Positions 1 to 49,806 of a stretch of DNA of 49,806 bases are shown piece by piece. Positions within the stretch are counted from its first letter, which is position 1. The number at the start of each line of letters is the position of its first letter. The notes under the pieces were generated by a model that searched no databases, was not told the origin of the DNA, and saw only the letters and a list, made by a program, of their open reading frames with translations. The stretch is from Promethearchaeota archaeon (GTDB lineage Archaea > Asgardarchaeota > Lokiarchaeia > Sigyniarchaeales > SOKP01), in NCBI GenBank assembly GCA_013375475.1, contig JABXKD010000016.1:1-49806 (forward strand), given 5' to 3'. The translations under genes were made by a program, and so were the position numbers.

Positions 1-140
1 AACATTATTAGTGTATCAAGTCTCTTCTGTTTTATAAATTTTATCCAAGGTTTGTTTTCATTTTATTTTTAACAGAATAGCTAATTTTCGACACTTTTAA
101 TAATTATTAAAGAATGAATTTCTAAAAAACCATAACTTTA

Positions 141-200
141 AATAATTAAATTTAATTAGACTTAATTGAACATAATTAAATATAGTTAAATATAATTAAA
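141..200. repeat. Six phased 10-bp degenerate tandem repeats (consensus nwTAATTAAA)
   Basis: aataattaaa/tttaattaga/cttaattgaa/cataattaaa/tatagttaaa/tataattaaa read directly at 141-200. Confidence 0.6.
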
Positions 201-217
201 TTACGGAGTAATGAAAA

Positions 218-373
218 ATGCCAAATAATTGGGATATTGGACAAAAGGCAAGAGAACTAGACGAAAAATCTATTTCCGAGAGAGTAAAAATCGAAAGGCA
301 TTCCATTAAAAGAGTTGCAGGGGCACTATTTATATATTTTTTAATCATATTATCGTTCTATTTCTTTCTGTAG
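218..373 (+). CDS. Small 51-aa protein with C-terminal transmembrane helix (not in ORF track)
   Basis: Hand translation MPNNWDIGQKARELDEKSISERVKIERHSIKRVAGALFIYFLIILSFYFFL*; GGAG at 205-208; ends 12 nt before the next gene. Confidence 0.6.
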   Translation: MPNNWDIGQKARELDEKSISERVKIERHSIKRVAGALFIYFLIILSFYFFL

Positions 374-385
374 GGTTAAAGAAGG

Positions 386-1177
386 ATGGAATTAATTTTA
401 CTAATCATCTTACTAGCATTTCTTTTCGAAGTAATGGATTCAACGTCAGGCATGGGATTTGGTACCGCCTTAGCACCAATATTATTCCTGTTTGGTTATA
501 GCCCTCTCCAAGTTGTCCCTACACTTTTAATTTCTGAAACTATAACAGGTTTGATTGATGCATTTTTTGATCATGAATTTAAAAATGTTTCTTTTTCTTT
601 TCATCCCCTAAGTGATGCTACGAAAATAGCTCTTTGTATGGCATTTTTTGGTTGTTTAGCAATAATATCCTCAATTTCTCTGGGATATTTTGCAATTAAA
701 TTTTCAGATTATGTAATTAAATCATATGTCGCAATATTGGTTATGTTTATGGGCATTTCAGGGTTTTTAAGAATTAAATTAATGAAAACTAAAGCTTACA
801 ACGCGAAACCCAAAATGCTTCTTGCTTTCTCAGCACTCGCAGGTTTTAATAAAGGAATTGGTGGAGGGGGATATGGCCCCGTAGTAACTTTGGGTCAAAT
901 ATTCTCAGGTATTTATGAAAAAAGTGCAACTGCCATTGTATCTTTTTCAGAAGCGATAGTATCATTCGTAGGAATATTAACATTCATTTTTATAAGTTTT
1001 GCTGGAGTAGAACTGGATCTTTATCTTTTACCCTCAATCTTTACTGGTGGGTTTTTTGCGGCTCTCATAGCCCCGTATATAGTTCGCGTATTACCCAATA
1101 AAATCTGGAAATACATTATCCCTATTTATGCTTTCAGCATAGGAATTTTTTCTATTATTAAATTATATATTTTTTAA
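386..1177 (+). CDS. Sulfite exporter TauE/SafE (TSUP) family membrane protein
   Basis: Multi-TM; two repeats with GMGFG..LAP and GIGGGGYGP motifs. Confidence 0.8.
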   Translation: MELILLIILLAFLFEVMDSTSGMGFGTALAPILFLFGYSPLQVVPTLLISETITGLIDAFFDHEFKNVSFSFHPLSDATKIALCMAFFGCLAIISSISLGYFAIKFSDYVIKSYVAILVMFMGISGFLRIKLMKTKAYNAKPKMLLAFSALAGFNKGIGGGGYGPVVTLGQIFSGIYEKSATAIVSFSEAIVSFVGILTFIFISFAGVELDLYLLPSIFTGGFFAALIAPYIVRVLPNKIWKYIIPIYAFSIGIFSIIKLYIF

Positions 1178-1271
1178 AGGAAAAAGAAAAAATATATTAT
1201 CTATGGATTGTTAATTTACTTAATTCTTTGTAATGAAAAGAATTATTTTCAAAAAAAAATTGGTTTTAAAA

Positions 1272-1544
1272 TTGGTAAAAGGAACAGTAAAATGGTTTAA
1301 TAGCCGAAAAGGCTTTGGATTTATTAATTCTGAAGATGGTACCGACGTGTTCGTTCATTACACCGCATTATCTGGTGGAGATGACGAATATAAGACACTT
1401 AATGAGAATGATAAGGTCGAATTTGAAGTTACTGAAGGCCAAAAAGGCCCTCAAGCTTCCAATGTTGTCGTAACTGAGAAAGCACCACCTCAATTTAACT
1501 CGTATAGTCGAGGCGGAGGCGGCGGAAGACGAAATCGCTATTAA
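1272..1544 (+). CDS. Cold-shock domain protein with Gly/Arg-rich C-terminal tail
   Basis: GTVKWFN, RNP1 KGFGFI, RNP2 [13 protein letters not shown]; likely start TTG at 1272 (ORF track starts at 1233). Confidence 0.92.
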
Positions 1545-1712
1545 TTTAAAGAATTAATCTCTAATTAAGTAATAAATCTTAAAAAGTAATAATATAAAAT
1601 AAGTAGTAAATAATAATTAGTAAAAAACTCTTTTTGCGATTGTTATCTAATCTTATCTTTTTTTTTAATTATTTTGTTTCAAAAGGTCTAGTTAGTTTTG
1701 AAATTATGCATT

Positions 1713-2543
1713 TTAAGTGCTATTAATGCGTTTCATTTCCTTTGATACTTTCATAAACCCTCTGATCATCTTCGCAAGTGGAAAACCTCTGAAGTCTTTA
1801 CCATTATCTTTACAAGTTGGTAATGCGTACGGAATGACTGCCATACTACTCTTTTCCACATCTGTCATAGCATATTTCTTCAATAAATCCATTTCTGCGT
1901 CATATAATTCTTTATCCTTCCAAGCTTCAATCAATTTAGCATTATATAAATTCGTAAAGATCATCCCTGGTTGAAATATGTTAATTTTGATATCATTTTC
2001 AGTCTTATCTAATTCTTTTGCTAAACACCGAGAAAATGCCACAACCCCTCCTTTAGAGGCCGAGTAAATGGTCATATTTTCCATGGGTCTATCTGCTCCA
2101 CCCCCTGATAATGAAATTATTCTCCCATATTTTTGTTTAATCATTTGGGGTAATACTGCGGATATCGAATCTAAAACTCCAATTAAGTTTGTTCCGATAA
2201 TTTTGTGAGCGTCAGAATTTACTTGATCTAAGGGTAAATATTGAAAAGGGCCATACGTTAAGTTCACACCAGCGTTCGCTACTAAGATACGGACTGATCC
2301 AAAAGCTTCAATGGTTTTATCAATGAAGTTCTTCACGGCAACCGGATCAGAAACATCGCAGGGCATACCGATGACAGAGTCGCCAAATTGATTTTTAAAC
2401 TCTGTTACAGTTCGATTAACATTAGTTTCATTTCGAGAACAAATCGCTACTTTGCATCCTTCTTTAAGGAATAGTTCGGCTATTTTTTTTCCAATTCCAC
2501 TTGTGGAACCTGTTACGATAGCAGTTTCATTGATCATTTTCAT
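1713..2543 (-). CDS. Short-chain dehydrogenase/reductase (SDR)
   Basis: TGSTSGIG, ANAG, YSASK catalytic motif. Confidence 0.9.
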   Translation of the reverse strand: MKMINETAIVTGSTSGIGKKIAELFLKEGCKVAICSRNETNVNRTVTEFKNQFGDSVIGMPCDVSDPVAVKNFIDKTIEAFGSVRILVANAGVNLTYGPFQYLPLDQVNSDAHKIIGTNLIGVLDSISAVLPQMIKQKYGRIISLSGGGADRPMENMTIYSASKGGVVAFSRCLAKELDKTENDIKINIFQPGMIFTNLYNAKLIEAWKDKELYDAEMDLLKKYAMTDVEKSSMAVIPYALPTCKDNGKDFRGFPLAKMIRGFMKVSKEMKRINST

Positions 2544-2578
2544 TTATATATCACCATAGTTTTTAAAATATAGGAACT

Positions 2579-3418
2579 TTAAGGAACTTTTCGGTTTTCT
2601 TTTAACCACTCAATTCCATAATCTACAATCTCCCGAATTGAAATCAATCGACTTTCTGCCATTCCAATTTTCCCGGGTGTATAATTGATTTTGGATTCAA
2701 AATCCTTTCCAAGTTGTTCGAAATCATCACTGTTTACATCTAATTCTTCCCATTCTACCCATTCTCTCTGATTATTTACAAGCATTGCGCATCCAGTTTT
2801 ATTGTGTTTTTTACCAGGAAAATCGCTTCTGTATTCGGCAAGATGTATTGATGAATTATTCTCGTGAGTAACTCCAATCAATAAGACTTGTCCATTTAGT
2901 TCGTATAAACGCGAGATTGGGGATCCTTCACCAAGATCCCCTATTAATTCGTGGTTTTCGGTGATAAATTTTGCGTTTTTACCCCACGCTGCGAAGGAGG
3001 ACATTGGGTGCGTGCTCCTTAGCACATTAGGCCAATTTTTAAAAGTATTAACGATCGTTCCCATTCCTCTAGTGGGGGTAATATCTGGTTCATAGGCAGG
3101 CATTTCTTTTCGGATCGTATCCCACCAACTTTTAGGGACAGGGGGATGTTCCCATTTAGACGGTTCAGAGTTGTCGCTAGTAAAAGTAGGCATTACTAAA
3201 GTTCCTTCGGAAGTTATTGTTTGCATTAAAGCTCTAATAACCGACACTGAGCCTCCAACAGTCCACCCAATTTTGCTTAAAGAACTGTGCATAATTATGA
3301 TAGCTCCTGGTTTAACACCTAGAGCTTCAAAATCGCTTCTTAAAGAAGTTATCGTGTTAGGTTTGGGAGTGTAGCTAATAACGCTCCCCTCTGTTTCCTT
3401 CTTACTATCGTTTTCCAT
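2579..3418 (-). CDS. AAC(3)/YokD-family N-acetyltransferase
   Basis: HSSLSKIGW..GG, GTLVMPT, RSTHP..SFAAWG, NSSIHLAE motifs. Confidence 0.88.
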   Translation of the reverse strand: MENDSKKETEGSVISYTPKPNTITSLRSDFEALGVKPGAIIIMHSSLSKIGWTVGGSVSVIRALMQTITSEGTLVMPTFTSDNSEPSKWEHPPVPKSWWDTIRKEMPAYEPDITPTRGMGTIVNTFKNWPNVLRSTHPMSSFAAWGKNAKFITENHELIGDLGEGSPISRLYELNGQVLLIGVTHENNSSIHLAEYRSDFPGKKHNKTGCAMLVNNQREWVEWEELDVNSDDFEQLGKDFESKINYTPGKIGMAESRLISIREIVDYGIEWLKENRKVP

Positions 3419-3467
3419 ACTATTTACAATAGGTTATAGAATAATTACTTTTCCATACTCGCTAAAA

Positions 3468-4064
3468 CTACGCTAAAATACAGGTTTTCAAAAGAGTGAT
3501 ACTTTCCGCTCTTGCTCTTAGTATCGTTCTTTCTGCTATTCCGTCCATATCTTTCGAAGTAAGTATTTTTTCCTCTAAGACTTTTTTATAAAGCAAATAC
3601 TCATCTTTTCTACTAATGAATGGATCTACCTCTTCTGCGTGGATATAATTATCTATGTGTTTTTTTTTCCCGTTGTAATTTCCTTCTGTAAGATCAAACT
3701 GGTAGTCCTCATATACAAGAAAACAATGGACCATTGGGACGTATGGAATATCATATTTTTCTAATATATGTTGAACTCCCGTTGTTATCTCCTCCGTTAA
3801 TTTGTAAACGTACACATATTTATACAGTGGAATTTTAAGTTCTTGTGCGAGTTCTGCGATAACAGCATGTTTGGAGGTGCACGAGCCTTTTTTTTCCTTA
3901 AAAAGTATCATCCTATCTTCATAGTCTGTATTGTACCCATAGTCAACATTGTGCACGTAATTGCAAGCATCTTTGAAGGTTTTAATTCCTAAATCTAAAA
4001 ACTTTTTTGAAAGTTCTCCTACGGGTTTAAGCTCCACATCGGGCAGTTTATCATATGAATCCAT
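3468..4064 (-). CDS. Hypothetical protein, possible transglutaminase-like fold
   Basis: GSCTSKH, HCFL, FDLT could supply a Cys-His-Asp triad. Confidence 0.5.
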   Translation of the reverse strand: MDSYDKLPDVELKPVGELSKKFLDLGIKTFKDACNYVHNVDYGYNTDYEDRMILFKEKKGSCTSKHAVIAELAQELKIPLYKYVYVYKLTEEITTGVQHILEKYDIPYVPMVHCFLVYEDYQFDLTEGNYNGKKKHIDNYIHAEEVDPFISRKDEYLLYKKVLEEKILTSKDMDGIAERTILRARAESITLLKTCILA

Positions 4065-4237
4065 ACTATAGGTTTTTTTTACATAAATTTAAATTATATC
4101 TCTATAGACTATAGAAATTACTCGGATTCAAAAAAAAATAAAATTTTATGTTATTTCTAAATCCTTTTATAAGTTATTCTCTTCTATAACAAATCAAGGA
4201 AAACGAATTTGAAACTAAATTGGTGAAACAACACTCT

Positions 4238-5683
4238 ATGACTGATAAGAAGAAACTTCCCAATATCGTAATTTTCCTCCCAGATTCAATGAGAGGTGAT
4301 GCTGTTTCTTTAGGAGGCCTAGTTAATTCCTATATTAAAACCCCTAACATGGATAAAATTGCTAAAGAAGGTATAGCCTTTACTAATTGTTTTACTGTTA
4401 ATACAGTATGTGTTCCTTCAAGGTGTTGTACTTTTACGGGACAATACGTGCATTCCAATGGACATAGAGGGTTGTATCAGCTATTACAACCTCATGAGGA
4501 AAATTTGTTTAAATTTCTAAGAGATAATGATTATAACGTAATTTGGGTGGGTAGGAACGATTTATTTAGTAAAGAATCGGGAAAAATAAGTGTTACTAAA
4601 CGAATAAAAGCTAATAGGAGGTTCCACTATAAGTCTAATCCATATCCTGAGGGTCACTACTTAAGAAAATCGTTTTATTATGGTGAGAGAACAAAAGAAG
4701 AGGCAAAAGATATTGATTATTATCTCATTCAAGATACGCTCAGATATCTCGATTCAATCCCTGAAACTCCGTTCTGTCTTTACGTTTCTTTAAATTTCCC
4801 TCATCCTCCTTATACCGTAGAAGAGCCTTATTTTTCTATGTATGATCGCAATGAAATACCTATTCCTCTCCCTTCTAATCTTGATGATAAACCTGAATTT
4901 ATGCGTATAATGCGTGAAAGATACGGACTAGCGAACCTTAAAGAAAACGATTTCAAAGAAATAGTCGCAACGTATTACGGCATGATTACAAGAGTGGATC
5001 ATCAGTTAGGGGAAATATTAGATAAACTCAAAGAAATAGGAGAATACGAGAATAGTGTTATCTCAATTTTTTCGGATCATGGCGATTTCACGGGAAATTA
5101 TGGGCTGACTGAAAAATGGCCAAACGCCTTCCAAGATTGCCTTACTAGGGTTCCATTAATACTGAAAATTCCCGGCGTTAGACCAAAGGCAAAAGTATTT
5201 AATCAGCTTGTCGAATCAATAGATATTTTTCCTACAATACTTGAAATTGCTCAAATAGAAACCCCTTACACTCATTTTGGAAAAAGCCTTATACCCATAA
5301 TTAAAGGTGAAAAAGAAGAGATTAGAAATGCTGTATTTGCTGAAGGTGGATACGATCTAAGAGAGCCACAATGCTTTGAGACTATAATCAAAAATCCTAA
5401 CGATCCCAATTTAGGTATTTATTACGAAAAGACGAATATTCCACAGAAGCATCCATTAACAGTCGCTCGTTCAGTAATGATTAGGACTCTTGAATTGAAA
5501 CTAGTACTGCGTTCTGCAGGAAAGGAAGAGTTTTACGATCTAGGCAACGATCCCAACGAATTAAATAATTTAATCGATAGTTCTACGAATGAAGTAATTA
5601 AAAACGATCTAAAAGAGCAATTGCTCAGATGGTATTTGCGAACCAGTGATAATTCAGATTGGAAAAGAAAAAGAATTGCATAA
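4238..5683 (+). CDS. Sulfatase (formylglycine-dependent, choline-sulfatase-like)
   Basis: PNIVIFLPD, CVPSR...TG signature, PHPPY, SDHGD; likely ATG at 4238. Confidence 0.9.
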   Translation: MTDKKKLPNIVIFLPDSMRGDAVSLGGLVNSYIKTPNMDKIAKEGIAFTNCFTVNTVCVPSRCCTFTGQYVHSNGHRGLYQLLQPHEENLFKFLRDNDYNVIWVGRNDLFSKESGKISVTKRIKANRRFHYKSNPYPEGHYLRKSFYYGERTKEEAKDIDYYLIQDTLRYLDSIPETPFCLYVSLNFPHPPYTVEEPYFSMYDRNEIPIPLPSNLDDKPEFMRIMRERYGLANLKENDFKEIVATYYGMITRVDHQLGEILDKLKEIGEYENSVISIFSDHGDFTGNYGLTEKWPNAFQDCLTRVPLILKIPGVRPKAKVFNQLVESIDIFPTILEIAQIETPYTHFGKSLIPIIKGEKEEIRNAVFAEGGYDLREPQCFETIIKNPNDPNLGIYYEKTNIPQKHPLTVARSVMIRTLELKLVLRSAGKEEFYDLGNDPNELNNLIDSSTNEVIKNDLKEQLLRWYLRTSDNSDWKRKRIA

Positions 5684-5803
5684 AAAAAAGAAATTCTAAT
5701 AACCTTACACTGATTTTCTATGTGGAACTAATTTTTATTAGGTTACATATTATCTTTAATATTTAGTCTAAAATATTTTTCCACAATAAAAAAGGTTTGA
5801 AAG

Positions 5804-7051
5804 TTGACAATATTCGAAGATGCATTAAAAGGCATTACTACTCTTGAGATGCTCCAAGTAGCTGAAAATGAGAAAATTAACTCAAAAAAAGTTGTTAAGA
5901 ACATCTCAAAGGGAAGAATAGCAATAATGAAAAGGGACAATTTCAACCCTGTAGGTATAGGATTTCCTCTCAGAACAAAAATTAATGTAAATCTTGGGAC
6001 ATCTTCTTCGACTATTAATATTGACGAAGAGTTTAAGAAAGTAGAGATCGCGCAGAAATATGGAGCTGACACTATTTCGGATCTATCTATGGGCGGAGAT
6101 ATTGACGCAATTAGGAGGAATATATTAAGCATCTCAAACTTACCTTTAACTACCGTTCCAATCTATCAAGCAATTATAGAAGCAGATTCGGCGTCTAATG
6201 TTTCAGAAGATTTAATCTTCAAAGTAGTTGAAAAGCAGATAAAAGACGGGATAAGCTCGATAGTAGTACATTCTGGTTTTACTCTTGAGACTTTAAATCT
6301 TATGAAAGGCAAAAGAATAATGAAAATAGTCTCTAAAGGAGGGAGTTTGACAGCTTCAATTATGAAATCGGCTCATATGGAAAATCCATTTTTAAAAAAT
6401 TTCGAACAGCTTTTAGAACTTATTAAAGAACATGATATTGTAATAAATTTAGGTAATGCGATGAGATCTGGCTGTATTCACGACAAAGTGGACGGATTTC
6501 AGCTCGCAGAACTAAAAACAAATGCTAAACTCGCAAAAACTGCCAATAAATTTGGAGTTCAAGTAATTCTAGAGAGCCTGGGTGGTCATATAATCGCGAA
6601 AGACATTATCAATTACGTAAAGCTATACAAAAAATTAACGAATAATCGTCCTTTATTTGTTTCTGGTCCACTCCCTATAGATACCGCAACGGGTTACGAT
6701 CATATCGCGGCTGCGATCGGAGGTTCGTTTGCCTCCGGATTTGGAGCAGATTATATATGTGCTATCACACCAGCAGAGCATCTTTGTTTACCATCCCTCG
6801 AAGACATTAAAGAGGGATTAATCGCATGCAAAATAGCTGCTCACGTAGGGGACTCTATGAAATTCGGTTTGAACCATCTTTTCGCTAACGATTTAGAGCT
6901 GTCAAAGAATCGATTTTCTAGGAATTGGAAAAAACAATTCGAGTATTGCATAGATCCAACTGAACCAGAAAAAAGACACCCCGTTTCTGAAGAAATGTGT
7001 AGCATGTGTGGAGCTCACTGCGCTTTATCAATGTCAAAAAAGATTTTATAA
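5804..7051 (+). CDS. Divergent ThiC-family radical SAM enzyme (ThiC/Bza-like paralogue)
   Basis: KINVNLGTS, GADTISDLS, GYDHI, TPAEHL, C-terminal CSMCGAHC cluster motif. Confidence 0.8.
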   Translation: MTIFEDALKGITTLEMLQVAENEKINSKKVVKNISKGRIAIMKRDNFNPVGIGFPLRTKINVNLGTSSSTINIDEEFKKVEIAQKYGADTISDLSMGGDIDAIRRNILSISNLPLTTVPIYQAIIEADSASNVSEDLIFKVVEKQIKDGISSIVVHSGFTLETLNLMKGKRIMKIVSKGGSLTASIMKSAHMENPFLKNFEQLLELIKEHDIVINLGNAMRSGCIHDKVDGFQLAELKTNAKLAKTANKFGVQVILESLGGHIIAKDIINYVKLYKKLTNNRPLFVSGPLPIDTATGYDHIAAAIGGSFASGFGADYICAITPAEHLCLPSLEDIKEGLIACKIAAHVGDSMKFGLNHLFANDLELSKNRFSRNWKKQFEYCIDPTEPEKRHPVSEEMCSMCGAHCALSMSKKIL

Positions 7052-8533
7052 ATCAGCTATTTTTTTCTTGTACGAAACATATTCACACACTTTTGCTAGC
7101 GCGTTTACAGGTCTATCCCACAACTTAAAAAGCAAAGCTCCGTTCTTTCTCAACCTTTTAGACCAGGGGCTCGTAAAGCTCATAGGATTTATATATAACA
7201 TCGGGACGGAATAGTCTCGACTATTTTTCATTGTCGGTTGGAGTAGCTGTTCAGCTATCTTATCCATTTTTTCCTCTGATTGGATTTGGAATTCTGCCCA
7301 TTTTGCGATTTTTTCGTTCTGGAGAAAATCTTCAATCACATCCTGAAATCCAACAACTCCGTATTGAAGGATAGCATCTACTTCACCAGATTTCATTAAA
7401 ATTTCTGGGAGAGTTATGTAAAAATATGGGAGATTCATATCAAATGTGCAGTCAACAGGATTGTTAAAACCAGCAGTCGATGGTAAGATCTCTTTGAGTT
7501 CTTTTTGGAGCGAATCAGAAAATTCCGGGACCGCAAGACCATGTTTTTCAGCGTTGTTGGCAATCATTGCTCCTGGACCTCCTGAATTTGTAAGAATTCC
7601 GATTCGGTTTCCTTTAGGTAGAATTTTATTCGACAATATCAGTGCAATATCCAAAAATTCTTGTGCGTAATCGGTTCTAATAACGCCTGTTTCTTTAAAC
7701 ACGGCATCATATATTTTTGAATCACCTGCGAGCGATCCGGTGTGACTTTGTAACGCTCTATTACCTCCTTGAGAACCCCCAACATAAATCGCAATAATGG
7801 GCTTTTGAGGTGTTAGTTCTCTTGCTATTTCTAAGAACTTCTTTCCGCGCTTTAACTCTTCGATGTAAAGTCCTATGACTTCAGTTTCTTCGTCATCCTT
7901 GTAATACTCAAGACAATCGACAATATCGATATTTGCTTCGTTGCCAACGGATAGAGACTTACTTAGCCCTAAATCTAAAGTATCGGGATCAAACCAAATA
8001 TGAGAAGACAGTGTTCCACTCTGAGAGGCGATAGAAAAGTTTCCTTTTCTTAAAAGTTCCCATATCGCAATATTGAACGAATTGTTGTAATTTTCTTTCT
8101 CATACCAATTGTTAAAGACGCCTAAGCAATTTGGACCAATAAAGCGCATTCCGTACTCGTTCGCAATTTCGCATATTTCCTCTGTTAGGGTGTTTTTTCG
8201 ATCTCCAGATAATTCTCGAAAGCCCCCCGATATTAACACAATCTTGTCCACGCCTTTTTCCCCGCATTCCCTAAACACTTGAGGAACTATTCGGGCAGAT
8301 AACACAACAACGACCAGATCTGGGATTTCGGGAATATCAGAAATGGTTTTGTAGGTTTTGAAACCCATAACTGACTCTAATTTGGGATGGATCGGATAGA
8401 CATTTCCAGAATATCCAGATTTTATTAGATCCATGATTTGAATAGCTGCTAATGAACCTCCTTTATTATTAGCTCCGAAAAAAGCCACGCTTTTAGGATT
8501 TAAAAATCCATGGAGGAAATGATCTCTACTCAT
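7046..8533 (-). CDS. Acyl-CoA synthetase (NDP-forming), alpha/CoA-binding subunit
   Basis: LNPKSVA, IGPNCLG, SQSG, SHTGSLAG phospho-His motif, TNSGGPG, NPVD. Confidence 0.88.
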   Translation of the reverse strand: MSRDHFLHGFLNPKSVAFFGANNKGGSLAAIQIMDLIKSGYSGNVYPIHPKLESVMGFKTYKTISDIPEIPDLVVVVLSARIVPQVFRECGEKGVDKIVLISGGFRELSGDRKNTLTEEICEIANEYGMRFIGPNCLGVFNNWYEKENYNNSFNIAIWELLRKGNFSIASQSGTLSSHIWFDPDTLDLGLSKSLSVGNEANIDIVDCLEYYKDDEETEVIGLYIEELKRGKKFLEIARELTPQKPIIAIYVGGSQGGNRALQSHTGSLAGDSKIYDAVFKETGVIRTDYAQEFLDIALILSNKILPKGNRIGILTNSGGPGAMIANNAEKHGLAVPEFSDSLQKELKEILPSTAGFNNPVDCTFDMNLPYFYITLPEILMKSGEVDAILQYGVVGFQDVIEDFLQNEKIAKWAEFQIQSEEKMDKIAEQLLQPTMKNSRDYSVPMLYINPMSFTSPWSKRLRKNGALLFKLWDRPVNALAKVCEYVSYKKKIADL

Positions 8534-8650
8534 AAGCCTTCACTTATATCAAGAAATATTGGATGATTTTAAAAGTTAAATATATAGGTTTAATAGCTCA
8601 AAAATAATACATTACTTAATTTTAAATTTAATATTGGTGAGTTTATAAAA

Positions 8651-9640
8651 ATGGTAAGAATTTTGACAAAGGCTAATGTAGCCGAGTTATTAAATATGGC
8701 AGATGCATTAGAATACGTAGAAGAGGCTTATAAACAGCTAACGCTTGGGAACGCATTTGTTCCACAACGAATAGCTATTACGGATCCCGCTCCAGGTTTA
8801 ACTTTAGTAATGCCCGGTATAATTGGAGGAGAGATGAGTGCGCTTGCTACCAAAATTGTTTCAGTTTATAAAAAGAATCCTGAAAAATATAACATACCTA
8901 CGGTTTTGGCAAAAATTATGATACAAGACATTAACACGGGAGATATAGTGGGGATTATGGACGGGAGCCTTATCACAGCAATGAGAACGGGAGCTGCTAC
9001 GGGCGTTTCTGTGAAGTATTTAGCTCGGAAAGATAGCACTACGATGAGCATATATAGCGCGGGAGTGCAAGCGAGAAAGCAAGTTTCTGGAGTATATTAT
9101 GGATTAAACGAAAAATTAGAAAGATGTAAAGTTTTTGATCCTAATAAAGACACTTCTGAAAGCTTTAAAAAAGAAATAGAAGGAGAATTAGGAATTGAAG
9201 TCGAAATAACTAACTCGGGGGATGAATTACTCACTAACTCAGACATTATAGTAGCAGCTACTACAAGTACAACTCCGATTTTCGCAGGTGAAAAAGTGTC
9301 GGAGGGAGTTCACATTTCTTCTATCGGTGCCCATGCCCCGGATGCTCGAGAGTTGGATTCAACGACGATTAAAAGAGCGTCCTTACTTACAGCAGGATTA
9401 AAGGAAGCGTGTTTAGCTGAAGCAGGCGACTATATAATTCCAATTAACGAAGGAATCATATCTAAGGACAATGTTATTTCTATAGGAAATATCATAACAG
9501 GAAAAATTTCAAGCAGAGCAACTGACACTGAAATAACGGTTTTTAAATCAGTGGGAATTAGTGCACAAGATGTTGCGGTTGGAAAATTGGTATATGATAG
9601 AGCCCTAAAGGAAGGAATTGGTCAAGATATAGACTTCTAG
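8651..9640 (+). CDS. Ornithine cyclodeaminase/mu-crystallin family (archaeal alanine dehydrogenase-like)
   Basis: TAMRTGAA, HISSIGA...RELD, FKSVGISAQD. Confidence 0.88.
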   Translation: MVRILTKANVAELLNMADALEYVEEAYKQLTLGNAFVPQRIAITDPAPGLTLVMPGIIGGEMSALATKIVSVYKKNPEKYNIPTVLAKIMIQDINTGDIVGIMDGSLITAMRTGAATGVSVKYLARKDSTTMSIYSAGVQARKQVSGVYYGLNEKLERCKVFDPNKDTSESFKKEIEGELGIEVEITNSGDELLTNSDIIVAATTSTTPIFAGEKVSEGVHISSIGAHAPDARELDSTTIKRASLLTAGLKEACLAEAGDYIIPINEGIISKDNVISIGNIITGKISSRATDTEITVFKSVGISAQDVAVGKLVYDRALKEGIGQDIDF

Positions 9641-9739
9641 AAATTTTTGCATAAAAAAAAAGTGAAATGATTATTTCCTTTCCTTACTGATACAAAGAAA
9701 TTTCCTTCTTAATGTATCTATTTATTCATATTTTTCATC

Positions 9740-9937
9740 TTAGTCCTTGTGATCTTCAAGACCATGACCTTCTTCTTTTAAACCTTTAAGTACGTCTTCT
9801 ATCATATCTTCTTTACCCGCTGCTTTCAAAGCATCTTCGACTCCCTTTTCCATTCCTGTTTGCATTCCCTCTTCGATTCCTGCGGCTATGACATCATCCA
9901 TTCCGTACTTCTTTTTCTTTTTCTTATCTTTACCCAT
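9740..9937 (-). CDS. Small charged hypothetical protein (65 aa)
   Basis: MGKDKKKKKKYG start at 9937; GIEEGMQTGMEKG repeats. Confidence 0.55.
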   Translation of the reverse strand: MGKDKKKKKKYGMDDVIAAGIEEGMQTGMEKGVEDALKAAGKEDMIEDVLKGLKEEGHGLEDHKD

Positions 9938-10039
9938 CAGTATAACCTTTTTAAATATCTTCTTTTGTGTAGGTATCAAATAATAACTAATTATACACTT
10001 GTTTCTTTAAAAAAGTTCTGTTTGTTTTTATATTGGTGA

Positions 10040-10140
10040 GATTTTTCCAGATATCCTATTTACATAATAGTTGGAAAAAATTATTAAACGACTATTCATT
10101 AAAAACGAAATAAATATTGAAACGATTGAAAAGAAGGTTA
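10040..10140 (+). repeat. Copy 1 of ~100-bp duplicated upstream/promoter region
   Basis: Shares CTATTTA..AATAGTTGGAAAAAATTATT..TTCATTAAA..AAAAGAAGGT with 10940-11040. Confidence 0.8.
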
Positions 10141-10145
10141 CTTAA

Positions 10146-10937
10146 TTGATTTATATGAGAAAACTAAAAAATTTCTTAACTAATTTACAAGTGGTTAAGT
10201 TTTCTGCTATTGCAGCTATAATTATCTGGATTGGTGGAGTAATAACCGCACTTTTGATAGGTCTATTAGATCCTGCTGGACCGTCTTATGATCCCGCGGG
10301 ATATAATCCAGTCATTAATTACATAAGTGACCTAGGAAACCAAGATCTTACACCGATGCCAATTATCATTAATTGGGCAATGATGAATACTGGTCTATTA
10401 TTAATTCCTGTATCTTTACATATGAGAAAAATTCTTATTGGAGATGAATCAAAAGTATTGCGGAAAGTACTAGCAAATGCGTCAGTAGTTTGTATGATAA
10501 TAGCAATGGTAGGATTATTTTTCACAGGCGTAATTTCTGAAGATGTCGGAGAAGTATGGGATAACATTTTTCCAATTGGGTATCCTTGGCATGACCTTGT
10601 AGCTGATTTCGCTTTTACTTCTTTATTGATTGCTGGAGTTCTTATATCTACACAATGTATACTTTATCGCGATATTCTTGAGGAAAAAATCGGAATATCA
10701 AATCCAAAAAGAGTACGTATTATTTATGTAATTAATTCTTGGATCTTAACTCCGATATTTTTTTACATGTTTTATACAGTGCCTTACTTATGGTATACAG
10801 ATCATTTTTGGACATTTCTGCCTTGGTGGCAATGGGCACCATTATGGGAATGGCTATTGATGATCTCACTTAGTTTTTGGTTAATTTCAGCAGGTGTCCT
10901 AACGATAAAACAGATAAATCGAGAATTAGCAAAATAA
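10146..10937 (+). CDS. Membrane protein, DUF998-like
   Basis: Multi-TM with YNPVINYISDLG, H after loop, PLWEW C-terminal motif. Confidence 0.65.
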   Translation: MIYMRKLKNFLTNLQVVKFSAIAAIIIWIGGVITALLIGLLDPAGPSYDPAGYNPVINYISDLGNQDLTPMPIIINWAMMNTGLLLIPVSLHMRKILIGDESKVLRKVLANASVVCMIIAMVGLFFTGVISEDVGEVWDNIFPIGYPWHDLVADFAFTSLLIAGVLISTQCILYRDILEEKIGISNPKRVRIIYVINSWILTPIFFYMFYTVPYLWYTDHFWTFLPWWQWAPLWEWLLMISLSFWLISAGVLTIKQINRELAK

Positions 10938-10939
10938 AT

Positions 10940-11040
10940 TTTTTCAGTATACTCTATTTATACAATAGTTGGAAAAAATTATTTAAAGATTGTTCATTAA
11001 AGAACAAAACAAATACTAATTCAAATAAAAAGAAGGTAAT
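10940..11040 (+). repeat. Copy 2 of ~100-bp duplicated upstream/promoter region
   Basis: Colinear match to 10040-10140. Confidence 0.8.
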
Positions 11041-11045
11041 CTTTT

Positions 11046-11330
11046 ATGAGTGAAGAGAAAAATGAAAATATTTTAGATAAACTGAACACCGCCTTTGTAG
11101 ATTTCGTCGGAGGGGCTTTCGGCGAAAGCGGGAAAGAGTTTATCGAGGACACTTCTGAGAAAATTAAGGAGTTCTCAAGTCAATCCATCAAACAATTTAT
11201 GGAATTTTCTGATACGGTTATTGATAACCTTAAACTATCAGAAAACGAGCAAGTTATGAAAATGCGAGACAGCGTTGAGGATTTACTGAAACAAGCTGGG
11301 CTCTTAGAAGAAGATGAGGACGAATTTTAA
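11046..11330 (+). CDS. Acidic helical hypothetical protein
   Basis: 94-aa ORF with AGAAGGT RBS-like sequence upstream and acidic tail. Confidence 0.7.
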   Translation: MSEEKNENILDKLNTAFVDFVGGAFGESGKEFIEDTSEKIKEFSSQSIKQFMEFSDTVIDNLKLSENEQVMKMRDSVEDLLKQAGLLEEDEDEF

Positions 11331-11425
11331 TCTAATTGTTTACTAATTAATGTATTTTTTACTATTTTTCTATTTATTTTTAGAAATGTATTTATTACAT
11401 ATAGTTTCAAGATTTTAAGATAAAA

Positions 11426-11665
11426 TTATAGAGCTTTCTTGTCCTTTAAGAAAGATTTAATCTCTTCTGTTGTTGCATTAAACAATTCAGATATAACAGT
11501 TAATGAAATTTCCTCGTCCATTCCTAGATTTCTATAATCTTGATAAAGTTTTACCCAAGTTTCTTTTTGTGTGTATCGTTCGGGGTGTTCTGATTGAATG
11601 TGTTCCCAATATGGATGCTTGAGTTTAATACCACAGTATGGACAAAAACGCGTTTCGTCAGACAT
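11426..11665 (-). CDS. Small protein with C2H2-type zinc finger
   Basis: CPYC-x10-H-x4-H followed by helical domain. Confidence 0.7.
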   Translation of the reverse strand: MSDETRFCPYCGIKLKHPYWEHIQSEHPERYTQKETWVKLYQDYRNLGMDEEISLTVISELFNATTEEIKSFLKDKKAL

Positions 11666-11781
11666 GTCTCATCACATTTGAAAAAGATAATAAAAATAAT
11701 CTAGAATAAGTTTAATAAAATACTATTTGTTTAAAAAATTATCAGTTTGCAATTAATAATTTAACCTAAAGAGAACAGTTT

Positions 11782-12294
11782 TCAAGATTCGAGCTTAAAT
11801 CCGTTTCTTAAAATTATTTTTGTTGCGAGTTTAGCTACATTTCCAACGAGCGTAGAACAATGATCCATCATTCCCGCCTTAAAGGCTTCTTTCATTTCGT
11901 CGGCATTCCACATATTAAATGTTCTACCCATCGATTTTTCTTGAACATCGTAACAGCGGCAAGAGCCATATTGTTTAACGTATTTATCATGCAATTTTTT
12001 TACGAGGGTATAAGATTTCATAGGTTTATACATATCTTTAAAATCTTCGCGGGTTCTTCCGAAGAGATAGCCTATTACCATAGACGCTCCTACTAGCGCC
12101 CCACAAGATCCATCGCCCGTTAAGCCTAATCCATCTGCTAAACCGCTCCCCGCTTTAAAAACATCTTCGTTTCAAATCCCTAATGCCTCAAAAATCGCTG
12201 CGATTGTAGTTTGAGCACATCCCGTGCATTCTTTTTCGTATTTTTTCCCTAATGTAAACGCTTCTTCTATAATTTCTTCATTAGTTTTACTCAT
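11782..12294 (-). pseudogene. C_GCAxxG_C_C family putative redox protein interrupted by in-frame TGA (codon 41)
   Basis: Hand translation from ATG 12294: ...CTGCAQTT...ALGI*NEDVFK...GSCGALVG, continuing in frame into ORF 11782-12081; TGA at 12172-12174. Confidence 0.75.
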
Positions 12295-12418
12295 AATTTT
12301 CAATTCCCCTAACAATTATATCGTATTAATTATGATTATAATAAAAAATTAAAGAATAATAATTAAATTAATTACATAATTCTCACTCTTAATTTAAAAC
12401 TAGTTCCTATTCGGTTTC

Positions 12419-13225
12419 ATGGCAACTTTCCCCTATAGATATTTTCACGCTAAATTTGATATACTTTTAGATAGGATACCTCCAATAGGTAAAATTTTGT
12501 CATTTATTTTTGGGGTTTTTGAATATTTCATAGTCGAAATTCTTCGGTTTTTTGACACTAAGTCGAACATTAACTCTTATAGTATAGCGAATCGGTACAT
12601 TTTTAAGAGTAGATGGGGCGGGAAAGTAATTCCATTGAATACAAACTTAGATATTGAAACCAAATTCCTTCCATCCCAAGAGATTCTAGCTCTTCTAAGT
12701 AGATCAAAGGTTACTGGTATCTCTAATTGTTATTGCAGAGAAACGCAGAGAAGATATTCAGACACTCCAAATTGCGATCACCCTATCAAAACGTGTATTC
12801 ATATCGGTTTTGGAAAATCACTACGCGAAATCCCTTATAAATCCGAAAATTTAGTCAAAGTTTCAAAAAGTGAAATAAAAAAGCTTTTGGAAGAAAGCGA
12901 CAGGCGAGGATTAGTCCACCAGATAATTTATTTTCCGAATCCGTTATTTTATTATGTAGTATGTAATTGCTGCCCATGCTGCTGTCTTGTTATGAATAAA
13001 TTCTTAAAGAGCGGTTCTCCGCAGATGATTAAAAGCGATTTCATCGCGTATACGGATTTAACAAAATGTAATGACTGTGGAATTTGCGTGCAACGATGTA
13101 ACTTTGGAGCAAGGAAAATCCTTAATAATAAATTAAAATTTTTTAAAGATTATTGTTTTGGTTGCGGATTGTGCGTCTCAGAATGTCCTGAAGAAGCTAT
13201 TACTTTAAAAAAACCTCTCAGATAA
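12419..13225 (+). CDS. 4Fe-4S dicluster ferredoxin-domain protein
   Basis: CYCR, CNCCPCCC, CNDCGICVQRC and CFGCGLCVSECP motifs. Confidence 0.88.
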   Translation: MATFPYRYFHAKFDILLDRIPPIGKILSFIFGVFEYFIVEILRFFDTKSNINSYSIANRYIFKSRWGGKVIPLNTNLDIETKFLPSQEILALLSRSKVTGISNCYCRETQRRYSDTPNCDHPIKTCIHIGFGKSLREIPYKSENLVKVSKSEIKKLLEESDRRGLVHQIIYFPNPLFYYVVCNCCPCCCLVMNKFLKSGSPQMIKSDFIAYTDLTKCNDCGICVQRCNFGARKILNNKLKFFKDYCFGCGLCVSECPEEAITLKKPLR

Positions 13226-13355
13226 TTTAGCTTAAATCTTATAATTCCTTGCTAAATAATTATTTTTTTTTTTGTGTAATAATAAATATGAAAATTTTTA
13301 TAAGGATTATAGGGTTAATATTGAACTCTTTCTAATAATTAGTAAACTAGAAAAA

Positions 13356-13793
13356 ATGAAAGAACTATACGAGATTGGTATCGTTTTTCGCGGGTTTATT
13401 TTAGTCAGTTACGAGTTTAAGAAGATAGAGAAAGAAGAGAACATTTCGAAAGCAAACAAAGATTTAAGAGGAAGCTTTATTTCAGCGATTAATATGTTTG
13501 CAAAGAATGCCTTTAATAACTTGTGTTTAGAATATTTAGAATCGGGCAATGTATTATTCGTTTTCAGAGCGTATGAGATTCAAGTTGCTGATAGTGACGA
13601 TAAAGAACCAATCATTTTATACGGATTGTTAGATAAAAGGAAGAAAGACACCGATAAGATTGTCAAAAAGTTTCTTCAAAAAATCGACCCTATTTTAAAT
13701 CTTTTTATTTCTAGATATTCTAATAAAGATTTTTCTGAAATTACTCAATTTGAACCTTTTCAAAACGATATAAAAGAGTTTATTCTTGCCTAA
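13356..13793 (+). CDS. Small alpha/beta protein, longin-like
   Basis: beta-beta-helix(DLRGSFISAINMFAKN)-beta3-helix pattern ending F..F...I; likely ATG 13356. Confidence 0.55.
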   Translation: MKELYEIGIVFRGFILVSYEFKKIEKEENISKANKDLRGSFISAINMFAKNAFNNLCLEYLESGNVLFVFRAYEIQVADSDDKEPIILYGLLDKRKKDTDKIVKKFLQKIDPILNLFISRYSNKDFSEITQFEPFQNDIKEFILA

Positions 13794-13800
13794 AATAAAA

Positions 13801-15510
13801 TTAGTAAGTCCCTAAACTCCATCCCTTTGGTTCTGAGCGAGAATAAAGGAGTACACCTTCCATTCGTAACTTGTCTATTTGTGCTTCTACCATGTCTTTA
13901 TCGTATCCGAGTATGACTAAATCATCAACTAGTTTAGTTTTTGTTGGGACTAGTTTAAATTTTTCTAAATGAGTAATGATTATGGTTTTAATGTTACCTT
14001 CTGCCGCTGTACCTGCTATTGATTTTGGTTCTTCAATTTTTCCCTTTCCTTTGTTAGGTTCTGATTTTAAAGCATCAATTAACATTCCCCCTCTTTGTTT
14101 GGGCATTTCTTGTTCTATGACGACGGGCTTAATTTTCTTCCCTTTTTTCTCAGGAGCTTTAGCGGGCGCTCCAGTGGTACCCCCTTCACCAATTTGATCT
14201 TCGGGTAATGTCCAAACCGAGTAAGTAACTTTTTCGTAAGAATCAGCTTTTTCTGAGATCATTCGCTGGAATTCTTCGACAACGCTATCGGTAAGATATC
14301 CTCTTTTCTCTAATTCTGCTCCAATTCCCTCAATAATTCTATTATCTATTAAATATTTGAAAATATATTCTCTAATGTTTGTGGGTACTGTTTCAAATAC
14401 GATAGGTTTAGTTATTGCTTCCTCTGCTCCTGTTGGTTGAGTTTTTGGAACAATTATATTATGAGGAATGTCTAAAGGAGGAGTTTCACCACAATCAAGG
14501 TCGCTTATGCACCTAATACTACGGTCATATCCTCCAAATAATATATTTGTTGTGCCATCCTCGGGATTAACGATTGAGGATACAATTTTTATTGAATTTG
14601 AGGCAGATGTCTTCCATTTCAATTCAATATCAAACGAATCTAATTTAGGATTATGATATATATTAAGCGTCCCATCAGCACACCCCACTATAATTTCCTT
14701 AGCATTATCACCATCAATATCAATGATTTTTAGGGAGACTGGGCGACTTTGTTCGATTTTTATTGCTTTTAGTTCTTCGCCACTGCTATCTAGTATTTTT
14801 ACAAAGGAATCATCAGTTCCAACCACTATCTCGTGATATCCGTCGTTAGAAACATCGTTTACTTCAATAATATTAATTTGAGCCCCTAAATCTTTTTGCC
14901 AAACAATATCAGGTTTATTTTCCTTAAATTCAATTAATTGAAGCAAACCATTTTTAGTACCTGCTAATAAACCATAAATTGGCGTATCGACATCAGGTAA
15001 TTTTAAATATCCTAGGGTACACGCTGTCACCCATGAATCGTAATAGAATGTGAATTTTGGTTCAGTAGAATCAATATTTTCAAAAATCTTAAGAGTTTTA
15101 TCCTCACTCCCATAAATTAGCTCAATATTTTCGTCTCTAGTAAAATCTCCAGCAATGACAGATAGAACTTTGCCTTTGGATTTATAATTCATAATACCGG
15201 CTAATTTATCTATTCCTTTTACTAATTTCACAACTAAGAAATTGCCATCTCCAGCACCTACGAGTATTTCTTCGCACCCATCATTTGTTATATCCACGGA
15301 ATGCGTAGTTCTTACCCATCCATCAAAAGTAATACTATCAAGGATGTTCAAATCTTCGTCCATCAGATATAATGTCTTATCATGGCCTCCAAATACTATA
15401 TAAGATTTATCTCCACATTTTAAAGTTGAACAAGTTAAAACAGCATCAGGACATTCGAACATCCAATTCAAATGGAAGCTTTCTTTGGGTGTTGGCATGA
15501 AATTTATCAC
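13801..15510 (-). CDS. FG-GAP/VCBS-type beta-propeller (BBS2-like) with C-terminal winged-helix-like domain
   Basis: Repeated D.x.DG..E.(I/V)VG..D motifs (DITNDGCEEILVG, DFTRDENIELIYGSED, DVSNDGYHEIVVG, DIDGDNAKEIIVG); low-complexity linker; C-terminal helix-helix-beta hairpin ending KGWSL. Confidence 0.7.
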   Translation of the reverse strand: MINFMPTPKESFHLNWMFECPDAVLTCSTLKCGDKSYIVFGGHDKTLYLMDEDLNILDSITFDGWVRTTHSVDITNDGCEEILVGAGDGNFLVVKLVKGIDKLAGIMNYKSKGKVLSVIAGDFTRDENIELIYGSEDKTLKIFENIDSTEPKFTFYYDSWVTACTLGYLKLPDVDTPIYGLLAGTKNGLLQLIEFKENKPDIVWQKDLGAQINIIEVNDVSNDGYHEIVVGTDDSFVKILDSSGEELKAIKIEQSRPVSLKIIDIDGDNAKEIIVGCADGTLNIYHNPKLDSFDIELKWKTSASNSIKIVSSIVNPEDGTTNILFGGYDRSIRCISDLDCGETPPLDIPHNIIVPKTQPTGAEEAITKPIVFETVPTNIREYIFKYLIDNRIIEGIGAELEKRGYLTDSVVEEFQRMISEKADSYEKVTYSVWTLPEDQIGEGGTTGAPAKAPEKKGKKIKPVVIEQEMPKQRGGMLIDALKSEPNKGKGKIEEPKSIAGTAAEGNIKTIIITHLEKFKLVPTKTKLVDDLVILGYDKDMVEAQIDKLRMEGVLLYSRSEPKGWSLGTY

Positions 15511-15651
15511 AACTTATTAGATCTTATAAATTTTATTTAAAAAAATCCACATATCTGTTCTATTAATCTTAAATATAGAAGTTCTTTCAAGCTTATTAAA
15601 TGAATATGAAAATTTAAAATAATATAAAAAAAATAATTGTTGATTAAAGAT

Positions 15652-17829
15652 TTATAAACCAAGTTGTGCGTCGCTTGGACTGTAAGCGCCTGTACCACTA
15701 ATTTTATAGCTGATTTCGATTTTTTCTTCGGCCATTAGCTTATCAATTGTCCATTTAAGCGTATCTTGTCCTACTTCGTCTGTGATCTCGGGTTTCATTG
15801 AGTAATCAGAATATTCGAAACTATCTGGAACTTTGTCCATCAAAATCAACTTCTGGAGAGGTGCTGTACCAATATTTTCTACAGTTAATATGATTTCGTA
15901 ATTCCCTAAAGCACCAATTGGAAGGACTTCCTTTCCAATTCTGAATCTTCTTCTTAAGTGTAATGCTTCTATAACAGGTACTTCTGGTTTAAATTCTAAC
16001 TCCTGTGAAACCGGGAAAGTATTTGTGAAATAGACGATCTCAGATTCAAATTTAGAATCTTGAGCAGGATTAACACAGTGAATTGGGTACTGAAATACTA
16101 AAGAGGAATCTGGTATAAGCAATCCATTACTTGAGTTTCTAAGGTCCTTAAGTGAGATTTTAAATACGCTTCCATCGAAATTAACTGCTCCTGAATTGAG
16201 ATCGACTTCCTTTCCATCCCACATTAGTTTTACTTCATCTGATTTGGGTGGTTGATATTCATTAGTGAAATACTGTTGAACAACTGTTACTTCGTTCAAA
16301 GGTGCAGAACCATTGTTTACCATTTTCAAGGTTGCAATTACATCTTTTTCTTTGTAGGTAGGAACTTGATCGATATCGTATTCCATGTCTCCAGTTATGC
16401 TAGCAATTTCTAATATAACATCTGCAATTGTAGCCGTTCCATATACTGAAGTTTGGAAATCAGGCATAACTCGAAATTCAAGTTTCTTTCTAAAAGCAGG
16501 ATATTCATCAGATTCAAACTTCCATTTTCTAGAATGCCATTGAGCACCAGCGGGTAGTAATGGAACATCTTTAGGATCAATGTCAACATATTTGACAGAT
16601 TCATTTTCGGCGGAATACACATCTGCGTTAAATAATTGAATTATAAATTCAGATGGATTTTCAAAAACGAGTTTACAGTCCCACACCCCGGGTTCTTCGT
16701 CTCTCTCTACTGTATCGACATAGAATTTGTTTCTGGTATAAGCATCGTATTTATCGATATCTAATCCTTCAGCAAAGGATGATGCTGCTTCGTAGGTTAC
16801 ATCTATTGTACCTGTTTTTCTCTTTGTGATGTCAGTTACCATGATGTTGCAAGTAAATTTTAATATAACAGTTTGTTCTGGATTCAATTTTTCTACATTC
16901 CACACAACCTTTTTACCTTCAACATCTGCCCGTCCAATTGAAGAATCTCTTATAACCGGATTGCTAAAATCATCGGGAATAGTCTTCACAATTTTAACAT
17001 TCTTGATTGGTTTTGCGAATAGACTTCTCATAGCGATTGCAAATGTTACTGTATTCTCTTTATCAATAGAGATCCCAAAAGATTGTAACGAGAAGTCATC
17101 AGAGGCAGTTCCTCCATCTTCAAAGGAATCTTCTTCCTCCTCTTCTTCTTCTTCCTCCTCTTCTTCTTCTTCCTCCTCCTCCTCTTCTTCAATAGGCGCT
17201 ACCCTTTCTTTTACTTTAACTCCAGCTTTACTAGTTTTTAGTTTAGCCTGTAATAGATTAGTTTCAATGTCTCTAACATTTAAAACACTATCCGCGTTAG
17301 GAAGTGTATTAACGTATTCTTGGATTAAAAGGAGATTTTTAATTTCTTCTTTAATGATGAATTCTTCTGTATAAGTATTGTTATTTTTTTTAGTTCCAAG
17401 CTCCCTTATCTTAATGTCTTTCGATTTTAGATTAGTGGTCTCAATATTTTTGAGCGATAAATCGATGTCCCATAACCGATCCTTTGTAGATTGGTTTTCA
17501 ACATTTAATTTTCCTTTAAAATTAATGGAGTTTATATTAGAATCGTGATCTAATTCAACATCAACATTTTCAACGATCTTTACTAAACCAGTTAAACCAT
17601 CTCGATTTCCATCTTTAAGTAATATCGAACCTTCTAATTCACCTGTGCTTGCGTCGTAAGTTTCAATGACAGGAGTAGAAATATCTCGATCAACTAATGT
17701 CACTTTACCATCGTCTAAGTCAGACCTTTTCAGACCCTCAGCCATTTTTTCTTCAGCTACTTCTTCAGCTGCAAAACCATATCTTGGTTTGGGTTCTTCT
17801 CGTGGCCTTTTATCTTTTTTACGTGCCAT
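15652..17829 (-). CDS. Large cytoplasmic beta-sandwich protein, mu-homology/DUF11-like domains, poly-Glu loop
   Basis: VKIVENVDVELD..S.I.SINFKGKL and NVKIVKTIP..SIGRA....KVVWNVEKL segments resemble the adaptin mu-homology domain; C-terminal DKVP..F.Y..TLKW...L..E..ISY Ig-like; no signal peptide. Confidence 0.55.
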   Translation of the reverse strand: MARKKDKRPREEPKPRYGFAAEEVAEEKMAEGLKRSDLDDGKVTLVDRDISTPVIETYDASTGELEGSILLKDGNRDGLTGLVKIVENVDVELDHDSNINSINFKGKLNVENQSTKDRLWDIDLSLKNIETTNLKSKDIKIRELGTKKNNNTYTEEFIIKEEIKNLLLIQEYVNTLPNADSVLNVRDIETNLLQAKLKTSKAGVKVKERVAPIEEEEEEEEEEEEEEEEEEEEDSFEDGGTASDDFSLQSFGISIDKENTVTFAIAMRSLFAKPIKNVKIVKTIPDDFSNPVIRDSSIGRADVEGKKVVWNVEKLNPEQTVILKFTCNIMVTDITKRKTGTIDVTYEAASSFAEGLDIDKYDAYTRNKFYVDTVERDEEPGVWDCKLVFENPSEFIIQLFNADVYSAENESVKYVDIDPKDVPLLPAGAQWHSRKWKFESDEYPAFRKKLEFRVMPDFQTSVYGTATIADVILEIASITGDMEYDIDQVPTYKEKDVIATLKMVNNGSAPLNEVTVVQQYFTNEYQPPKSDEVKLMWDGKEVDLNSGAVNFDGSVFKISLKDLRNSSNGLLIPDSSLVFQYPIHCVNPAQDSKFESEIVYFTNTFPVSQELEFKPEVPVIEALHLRRRFRIGKEVLPIGALGNYEIILTVENIGTAPLQKLILMDKVPDSFEYSDYSMKPEITDEVGQDTLKWTIDKLMAEEKIEISYKISGTGAYSPSDAQLGL
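17131..17190 (-). repeat. GAA/GAG trinucleotide tract encoding 20 consecutive Glu
   Basis: ttc/ctc run read directly. Confidence 0.9.
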
Positions 17830-17979
17830 GTTAAATTACCATATTTTTTACATTTTCATAATATCCATTTATATTTATGGATTAATAATAGATATACTCT
17901 TGATAGTTAAAAAAGATTTTTTAACTAAAAATTAAAACTACTAGAACGATAAGGTTTTAACTTTTTTGTCGGTAGTAGA

Positions 17980-18138
17980 TCATACTAAGAACTCATCCAA
18001 TTTATTAGGAGGAAAATCTGGATCTCTAAATTGATAATTACACATTGGACAGATGAGTTTCTTCTTTTTTGGACCTAAAACTTCGTTTCTAAATGTGTAT
18101 CCACACGCGGGGCAAGTAATCAAAAGGTTAGAACTCAT
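17980..18138 (-). CDS. 52-aa zinc-ribbon protein (not in ORF track)
   Basis: Hand translation MSSNLLITCPACGYTFRNEVLGPKKKKLICPMCNYQFRDPDFPPNKLDEFLV*; two CPxC motifs. Confidence 0.75.
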   Translation of the reverse strand: MSSNLLITCPACGYTFRNEVLGPKKKKLICPMCNYQFRDPDFPPNKLDEFLV

Positions 18139-18197
18139 ATTTATCAATATTCTATATTCATTTTCATTTAAATTTTTATTTTGTTGTAAAATTGCAT

Positions 18198-19625
18198 CTA
18201 GTCGTTAATATCTATTAGGATAAGAAGCAAATCATTTACATTTATCCCCGTAGCGCCAGTTATAATATCACAGTTTAGCATCTTAAAAAAGCTATTTGAA
18301 TCATTGTTGGTTAAATAAGTGTTAAATTCAATTTTATTTTCAACTGATTGAGAGAGGAGAGCATTATCTACTAAAGCACCCATAGCTTCACTATTACCCT
18401 CTATACCATCGAGATTTGCTCCAATAATTAGAAAATTGTAATCGATATTCTTATCTTTTATTTCATTAAGGAAAGTTAATAACATTTCTTGGTTTCTCCC
18501 TCCAATTCCTTTCCCTTTTATTGTTACCGTTAATTCTCCGGTCCCCAATAAGGCAAATTTCCGTTTATTGGATTTTTTAACAAAATTTTGCAACTTGTAA
18601 ACGATGAAATTATATAAATCCTTTCCGAAAATTGCAGCTTCACCTACAATTTCATTTGAAAAGTAGTCAACTTCGAAATTTAAATCTTCTAAATATTTTG
18701 TTATTTCATTGACGCTTGATTCAACGCTTCCGATTAAATAATTGTGAACATTTTTAAAGAAAGCAGATTGATTTAAGGGATTACTTAACGAAAGATCGTT
18801 CATTCCTGTTTCAATGAGCTGTTTTACCGGAACCGGAACTTTACTTAATAAATCATATTTCTTTAAGATGTGATAGGAGTCTTTAAAAGTTGTAGTATCA
18901 GGAACGGTAGGACCAGAAGCAATGAATTCCATATTATTTCCGACTACATCTGATATGATCAATGTAATAACTGTAGCTCTACTACTTTCATATATTTTTT
19001 TAGCAAGATTTCCTCCTTTAAAGTCAGATAAATGTTTACGGATAGTATTGATTTCGTGAATTGACGCTCCGGATCCTAGTAAAAGTGAATTAGTTTCTTG
19101 TAAATCTGCTAGGGTTATATCTTGTTTAGGCATAGGTAATAGAGCAGAACCGCCGCCGGATAATAAAAAGATAATTAAATCATCTTTGGTCGTATTATCA
19201 ATATAACTAAACATAAGTTTTGTGCCATTTACTCCATTTTTATCTGGTATCGGATGAGAAGCTGAATTCGTTCTTATTTTACTTGAAGCAGAACTGGTAT
19301 CAATATTTAAACTATTTGGGATATTAATCAATCCTTTATAGTTAATCTTAGAGTATTCTTTTAGAAGTTCTTCGATTGCTAGAGCCATTTGGGCAGAAGC
19401 TTTCCCACCCCCAATAACTAAAACTTCTCTAAAAGTGCTAAGATCAAATTCTTCGTTGCGAATTATGAGCATATCATTGAGAATTTTAACGGCTCTTTTT
19501 ATCAATTTTCCAGCTTGAACTGAATTAAGAGCTACCTCTAGAGCATTCAATCCAACTTTTCTTAGCGTTAAAGAATCTTCCTTAATTTCGTTAGGAGTTA
19601 ATTGTGAGAAATTTTTTATATACAA
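18198..19625 (-). CDS. Glycerate 2-kinase (DUF4147/MOFRL family)
   Basis: GGGKAS, SGGGSAL, RKHLS..KGG, SDVVG, ASGPT, GGRNQE, TG.NVND. Confidence 0.9.
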   Translation of the reverse strand: MYIKNFSQLTPNEIKEDSLTLRKVGLNALEVALNSVQAGKLIKRAVKILNDMLIIRNEEFDLSTFREVLVIGGGKASAQMALAIEELLKEYSKINYKGLINIPNSLNIDTSSASSKIRTNSASHPIPDKNGVNGTKLMFSYIDNTTKDDLIIFLLSGGGSALLPMPKQDITLADLQETNSLLLGSGASIHEINTIRKHLSDFKGGNLAKKIYESSRATVITLIISDVVGNNMEFIASGPTVPDTTTFKDSYHILKKYDLLSKVPVPVKQLIETGMNDLSLSNPLNQSAFFKNVHNYLIGSVESSVNEITKYLEDLNFEVDYFSNEIVGEAAIFGKDLYNFIVYKLQNFVKKSNKRKFALLGTGELTVTIKGKGIGGRNQEMLLTFLNEIKDKNIDYNFLIIGANLDGIEGNSEAMGALVDNALLSQSVENKIEFNTYLTNNDSNSFFKMLNCDIITGATGINVNDLLLILIDIND

Positions 19626-19833
19626 ATTTAAACACGAATAAATTGAAGGTATATTTTCTATAATGTTTTCTTCTATGTAATAAATTAAAATTAATATTGT
19701 ATGTAGAATCTATCTCATTTATATAAGTATTTAATCATAATTAAGGAAGTCATTTGGAAGATGTCAGATGGCGATTCATAAAAAGTCAAGACCTATAGGA
19801 TTAAATGATTAATTTTCCAATTCTTTATCGATA

Positions 19834-21963
19834 CTAACGTTTAATGTAATCGACCTTAAAGGAAGCTAATTTTCCTTTTTTGACAATAATTTCTCGAAAG
19901 GCTCCTGCTAAATTTGGTTTAAAGTAGCTTCCTAAACCCAATGCGGGGGTTTGCACAATGTAAGGAGCCTTAAGTTCAACTTCTTCTGGAGTATCGATTT
20001 GTTCAGAATAAAAATCATAAAAAATTGCTGCAGGAATTTCTAACTTCTCTAAACTATAAGGACCTGTGCTTGAAGCATTAGTAGTTAAATTCTGAGGATT
20101 ACTCAGTCTAAACTCCTTTAACTGATGGGTATGTCCCGAAAGCGTAAGAATACAAAAATCAAGACAAAATTTAAGAAGCTTAGCCCAGTTTGAAGAAATT
20201 GTTCCATATTTTACATCAAATTTACCGTCAATTCGAGCTGAGGACCCTTTTTTTCCTAATTTCGCTAAGATAGATTCTTTATATTGTTCAATTGAGGTAA
20301 AAATGTCTTGAGGAGTTTTTGATAAAGAAAAACGTTTAAATGAGCTAATATTTTTTTTAGGATTAATTGGAGGGCCATGAATCAGAAGAAATGTGTTGCT
20401 TCCTGATTTAATTTCAGTATTAGCTAAATTTTCTAAATACTTTATCTGTTTGTTCGTAAGTCCAGTAACTGAAGGATGTCCACTCACGAAATCAATTATA
20501 TTTTTAAATGAGTCTGAGCCTGAATTTAAGAATATGAAATTATTTTCTCCTAATTTCAGGTAATAATCCAAAGAGGAATTGATTTCTCTTAGGTAACCCT
20601 TCAGAGATTGAAAACTTTTGGTAATTGAACCTATTGGATTTGCCAGCAACTCGTCGTTTAAAGCGATCGCTTCATCTCCAGTTAAACCTATTTTCTTGTA
20701 TAAATTACCCCATCTGAGGTCGTAATGGTAATTGCGAAAGTCATGATTTCCGACTTCTGTAAATAAAGGACAGAGTATCTCATCTCCAGAAACCATCCCT
20801 CTTCTTTTTTCTTGAGGAAAATTTAAGACAATTTCTTTAAAAATTCGCCAGTTACTATATTCGTAGTCAAAATCTATAGTTTTTCTTTTTTCCTTGTCAA
20901 TTTTAGAGATTACTGCAAAATCGATAAGATCACCAGTTAGAACTATAAAATCTAAATCATTTTGCATTACTTGTTTATTTGTAAGTTTAATTAAATTTCT
21001 AAAGTTATTATTAGGGTTTATATATCGCTTGTGGAGAGCTTTTACATTCTTAGCTTTTTCTTCTGGTTGCTTCATTAATAATCGCTGGAAAAAAGAAAGT
21101 GCTTTTGCACTTTGAGCAACAATTTCGCTAACATCTGATTTTCTTACTAATGTTTTCCATTTTCTAACTATTTCATAAATTCTGTCATTGCGCTCAGCTA
21201 GATGTAAATCCGTTGCGTGAAAAAACTTGAAATCTATCCACTTATTTTTTGATACAACTATAGAATGATAATTGATCCACTCCTTCTTATCAGGTCGGCT
21301 TAGTTCAATATCAAACATAATAAAGTTAAAACTGGTCAAAAACTTAATAACTTCGTTAGAAAGGTTAAAAAAGATATTCGCTGTGTAATACTTATTTAAA
21401 CTTCCATAAATTTCGTGCTTGATAAGATAATTCTGAGGGTTAATATAATTATCAAATCTTGGATTATCAATCTCATAAAAACTTGCATCCTCAAACTTTG
21501 ACACTATCGGTTTTATCTCCTCTCCACGAAAAGCGCGTGGTCTTAATTTGGTTATTTCTTCGGTTGGGATAATATCAAATTTTACCCCTTTAGAATCTGT
21601 AAGTCCACCTTCGATTGTTGCTTCTTCTTCAATCTTCTCCTTTTTATCCCTTTTAAAAATGCTCTTAATTCTACTCCAAATGCTTCTTTTTTTTTCCTTT
21701 TCAAGCTTTGCCAAGCGTTCTTCCTTCGCTCTCTCGAGATATTCTAACAATTTCCACTTGTATTCAAGAATGGGAGTTAAACTAATGTTATTCTTGACAT
21801 ATTCCTCAAACTGTGCTAAAGAGTCAAGATTACTTACAAATAATAACTTTAATTCAAATTTATGATTCTTTAAATCATTATCTATATGTAAAAATAGAGG
21901 ATGCCCTAAATTTGGGCTAACCAGTAAAGCATTTTTGGGTCGAATACTCTCAGATTCAATCAA
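19834..21963 (-). CDS. Calcineurin-like metallophosphoesterase with long N-terminal extension
   Basis: TDLH, TGDLID, GNHD, IHGPP, SGHTH motifs in order. Confidence 0.82.
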   Translation of the reverse strand: MIESESIRPKNALLVSPNLGHPLFLHIDNDLKNHKFELKLLFVSNLDSLAQFEEYVKNNISLTPILEYKWKLLEYLERAKEERLAKLEKEKKRSIWSRIKSIFKRDKKEKIEEEATIEGGLTDSKGVKFDIIPTEEITKLRPRAFRGEEIKPIVSKFEDASFYEIDNPRFDNYINPQNYLIKHEIYGSLNKYYTANIFFNLSNEVIKFLTSFNFIMFDIELSRPDKKEWINYHSIVVSKNKWIDFKFFHATDLHLAERNDRIYEIVRKWKTLVRKSDVSEIVAQSAKALSFFQRLLMKQPEEKAKNVKALHKRYINPNNNFRNLIKLTNKQVMQNDLDFIVLTGDLIDFAVISKIDKEKRKTIDFDYEYSNWRIFKEIVLNFPQEKRRGMVSGDEILCPLFTEVGNHDFRNYHYDLRWGNLYKKIGLTGDEAIALNDELLANPIGSITKSFQSLKGYLREINSSLDYYLKLGENNFIFLNSGSDSFKNIIDFVSGHPSVTGLTNKQIKYLENLANTEIKSGSNTFLLIHGPPINPKKNISSFKRFSLSKTPQDIFTSIEQYKESILAKLGKKGSSARIDGKFDVKYGTISSNWAKLLKFCLDFCILTLSGHTHQLKEFRLSNPQNLTTNASSTGPYSLEKLEIPAAIFYDFYSEQIDTPEEVELKAPYIVQTPALGLGSYFKPNLAGAFREIIVKKGKLASFKVDYIKR

Positions 21964-22107
21964 GGTTCAATAATCTACAATTCAATATTAATTTCTTACT
22001 TAATGAAGAAGACTCGAGCCCTAATAAGTTTTTATTTGATCTTATTGAATCTTAAGATCTTCTTAAGTTTATTATTAAAATGCGATCTCTAATTTTAATA
22101 AAAGTCG

Positions 22108-22147
22108 TTCTTTTGATTAGCGGCGCTTTTCCGCTGATAAAAGAAAT
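22108..22147. other. Intergenic stem-loop downstream of the Sm gene
   Basis: TTCTTTT-G-ATTAGCGG/cgctttt/CCGCTGAT-AAAAGAA. Confidence 0.6.
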
Positions 22148-22181
22148 CATTAATCTCTTCCAAAACCTAAAGTCGGCAGAG

Positions 22182-22469
22182 CTAGCCTGCTAGATTTACA
22201 AATATAACATTGTCCCCACGAACTACGATATTTCCAAGGTCTTCATGCTCTTCTTTTATAGCGCCATCTTCATCCATATATTCAAAAAGTTGACTTGTTC
22301 CTTCAAGATATAGATTAAGATGCTCATCAAATCCCATAAGCATACCTCTAAACAACCGATTTCGTTTAACTTTTATCAATATGACCTTATTAACAGAATT
22401 TCTCAAATAATCTATAGGTCTGTTAGGTTTACCCTGTTGGTAATTTCTTCTTTCCATTTCTCTTAACAC
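22182..22469 (-). CDS. Sm/LSm (SmAP1-like) RNA-binding protein
   Basis: RPIDYL, FRG.LMGFDEHLNLYL (Sm1), IVVRGDNVIFV (Sm2). Confidence 0.92.
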   Translation of the reverse strand: MLREMERRNYQQGKPNRPIDYLRNSVNKVILIKVKRNRLFRGMLMGFDEHLNLYLEGTSQLFEYMDEDGAIKEEHEDLGNIVVRGDNVIFVNLAG

Positions 22470-22718
22470 TAAAAATAACTATTTCAAAAAAATCTAATAT
22501 AATAATTTAAATTGAAGTTCAGAATTAAAACCTTTTGTTTATTTATTCTAATATGTTTAAAAAGATCACAAATAATTAACTAACCATATTATCTGTTTCA
22601 TATTCTTTATAGACTTGTTTTTATGAAAATATATGGTCTTAGATGGATTTGTAGAAAATACTCTATGAAGAATCAAAAAAGATATATGGGATATATGCCT
22701 AATATCTTTTATAACCAA

Positions 22719-22841
22719 AGGCCCGTAGCGAAGCATGGATATCGCAGCTGCCTCCTACATACTCTTTATGGGGAAAGCAGAAGGTCGGGGGTTCAAAGGG
22801 ATATATATTTCGCATTTCTTGAATACATCCCCTCGGGCCTG
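22719..22841 (+). tRNA. tRNA-Arg(CCU) with two introns (22758-22775 at 37/38; 22797-22826 at 58/59)
   Basis: Acceptor AGGCCCG/CGGGCCT, D-arm GCGA/TCGC, anticodon CCT at 22754-22756, T-arm GGGGG-TTCAA|AT-CCCCT; both inserts form BHB motifs; CCA not encoded. Confidence 0.92.
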
Positions 22842-22870
22842 CTTTTTTATTATTTAGATATTTGATATTG

Positions 22871-22906
22871 CGTTATTACACATCATACATAACGTAAATT
22901 TATATA
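22871..22906 (+). promoter_or_regulatory. ModE-like palindrome followed by TATA box upstream of aor
   Basis: CGTTAT-N12-ATAACG (22871-22894); TTTATATA at 22899-22906. Confidence 0.55.
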
Positions 22907-22950
22907 ATTGCCTATCACATATATTAAATGCCTAAAAAAGAGGTGAAATT

Positions 22951-24687
22951 ATGTCAAAAAGAATTTTAAGAGTAGATATGACAAAACTTGAAGCGAAATT
23001 TGAGGACTTACCCGCAGATTTCGTAGCTCTAGGTGGGCGCGCTCTTACCTCTACAATTGTTGCGAAGGAAGTTGATCCACTTTGCCATCCATTAGGTCCA
23101 AATAATAAACTTGTATTTGCTCCTGGTTTGGTGACTGGAACAAAAGCTCCAACTTCGGGAAGAATTTCGGTTGGAGCAAAGTCTCCGTTAACGGGGGGTA
23201 TAAAAGAGGCAAATGCTGGAACCAATTTTTCTCAGAAATTAGGAAGAATGAGGATAGCAGCTATTGTAGTCGAAGGTAAACACGCAGGAGATGACTATTA
23301 TCTCTTAAAAGTAACAATGGATGGCACTGAATTCGTTAATGCTGCTAAGTGGTTAAACAAGGGACTTTACGAGGTATATAAAGATTTATTTAAGGAATTT
23401 GGAGATAAGGTAGGTATTAGTGGCGTTGGTATTGCGTCTGAAATAATGGGAGCTGCTTCGGGTATATGTTTTAACGATCCTGAAGGATTACCTAGTCGAT
23501 ACGCAGGACGAGGAGGACTTGGAGCGGTTATGGCTTCAAAAGGACTAAAATTCATAATAGTTGACGAAACTGGAGCACCTGGAGTAGAAATTCTGAACCA
23601 AGAAGCTTTTGATATGGGTGTTAGAAAGCTAAGAAACGCACTCACAACCCACGATGTAACGAAACCGGGTGGAGCACTTAATTCATATGGTACAGCTGTT
23701 CTTGTTAACATTATAAACGAGGCTGGAGGATTACCACAACGTAATTTTTCATCGGGTCAAGACGATAGATCTGAAAAAGTGTCTGGAGAAGTAAAAGCTG
23801 ATGAAATTAAGAAGCGAGGTGGTCAACGTCCTCATTTCTGTAGTCCTGGATGTATTATTCAATGTTCTGAAGTGTGGACTAAACCCGGAGGAAAAGATCC
23901 CGTCGGAGTATTAGAATACGAAAGCGTATGGGCACTAGGTCCAAATTGTGGCATTTACGATTTGGAAGTAATTGGAGAATTAAATAGAGCGTGTAACAAT
24001 TTAGGTTTAGATACGATTGAAACAGGTGATTTACTTGCAGTAGCAATGGAAGGTGGCTTAACTGAATTTGGAAACGGTAAAGGAGCCTTAAAATTAATGG
24101 ACGAAATTAAGAACAAAACCCCTACCGGTAGAATTTTAGCTAACGGAACCGCATATGTAGGCAAAGCATTCGGAGTAACTAGAGTTCCTGTTGTAAAAGG
24201 GCAAGGTTTACCAGCATACGATCCACGGGCGATAAAAGGTATAGGAGTGACTTACGCAACCACACCGATGGGAGCAGATCACACAGCAGGATACGCTATT
24301 GCTACTGAAATTATGGGAGTTGGTGGAACAGCCGACCCTAAAGACACTAAAAAAGCAGACTTATCACGCAACTTACAGATTGCTACAGCCGCCGTTGATG
24401 CAACAGGGTATTGTCTTTTCATCGCGTTTGCGATATTAGATATCCCTGAAGGATTAGAAGGTGTTGTTGATACGCTTAATGGGGTATTAGGGACAAGTCT
24501 TACGGTAGATGATGTTCCAGGTTATGGGAGATCAATTATAGATACTGAGAGAGCGTTTAATAAAGCAGCAGGATTTACAGATAAACACGATAGGTTACCA
24601 GAATTCTTCTTAAAGGAGCCACTAGCACCTCACAATGACGTTTTTGGTGTAACGGACGACGAACTAGATAGAGTTTGGGGAGCATAA
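22951..24687 (+). CDS. aor: Aldehyde:ferredoxin oxidoreductase (W/Mo-pterin AOR family)
   Basis: KSPLTGGIKEANAG, AGRGGLGAVMASKGLK, CSPGCIIQC, EYES, GLDTIE, DRLPEFF. Confidence 0.93.
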   Translation: MSKRILRVDMTKLEAKFEDLPADFVALGGRALTSTIVAKEVDPLCHPLGPNNKLVFAPGLVTGTKAPTSGRISVGAKSPLTGGIKEANAGTNFSQKLGRMRIAAIVVEGKHAGDDYYLLKVTMDGTEFVNAAKWLNKGLYEVYKDLFKEFGDKVGISGVGIASEIMGAASGICFNDPEGLPSRYAGRGGLGAVMASKGLKFIIVDETGAPGVEILNQEAFDMGVRKLRNALTTHDVTKPGGALNSYGTAVLVNIINEAGGLPQRNFSSGQDDRSEKVSGEVKADEIKKRGGQRPHFCSPGCIIQCSEVWTKPGGKDPVGVLEYESVWALGPNCGIYDLEVIGELNRACNNLGLDTIETGDLLAVAMEGGLTEFGNGKGALKLMDEIKNKTPTGRILANGTAYVGKAFGVTRVPVVKGQGLPAYDPRAIKGIGVTYATTPMGADHTAGYAIATEIMGVGGTADPKDTKKADLSRNLQIATAAVDATGYCLFIAFAILDIPEGLEGVVDTLNGVLGTSLTVDDVPGYGRSIIDTERAFNKAAGFTDKHDRLPEFFLKEPLAPHNDVFGVTDDELDRVWGA

Positions 24688-24695
24688 CTTAAAAT

Positions 24696-24983
24696 ATGAC
24701 TATCTTAGTGAAAATTTTCGGTGACTTGCGGAAAAAAATTGAAGGGTTTGATGTCACAAACTCATTACCCTTAAATTTACACATTGATAGCGATGGAATT
24801 AATACTATTGCTGATATATTAAATAAATACGCAATTGAAAAGGAAGAAACCGGCCATCTATTTGTTAATGGAACATACTCGGGATTTAGGAAGAAAGTAA
24901 AAGATGGCGATAGAGTTGGCTTATTTCCTAATAATATGAAACTGTTATACAAATGGTACTTTACAAGACATGAAGATGAATGA
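24696..24983 (+). CDS. MoaD/ThiS-like beta-grasp protein lacking C-terminal GG
   Basis: VKIFGDLR, LFVNG, VKDGDRVGLFP, then NNMKLLYKWYFTRHEDE. Confidence 0.75.
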   Translation: MTILVKIFGDLRKKIEGFDVTNSLPLNLHIDSDGINTIADILNKYAIEKEETGHLFVNGTYSGFRKKVKDGDRVGLFPNNMKLLYKWYFTRHEDE

Positions 24984-25221
24984 AACAAAAGAGATAAACG
25001 CGACAGTGAAATTTTTCGCTAATTTAAGGAGTGGAGCCCCTCCAAAAAAAAAAGTTTCATTACCTGTCGGAAGCAGAGTAAGCACAATATTAGAAATGTT
25101 CAGTATTCCAAAAGATATAAAATTGATAATTCTAATAAACGGTGCACCACACCAAACAAGAGAAACAATTGTCAAGAATGGTGATATTGTAGCGATTTTC
25201 CCTCCACTTGCGGGAGGATAA
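24976..25221 (+). CDS. MoaD/ThiS/SAMP sulfur-carrier protein
   Basis: VKFFANLR, ILING, GDIVAIFPPLAGG C-terminus. Confidence 0.88.
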   Translation: MNETKEINATVKFFANLRSGAPPKKKVSLPVGSRVSTILEMFSIPKDIKLIILINGAPHQTRETIVKNGDIVAIFPPLAGG

Positions 25222-25263
25222 TGAAAATTTAAAAAAATTTTATTTTTTTCTTTAATTATCTAA

Positions 25264-25824
25264 TTATTTCTTGTTTTCTAACCAATCTTCTTTAAATAGC
25301 GAATAAACAAACGTATCATAATATTCCCCATTAACATACATATTTTTTTTAAATGTAGCTTCGCGGGTAAACCCATTCTTTTCCGCACAATGCCAAGATC
25401 CGATGTTAACAGAATTTATTCCGGCATAAATTAAGTAAAGGTTTAATTCGTTGAAAGCATATTCAACCATTAGACGCGTTACTTCTTCGCCTATCTTCTG
25501 CCCCCAATATTCAGGTTCACCTATAACTAAGCCTAACCATCCTTTTTGACCATACCAATCAATATCGTTAACCGCTCCAAACCCAATTGATTTTTTATCT
25601 TTTTTGTGCCACACTTCAAAGTTTATTTCTCTTTTCATTCTATCTTTAGATGGCTCAAAAAATTTTTTCATATCTTCAACGGTATTTGGAATTATATTTC
25701 GAGAATATATGCGCACATTTGGTGTATTTTCCCACTTTACATACAGGTTGATGTTTTTGCTATTTAATGGGACTAAATCGATAATTTCTCCCTTAATAAA
25801 TACTGGAACTTGAGAATCGTTCAT
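25264..25824 (-). CDS. RimJ/RimL-type GNAT acetyltransferase (copy 4)
   Basis: IGEPEYWGQKIG, FNELNL, N..S...AEKNGF.RE; likely ATG 25824 by alignment with neighbour. Confidence 0.88.
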   Translation of the reverse strand: MNDSQVPVFIKGEIIDLVPLNSKNINLYVKWENTPNVRIYSRNIIPNTVEDMKKFFEPSKDRMKREINFEVWHKKDKKSIGFGAVNDIDWYGQKGWLGLVIGEPEYWGQKIGEEVTRLMVEYAFNELNLYLIYAGINSVNIGSWHCAEKNGFTREATFKKNMYVNGEYYDTFVYSLFKEDWLENKK

Positions 25825-25841
25825 AATTATACCAATTTTGA

Positions 25842-26405
25842 TTAAATTTTTTTCTTGGTTTTTAACCAATCTTCTTTTAATAACGAATAAACAAATCTAT
25901 CAAAATATTTCCCATTAATGTAATTATCTTTCTTAAATGTAGCCTCGCGGACAAATCCATTCTTTTCAGCACAACGCCAAGATCCGATGTTAGCAGAACT
26001 TATTCCGGCATAAATTTTGTAAAGGTTTAATTCGTTGAAAGCATATTCAACCATTAGACGTGTTACTTCTTCACCTATTTTCTGTCCCCAATATTCAGGC
26101 TCACCTATTTCTAAGCCCAACCATCCTTTTTGAGTATACCAATCGATTTCTACTCTTCCGAAACCTATGGTTTTTTCATCTTTTTTGTGCCAGACCTCAA
26201 AGGAAATATCTCTCTTAGTTTTATCATTGGAGGGCTCAAAGTTCTTTTTCATATCTTCGATAGTTCGTGGAAAAATGTTTCGAGAATATATACGTACATC
26301 AGAGTCATTTTTCCACTTTGCAAATAGGTTAATATTTTTACTATTTAGTGGCACAAAATTGATGATTTCTCCCTCAATAAATACAGGAACTTGAGATTCG
26401 TTCAT
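25842..26405 (-). CDS. RimJ/RimL-type GNAT acetyltransferase (copy 3)
   Basis: Same motifs; close paralogue of 25264-25824. Confidence 0.88.
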   Translation of the reverse strand: MNESQVPVFIEGEIINFVPLNSKNINLFAKWKNDSDVRIYSRNIFPRTIEDMKKNFEPSNDKTKRDISFEVWHKKDEKTIGFGRVEIDWYTQKGWLGLEIGEPEYWGQKIGEEVTRLMVEYAFNELNLYKIYAGISSANIGSWRCAEKNGFVREATFKKDNYINGKYFDRFVYSLLKEDWLKTKKKI

Positions 26406-26426
26406 TATTTTTCCAACATTTTAATA

Positions 26427-27023
26427 TTATTTTTCGTTTGCTTTCATCCAATCTCTCTTGAAAAGAGCGTATTTATGAACGTCGTGATATGTCCCATCAA
26501 CGTATTCTTCTTCTTTAAAAACGCCTTCTTTTTTAAATCCTAATTTTTCAGCAGCACGGTGAGACCTTTCATTAGGCGTGTATATTCCTGCATATATCTT
26601 GTGCAAGTTTAATTCGCTAAAACCATATTCAATCACTAATCTTGAAGCTTCACCCGCTATACCTTTTCCCCAATATTCGGGTTCTCCGATCATGGCAAAT
26701 ATATTCGCATTACGATCCACCCACCGGATATGACCAAATCCAATATTACCTATTGGACGCTTATCGATCTTATGGTATATTGTAAAAGTGATAAATTCCC
26801 TTAGTTGTCCTCTTGGAGGGGGTTCTAACCATTTTTTTAATTCCTCAATAGTCCGCGGCCAATTGTTTCGAGAATATCGTCGTACTTCTGGATCGTTATT
26901 CCACTTACAAAATAAATCTATCCACTTAGTATTTTCAGCAACTAAGTCAATTCTTTCACCCCTGATGAAAGGAAAAACCTCAAGTTCTTTTTCTTCTTCT
27001 TTTTTTTCGTTTTCTTCTGTCAT
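26427..27023 (-). CDS. RimJ/RimL-type GNAT acetyltransferase (copy 2)
   Basis: EYWGKGIA, N.RS.RAAEKLGFKKEG. Confidence 0.88.
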   Translation of the reverse strand: MTEENEKKEEEKELEVFPFIRGERIDLVAENTKWIDLFCKWNNDPEVRRYSRNNWPRTIEELKKWLEPPPRGQLREFITFTIYHKIDKRPIGNIGFGHIRWVDRNANIFAMIGEPEYWGKGIAGEASRLVIEYGFSELNLHKIYAGIYTPNERSHRAAEKLGFKKEGVFKEEEYVDGTYHDVHKYALFKRDWMKANEK

Positions 27024-27053
27024 ATTTTACTTCATCCTGAAAGTGTTTAACGG

Positions 27054-27644
27054 CTATACCTCATTTGCTTTCATCCAATCTCTCTTGAAAAGAGCGAATT
27101 TATGCTCGTCGAGATATTGCCCATCAACATATTGTGATTCCTTTATAATCCCTTCTTTTTCAAAGCCTAGCTTCTCTGCTGCGCGAAGCGATCTTGCGTT
27201 TGGAGAATACACTCCAGCATAGATTTTGTGAAAATTCAGCTCAGTAAATCCATACCTAATTAATAATTTAGTAGCTTCTCCTATGATACCCCGCCCCCAA
27301 TATTCCTGTTCTCCGATGGATCCGAATATATTTGCGTTTCGATTAACCCAATTGATGCGACCAAACCCAACAATGCCTATAGGACGTTTATCACCTTTAT
27401 GATATATTGTAAATACGACATGATCCCTCATGTGTCTGTCTGCTGGCGGTTCAAACCATTTTTTTACATCTTCAAGAGTAAGGGGCCACATATTTCTGGC
27501 GTAATGTCGTACGTTTGGACTATTATTCCATTTACATTGTAATTTTGCCCATTTAGAGTTTCCCGCAACTAAATCGATTCTTTCTCCTTCTATGAAAGGA
27601 AAAACATCTTCATCATCTTGTTTATTTTCTTCTGATTCACTCAT
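27054..27644 (-). CDS. RimJ/RimL-type GNAT acetyltransferase (copy 1)
   Basis: EYWGRGII, NARSLRAAEKLGFEKEG; close paralogue of 26427-27023. Confidence 0.88.
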   Translation of the reverse strand: MSESEENKQDDEDVFPFIEGERIDLVAGNSKWAKLQCKWNNSPNVRHYARNMWPLTLEDVKKWFEPPADRHMRDHVVFTIYHKGDKRPIGIVGFGRINWVNRNANIFGSIGEQEYWGRGIIGEATKLLIRYGFTELNFHKIYAGVYSPNARSLRAAEKLGFEKEGIIKESQYVDGQYLDEHKFALFKRDWMKANEV

Positions 27645-27796
27645 GTTTTAAAACCAAATTTTGGTGGTTTATATTTTGAATTGAACGAAATTTATTAATA
27701 CTTGAAGAAATTAAAGTTTTTCCTAATTTGTTTCTCTTAAAACTCACTTTATAGGGGCTCTGAAGATAAGGAAATATTGATTATAAGGAGAAATAG

Positions 27797-28987
27797 CTAA
27801 AGGTACTCGCTTTTTACCCTTGAAAACGCCGTAAGTATTAAAATCATTATCCCAATGATTATAAACATGATAAACAAGTTCCATTGTACAATTAGTCCGA
27901 CTAATGGATACAAAATCGCCATTGAAACGCTTCCAAACATGTTAATCGTGCTAAGAACGGTAGCTCTATTTTCAGATTCAATTTGCTTATTAATTCCGTT
28001 TATGTATATAAGACCTCGAGTGTATCCAAAACTTACAATAAGAAAAAGCATTAAAACACCGATGGGAGGGAATACGGAGAAACCTAATATGATGTAAGCA
28101 ATTCCGTTAATAACATTAACTGTAATTAACATTTTCTTCTTACTATTAACTTTTTCAAGGAATTTTGGAATTAATATGTTAAATATTGCGTTAAATATAT
28201 TCATCGCTGCAAGGATAAAACCAAACGCCCAGATTGGGAGATTAACAGAAGTTAAATACGGTTGATATGTCCAAAATAAAAGGTGTATAAAAATCTGTAC
28301 GAATAACCTATCAAAACAAAGGATTCTTATAATTTTATTTTTCCTTAACTCGTTAAAACCATCCTTCAATATTGTTAAATATCTTTTGGTTTTCTCTTCT
28401 CTTACTAATTTTGGCTCTTTAAATGTAAAAGAAGTAATAAATGCTCCAATATAAATCAAGCCTAAACATGTCATAGTAAACTGTAAAGAGACAATCCCTG
28501 CAATAATAGAGCCTAAAGGTGCGGATATAATGTTTGCGATTATGTGTAATAAATAAGTTCTCCCTAAAACCTTTGTTAGTTTATCCTCCTCACCAGTTGT
28601 TTTTAAAGTACTATAAATAAACGCTTCGTCTGTTCCAGAATGTAGAGCTATACTAAACGCCCAGAATGTTTCAGCTAAGAAGAATAGGAAGATGTTCGGA
28701 TAAATACTATAAGTAAATGCGGCTGCAACAACAAATAAAGAGGATAAAATCAAGGCTGTTTTTCGACTTAGATAATCAGCAATAGCTCCGGAGGGGATTT
28801 CGAGAATAAATATCATAAACATAAAATAACTCTGCAAGAGCATCATCTCAAAAAAGGTTAAACCTCCCCACTCAGTCATATATGGAAAATAAACGCCCCG
28901 AACTGTATGAATTCCAAAAATGAATATCCATATGTAGAATTTCAAAATATTTCTTGAAATGTTGTTCTTTTTTTCTTCTCGGCTCAC
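27797..28987 (-). CDS. MFS transporter
   Basis: ~12 TM; EIPSGAIADYLSRK motif A, SGTDEA, RATVLS. Confidence 0.88.
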   Translation of the reverse strand: MSREEKKNNISRNILKFYIWIFIFGIHTVRGVYFPYMTEWGGLTFFEMMLLQSYFMFMIFILEIPSGAIADYLSRKTALILSSLFVVAAAFTYSIYPNIFLFFLAETFWAFSIALHSGTDEAFIYSTLKTTGEEDKLTKVLGRTYLLHIIANIISAPLGSIIAGIVSLQFTMTCLGLIYIGAFITSFTFKEPKLVREEKTKRYLTILKDGFNELRKNKIIRILCFDRLFVQIFIHLLFWTYQPYLTSVNLPIWAFGFILAAMNIFNAIFNILIPKFLEKVNSKKKMLITVNVINGIAYIILGFSVFPPIGVLMLFLIVSFGYTRGLIYINGINKQIESENRATVLSTINMFGSVSMAILYPLVGLIVQWNLFIMFIIIGIMILILTAFSRVKSEYL

Positions 28988-29241
28988 TTGAATTCACCTA
29001 TATAAAATTAACCAGAATCCATTTGTTATTAATTTAATGATTGCAGAGTTCAAGATAGTTCGAAACCAGTTCTTATCGAATTGAGTTAGAATAATTTTAT
29101 GAAAAATAGAAAAAAAAATTGGGAATTTTTTTAAATTTGTGTTTAGACTTACATCACTTTTAAAGAATAATTAATAAAGGATATAGATCGAGAACGAATA
29201 AAAAATAAAAAAAAAATTATTGTTGAATTATTCAAATTGGA

Positions 29242-29484
29242 TTACATTAATTTCATTGCCAAAGCCATATCGTTGTCGGTAAGTATAAAGATTTAAAGTT
29301 AAACACTAAAAATTTTCTTTCTACCGGCGTGGCGAGTCATTTCGAGAGCTTTGTTTGTTACGCCTTTAGCGACTTTCTCAAGATAGTCGATTAATGCGTC
29401 AACAGCTTCACGAGCGACCATTTCAGCGCCGTTATCTTTCATTAACTTTCTAACGGGTGACCAGGCAAATACTTTTTTAGCCAT
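29242..29484 (-). CDS. Archaeal histone (HMf-like), two exons: 29484-29315 and 29284-29242; 70 aa after splicing
   Basis: SPVRKLMK.NGAEMVAREAV...ALEMTRHAGRKK + LTDNDMALAMKLM; exon 2 supplies the L2/alpha3 segment (R..D pair equivalent to RKTIKAED). Confidence 0.9.
29285..29314 (-). other. Candidate 30-nt bulge-helix-bulge mRNA intron
   Basis: GGUAG-AAAG-AA^A-AUUU...AAAU-CUUU-AU^A-CUUACC; contains two in-frame UAA stops. Confidence 0.85.
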
Positions 29485-29587
29485 TATTCTATTCCTCCAC
29501 TATTATTTTTTACTTATTTTTTTATAAAGTCCATAAAATTAAGTTTGAACTTTATTATATTATATAACTTCTTTCAAATATTTAAAA

Positions 29588-29658
29588 CTTGCGTAAATTT
29601 TTCGATTGGATATGTTTCGGTTAATAATTTCGTCCGATCGACAAAATTGCGATGTAAG
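29588..29658 (+). ncRNA. Candidate structured RNA divergent from the histone promoter
   Basis: 23-bp imperfect hairpin whose four G-U pairs form only on the + strand; ~20 nt after TTATATAA (29560-29567); T-tract at ~29703-29716. Confidence 0.3.
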
Positions 29659-29884
29659 AGAAGAAAAGCGATAAAGCTGTTGCTGAGCCTTTAGAATAGA
29701 GATTTTTTTTTATTTTGAATTTTAAATAGATTGCTACCAAGTTCGGGTTTATTTTAACCCAAGTTTGTAAGAAGGATATTTTTACATATGATTTCAAAAA
29801 AGGATCTATTTATTGGCCATATAAATAAATAAAGATTAAATATAACTGTTTAATATGATAAAAATTAAAGATTAACAGAAGAAC

Positions 29885-30445
29885 TTAAGATTGAACTTCA
29901 ATTTTTTTTCTAACGGGTTCAGGTGGTTTTATCTTAGGAATTTTTATCGTAAGCATTCCTTTCTCTAAATTTGCTTCGATGCTATCTTCGTCAATGTAAT
30001 CGGGTAAGTTAAAAGTCCGATAATATTTAGATGAATGAATCTCTCGTCTAACGGACTGCCCTTCTACTTCTTCGCTCTTTTCTTCTTTACTTTCACCTTT
30101 AATCTCTAATTTTCCATCTTGAATTGTGAGTTCAATATCACCCTTGTTAATTCCAGGTAACTCTGCAGTAATATTGAACTGATCTTCTGTTTCATGGATA
30201 TTTGTTAAAGGAGTTCGAAAGATAGGTTCGAAATCTCGAATCACTAAGTTAAAAGGGTTGTGTCGCCTTCGGTTAAACGGCCATAGAAAGTTATCAAAAG
30301 CATCATCAAACCAACGATCCATTTCTTGAAATAAGGAAAATGGACTTTCACGTCTTACGGTTATTTCCCTTGCTTTTTTATCGTCTTTTATTTCTTCTGG
30401 TACTTCTTCTTTACTTTTAATTTCGATTTCTTCTTTGTCTGACAT
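29885..30445 (-). CDS. Small heat-shock protein (Hsp20/alpha-crystallin)
   Basis: AELPGINK.DI, YYRTFNLP, A.LEKGMLTIKIPK, IEV tail; GGAGG before ATG 30445. Confidence 0.93.
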   Translation of the reverse strand: MSDKEEIEIKSKEEVPEEIKDDKKAREITVRRESPFSLFQEMDRWFDDAFDNFLWPFNRRRHNPFNLVIRDFEPIFRTPLTNIHETEDQFNITAELPGINKGDIELTIQDGKLEIKGESKEEKSEEVEGQSVRREIHSSKYYRTFNLPDYIDEDSIEANLEKGMLTIKIPKIKPPEPVRKKIEVQS

Positions 30446-30485
30446 ACAATCAACCTCCATTTCTTTTTTTTTTTTAATTTAGTGA

Positions 30486-30504
30486 TGTCAACTTATGATT
30501 GACA
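30486..30504. promoter_or_regulatory. Inverted repeat in hsp20 leader
   Basis: TGTCAA-N7-TTGACA; minus-strand TTTATATA at ~30533-30540. Confidence 0.45.
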
Positions 30505-30657
30505 ACATCTATGTTACATAAAATGAAACGAATATATAAATGTTTCGATCGCTTAAACCCCATAGAAATATCACTAAACACCGTAAAATACCGATTGCTA
30601 AAAATTTCATTTAGAAGAAAATATCAGAAAAAAGTGAAAAATTAGATTTAACAAATT

Positions 30658-31230
30658 TTACTCCAACGATTTTCGCATCAGGAAAAAATACTCGTCCTCT
30701 CTTATTATTGTGAAACCTTCAGAAGAAAACAAAGAAACTGGACCGTGATAACTGTGAGCATCCGATAGGTCTCCCTTTCTTGGATATGCCTCAATCCAAG
30801 CGATATCCTTTTCTTTTAGGATTTCTATAGCGTGATTTAAAAGTTTTCGAGCTACACCTTTTTTTCTGTAAGCAGGGGCTATTAAAAAGCACACTACTGA
30901 AGCAATATTTCCTTTTAGATTATCTTCAGGTTCAATATCAGTAGGTGTTTTTTTATATACTTCTTTAGAATTAACATTGCACCAACCTACAGGTTCGTTA
31001 TTCATAAACGCTAGAAAACCCGTCATTACTTTGTCCTTGATCAAATTTACTGTTGCGTTACGATTGTGTTCTTTTGTACATTTACCCCACTGTTCCATAT
31101 TCCCAGCAAAATGATAAAAATGACAGTAACATCCACCCCACTCAGGATTATCAGAAAAAGCGATATTATCAAAAAAATTTAAGAAATCCTCGAGTAAATC
31201 AGGTGTCAGTTCTTTAATGATTAATTCCAA
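30658..31230 (-). CDS. GNAT N-acetyltransferase
   Basis: CYC, PVGWC, CFLIAPAYRKKGVARKLL, IEAYP, YHGP. Confidence 0.85.
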   Translation of the reverse strand: MELIIKELTPDLLEDFLNFFDNIAFSDNPEWGGCYCHFYHFAGNMEQWGKCTKEHNRNATVNLIKDKVMTGFLAFMNNEPVGWCNVNSKEVYKKTPTDIEPEDNLKGNIASVVCFLIAPAYRKKGVARKLLNHAIEILKEKDIAWIEAYPRKGDLSDAHSYHGPVSLFSSEGFTIIREDEYFFLMRKSLE

Positions 31231-31364
31231 TTCCTTTTTGCTCCTTATTATTTGTACTATTTTTAAGTTTGATATCTAAAAAATAAATTCATTTTTATAA
31301 ATTTATAATAAACTTCTTTCCGTTTATCTAATCTTAAAAAATATAGGATAAAAAATTATTTCTT

Positions 31365-31646
31365 TTATTTCTTTTTTTTCCTCTTGATTAAACGAATTAT
31401 TATATGTCCTATTGTTCCTAATACGCCATAAGTGACACCATTAATCAGTCCACCATATAAAGTATTAATGGGAATCTCAATCATTTCGCAAGTTAAGACA
31501 CATACAAGATCATATTTAGGAAATAGAATACCTCCAGGCCAGACACTAATAGGCACAACATATGTTAATAACAGAGTTCCAATGAAGACAACTGTAAATG
31601 TCAATGTAAAATATATATCAAAAAAACTATCAGCTGGCGATGACAT
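31365..31646 (-). CDS. Small two-TM membrane protein
   Basis: Likely ATG 31646; two hydrophobic segments and basic tail KRKKKK. Confidence 0.6.
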   Translation of the reverse strand: MSSPADSFFDIYFTLTFTVVFIGTLLLTYVVPISVWPGGILFPKYDLVCVLTCEMIEIPINTLYGGLINGVTYGVLGTIGHIIIRLIKRKKKK

Positions 31647-31753
31647 ATTTGATACTCTTAATAATAAGTTTAAACGTGAAGAATTAAGAATAGTATTTAA
31701 ATCTTCTATTCTAAATATAAAGTAATTTTTTAAAAATAGAGTGGTTAATTGGT

Positions 31754-32818
31754 ATGAAGAAAACAATAGCTATCACGCGTGGTGATGGGTGCGGTCCCGA
31801 AGTTGTGAACGAAGCAATTAAAATACTTAGGATTATTTCAGACTTTACTGAATTTAATTTTGAATTTACGGATGCGCCAGCAGGAGGTGAAGTTTGGAAA
31901 AAATATGGTACCAACCTTCCCGAACAATCGTTTGAAACGATAAAAAACTCTGATGCTCTGTTATTTGGCGCTATAGGTTTGCCTGACTTAAAGCCTGGAG
32001 TAGCAGAAAGTGCTATCTTGAAGCTTCGACAAAGTTTAGATTTATACGTTAATTTACGACCCGTAAAGTTATACAATGCCCTCCGCGAGATATGTCCTCT
32101 AAAAGACAAGTTTATAGGAGACGGAATAGATATTACGTTTGTTCGAGAAAACACGGAAGGGCTTTATAAAGATATAGGTAAGTTAGAAGAAAATTCTGCT
32201 GAAAACCTAATGCTTTACACTAGAGAAGGTTGCGAGCGAATCATTAAGTTTGGGTTTGAATATGCTAAAAGAATGGGTCACAGTAAGGTTACATCCGTTG
32301 ATAAGGCAAATATCCTGAAACCAAGTCAACTATGGAGAAAAATCTTTCATGAAATCGGTGATAATTATTCAAATTTAGAAACAGAAGATATCTACATTGA
32401 TGCGTTTTGTCAGTGGCTTATTCGTGCGCCATATAAATTTCAAACTGTAGTAACTGGAAATATGTTTGGTGACATTATAAGCGACGAAGCGGCGTTCTTA
32501 ATTGGAAGTCTAGGAATGGCTTCAAGCGGGAATATTCATCCCGGAAAAGTATCAATGTATGAACCAATCCACGGTTCAGCTCCCGATATTGCGGGAAAAG
32601 GGATTGCTAATCCTATCGGAACCATTTTAAGCGTAAGATTGATGATGGAAGAATCCTTTCAATCACTTGAAATTGGAAATGAAATAGATAAAGCAGTAGA
32701 AGCAGCATTAAACGAAGGTAGGACTGTAGATATAAAAAGTAAAAGTCTGAAAACGCTTTCCACAGTCGAAATGGGAGATTTAATCGCTAACAAATTAAAA
32801 AGTAGATTAAAAGCTTAG
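31754..32818 (+). CDS. leuB: 3-isopropylmalate dehydrogenase
   Basis: GDGCGPEV, NLRP, RENTEGLY, VDKANIL, NMFGDIISDEA, EPIHGSAPDIAGKGIANP. Confidence 0.88.
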   Translation: MKKTIAITRGDGCGPEVVNEAIKILRIISDFTEFNFEFTDAPAGGEVWKKYGTNLPEQSFETIKNSDALLFGAIGLPDLKPGVAESAILKLRQSLDLYVNLRPVKLYNALREICPLKDKFIGDGIDITFVRENTEGLYKDIGKLEENSAENLMLYTREGCERIIKFGFEYAKRMGHSKVTSVDKANILKPSQLWRKIFHEIGDNYSNLETEDIYIDAFCQWLIRAPYKFQTVVTGNMFGDIISDEAAFLIGSLGMASSGNIHPGKVSMYEPIHGSAPDIAGKGIANPIGTILSVRLMMEESFQSLEIGNEIDKAVEAALNEGRTVDIKSKSLKTLSTVEMGDLIANKLKSRLKA

Positions 32819-32823
32819 AATAG

Positions 32824-34386
32824 TTATTTTAAACTTCTCGTGTTAACAATAAGATCTATCAGGAGTACAAGATTATCGTAGATTTTTTCTCTGTAATCTG
32901 AACCAATCTTGAGGAAGAGAACTGATACTACCTTATCTTCTAAGTCTTTGTCGATAACAAACTCTTCCATCAATTGTGGGTAGTTTTTATCATCAGAAAC
33001 CCGAAGTCCTACAAGAATAGCTCGTTTTTTCCTTAATTTTCTTATGATATTCATAAGAGTCTCTTTCCATTTAGGATCAATGTGTTCTTTTCCTCGTGCA
33101 TCAAAGATTACAAAAACACCATCCGAATTAGAAAGATTGAACTCTTCGTATGTATAACTACTTATTATCAAGCCATTTTTATAGGGATATAACTTTTCAT
33201 TGTGGTTGTCTTTTAATTTCGAAAATTCGCCTAATTTCTCGATATTCATTATTGTCTGGAAGCCGGGATTCCAATTCAAATTTTCGGAAATAAAAGTTAA
33301 TTCTAATATAACAAGCTCTTTTAAAGTCGAAAGAATAGCTTCGGTTAAACTTTCTTGGATTCGCTCTTTTTCCTTTTTTTTACTCTTAATGATATAATGG
33401 TAAGCTATTAATTCAAAGGCGGCTTGAACATTATTTCCTGTAAGAGCGCTCGTTTCAATGTAATTTATGCCATTTTCTGACAATGATTTTGCTAGGGCTT
33501 CTCCTTCAGTGGAAGAGACCACTCTTTTTTCAGCTAAATCATCTTTATTCCCAACAAGAATGATTGGAATATTTATTTCATCAATCAATTCATTTAGTTC
33601 TTTATACCACTCATGAACCTTATCAAAAGAGTCACGATTAGTGATATCGAATACAATAAAAGCAGCTTCCGCACCATTGTAATAAATCCTGCGAAACCGT
33701 TTAAAATACTGTTGGGCTCCAATATCCCATAGCTGTACGTTTAATTCGTTTCCTTGGAAGTCAAAATTATGAGCAAAAATGTTAAGGCCAATTGTGGCCC
33801 GGTAATCGTGAGAAAATTTGCGTTCTACAAATTGACGGATCAATGATGTTTTGCCTACTTCATGGTTTCCGACGATTACGAATTTAAAAGAATATGCTAC
33901 GCATTCATCTAATTCAGATTGACATATTGATTCTTTAAGTCTTTCATGTCTTTCTTTTTCATAATCAAAATCAGGGATCGTTAATTGAAGGGTATCTCCC
34001 TCTTGAGAATTAAGTATCTGAGCAGTTTTTTCAGCTAAAAAGTAAGTATAGGGAGCAACCTTTTCCACTGAGGCCATGCTATTAAAGATCAAGCTTAGAA
34101 TTCTCTCTTCATCAATAGTGACAAAAAGCAAGCGGTGTTCGTCCGTGTCAAACGATGCTGTGCCAAATTTTTTAAAGCTGAACTCGTTTCTTATTCTTTC
34201 TAAGACAGGATTTATTAGAGTAGTTAATACCGATACAATTTCTATATTACTTGCTGTGTCTTTTCTTTTTTCCCCCGCAATAACCAAACCTTCGTTATCT
34301 GAGACAATAATTGCATCTACATCAGAAAATCTTTCCAAAAAATTGTTTAGGATCTCATCAAATAGTCTTTTTCTATTCACCGACAT
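32824..34386 (-). CDS. Roadblock/LC7 + Rab-like small GTPase + degenerate second G-domain
   Basis: AIIVSDNEGLVIA (roadblock); GNHEVGKTS, ATIG, WDIGAQ, GNKDD, ETSAL; C-terminal SDGVFVIFD..ILVG. Confidence 0.88.
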   Translation of the reverse strand: MSVNRKRLFDEILNNFLERFSDVDAIIVSDNEGLVIAGEKRKDTASNIEIVSVLTTLINPVLERIRNEFSFKKFGTASFDTDEHRLLFVTIDEERILSLIFNSMASVEKVAPYTYFLAEKTAQILNSQEGDTLQLTIPDFDYEKERHERLKESICQSELDECVAYSFKFVIVGNHEVGKTSLIRQFVERKFSHDYRATIGLNIFAHNFDFQGNELNVQLWDIGAQQYFKRFRRIYYNGAEAAFIVFDITNRDSFDKVHEWYKELNELIDEINIPIILVGNKDDLAEKRVVSSTEGEALAKSLSENGINYIETSALTGNNVQAAFELIAYHYIIKSKKKEKERIQESLTEAILSTLKELVILELTFISENLNWNPGFQTIMNIEKLGEFSKLKDNHNEKLYPYKNGLIISSYTYEEFNLSNSDGVFVIFDARGKEHIDPKWKETLMNIIRKLRKKRAILVGLRVSDDKNYPQLMEEFVIDKDLEDKVVSVLFLKIGSDYREKIYDNLVLLIDLIVNTRSLK

Positions 34387-34501
34387 TGGAATACACCTTC
34401 AAACTGGAATTAGATCAAGAAGTAAATATTCTTATCATACATATAAGATAACTTATTTTTAAAAGTAGTCATTTGAATTTATTAGATTTTGGAGTATAAT
34501 T

Positions 34502-36079
34502 TCATGAAGAATTTTGCGTATTAATTATTGTTCTAAACATTACCTCAAGTTCATCATAGATTTCCAAACGATAATCGAACCCTATCTTAAAAAACAGGAG
34601 TGAGACCATTTTCTCTTCCAAATATTCGTTAACATTAAATTCTTCCATTATATTAGTCCAATCAGTATCATTTGATACTCTCACGCCAATTAGTGCTACT
34701 TTATTTTCTTTTAAATTGCTTATAATGTTGACAATCACATCTTTCCATTTTTGTTCAATGTGTTTTTTGTTTCTAGCATTAATTATAACAAATACACCGT
34801 CAGAATCTTTAATATCTATGTTATCGAATAAAAAATTCTTAATAATTAGCCCGTTGGAGTATTCATACAATCTTTTATCTTTATCATCTATTAGTTTTTC
34901 ACACTTAAATAAAGTATTCACATCATTTAGTATTTGCAATCCTGGGCTCCAGTATGGGTTTTCAGTAATAAAAGAGATGGTTAATTTACCTCTTTTATTT
35001 AATAACGAATTGATTTGTTCCATTAAGTTTGCTTTTAACTTTTGCTCTTCTCTCTCTTTGTTCTTCATTATATAATGGTATGCTATTAAGCTAAACGCGT
35101 CCTCAATATTTTCACCTGTTAATGCGCTACTTTCAATGTAAGAGAAGTCAGTTTCAGTATTCTCCTTTGTGAGCTCTTGAACAAGCTCAATACCTTCTTG
35201 ATATACAACGCTTCTCTGATCTACTAAATCTATTTTATTACCTACAATTACTATTGGGACATTTTTTTTATTGAGAAAAGCTTCTAGTTCTTTATACCAT
35301 ACTTTCACATTTGCGAAGGAATCTCTTTTACAGACATCGAAGACAATGAAAGCAGCTTGCGTGCCTATATAATAAGTTTTTCTAAAGCGTTTGAAATATT
35401 CTTGTGATCCTACATCCCAAAGCGAAAAGTAGACTTCATTACCATAAAAGTTTAATGAATGAGAGAGGACATTTAGGCCAAGAGTAGCCCTATAATCAAG
35501 AGAAAATTTATTTTCTACAAATCTTCTTACAATTGAAGATTTTCCCACAGCTTCGTCGCCCACGATTATAAATTTAAACTTATATATTCCTCCAGAATCT
35601 AAACGCATCTGATAAATCTGTTCTTTAATTCTACCTGTATCGCTCAGAGTATCAATATCCGTTCCAAAGTTAGGTATCTCTAGTTGAATAATATCTCCTT
35701 CGCTTGCGTTAATAATTTGAGCTGTTTTTTCTGCAAGAAAGTAAGCATAAGGGCTAATCTTATCAACAGAGGCCATAGTATCTAATACTAGGCTAAGGGT
35801 TGTGTTGTCATCTATAGAAATAAAGAGTAATCGATTGTCTTCAGTGTCAAAACTCGCAGATCCAAACTTTTTAAAAGCAAACTCGTCTCGTATTCTTTCA
35901 AGAACTGGATTTATTAGGGCGGTTAATACTGATACTAATTCCATGTCAACACTTGCTCTTTTTTGTCCGGCTATGATAAAACCTTCATGATCAGAAACAA
36001 TAAGGGCATCTACATCTTCATATTTGAGTAAAAATTTAGTGAGAAGCTCGTTAAAAAGCCTCTTTTTGTTTACAGACAT
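34502..36079 (-). CDS. Roadblock/LC7 + Rab-like small GTPase + degenerate second G-domain (paralogue)
   Basis: ALIVSDHEGFIIA; GDEAVGKSS, ATLG, WDVGSQ, GNKID, ESSAL; C-terminal SDGVFVIIN..ALIG. Confidence 0.88.
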   Translation of the reverse strand: MSVNKKRLFNELLTKFLLKYEDVDALIVSDHEGFIIAGQKRASVDMELVSVLTALINPVLERIRDEFAFKKFGSASFDTEDNRLLFISIDDNTTLSLVLDTMASVDKISPYAYFLAEKTAQIINASEGDIIQLEIPNFGTDIDTLSDTGRIKEQIYQMRLDSGGIYKFKFIIVGDEAVGKSSIVRRFVENKFSLDYRATLGLNVLSHSLNFYGNEVYFSLWDVGSQEYFKRFRKTYYIGTQAAFIVFDVCKRDSFANVKVWYKELEAFLNKKNVPIVIVGNKIDLVDQRSVVYQEGIELVQELTKENTETDFSYIESSALTGENIEDAFSLIAYHYIMKNKEREEQKLKANLMEQINSLLNKRGKLTISFITENPYWSPGLQILNDVNTLFKCEKLIDDKDKRLYEYSNGLIIKNFLFDNIDIKDSDGVFVIINARNKKHIEQKWKDVIVNIISNLKENKVALIGVRVSNDTDWTNIMEEFNVNEYLEEKMVSLLFFKIGFDYRLEIYDELEVMFRTIINTQNSS

Positions 36080-36182
36080 AATGGCTTACTAAATAATACG
36101 AATATATTAGAATGAATTATTAAAAACAACATATACTTAAAAATGATAATTTTATAATTTATTAAATAGTTTTCTGATTGAT

Positions 36183-36758
36183 ATGACTACATGTATTATT
36201 TGCCATTTGGGTATTATTGAAGGACTAGATTCTTCCCAAGATTGTCCAAATGGCCATCTCGCTCATACGGATTGTTTGAAAGAATGGTTACTTCATTCCT
36301 CAAATTGTCCTCTCTGTAGAGAGTCGTATCCAAATCGTGTTATCGACCAATTTAAAGATTTTATTGATCAAAAAGAGACAGAAAAACTAGCTTCTATAAA
36401 GAATGAAGTAAAGCAAGAAGAAATAAAAAAAATGGAGCAAGTTACTTCTAAAATAATTTTTATGAAGTTTCTTGAATCCATCGAAATTTTGATTAAAGAA
36501 GGAGAATTCGAGTACGCTTTATCACGATTAGACTTACATAACAACGGGAGCACATCAATCCAAAAGGGACACGATATTTTGTTTTTTAAGGGCAAGATTA
36601 ACTACATAAGAGGGCGTTTTGATCTGGCAATAAACCAACTATTTAAATTAGTAAAAGAAAAATACGACTATCCCGAGGGATTTCTCTACCTTGGAAAAGC
36701 TTACGAAGCCTTAGGTTTAAATGATAAAGCAAAATGGGCGTATGAAAGAGTTAAATAA
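36183..36758 (+). CDS. RING-H2 finger protein with C-terminal TPRs (putative E3 ligase)
   Basis: CIIC...CPNGHLAHTDCLKEW...CPLCR (C3H2C3); TPR pattern FLYLGKAYEALG..DKA..AY. Confidence 0.85.
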   Translation: MTTCIICHLGIIEGLDSSQDCPNGHLAHTDCLKEWLLHSSNCPLCRESYPNRVIDQFKDFIDQKETEKLASIKNEVKQEEIKKMEQVTSKIIFMKFLESIEILIKEGEFEYALSRLDLHNNGSTSIQKGHDILFFKGKINYIRGRFDLAINQLFKLVKEKYDYPEGFLYLGKAYEALGLNDKAKWAYERVK

Positions 36759-36784
36759 GCTTCTATTTTTACTAATATTATATT

Positions 36785-38191
36785 ATGAAACCTTTTTGTT
36801 TAACCATCGCGGGTTCTGATCCTACATCTGGGGCTGGAATTCAAGCAGATATCAGAACTTTTGATCGAATAGGAGTTCACCCTTTCTCGGCAATTACGGC
36901 AATTACGTATCAAACAGCTTCGGAATTTCATGGATTTAAATCTCTCTCAGAGGAATTAAGGAAACAACTTGATGCTATTTTGAATGTATACCCTATCAAA
37001 TATGTGAAAATAGGGATGATACCTGATATAAAATCCTTAGATGTTATAAAAAATACGATTATAGCTCATAATTTAACTGTTATTTTGGACCCCGTTAGTA
37101 TTTCCAGTGTTGGTGAAAGACTATCAAGCGAAGGTCTTGAACATGAAATCGAAAGAGACTTATTTCCTTTAGTAACTGTTCTAACTCCAAACTTAGAAGA
37201 AGCTAGTTATTTCTCAAATATAGAACTTGAAAATCAAAATTTAAATGACTTAGAACTACTCAAAGATGCAGCAAAAGCTATACTTAAAAAAATGTTTGTT
37301 AATCAGAAGATTTCCAAAATTGAGAAAGCTGTCGTAATTAAGAGTGCAGGAATGGATAATGATAGTGTATTTGACCTTGTTTGTGTGAGTCAATTGATCG
37401 ATGATAAACAAGATTTTATTTTTAGAGTATTCAAAAAGCCTAAGGTTTCTTTCAAAGGAAATATACACGGAACTGGTTGTGTTTTTTCTTCCGCTATTAC
37501 TGCTTATTTATCACTAGGAAATTCCATATTGAAATCCATTGAAAAATCTGAACACTTTTTTGACGATAGATTCCTTAATTTTATTGAACTACCCCAAGAG
37601 GGAAAAATCCTAGATTTAACGCTTGATCAAGAACAAATTAAAGTTATTAATCAAATCAAGGAGATTTATCATTTTATTTCGAGTGAAAGTAAATTTAGTA
37701 TGTTAATACCCGAAGTTAGAATGAATATTTCAGGATCACTCCCTAATGCTGTTACCAAAAAACAAATAGCTGGAATAGAAGGAAGAATTACAATTGTAGG
37801 AGGGTATCCAAAAGCATCAGGTGAAATAAAATTTGGTGTAACTGATCATACAGCACGATTAATCCTTGAAGCTAAAAAATTCGATAAATCCATAAATTTT
37901 GTGTTAAATCTAAAATACAGCCCTAAATGGATTAAACTGCTCCAAGAAAAAACAGATTTAATACTTCAAGAGATTGTTAGAGAACATCAACCAAAAAAAA
38001 TAATGACTACAGAAGAATCTACGATGCAATGGTTAATAAAGAAAAGTATAAAAGAAATTGGGAGAATTCCAGATATTATCTGGGATAAGGGATCAATTGG
38101 AAAAGAAGCTATTATCAGAGTTTTTGCTAAGGATTCAAAGGACATGATAAATAAACTTCAAAATATTATAGAATTGATTGAAGATCAATAG
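36785..38191 (+). CDS. thiDN: Bifunctional HMP(-P) kinase / thiamine-phosphate synthase ThiD-ThiN
   Basis: IAGSDPTSGAGIQAD, LTPNLEEA, HGTGC; LIPEVRMNI, EGRI, FG...H.AR, PDII.D.G..GKE. Confidence 0.9.
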   Translation: MKPFCLTIAGSDPTSGAGIQADIRTFDRIGVHPFSAITAITYQTASEFHGFKSLSEELRKQLDAILNVYPIKYVKIGMIPDIKSLDVIKNTIIAHNLTVILDPVSISSVGERLSSEGLEHEIERDLFPLVTVLTPNLEEASYFSNIELENQNLNDLELLKDAAKAILKKMFVNQKISKIEKAVVIKSAGMDNDSVFDLVCVSQLIDDKQDFIFRVFKKPKVSFKGNIHGTGCVFSSAITAYLSLGNSILKSIEKSEHFFDDRFLNFIELPQEGKILDLTLDQEQIKVINQIKEIYHFISSESKFSMLIPEVRMNISGSLPNAVTKKQIAGIEGRITIVGGYPKASGEIKFGVTDHTARLILEAKKFDKSINFVLNLKYSPKWIKLLQEKTDLILQEIVREHQPKKIMTTEESTMQWLIKKSIKEIGRIPDIIWDKGSIGKEAIIRVFAKDSKDMINKLQNIIELIEDQ

Positions 38192-38233
38192 GAAAATATT
38201 AAAAATAAAAAAAAAAAGATAATTAGTTATAAA

Positions 38234-40132
38234 TTATAATGATGAACCTACGACAGTTGCAGTTGTTAAGAACCAAACAGTTATAACTGCTGCAAATATT
38301 GATCCAAGATATATTTTTCCCGTCTTACGGAAGAAATAAACCATCAAGAAATAGATTAAGACAGATAGAGGTATTATTGACATCAGCTGGAGAGGCATTA
38401 TAGGATTAAAGTCCCAACCTTCAAATGTGTAATTTGCACCGAAAACAGGTCCTAGATATTGAATTAGAAAAACAACCAACAACCCAGTCAACATGGCAAA
38501 GCAAGCTTTGATCGTCCAAATTATCTGAGTTTTATTAGGTGAGCTGGCCTCTTTTTGTCGAATTTCTGCAAATAAAAACACTCCACCATTTATGAGGAAA
38601 AATGGTAAAAATATTGGTAAATAAAGCAAGAATATCCAGAAACGCTCGATTGTAAACATTTTCATAAAAGACCAGAAGATTCTAAATTCAATCATGAACC
38701 AAGTTTGGAAGATACTAACTAATAGATACAACCAAGAGAAAAGGATCATAACTATTAATAAGGTCTTTCCGAATATTCGCCAGTATGGTTTGCTCTTAAG
38801 GTTTTTTCCGAAACTATCTTCTCCATAGGTGGCCGCTAAATCATATAGTTTAATTCTATCTCTACCAGTATAAAAGGAGATAAGTGCCCATAAGATCACT
38901 AATGCTCCAGCAATAGCTGCACAGATGAGATAAAATCCAAGGAAATTATTCATCATTCCCATTACAAGTGGGCTTTCCGGGGAAGCTTGAAAGCCCCAAT
39001 CCAGATCTGTGTGAGTGAAAAAGATATATACTACTCCTGCAATCGCTGCATTTACGGCAGCAACCGTCCACCACAGCCATTTTTTCGTTGTAATCTTGCT
39101 CACACGTGTAGGCATTGGTTGTGCGACTTCACTAAAATATTTTCCTAACATTAACCATTGATATAAGAAGATCATTGAAATAAAGCTAAAAAGTAGAGCA
39201 ATACCGCTGAAAATCTCCCCACCCAAGTAAAATTGACCTAAAGCAGCAACAGCATCCCAAGCCTCAGACTCATTGTATCCCTTTAAAGCTTGCAACATCC
39301 AAGCAACAGATTCTTGATTGCATACTAAATCCATAGTTAAACCAGGGTGAGTGGTGCCTAGAGCTAAATGTTCTCGATAAGCATTACCAACTGAGAAGTC
39401 ACCGTAAGTTGTATCTACTTCACCCGGCACCCCAGGACCTAATCCTGCATTTATTCCAGTAATGAGTAATCCTCGCTCTATAACTTCACTCTTTGTCATA
39501 TCTGCTGTGTAATTTGATGGTGCAACTAAACTTATGTCAACGGTATACCATTCTTCATTTTCTGCCCATACATGCAACACATTTCTATGCACGAAAAAAT
39601 TTTGAATTATAGGTGGAAATGTTTGAAAAATTGAAGCATTAGGAGCATACACATCTGCAGGAAAACCGGATAGTGGCATATAAAAAGCAGATATATGGCC
39701 CATCGAATGACCATATACCCCCATTCCTCCATCAACAAAAGATTGTCTTGCTAGCCAAATATAAGCCGTACGGGCACCTTGAATTTGAGTGGAAGTGTCA
39801 AATACCCCCTCAGAATCGCCATGACCTATTTGATCAATTGTCAAAACCACAAATCCAGCTCGTGCTAGTTCTAGAGCAGTTCCTCGTTGCACATCCTTAT
39901 CGTTATTATATCCATGGATACCAAGAATTCCAGGAGCAGGATTAGTAGCATCTACGCCAATTGGTCGATATAATTTCCCAACGATTTTTGTTCCATCGGT
40001 ATGTGTTATTGCTACTTCCTGAACGTCAATAGTTCCAAAATTTGTTTGAAATTCATAAGCCATAATTCCCGAAAAAAATACAATCACAACTGCAATAAAG
40101 AAAAACAGTTTAGTTTTTACTTTTTTTTCCAT
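38234..40132 (-). CDS. Membrane-bound alpha/beta hydrolase
   Basis: HGY, ELARAGFVVL.ID..GHG.S, GHSMG nucleophile elbow; many C-terminal TMs. Confidence 0.8.
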   Translation of the reverse strand: MEKKVKTKLFFFIAVVIVFFSGIMAYEFQTNFGTIDVQEVAITHTDGTKIVGKLYRPIGVDATNPAPGILGIHGYNNDKDVQRGTALELARAGFVVLTIDQIGHGDSEGVFDTSTQIQGARTAYIWLARQSFVDGGMGVYGHSMGHISAFYMPLSGFPADVYAPNASIFQTFPPIIQNFFVHRNVLHVWAENEEWYTVDISLVAPSNYTADMTKSEVIERGLLITGINAGLGPGVPGEVDTTYGDFSVGNAYREHLALGTTHPGLTMDLVCNQESVAWMLQALKGYNESEAWDAVAALGQFYLGGEIFSGIALLFSFISMIFLYQWLMLGKYFSEVAQPMPTRVSKITTKKWLWWTVAAVNAAIAGVVYIFFTHTDLDWGFQASPESPLVMGMMNNFLGFYLICAAIAGALVILWALISFYTGRDRIKLYDLAATYGEDSFGKNLKSKPYWRIFGKTLLIVMILFSWLYLLVSIFQTWFMIEFRIFWSFMKMFTIERFWIFLLYLPIFLPFFLINGGVFLFAEIRQKEASSPNKTQIIWTIKACFAMLTGLLVVFLIQYLGPVFGANYTFEGWDFNPIMPLQLMSIIPLSVLIYFLMVYFFRKTGKIYLGSIFAAVITVWFLTTATVVGSSL

Positions 40133-40313
40133 AATAACACCGATTAATTTTTAATTAAATTTCTTCTTTTTCCTTAGAAAAAAAGAAGTCAATTAGTAAT
40201 TTAAGAGCTATATATATAAAACTTTTGAATTTTGTAATTTTGGTCAAAAATTAAATAAAGATCAGAAATTTTCAGAATTACTTTGTTATAAGATATGAAT
40301 GTTTAGAAGCAAA

Positions 40314-41621
40314 TTATTTTTGTGAGGCTTTTTTGTCAAGGGCGTCTTTTAATATCTTTATCGCGCAAAATTCTCCGCACATGGAACACACATCATCATC
40401 CATATCTCCATTTCGATAATGAATCTCCCTTGATAATTCTGGATCGATTGAGTGTTTTATCATCCCTTCCCAATCGAGATTTTTTCGAGCCATATCCATT
40501 TTATAGTCCCAATCTGACGCTTTTTTACCGTATTTGGCAATATTTACTGCGTGGGCTGCGATTTTTGAGGCAATCACCCCTCTTTTTACTTCTTCCTTAT
40601 TAGGTAATGCCAAATGCTCAGAAGGAGTGACGTAACAGAGATAATCTGCACCGGCTAATCCTGCCATAACACCACCGATAGCGCTCACGAGGTGATCGTA
40701 TCCAGGAGCAATATCTGTGACTAAAGGCCCTAAGACATAAAAAGGGGCATTATCGCATAAAGATTTCATAATTTTTACGTTTCTTTCTATTTCATTAGCA
40801 GGTATATGCCCTGGGCCTTCAACCATAACTTGTACATTCTCTGACCATGCTCGCTTTACTAATTTAGAGATTTCAATAAGTTCTTGAATTTGTGCATAAT
40901 CGGTTGAATCAAAAATGCTACCTGGCCTCATCCCATCTCCGAGAGATAGAGTAAAGTCATATTGCTTAGCCATATCTAAAAGATAATCGTAATTACGGTT
41001 AAAGGGATTTTCTAAATCGTTTTCTAAAATCCAGGCTGCTAAAAAAGTCCCTCCACGAGAAACGACTCCCATGTTTCTTGGATGGTCCTTTAAGTAATTT
41101 ACAAGCTCTTTAGTAACCCCTACATGAATTGTAAAGAAGTCCACACCCTCTTTAGCTTGTTGCTCCACTACGTTAAAAAGATCGTCCTCGTCAAAATTAA
41201 TAATAGCTCCCTTTTTTTCTAACGCTCTTAATGCGGATTGGTAAATCGGAACTGTTCCGATTGGAACTTTAATCTCGTTTAATATCTGTGTTCGAATATT
41301 ATTAACGTCTTCTTCAGTTACTCCAGTACTTAAATCCATGACCGTATCTGCCCCAAATTTTACTGCTATCTTAGCTTTTTCTAATTCTTCTTCAATATTG
41401 CATACTCGTTTACTGGAACCAATATTAGCGTTTATTTTTACTAGTAAGCCTTCGCCTATACCCATGGGTTGGGTATCGCGTTGGTTTGATTTTGGTACGA
41501 CAATTCGTCCTTTAGCGATTCCTTTACGGATAATTTCAACATCAACTTGCTCTTTTTGGGCAACTATTTCCATTTCTTTAGTAATTTTTCCGTCTCGAGC
41601 AGTTCTAATCAGTGTGGACAA
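40314..41621 (-). CDS. thiC: Phosphomethylpyrimidine synthase
   Basis: KINANIG, GTVPIYQ, SRGG, SLGDGMRPG, EGPGH, YVLGPLVTDIAPGYDH, CSMCGEFC. Confidence 0.93.
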   Translation of the reverse strand: MSTLIRTARDGKITKEMEIVAQKEQVDVEIIRKGIAKGRIVVPKSNQRDTQPMGIGEGLLVKINANIGSSKRVCNIEEELEKAKIAVKFGADTVMDLSTGVTEEDVNNIRTQILNEIKVPIGTVPIYQSALRALEKKGAIINFDEDDLFNVVEQQAKEGVDFFTIHVGVTKELVNYLKDHPRNMGVVSRGGTFLAAWILENDLENPFNRNYDYLLDMAKQYDFTLSLGDGMRPGSIFDSTDYAQIQELIEISKLVKRAWSENVQVMVEGPGHIPANEIERNVKIMKSLCDNAPFYVLGPLVTDIAPGYDHLVSAIGGVMAGLAGADYLCYVTPSEHLALPNKEEVKRGVIASKIAAHAVNIAKYGKKASDWDYKMDMARKNLDWEGMIKHSIDPELSREIHYRNGDMDDDVCSMCGEFCAIKILKDALDKKASQK

Positions 41622-41812
41622 ATCAATTAGCCTTTATCTATTAATTTAGCGTTTTCAAATCGTAAAATGATAGTTTTCTATATGTAATAATAAAAGTAGA
41701 ATTAAATTCTTTCGTTTAATAAATAATAAAACAATTCAAATAGCACTTATCAATCTCTATATTTATTTTTAATGTAAAATTTTTATATTAAAAAGTATAT
41801 TGGGGATAGATT

Positions 41813-42715
41813 ATGGTTAGTAAACAGATGGAATATGTAATTAAGGGATTATGGTATAGTAGAAACCTTGAAATCAAAAAACGAGTGGGAGAACACCGTA
41901 AAGGATTGGAAGTGATGACTGAAGGAGTTAAACTCCCCGACGATGTAGAATCCGGAAAAATAGATATTAACGGGTTAAATGGTACATTGTTTAGTACTCC
42001 TGAATCAAAAGATGACCGCATTGTATTATTTCTTCATGGTGGAGCTTATATAGCAGGATCCGTTGAGACATCTAAATACCATGCGGTGTTAATCTCCCGA
42101 TTAGCTAAAGCACAGCTTCTAAGCATAGATTATAGACTAGCTCCCGAACATCCTTATCCCGCAGCATTAAATGATGCTGTCAACGCTTACAATTGGCTTA
42201 TTAAGGAAAAAAAGTTTCCACCTAACAAAATCGTATTTGTAGGAGTATCAGCAGGGGGAGGTCTGACGGTTGCTACGCTTTTAAAGTTAAGAGAAATGGG
42301 AATCGAACTTCCAGTCGCTGCTGTGTGTATTTCACCCTGGGCAGATTTAGCTTTTACGGGTGAAACATTTAAACCAAGGGCTAGTATGGATCCATTTACT
42401 TCTCCGTACAATTTAGATTTTGCGGCGAGTCTATATGTTGACAAAAGTGATGCCAGAAATCCCTATATTTCACCAGTTTATGCAGACCTTCACGGTTTAC
42501 CTCCTCTGTTTATCATTGTAGGTACAGCAGAAGTTTTACACGACGATTCTATTCGCTTAGCAGAGAACGCGGGATTTGCGGGGGTGGAGGTAATAATAGA
42601 TATATGGGAAGACATGATACACGCATTTCCAGTATTTGCAAACGTTGCTCCTGAAAGTCAACAAGCTATTGAAAAAATTAGTAAATTCATATACGATTCA
42701 TTTAAACAAGATTAA
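41813..42715 (+). CDS. HSL-family esterase/lipase
   Basis: LHGGAY, DYRLAPEHPYPA, GVSAGG, E..HDD, MIHAF. Confidence 0.9.
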   Translation: MVSKQMEYVIKGLWYSRNLEIKKRVGEHRKGLEVMTEGVKLPDDVESGKIDINGLNGTLFSTPESKDDRIVLFLHGGAYIAGSVETSKYHAVLISRLAKAQLLSIDYRLAPEHPYPAALNDAVNAYNWLIKEKKFPPNKIVFVGVSAGGGLTVATLLKLREMGIELPVAAVCISPWADLAFTGETFKPRASMDPFTSPYNLDFAASLYVDKSDARNPYISPVYADLHGLPPLFIIVGTAEVLHDDSIRLAENAGFAGVEVIIDIWEDMIHAFPVFANVAPESQQAIEKISKFIYDSFKQD

Positions 42716-42749
42716 AAATAAAAAAAAATGTTTTTAAAAATTAGAATTA

Positions 42750-43091
42750 CTATAGAACATCTGGAGCGTCCATTCCTATAATCTTATAGGCTTCTGTGAA
42801 ATCAAGAACAACATCTACTTTATACTTTAATCCATCAATTTCCTTAGCCAAAAATATATCTTGTCTAGTAGCTTCGGATAGTGCTTCTTTTTCTTTTCCT
42901 TTCCCTATTTGACCAATACCTACAACCATTACATTTCCGTCCTCAGTTGAATGCGCGAAAATACATAATGTTTTATCTACGGTTTTATCTGGAGGATTTT
43001 CATTCAACCATTCGATATATTTCTTTCCCACTTTGTTAGCTTGATCTGGAGGGACAAAAACTCTATTAAAAAGTAAAGTGATAACTACCAC
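42750..43091 (-). CDS. Hypothetical protein
   Basis: 113-aa ORF with RBS-like GAGGTG at start. Confidence 0.65.
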   Translation of the reverse strand: MVVITLLFNRVFVPPDQANKVGKKYIEWLNENPPDKTVDKTLCIFAHSTEDGNVMVVGIGQIGKGKEKEALSEATRQDIFLAKEIDGLKYKVDVVLDFTEAYKIIGMDAPDVL

Positions 43092-43216
43092 CTCTTATGA
43101 TTTGTTTTAAGATTTATCGTTAGATTTCGAGTATGAGATAATTAACTCTGAAACTATTTAAGGTTTTACATTTCTGTAAAGATATCTAAAATAAAGTGTT
43201 AAAACATAAATTTTAT

Positions 43217-43687
43217 CTAATCATAACCTATTTTTAACAGTTTCAAAAGCTCGATTAATGAATCAGTTAAGGTATAACTATTTAATTTGTCGTAAGGCAC
43301 GAATTTAGCGTCTAATGCGTCAGAATCGGGTACTGGTTGCTGATTCTTATCTCCATCTACTTGTTCTACAAAATAATTAATTAAAACGTAATGGTATTCG
43401 ACTTTTCCATTGGTATCATACATAATTTTATCAATTATACCAGCAAGTTTAGACACTTTCACTATAAAACCTGTTTCTTCGTAAGCTTCCCTTTCAGCAG
43501 CTTCTTCTATTTTTTCACCAAGATCCAAATGTCCACCTGGAATTGCCCAATACCCGGCATCAGGATCAAATTTCCTTTTTACTAATAATAAAGAGTTATC
43601 CCGGGTTAACAATACCCCTACTCCTACTAAGGGAACGATAGGATACTTTCTTAAATCAAAGGGTTTTAAATCTTTTTTATCAACCAT
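43217..43687 (-). CDS. Nudix hydrolase (ADP-ribose pyrophosphatase-like)
   Basis: PGGHLDLGEKIEEAAEREAYEETG Nudix box. Confidence 0.9.
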   Translation of the reverse strand: MVDKKDLKPFDLRKYPIVPLVGVGVLLTRDNSLLLVKRKFDPDAGYWAIPGGHLDLGEKIEEAAEREAYEETGFIVKVSKLAGIIDKIMYDTNGKVEYHYVLINYFVEQVDGDKNQQPVPDSDALDAKFVPYDKLNSYTLTDSLIELLKLLKIGYD

Positions 43688-43774
43688 TTACAACAAGTTT
43701 TACATTTTATTAATTATTAATACTTTTGAAAGATTATAAAGCTTCAAGTTAAATTAATTCTTAAATGCATTACT

Positions 43775-44266
43775 ATGGTGAGACCTTCTTACTGGCCTAC
43801 TGATGGAATGCCATATAAATCCGAGCCGTTTACTTGGATTGTTAAAGGGAAAATAGCGGCAAGTTGGTGGCCAGATCCTCCAATAAGGACAATATACGAA
43901 ATTGAAGGAATATCTGTTATCATAAATTGTTCGGAATTTGACAATCGGAAGGATGTTCAAGGATCGTTTCAATACTATCATATCAATGTTCCTGATTATG
44001 AATTAGCTACAGAAAAGCAAATTGAAACTTTTTTAGGTATCTGTGAAAAACACAGTTTAAAAAATGAATCAATTGTAGTCCATTGTGTTGCAGGATGCGG
44101 AAGAACTGCGCAATTTATTGTAGCGTGGGGGGCAAAAAATGGACATATTTCTAAAGACATGGATCCTGTAAAATGGGTCCGAAAATTCAGACCATGTAGC
44201 CTTGAGACTAAGGAACAGATGAATTTTGCCAGAAAAATTGCAAAAAAATATCAAGTAATTCGATAA
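43775..44266 (+). CDS. Dual-specificity/protein-tyrosine phosphatase
   Basis: VPDY acid loop, VHCVAGCGRT CX5R, RP.SLET.EQ. Confidence 0.9.
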   Translation: MVRPSYWPTDGMPYKSEPFTWIVKGKIAASWWPDPPIRTIYEIEGISVIINCSEFDNRKDVQGSFQYYHINVPDYELATEKQIETFLGICEKHSLKNESIVVHCVAGCGRTAQFIVAWGAKNGHISKDMDPVKWVRKFRPCSLETKEQMNFARKIAKKYQVIR

Positions 44267-44355
44267 TGTAAAGTATTTATTGTATTAATTTTATTAGTTT
44301 ACTAAATTTGCCTAGATTATTTAATATAAAAATGGTTTTATAAAAAAAACTGTAA

Positions 44356-45525
44356 TTGTTTAGAACGCACATGAATAAGTCTGATTATGTATACATGATT
44401 TTGGATAATATAATGGTCTATAACATTAACCTTCCTCCTGAATATCAAGGTGATGGATTAAACACTCATCTTAATAAATTTGACGAGGAAAACGTTAAAA
44501 TAATTGCTGGTTTTAACAAGAGCTTCTTAGAACACTTTTTAACAGTTTCAAAAGGTAAATCGCAACAAGATGTAGCTGAACTTTTGCAAAAAATGGAAAA
44601 AATTTCATATATTGTTGGGCCTATTGGAAATTTAAGTTATTTAGGTAGTGATCAAGTAGATCACCTACTAACAAAAATAGGTTCTTTCAAAATTGATGAG
44701 ATCAACGAAGAAAAAATAAGTATTGTAGCGGACGACCAACTTAGAGAACAATTTGGCGGAACAGGAGGGTATAATGCCTCTCAAGCTTTAGAAAACCAAT
44801 TAGCTAGTGCGGCTTTTTATTTAATGAACATGGGTTACTCTAAGGAAGAAATTCAAGAGAAATTTAACGAAGTTAGACAAGTTCCAGAAAAATTAGAGCA
44901 ATTATTCAACCTCCAACAAAGAGAGATTTATAATTTACCTTCTGAAATACGGCCTTCACCTCCATCATCTGCTCAAAGCCATCAAGAAACCTCAATTGAT
45001 CAAAGTCAGGATCTAAATGACTCGATTGCTCAGCACATACAAGCTATTCATCAAGATATTACAGAAGATAGGGCTCAAAAAGTTAGTTTAATCCTCGAAG
45101 AAATAAAAGCCTATGTTAAAGAAGACCTATCCGAACTTCAAGAGAAAGTATTTAGACAAATGCATCCTGATAGGTTAAACCGCGCACTTAAAATGCTTAA
45201 AACAACAAAAAGGAAATCTAAAAGAATGAGTTTATATGTTGAATGGTTTACCGATAGTTTACTACTTTCAAAAATTGAGTTAAAAGTAGAGCATTGGCAA
45301 GTTTCGTCATCGGCAGACCACTCCAGTGCGGGAGTGTACACGGCAGGTATTGATTTTTCGAGATACGATAATATTATAAGAGATTTTTCAGATAATAAAT
45401 TAGCAAAAGTTGTTAACATTAGTAGACGCATTTTACAAAATCCAACAAAGAAAGCCATTCAAAAACTAGGCCAAGATTTGATATCAGAAACAGGTTTTGA
45501 CGAACACCTTTATTTTACAGACTAG
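44356..45525 (+). CDS. Hypothetical helical protein
   Basis: Long ORF without recognised motif; true start may be a downstream ATG. Confidence 0.7.
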   Translation: MFRTHMNKSDYVYMILDNIMVYNINLPPEYQGDGLNTHLNKFDEENVKIIAGFNKSFLEHFLTVSKGKSQQDVAELLQKMEKISYIVGPIGNLSYLGSDQVDHLLTKIGSFKIDEINEEKISIVADDQLREQFGGTGGYNASQALENQLASAAFYLMNMGYSKEEIQEKFNEVRQVPEKLEQLFNLQQREIYNLPSEIRPSPPSSAQSHQETSIDQSQDLNDSIAQHIQAIHQDITEDRAQKVSLILEEIKAYVKEDLSELQEKVFRQMHPDRLNRALKMLKTTKRKSKRMSLYVEWFTDSLLLSKIELKVEHWQVSSSADHSSAGVYTAGIDFSRYDNIIRDFSDNKLAKVVNISRRILQNPTKKAIQKLGQDLISETGFDEHLYFTD

Positions 45526-45540
45526 ATTAACACATATTAA

Positions 45541-47154
45541 TTAGTGACTAATTTTAAAAACAGATTTCCCTCTTATAATGGTTTCCATTACCCGTATCTC
45601 TCGAATTTTATCTTCTGGTGAATTAAGAGGATTCTTATCCAATATTACTAAATCAGCATATTTTCCCACCTCTATAGTACCTTTAATTTTTTCTTCAAAA
45701 GCAGCATACGCGGCGTTTATTGTATATGATTTTAACGCCTCTTCTATGCTCAAGCATTCTTTAGGTACAAAAGAATTTCTTGTTACTAGAGCATGTAATC
45801 CTAATATTGGGCTTGGATCCTCAACGGGGCAATCTGATCCTGAAGCTAAAACAACGCCAGCATGTACTATCGATTTCATTGGGTAGGTATATTTGCATCG
45901 TTCTTCACCGATCCTTTTTGCTATCCAGTTGTACTCAGAGGTAATGAATGGGGGTTGGCAAGAAGCAATTATACCGTAAGTGGCCATGTCCCTAATAACA
46001 TCGCTAGTAAGCATAGAGGCATGTTCTATTCTGTGTCGATGGTCATTCCTCGGAAATTCAGTTAGTAACTTTTTATATAAATCCACTGCTAATCGATTAG
46101 CTTTATCTCCGATTGCGTGAATAATAATCTGAGAGGAATTGTTGTGAGCAACTTTCATTTTTTCATATATATCCTCTTCTTCAATTACACAAAATCCACA
46201 TTCTTCTGGAGCGTCAGTAAACGGTTCAAACATACACGCTGTTTTTGCTCCAAAAGAACCGTCGAGATAAAGTTTTAAACCTCCTATTTTAAGTTCATCA
46301 TCAGATTTACCTTTTTGGATAAAAAAATTGCTTAATTCTATAAATCTTTCAGGATACTCTGTTTCAATAAAAGTGTAACAGTCTTGCCATAAATTATTTT
46401 GAATTGATTGATAGAGTGAAAATTCGTCTGTCTTTCTATTATCTTCTTTAAAACGACTATCTGCATTTATAACTCCATGAATTGAGGTCAATCCCCTTTG
46501 AGCTAAATACTTAGAAGCTTTAATCGCAGCAGCCTTAATTAACTCATCATCAGGTATTGAAATACTCGAAAAGATAAGATTCAAAGCTTTTTCCGAAATA
46601 ACGCCTGTGAGTTTTCCATTCTTGTCTTTTCTAATTTCACCACCTTCAGGAACAATAGTTTCTTCGTCTAACTTTGCAATTTTTAATGCTTTTGTGTTTG
46701 CGATGCCGATATGCCCATCGTATCTTAATATGAAAACGGGATGGTTAGGACAGGATTTGTCTATATCCCATCTATTAGGTAATATTGCATTATCGAATTT
46801 TTCTTCGTTAAAATTATAGGCTATAATGAACTCGTCCTCATTTCTTTTTTTTGATTCATCTTTTAGATGAGACTGAAGTTCGATTAGGCTTTTCACATCA
46901 GTCAAATCGGGGTTTAATAAATGATTTATGTAGCTCATCGGATGCATATGACAATCTGTAAAGCCTGGAAGTAATGTATTTCCTTTCAAATCAATAAGAG
47001 TACATTTTTCACCCATTGCTTGTTTGACATCTTCCAATGATCCTATAGATACTATTTTTTCTCCCCTCATTCCTACAGCTTCTACAAGAGGTTGATTCTG
47101 ATTTATAGTTATTATCGGTCCTCCGAATATTATTTTATTATCTGAATTTGCCAC
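45541..47154 (-). CDS. Amidohydrolase family 3 (YtcJ-like)
   Basis: PGFTDCHMH, KLYLDGS, HAIGD, RIEHA, GSDCP, YTINAAYA, GKYADLVILD. Confidence 0.9.
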   Translation of the reverse strand: MANSDNKIIFGGPIITINQNQPLVEAVGMRGEKIVSIGSLEDVKQAMGEKCTLIDLKGNTLLPGFTDCHMHPMSYINHLLNPDLTDVKSLIELQSHLKDESKKRNEDEFIIAYNFNEEKFDNAILPNRWDIDKSCPNHPVFILRYDGHIGIANTKALKIAKLDEETIVPEGGEIRKDKNGKLTGVISEKALNLIFSSISIPDDELIKAAAIKASKYLAQRGLTSIHGVINADSRFKEDNRKTDEFSLYQSIQNNLWQDCYTFIETEYPERFIELSNFFIQKGKSDDELKIGGLKLYLDGSFGAKTACMFEPFTDAPEECGFCVIEEEDIYEKMKVAHNNSSQIIIHAIGDKANRLAVDLYKKLLTEFPRNDHRHRIEHASMLTSDVIRDMATYGIIASCQPPFITSEYNWIAKRIGEERCKYTYPMKSIVHAGVVLASGSDCPVEDPSPILGLHALVTRNSFVPKECLSIEEALKSYTINAAYAAFEEKIKGTIEVGKYADLVILDKNPLNSPEDKIREIRVMETIIRGKSVFKISH

Positions 47155-47333
47155 AATATTACACCTATATTAAAAACTATTTTATGTAATATAAATTGAT
47201 TTTGAAACTTAAAAACTAAATTTTCTGTAGAGGGTTGTATTTATAAGAAAAGTTTTTAAAATTTAGAATAATTCTAGTGGATTAATTGGTAAAAAGTAAT
47301 TTGTTCAAGCTAACTAAATTAGGCGAATAGAAA

Positions 47334-49691
47334 ATGGTAAAGAAATCTGACTTAAAGAAACTAAATTCGATCATGCAAGAAGGGAATGAGTTTAAAAATC
47401 TAAAAGAATACAATAAAGCTGTCGAAAAGTATTTGGAAGCTTTAAGTTTTATTGAAGAAAGTGTTAAAGAGCCAGAAGAGCGTGTTGAGGAGACCACAAA
47501 TATTAAATCTCAGATAGATCAAATATATTCCGTTAAAATTATTGATATTATTGAAACTGCTAGTAGTTTTGTCGATAACGCTGACTTCAACTCTGCGTTC
47601 AGCACTTTTGACGAAGCAGTGAGAATTGCGGATAAAATCGTAGATAAAGATATGAAAGACTACGAAGTAAAGCAAATTAACTATTTAATAAATAAGACGA
47701 AGATCGAGGAATCTCTTTCTCAGGGTTTGGCAGTTAAAGAGAAGAAAGAATTCGATAAGGCTATTAGTATGCTCAGAGACACATTAAATGGAGCAAAAGA
47801 GTTTTATATGGAAGATCTAGAGGACAAAATGATTAAAAAAATTGAAAATTCTATTAATGAAATTTATTCGTTGAAGGTTAGCATTTTAATTGAAAAAGGA
47901 AGTGCGTTAAGAGAAAGCGAGAATCTCGATGGTGCGCTTGAAACATATAATAATGCTATGAAATTAATTCATAATTATTTTGAATCTGATTTGAAAGAAA
48001 CAGATAAAAAAAATTTAGAAAATCTTACCAACCATATATATTCAAATAAAATTAAACCACTTATCAATAAAGGTCAGGAATTATTCGAAGGAAACAACTT
48101 CAGCGAAGCGGCCAATATCTTCGAAGAGGCTTTAAAAATTGCTAAAAAGATGTATGAAACAGAGGAAAAGAAATCAGAAATAAAAAATATTAATTCCGTT
48201 GCGTCTGGAGTATTGAATCCTATCTATTTAGAAAAAATTCATCCTATTATGAATAAAGGAAAAGAACTAATTATAAAAGAAAACTATGAGGAAAATATTA
48301 GTATTATCAACGAAGCTCTCGATCTTTTTGATAAGGCGTTAGAAGTTGCAAACACCATGGCTGATTCAACAGGAAAAAATGAGAAATTAAACGAAATCAC
48401 TAATTTGATCAATAAAACATGCAAAACTCGGATTGATTATATTAAAGAAAAATCTATTCATAGAATTGGGCAAGGTGATTACGAAAAGGCTATTAATGAT
48501 TTATACGCTGCGATCAGCGTTGCTAAAAGGATGTCTATTGCTGAAGAAATTAATGAAGATCTAGAGTACCTAAAAAACACAGTAAATAAAGTATACCTCG
48601 CTCAGATCGAGGAAGTAGTTAAGAACGGTGAAGTCAAACTAAAAAATAAAGAATACGATGAAGCTATAAAAATATTCAATAATGCTTTAGAGATGACTAA
48701 TAAGATGTACCTAACTCATGAGATGGAAGAGGAAATAAATAGAATAAAAGGTTTAGTTTACCAAGCTGAATTAAAAGACTTAGTAGATCGTGGAGACTTG
48801 TCTGAAGAACTACATAAATATGAAAAAGAGCTAGAAAAACTCAATAAAAAAATGGAATACGCCAAAAGTATTGGAGACCCTGACCGTAGATTCCAAGAGA
48901 TGGAACAGATAAAGAAAACGATTGATAAAGTCTTCCATTCTCAAATTAAACTATTAGTTGAGCAAGGTGTTCAACTAGCAGATAGTAAAAAGTTTGATGA
49001 TTCTTTCAAAAACTTCGAAGCTGCCATTACAATCAACGAGTCAATAAAAAGTCCCGAATTTAAAAACCTAATTGCTATCAAATATGAATATAAGCTAAAA
49101 TTGATCGCTAAAGCGCAATTAGAAATCGAAAAACTAAACTACGATGTAGCGATCGAAGATTGCAATAAAGCAATAGAATTAGATAGCAGCTTCATTGACG
49201 CTTATTTCTACATTGGGATTGCTAATAACAAAAAACAAGAATACGGAACCGCAATCACTTACTTCAAAAAATCGATTGATCTCAGTCCAAAATACGCGAA
49301 ATCGTGGAACCATATGGGATTTAGTCATGAAAAATTAGGCCAACTTGATAAAGCAATTGATTCTTATAAAAAAGCAGTGGGGTTTGAACCAAAGTATGCT
49401 TTAGCATATTATAATTTAGGAAACGCGTATAAACAAGAAAAACAACTAGATAATGCAATTGAATCCTATGAAAACGCAACAGAAATAGACTCGAATTATG
49501 CACATGCATGGCTTTTTATGGGATATGCGTATTTAGAAAAAAACGAATATTATTCCGCTATTCAAAATCTCGATAAGGCAATTAATATTAATCCCGATCT
49601 GGGAAAAGAGATTAAATCTGTTATTGATGGTATCAAAAATTCAGTAGAGAACCTTAATAAAAGTTTATTAGAGAAGTTTAATATTAAATAA
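47334..49691 (+). CDS. Large TPR/alpha-solenoid protein
   Basis: Degenerate N-terminal helical repeats (G......F..A...F.EA..IA) and canonical C-terminal TPRs (AYYNLGNAY....LD.AI.SYE.A.EID). Confidence 0.88.
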   Translation: MVKKSDLKKLNSIMQEGNEFKNLKEYNKAVEKYLEALSFIEESVKEPEERVEETTNIKSQIDQIYSVKIIDIIETASSFVDNADFNSAFSTFDEAVRIADKIVDKDMKDYEVKQINYLINKTKIEESLSQGLAVKEKKEFDKAISMLRDTLNGAKEFYMEDLEDKMIKKIENSINEIYSLKVSILIEKGSALRESENLDGALETYNNAMKLIHNYFESDLKETDKKNLENLTNHIYSNKIKPLINKGQELFEGNNFSEAANIFEEALKIAKKMYETEEKKSEIKNINSVASGVLNPIYLEKIHPIMNKGKELIIKENYEENISIINEALDLFDKALEVANTMADSTGKNEKLNEITNLINKTCKTRIDYIKEKSIHRIGQGDYEKAINDLYAAISVAKRMSIAEEINEDLEYLKNTVNKVYLAQIEEVVKNGEVKLKNKEYDEAIKIFNNALEMTNKMYLTHEMEEEINRIKGLVYQAELKDLVDRGDLSEELHKYEKELEKLNKKMEYAKSIGDPDRRFQEMEQIKKTIDKVFHSQIKLLVEQGVQLADSKKFDDSFKNFEAAITINESIKSPEFKNLIAIKYEYKLKLIAKAQLEIEKLNYDVAIEDCNKAIELDSSFIDAYFYIGIANNKKQEYGTAITYFKKSIDLSPKYAKSWNHMGFSHEKLGQLDKAIDSYKKAVGFEPKYALAYYNLGNAYKQEKQLDNAIESYENATEIDSNYAHAWLFMGYAYLEKNEYYSAIQNLDKAININPDLGKEIKSVIDGIKNSVENLNKSLLEKFNIK

Positions 49692-49806
49692 TTTTTCATA
49701 TTTAGAATTCTACATCAAAATTTGCTCATCTAATAGATATTTAGTATGCAAAATAAAAAGTAAGAAAAAAATTATACTTGTATAAAAATTTACAAAAGAT
49801 TTGAAG

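Follow-up and report, generated by a model that had tools for sequence, protein, structure and literature searches.

A candidate bulge-helix-bulge intron within the coding sequence of a Lokiarchaeial histone gene

The window analyzed here comprises 49,806 nucleotides of a contig from a metagenome-assembled genome of a Promethearchaeota archaeon (genome G000; other G numbers denote the genomes of the same genus used for comparison). An Asgard-like host had been presumed in a preliminary description of this DNA, and indeed near-identical proteins carry the source names Lokiarchaeota and Promethearchaeota. The minus strand harbours a split histone gene (29242..29484), composed of exon 1, a 30-nt insert read here as an intron, and exon 2. 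Exon 1 (29315..29484, 170 nt) runs from the ATG to base 2 of the second of two Lys codons. The putative intron (29285..29314, 30 nt) contains two in-frame TAA codons. Exon 2 (29242..29284, 43 nt) starts with base 3 of the interrupted Lys codon and continues with LTDNDMALAMKLM up to the TAA stop (29244-29242). A putative ribosome-binding motif, GGAGG, lies 9 nt 5' of the ATG (29494..29498, minus strand); the sequence GTGGAGGAAT is kept in G000, G061, G014 and G002 and is also found 5' of paralogues. The TATA-box-like TTTTAAATATT (29577..29587, minus strand), approximately 95 nt 5' of the ATG, is kept in 4/4 aligned genomes, and its presumed promoter role follows the general pattern of archaeal promoters. 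Past the stop codon an oligo-T tract (29200..29216, minus strand) likely acts as transcription terminator; the 3' region with this tract is not homologous to the 3' region of the closest intronless relatives. G000 harbours three further histone genes, all uninterrupted.

The open reading frame 29484..29299 (minus strand) translates into a 61-aa histone ending in RHAGRKK-IFSV*, as originally noted. The C-terminus that it lacks was found where it had been placed, 30 nt further in the same frame and past two TAA codons: read-through, with TAA written as X, gives X-L-X-IFI-LTDNDMALAMKLM-stop. Exon 1 codes for alpha1, alpha2 and loop L2 as far as RKK, and exon 2 codes for alpha3. The Pfam profile PF00808 matches exon 1 with 36 bits (cut-off 21.4) over positions 6-56 of 65; since the match stops at position 56, alpha3 is absent from exon 1. 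The complete fold alpha1-L1-alpha2-L2-alpha3 (about 65-70 aa) is reached only once the insert is removed, the unspliced reading frame being without alpha3.

On the minus strand the two junctions form a canonical bulge-helix-bulge (BHB) motif, in agreement with the structure first proposed, with two 3-nt bulges flanking a 4-bp helix AAAG/CUUU. The 5' strand of this central helix, AAAG, is exonic (29317..29320) and its 3' strand, CUUU, is intronic (29287..29290). The predicted cuts fall between 29315 and 29314 in the 5' bulge AAA (29314..29316), and between 29285 and 29284 in the 3' bulge AUA (29284..29286). The intron hairpin inside the bulges spans 29291..29313; it consists of AUUU (29313-29310) paired with AAAU (29294-29291) adjoining the bulges, UU/UU mismatches, and an AGU/ACU stem with the loop GUUUA (29307-29297). 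On the outside, GGUAG in exon 1 (29321..29325) pairs with CUUACC at the start of exon 2 (29278..29283), leaving one bulged U (all minus strand). Flanking helices are present on both sides, and the outer side is canonical to slightly relaxed. The outer exon-exon stem that had been described exists in G000 as 2 bp, a bulged U and then 3 bp, but it is the weakest part of the structure; G002 and G028 no longer form the U:A pair, and the stem is weaker there. A BHB scan returned the same cut pair in G000, G002 and G028 (30-nt intron, all 4 central pairs formed, and 4 bp of inner and 2 bp of outer helix, the latter directly at the bulge). Cutting in silico after the second base of each bulge gives RKK|LT and a 70-aa histone, as foreseen in the preliminary description; this is also the product of the intronless orthologues.

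The protein is restored by only 2 equivalent cut pairs, and the BHB sits precisely there. With a central helix of 4/4, an inner helix of at least 4 and an outer helix of at least 2 as criterion, the chance background in G000 was 62,581 of 6.98e8 (cut, cut) pairs, or 9.0e-5 per pair, and the expectation of a chance BHB at the frame-restoring cuts is about 2 x 9e-5. The local fold is not distinctive: the 66-nt stretch is not stabler than its shuffles (minimum free energy z = -0.88; equalled by 38/200 shuffles), and fold energy was therefore dropped as a criterion.

Comparison with orthologues, suggested earlier as a check, showed the insert at the same place in 3/30 same-genus genes (G000, G002 and G028) and its absence from the other 27. 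The 27 uninterrupted orthologues read RKK|LT..DM.LAMKL and match the predicted spliced product. The closest relative, G061, shares an exon 1 of 98 % identity, yet is without the insert. The orthologue of G014 shows 99 % identity with the read-through protein over a query of 80 positions, including the 10 of the insert that G014 lacks, and when read by eye differs from the predicted spliced product in one residue. Over residues 9-68 this intronless protein can be aligned with HMfB (1a7w) and with HPhA (1ku5) without a single gap, which bears out the HMf-like spacing claimed for the spliced histone. In G002 the 5' bulge is AAU, and the unspliced RNA would read RKN; only the BHB cut gives back the invariant RKK, and the exact cut position is therefore supported. 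At the exon 2 strand of the outer helix the three intron-bearers read CUUACC, and the nine intronless orthologues shown have UUA, CUA or CUG and then ACU or ACA. The insert of G002 is a clean insertion in a syntenic gene with native flanks. Such inserts are gained and lost often and are polymorphic between close species; the histone gene tree (210 columns) has many unresolved forks and its bootstrap is unsettled.

Judged by sequence, the studied intron is one of a set of short putative BHB introns found at two places of Lokiarchaeial histone genes, site 1 after MAKKV and site 2 after RKK. One of the site-1 carriers lies on the complete chromosome CP070831.1. Among 72 histone genes on metagenome contigs 14 site-1 and 12 site-2 inserts were found, and among 80 histone genes of species-representative genomes 5 and 4, respectively; these frequencies are biased upward because the alignment used as query in collecting both samples had an intron-bearing translation at its head, and the counts are not independent because the sequences are related. 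A fully paired central helix (4/4) is present at a frame-restoring cut pair in 30/35 of these public-sample inserts, where approximately 2 are expected by chance (91 candidate pairs at 2.4 % each). An imperfect central helix (3 of 4 pairs, GAAG/CGUC) occurs in 4/14 site-1 inserts of the metagenome contigs and in 1/5 of those of the genomes. In five complete genomes of sister families all but the weakest of 38 histone matches, which ends at 62, reach profile positions 63-65, and none stops at position 56, a comparison that is informative for site 2 and not for site 1.

The covariation that had been proposed as a check was found: the geometry is kept, with compensatory changes, in dozens of differing sequences. 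In an alignment of 15 site-2 sequences 87.4 % of the cells are paired, compared to 29-66 % when the alignment is slid; 22 cells are changed on both sides and none of 500 shuffles matches the covariation score. Two of five measures did not exceed the shuffles of this alignment, namely both-side-changed pairs (113/500 as high) and further pair types (307/500). The central helix is paired in 100 % of the cells of 14 distinct sequences (60/60 cells in another count), with AAAG/CUUU changing to GAAG/CUUC. All 30-nt site-2 introns share a stem of 9 positions and a 5-nt loop, and 4 pairs of this stem are changed on both sides. The third base of the 5' bulge alternates between A and U among species (8 AAA, 7 AAU). 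The 3' bulge is AUA in 10, AAA in 4 and AUG in 1, its third base finishing the Lys codon. In the outer helix the G:C pair beside the bulge is present in 15/15 and the A:U pair in 11/15; further pairs are not conserved, the third outer position being unpaired in 15/15. At site 1 the outer helix is paired in 84/84 cells and shows the compensatory change GGCGAA/UUCGCC.

A paralogue, B, carries a 29-nt insert after codon 7 in seven genomes, three of which add a second insert of 30, 30 and 34 nt at RK^K. Promoter, SD and synteny of these intron-bearers are otherwise intact, and the inserts are clean with native flanks. For insert 1, 94.3 % of the cells are paired, compared to 14-52 % when slid, with three pairs changed on both sides and a covariation score matched by 0/500 shuffles; its central helix contains an A.G or A.C mismatch in 5/7 sequences. 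For insert 2 a complete central helix (4/4) is formed by only one of the frame-restoring pairs in each gene, and this helix covaries, as GUAA/UUAU versus GAAA/UUUC. The exons of paralogue B differ among intron-bearers by 14/2, 16/2 and 9/0 synonymous/non-synonymous codons. At site 2 exon 2 is an intact ORF in 16/16 genes; its invariant residues are Leu, Thr, Asp, Met, Leu and Ala, and their codons vary synonymously, except for the single codon of Met. Lengths of related inserts include 29, 31, 32, 34, 40 and 41 nt. The compensatory changes, the lengths not divisible by three and the conservation of exon 2 at codon level speak for excision of the inserts from the mRNA.

It is thus very likely that 29314..29285 (minus strand) is a BHB intron within the histone coding sequence of this Lokiarchaeon, excised by tRNA-type splicing to give a 70-aa histone. 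The insert would be a real and probably functional mRNA intron, splicing itself being inferred from sequence conservation. In the proposed course of events, AAAG at the end of exon 1 would pair with CUUU at the 3' end of the intron in the pre-mRNA, and the resulting 4-bp central helix would be flanked by the two 3-nt bulges, with the intron hairpin inside and a short exon1-exon2 helix outside. A heteromeric tRNA-splicing endonuclease, formed by two EndA paralogues, would cut after the second base of each bulge, and RtcB would join the exons and probably circularise the 30-mer. Joining would yield the 70-aa histone with alpha3, and unspliced mRNA only the 61-aa product without it. A regulatory use of the intron, as was suggested earlier, may be envisaged.

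The DNA surrounding the gene gives some room to another explanation, in which the insert is retained as a scar or left junction of incoming DNA, either an integrated element or a foreign 3' end acquired by recombination. The histone would then be truncated to 61 aa, exon 2 would persist solely as homologous DNA, and the gene would be a pseudogene that the cell can spare, the other three of its four histone genes being uninterrupted. In G028 a stretch of 2.8 kb has been inserted after GGCAGAAAGAAA. The insert forms its left end, and the rest comprises a new exon 2 and 2.7 kb containing three ORFs that belong to no known family; the native exon 2 and 3'UTR survive 2.8 kb downstream. Only 71 nt, intron plus exon 2, are common to this insertion and G000. 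The 3' flank of G000 is itself replaced relative to G061 and G014, and a native-type exon 2 fragment is found on another contig, ending an 820-nt block present in G034 and G031 with 96 % identity. In both G000 and G028 the intron was acquired at the DNA level, by insertion or replacement, and brought a replacement exon 2 with it. However, the three ORFs matched neither an integrase nor any functionally characterised Pfam or PHROG family in the G028 insertion, whose nature as an integrative element is neither confirmed nor excluded, and the inserts of G002 and of paralogue B are clean with native flanks. A retained scar also does not account for a BHB precisely at the frame-restoring cuts, for the recurrence of its geometry with compensatory changes in dozens of inserts of differing sequence, or for the protein-level constraint on exon 2 in all 16 genes. 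This explanation is considered unlikely.

Excision as a BHB intron would need the enzymes of tRNA splicing, and these are encoded in G000. Two EndA genes (C215, C133) each code for PF01974 and PF02778 domains. Compared by eye with the catalytic motif, one protein has the Tyr, His and Lys presumed to be catalytic and the other lacks the His. RtcB (C211) was found with 560 bits, and Aragorn, with introns allowed, marked an intron on 22 tRNA calls of G000. Asgard archaea are reported to possess an (alpha-beta)2 EndA with a loop linked to broad specificity (PMC5829648). In vivo, cleavage and ligation would presumably be the work of these enzymes. The relaxed outer helix would leave room for removal of the RNA by another agent, either a different RNase and ligase or self-cleavage, and this is rated less probable still than a retained scar, since the conserved elements, 3-nt bulges 4 bp apart with symmetric cuts, are those that define an EndA substrate and both EndA subunits and RtcB are present. 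A group I or group II self-splicing intron is ruled out: with 30 nt the insert is far below the ribozyme core of hundreds of nucleotides, and no Rfam family matched in the window.

Restoration of the histone by decoding instead of RNA splicing, either by ribosomal bypass over 30 nt, for which phage T4 gene 60 is the example, or by read-through of both TAA codons, would profit from the in-frame length of the insert and from the hairpin after the last sense codons. Read-through would however place 10 extra residues inside the conserved RHAGRK-T loop, which is gapless relative to HMfB, and cannot serve related inserts of 29, 31, 32, 34, 40 and 41 nt. For bypass, matched take-off and landing codons were not seen, landing at the sole AAA within the insert would put the ribosome out of frame, and the conserved feature is the BHB and not a bypass signal. 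Decoding of this kind is very improbable. An assembly or binning artefact, conceivable in a metagenome-assembled genome of 288 contigs with 6.4 % contamination, can practically be dismissed, as three species, each assembled on its own, have the same insert at an identical site, inserts occur on many unrelated metagenome contigs, and long DNA contigs of two runs (X1 record 1 and X3 record 8), one of which may be the source sample, span the insert without differences.

The reach of BHB splicing of coding sequences in G000 appears limited. A genome-wide scan for BHB motifs bridging split ORFs, which had been put forward earlier, returned 2071 in-frame cases compared to 2077 and 2135 in wrong-frame controls, and stricter motifs gave 308 versus 310 and 293, 285 versus 312 and 327, and 139 versus 140 and 134. 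As the in-frame scan shows no excess, there is no sign of many such introns in this genome; the scan demands at least 60 codons in both exons and a stop in the intron, and is blind to exons as short as those of the histone. The cbf5 gene of G000 is uninterrupted. A covariance model of the site-2 intron (R1) gave 54.1 bits (E 3e-9) for the studied insert, and one further match in G000 at E <= 0.01, in frame within an ATPase-like ORF. R1 has nine matches in 42 genomes of the genus, three of which are the histone introns; the remainder comprise the in-frame match of G000, one in a similar continuous ORF of G033, three that join no ORF and one in G014. The family of site-2 introns appears confined to the histone gene.

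A broader but tentative reading, which we regard as a minority possibility, is that the inserts would be one family of mobile mini-introns, spreading between Lokiarchaeial species at the DNA level as a cassette of intron plus replacement exon. Either incidentally or as a means of regulation, histone supply would thereby come to depend on the enzymes of tRNA splicing. Such a mini-intron would carry its own half of the BHB, the 3'-terminal CUUU plus an AA or AU bulge, often with an AGC-NNNUC-GCU hairpin, and may therefore settle wherever RAAG stands in an exon two bases 5' of the point of insertion. Histones would provide exactly this target in their Lys-Lys codons (MAKK.. and ..RKK). If true, histone supply would be tied to tRNA splicing in the closest archaeal relatives of eukaryotes.

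The case concerns a core chromatin gene in Lokiarchaeia, a group that bears on the origin of eukaryotic gene architecture, and a whole set of introns at two sites in two paralogues. Near-identical genes with and without the intron constitute a natural experiment that shows gain, loss and movement of BHB introns, with two DNA events still readable. Inventories of Asgard histones are partly wrong because gene callers truncate split histones: public protein sets contain clusters of 61-66 aa with junk-residue ends, and an 87-aa product in which both inserts are translated. Archaeal ribosomes can translate unspliced RNA, and the case thus raises how splicing stays ahead of translation.

Watanabe (in 2002) and Yoshinari (in 2006) reportedly described BHB introns in the cbf5 pre-mRNA of Crenarchaeota. 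Endonuclease-spliced introns within archaeal coding sequences are extremely rare, in line with the preliminary description: according to a paper of 2020 (PMC7714728), crenarchaeal cbf5 was the sole reported case besides the 5'-UTR intron of that paper. In the literature searched, no report of such introns was found for Asgard archaea or for histone genes. The introns in the gene of this Cbf5/dyskerin homologue (Yokobori et al. 2009; PMC2738675) resemble those of the histones in that a short BHB-bounded intron lies in a coding sequence, in removal by a hetero-oligomeric splicing endonuclease, which is predicted for the histones, and in gain and loss between related lineages. The host gene here is a histone, unlike the pseudouridine synthase gene of Crenarchaeota, and the phylum is Asgard (Lokiarchaeia). 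The histone introns further differ from those of cbf5 in occupying two sites of a gene of ~210 nt in two paralogues, in differing in presence between species with an exon 1 of 98 % identity, and in having been acquired at least twice through insertion or replacement of DNA that brought in a new exon 2. Splicing of cbf5 was proven experimentally, whereas that of the histone is predicted here from sequence. In Haloferax volcanii, processing by the tRNA-splicing endonuclease of a BHB intron in the 5' UTR of HVO_1309 mRNA was confirmed in vitro (PMC7714728). Both cases would have an mRNA as substrate of the tRNA-splicing endonuclease, as predicted for the histone, and unlike the intron in this untranslated leader those of the histones break codons. 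Archaeal tRNA and rRNA BHB introns share with the histone introns the 4-bp helix, the two 3-nt bulges and the (here predicted) cuts after the second bulge base, and presumably the same enzymes; unlike theirs, the histone exons code for protein, the frame must be restored to the base and the unspliced RNA is translatable.

The eukaryotic HAC1/XBP1 introns, a parallel already drawn in the preliminary description, are cut by the endonuclease IRE1, which recognises two stem-loops, and serve as a stress switch; PMC12530127 refers to the XBP1 intron. Both systems would involve a short mRNA intron removed in a non-spliceosomal, endonuclease-dependent manner with a tRNA-type ligase, and in both the unspliced form has a different C-terminus. 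The structure of the histone introns is a BHB and not twin 7-nt loops, which suggests a resemblance in logic only.

The histone gene starts at position 29484 (minus strand) with a GGAGG motif upstream, and its open reading frame of 61 codons ends with RHAGRKK-IFSV-stop. With TAA read as X, the same frame continues as X-L-X-IFI and then as LTDNDMALAMKLM-stop. Exon 1 (29484..29315) scored 36 bits against the archaeal histone family of Pfam (PF00808), the match ending at profile position 56 of 65. ORF, read-through and profile coverage agree on what the preliminary description had claimed, a 61-residue product lacking helix α3 with its C-terminus further on in frame. The intronless orthologue of the related genome G014 aligned without gaps (residues 9-68) to HPhA (1ku5) and HMfB (1a7w), which places the insert (29314..29285) within the RHAGRK-T loop before α3.

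The junctions read, on the minus strand and identically to their first reading, as outer helix GGUAG (29325-29321), central 4-bp helix AAAG (29320-29317), bulge AAA (29316-29314) and inner helix AUUU (29313-29310) on the 5' side. After a small hairpin the 3' side follows with inner helix AAAU (29294-29291), central helix CUUU (29290-29287), bulge AUA (29286-29284) and outer helix CUUACC (29283-29278). This order of helices and bulges, with both cuts after the second bulge base, is that of a tRNA-type bulge-helix-bulge (BHB), and a BHB scan confirmed the geometry. The local fold was not more stable than that of shuffled sequence (z = -0.88), so that folding energy is uninformative and geometry is the informative criterion. 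In the window genome (G000; G+C 32.5%), an equal or better BHB (central helix 4/4, inner helix at least 4, outer at least 2) was found for 62,581 of 6.98 × 10^8 cut pairs, or 9.0 × 10^-5 per pair. Only two cut pairs in the window gene restore the protein, and these are equivalent.

The window genome (3.92 Mb, 288 contigs) harbours four histone genes; the three besides the window gene have no interruption and show RKK[IV]T..D where the window gene is broken. The comparison of orthologues proposed in the preliminary description bore out its reading: of 30 orthologous loci retrieved from 61 related genomes, 27 lack an interruption and directly give the protein predicted from splicing, and three (G000, G002 and G028) carry a 30-nt insert at the identical place. 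A DNA-level search covering the whole genus (42 genomes) revealed the orthologue in 36 (counted by hand), with alignment through the insert in the same three only; the closest relative, G061, lacks it while sharing 98% identity in exon 1. The G014 orthologue was 99% identical to the window read-through protein across all 80 query positions, including the 10 of the insert that G014 lacks, and differed by one residue (read by eye) from the product expected after splicing. G002 has AAU as its first bulge and would read RKN if unspliced, and the BHB cut returns the invariant RKK. Exon 2 (29284..29242 in the window) starts with CUUACC in the three intron-bearers and with UUA, CUA or CUG followed by ACU or ACA in nine intronless orthologues compared; the former would fit selection for a G:C pair adjoining the bulge. 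The outer-stem U:A pair is lost in G002 and G028.

A protein search returned a family labelled 'histone [Candidatus Lokiarchaeota / Promethearchaeota archaeon]' with odd clusters, namely products of 61-66 aa that run into junk residues past RKK or RKN, and one of 87 aa in which MAKKV is followed by ten additional residues. With these proteins as query, 80 metagenome loci and 80 species-representative genome loci were retrieved, some duplicating one another or G002 and G028; since the query was led by an intron-bearing translation, the following frequencies are biased upward. Site 1, which follows MAKKV, holds an insert of 29-41 nt in 14 of 72 metagenome genes with a recognisable start, and site 2, which follows RKK, holds one of 30-32 nt in 12, both sites being filled in 7. 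Among the species-representative loci the numbers were 5 and 4, and one site-1 carrier (L159) lies on a complete chromosome. A frame-restoring cut pair yielded a BHB in all 35 sampled inserts, with a central helix of 4/4 in 30 and 3/4 in 5; by our own arithmetic about two 4/4 helices are expected by chance (91 candidate pairs, base rate 2.4%).

Site-1 inserts have the form GGCAAA-GAAG-GU^A ... CUUY-AA^N-UUUGCC, with all 84 cells of the 6-bp outer helix paired and GGCGAA/UUCGCC in two sequences. The site-2 alignment (15 sequences, 14 distinct, 17 pairs) has 87.4% paired cells, versus 29-66% after sliding; pairing in the central helix is complete (100%), and 22 cells are changed on both sides. 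Covariation score and percentage paired were each matched by 0/500 shuffles, and two other site-2 measures were not above shuffles (113/500 and 307/500). The exon motif RAAG (Lys-Lys codons) is suggested by the sequences to make a site permissive, and the introns at both sites to be related. Many inserts at the two sites (L070-L229) share an AGC-NNNUC-GCU hairpin and a 3' end of CUUU with an AA or AU bulge. In sequencing run X1, a 154-nt DNA contig (record 2) of a co-occurring relative, matching window positions 29252-29404, carries an insert variant with one extra base, its inner pair adjoining the bulge changed from A:U to G:C (reconstructed from the difference table). A contig of run X3 with a loose end at 29314 represents an intronless relative in the same sample.

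Exon 2 is open in 16 of 16 site-2 genes, with 13 codons (15 in one) and then a stop. Its Leu, Thr, Asp, Met, Leu and Ala residues are invariant and, apart from single-codon Met, all vary in synonymous codons, a pattern indicating that exon 2 is translated. A second histone gene, paralogue B (intact on C155 of the window genome), is interrupted after codon 7 by 29 nt in seven genomes (G023, G028, G004, G005, G015, G032 and G035), and the first three of these have a second insert, 30, 30 or 34 nt long, at R-K^K-I-T. The promoter-like box, SD and exons are intact, as is upstream synteny over 3.6 kb, and synonymous/non-synonymous codon differences between the exons of the three double-intron genes are 14/2, 16/2 and 9/0. 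The second insert has only one frame-restoring cut pair per gene with a fully paired central helix, which covaries (GUAA/UUAU versus GAAA/UUUC). In the alignment of the first insert (7 sequences, 15 pairs) paired cells make up 94.3%, versus 14-52% with the partner slid; three pairs are altered on both sides, the covariation score was matched by 0/500 shuffles, and 5 of 7 sequences have a mismatch at one central pair. Intronless paralogue B of G026 (C301:367-561, minus strand; L044) has a single in-frame TAA in place of Glu (GLT-stop-QARAF), which is no intron but either a nonsense mutation or a sequencing error.

Intron states are scattered over a short, partly unresolved gene tree built from 102 spliced coding sequences, of which 81 have no insert, 8 have site 2, 6 have site 1 and 7 have both; site 2 needs at least five changes even on well-supported branches. 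Compared with intronless G005, G028 has gained the insert, a new exon 2 and 2.7 kb after GGCAGAAAGAAA, and its native exon 2 with 3'UTR persists 2.8 kb downstream. This 2.8-kb insertion (C83, L057, gene-oriented ~3672-6459) reaches from the intron-bearing histone gene to the displaced native exon 2 and is flanked by the 12-nt repeat GGCAGAAAGAAA; its three ORFs (94, 192 and 105 aa) could not be assigned to any known-function family in Pfam or PHROG, and no integrase was found among them. Immediately upstream of the intron-bearing gene, a second insertion (1.7 kb) carries a 561-aa ORF. Relative to G061 and G014, the insert, exon 2 and ~150 nt of 3' flank in G000 have taken the place of the native exon 2 and 3'UTR. 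The flanks in G002 are native. The window genome also holds an orphan intronless-type exon 2 (C233:45182-45219, plus strand; L053) reading ..TDNDMALAMKLM-stop with ~16 nt of native 3'UTR and without exon 1. It stands at the very end of an 820-nt block, 96% identical in G000, G034 (L061) and G031 (L062), which includes a 202-aa ORF on the opposite strand and beyond which the three genomes diverge; it resembles the margin of a mobile or recombining segment that bears a histone 3' end. The two readable acquisitions, this fragment and the native G002 flanks argue for DNA-level transfer of the intron from genome to genome, at times together with adjacent sequence. A tandem of four paralogous ORFs (187-201 aa; ~25264-27644, minus strand) follows downstream of the histone and membrane-protein genes, and G061 has none of the four at this place.

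The main rival explanation is that incoming DNA disrupted the histone gene, which is never repaired at the RNA level. The G028 insertion is its best argument, but this rival does not account for the precise BHB, for covariation, for the constraint on exon 2 at codon level or for the clean inserts in G002 and in the paralogue. Stop read-through or ribosome hopping cannot serve the related inserts of 29, 31, 32, 34, 40 or 41 nt. An assembly artefact, which the preliminary description had considered, is ruled out by three independent assemblies and many metagenome contigs carrying such inserts. On this sequence evidence the window insert is a real feature and very probably a functional BHB intron in histone mRNA, for which we infer cleavage, ligation and a circular intron. 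The regulatory role of splicing proposed at the outset is possible.

The window genome encodes two EndA-type endonucleases of 200 and 202 aa, both of which contain the two endonuclease domains, together with a single RtcB ligase. Aragorn, with introns allowed, marked an intron on 22 tRNA calls, some doubtful; some predicted introns are implausibly long (359, 825 and 1623 nt) and may be false or conceal other elements. The genome-wide scan for BHBs bridging split ORFs, an idea of the preliminary description, was run on G000, where in-frame cases were no more frequent than the wrong-frame controls. With a covariance model built on the site-2 intron, neither G000 nor the examined hits from the 42 genomes yielded a convincing additional member. 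Two matches of 30-35 bits (G000 C211:82370-82404 and G033 C62:6357-6391, both plus strand) lie in a coding stretch (..KKEIL[HD]DFFKALKKY..) of an ATPase-like ORF with a P-loop-type GPPGTGKT motif and, being in frame and protein-conserved in G033, are false positives. Histone genes would thus be the only hosts within the limits of BHB scan, covariance search and cbf5 check.

For Asgard archaea, a published survey (PMC5829648) describes an (αβ)2 endonuclease with a loop tied to broad substrate range. No report of BHB introns in Asgard mRNAs or histone genes was found in the full-text literature, most subscription journals being outside its scope. PMC7714728 states that, besides its own 5'-UTR case, the crenarchaeal cbf5 intron was the only one reported until then. 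In contrast to Crenarchaeota, where BHB introns occur in cbf5, cbf5 of the window genome is intact. Among the histone genes of Lokiarchaeia, the window intron very probably forms part of a whole family of BHB introns, a kind that is known but very rare.
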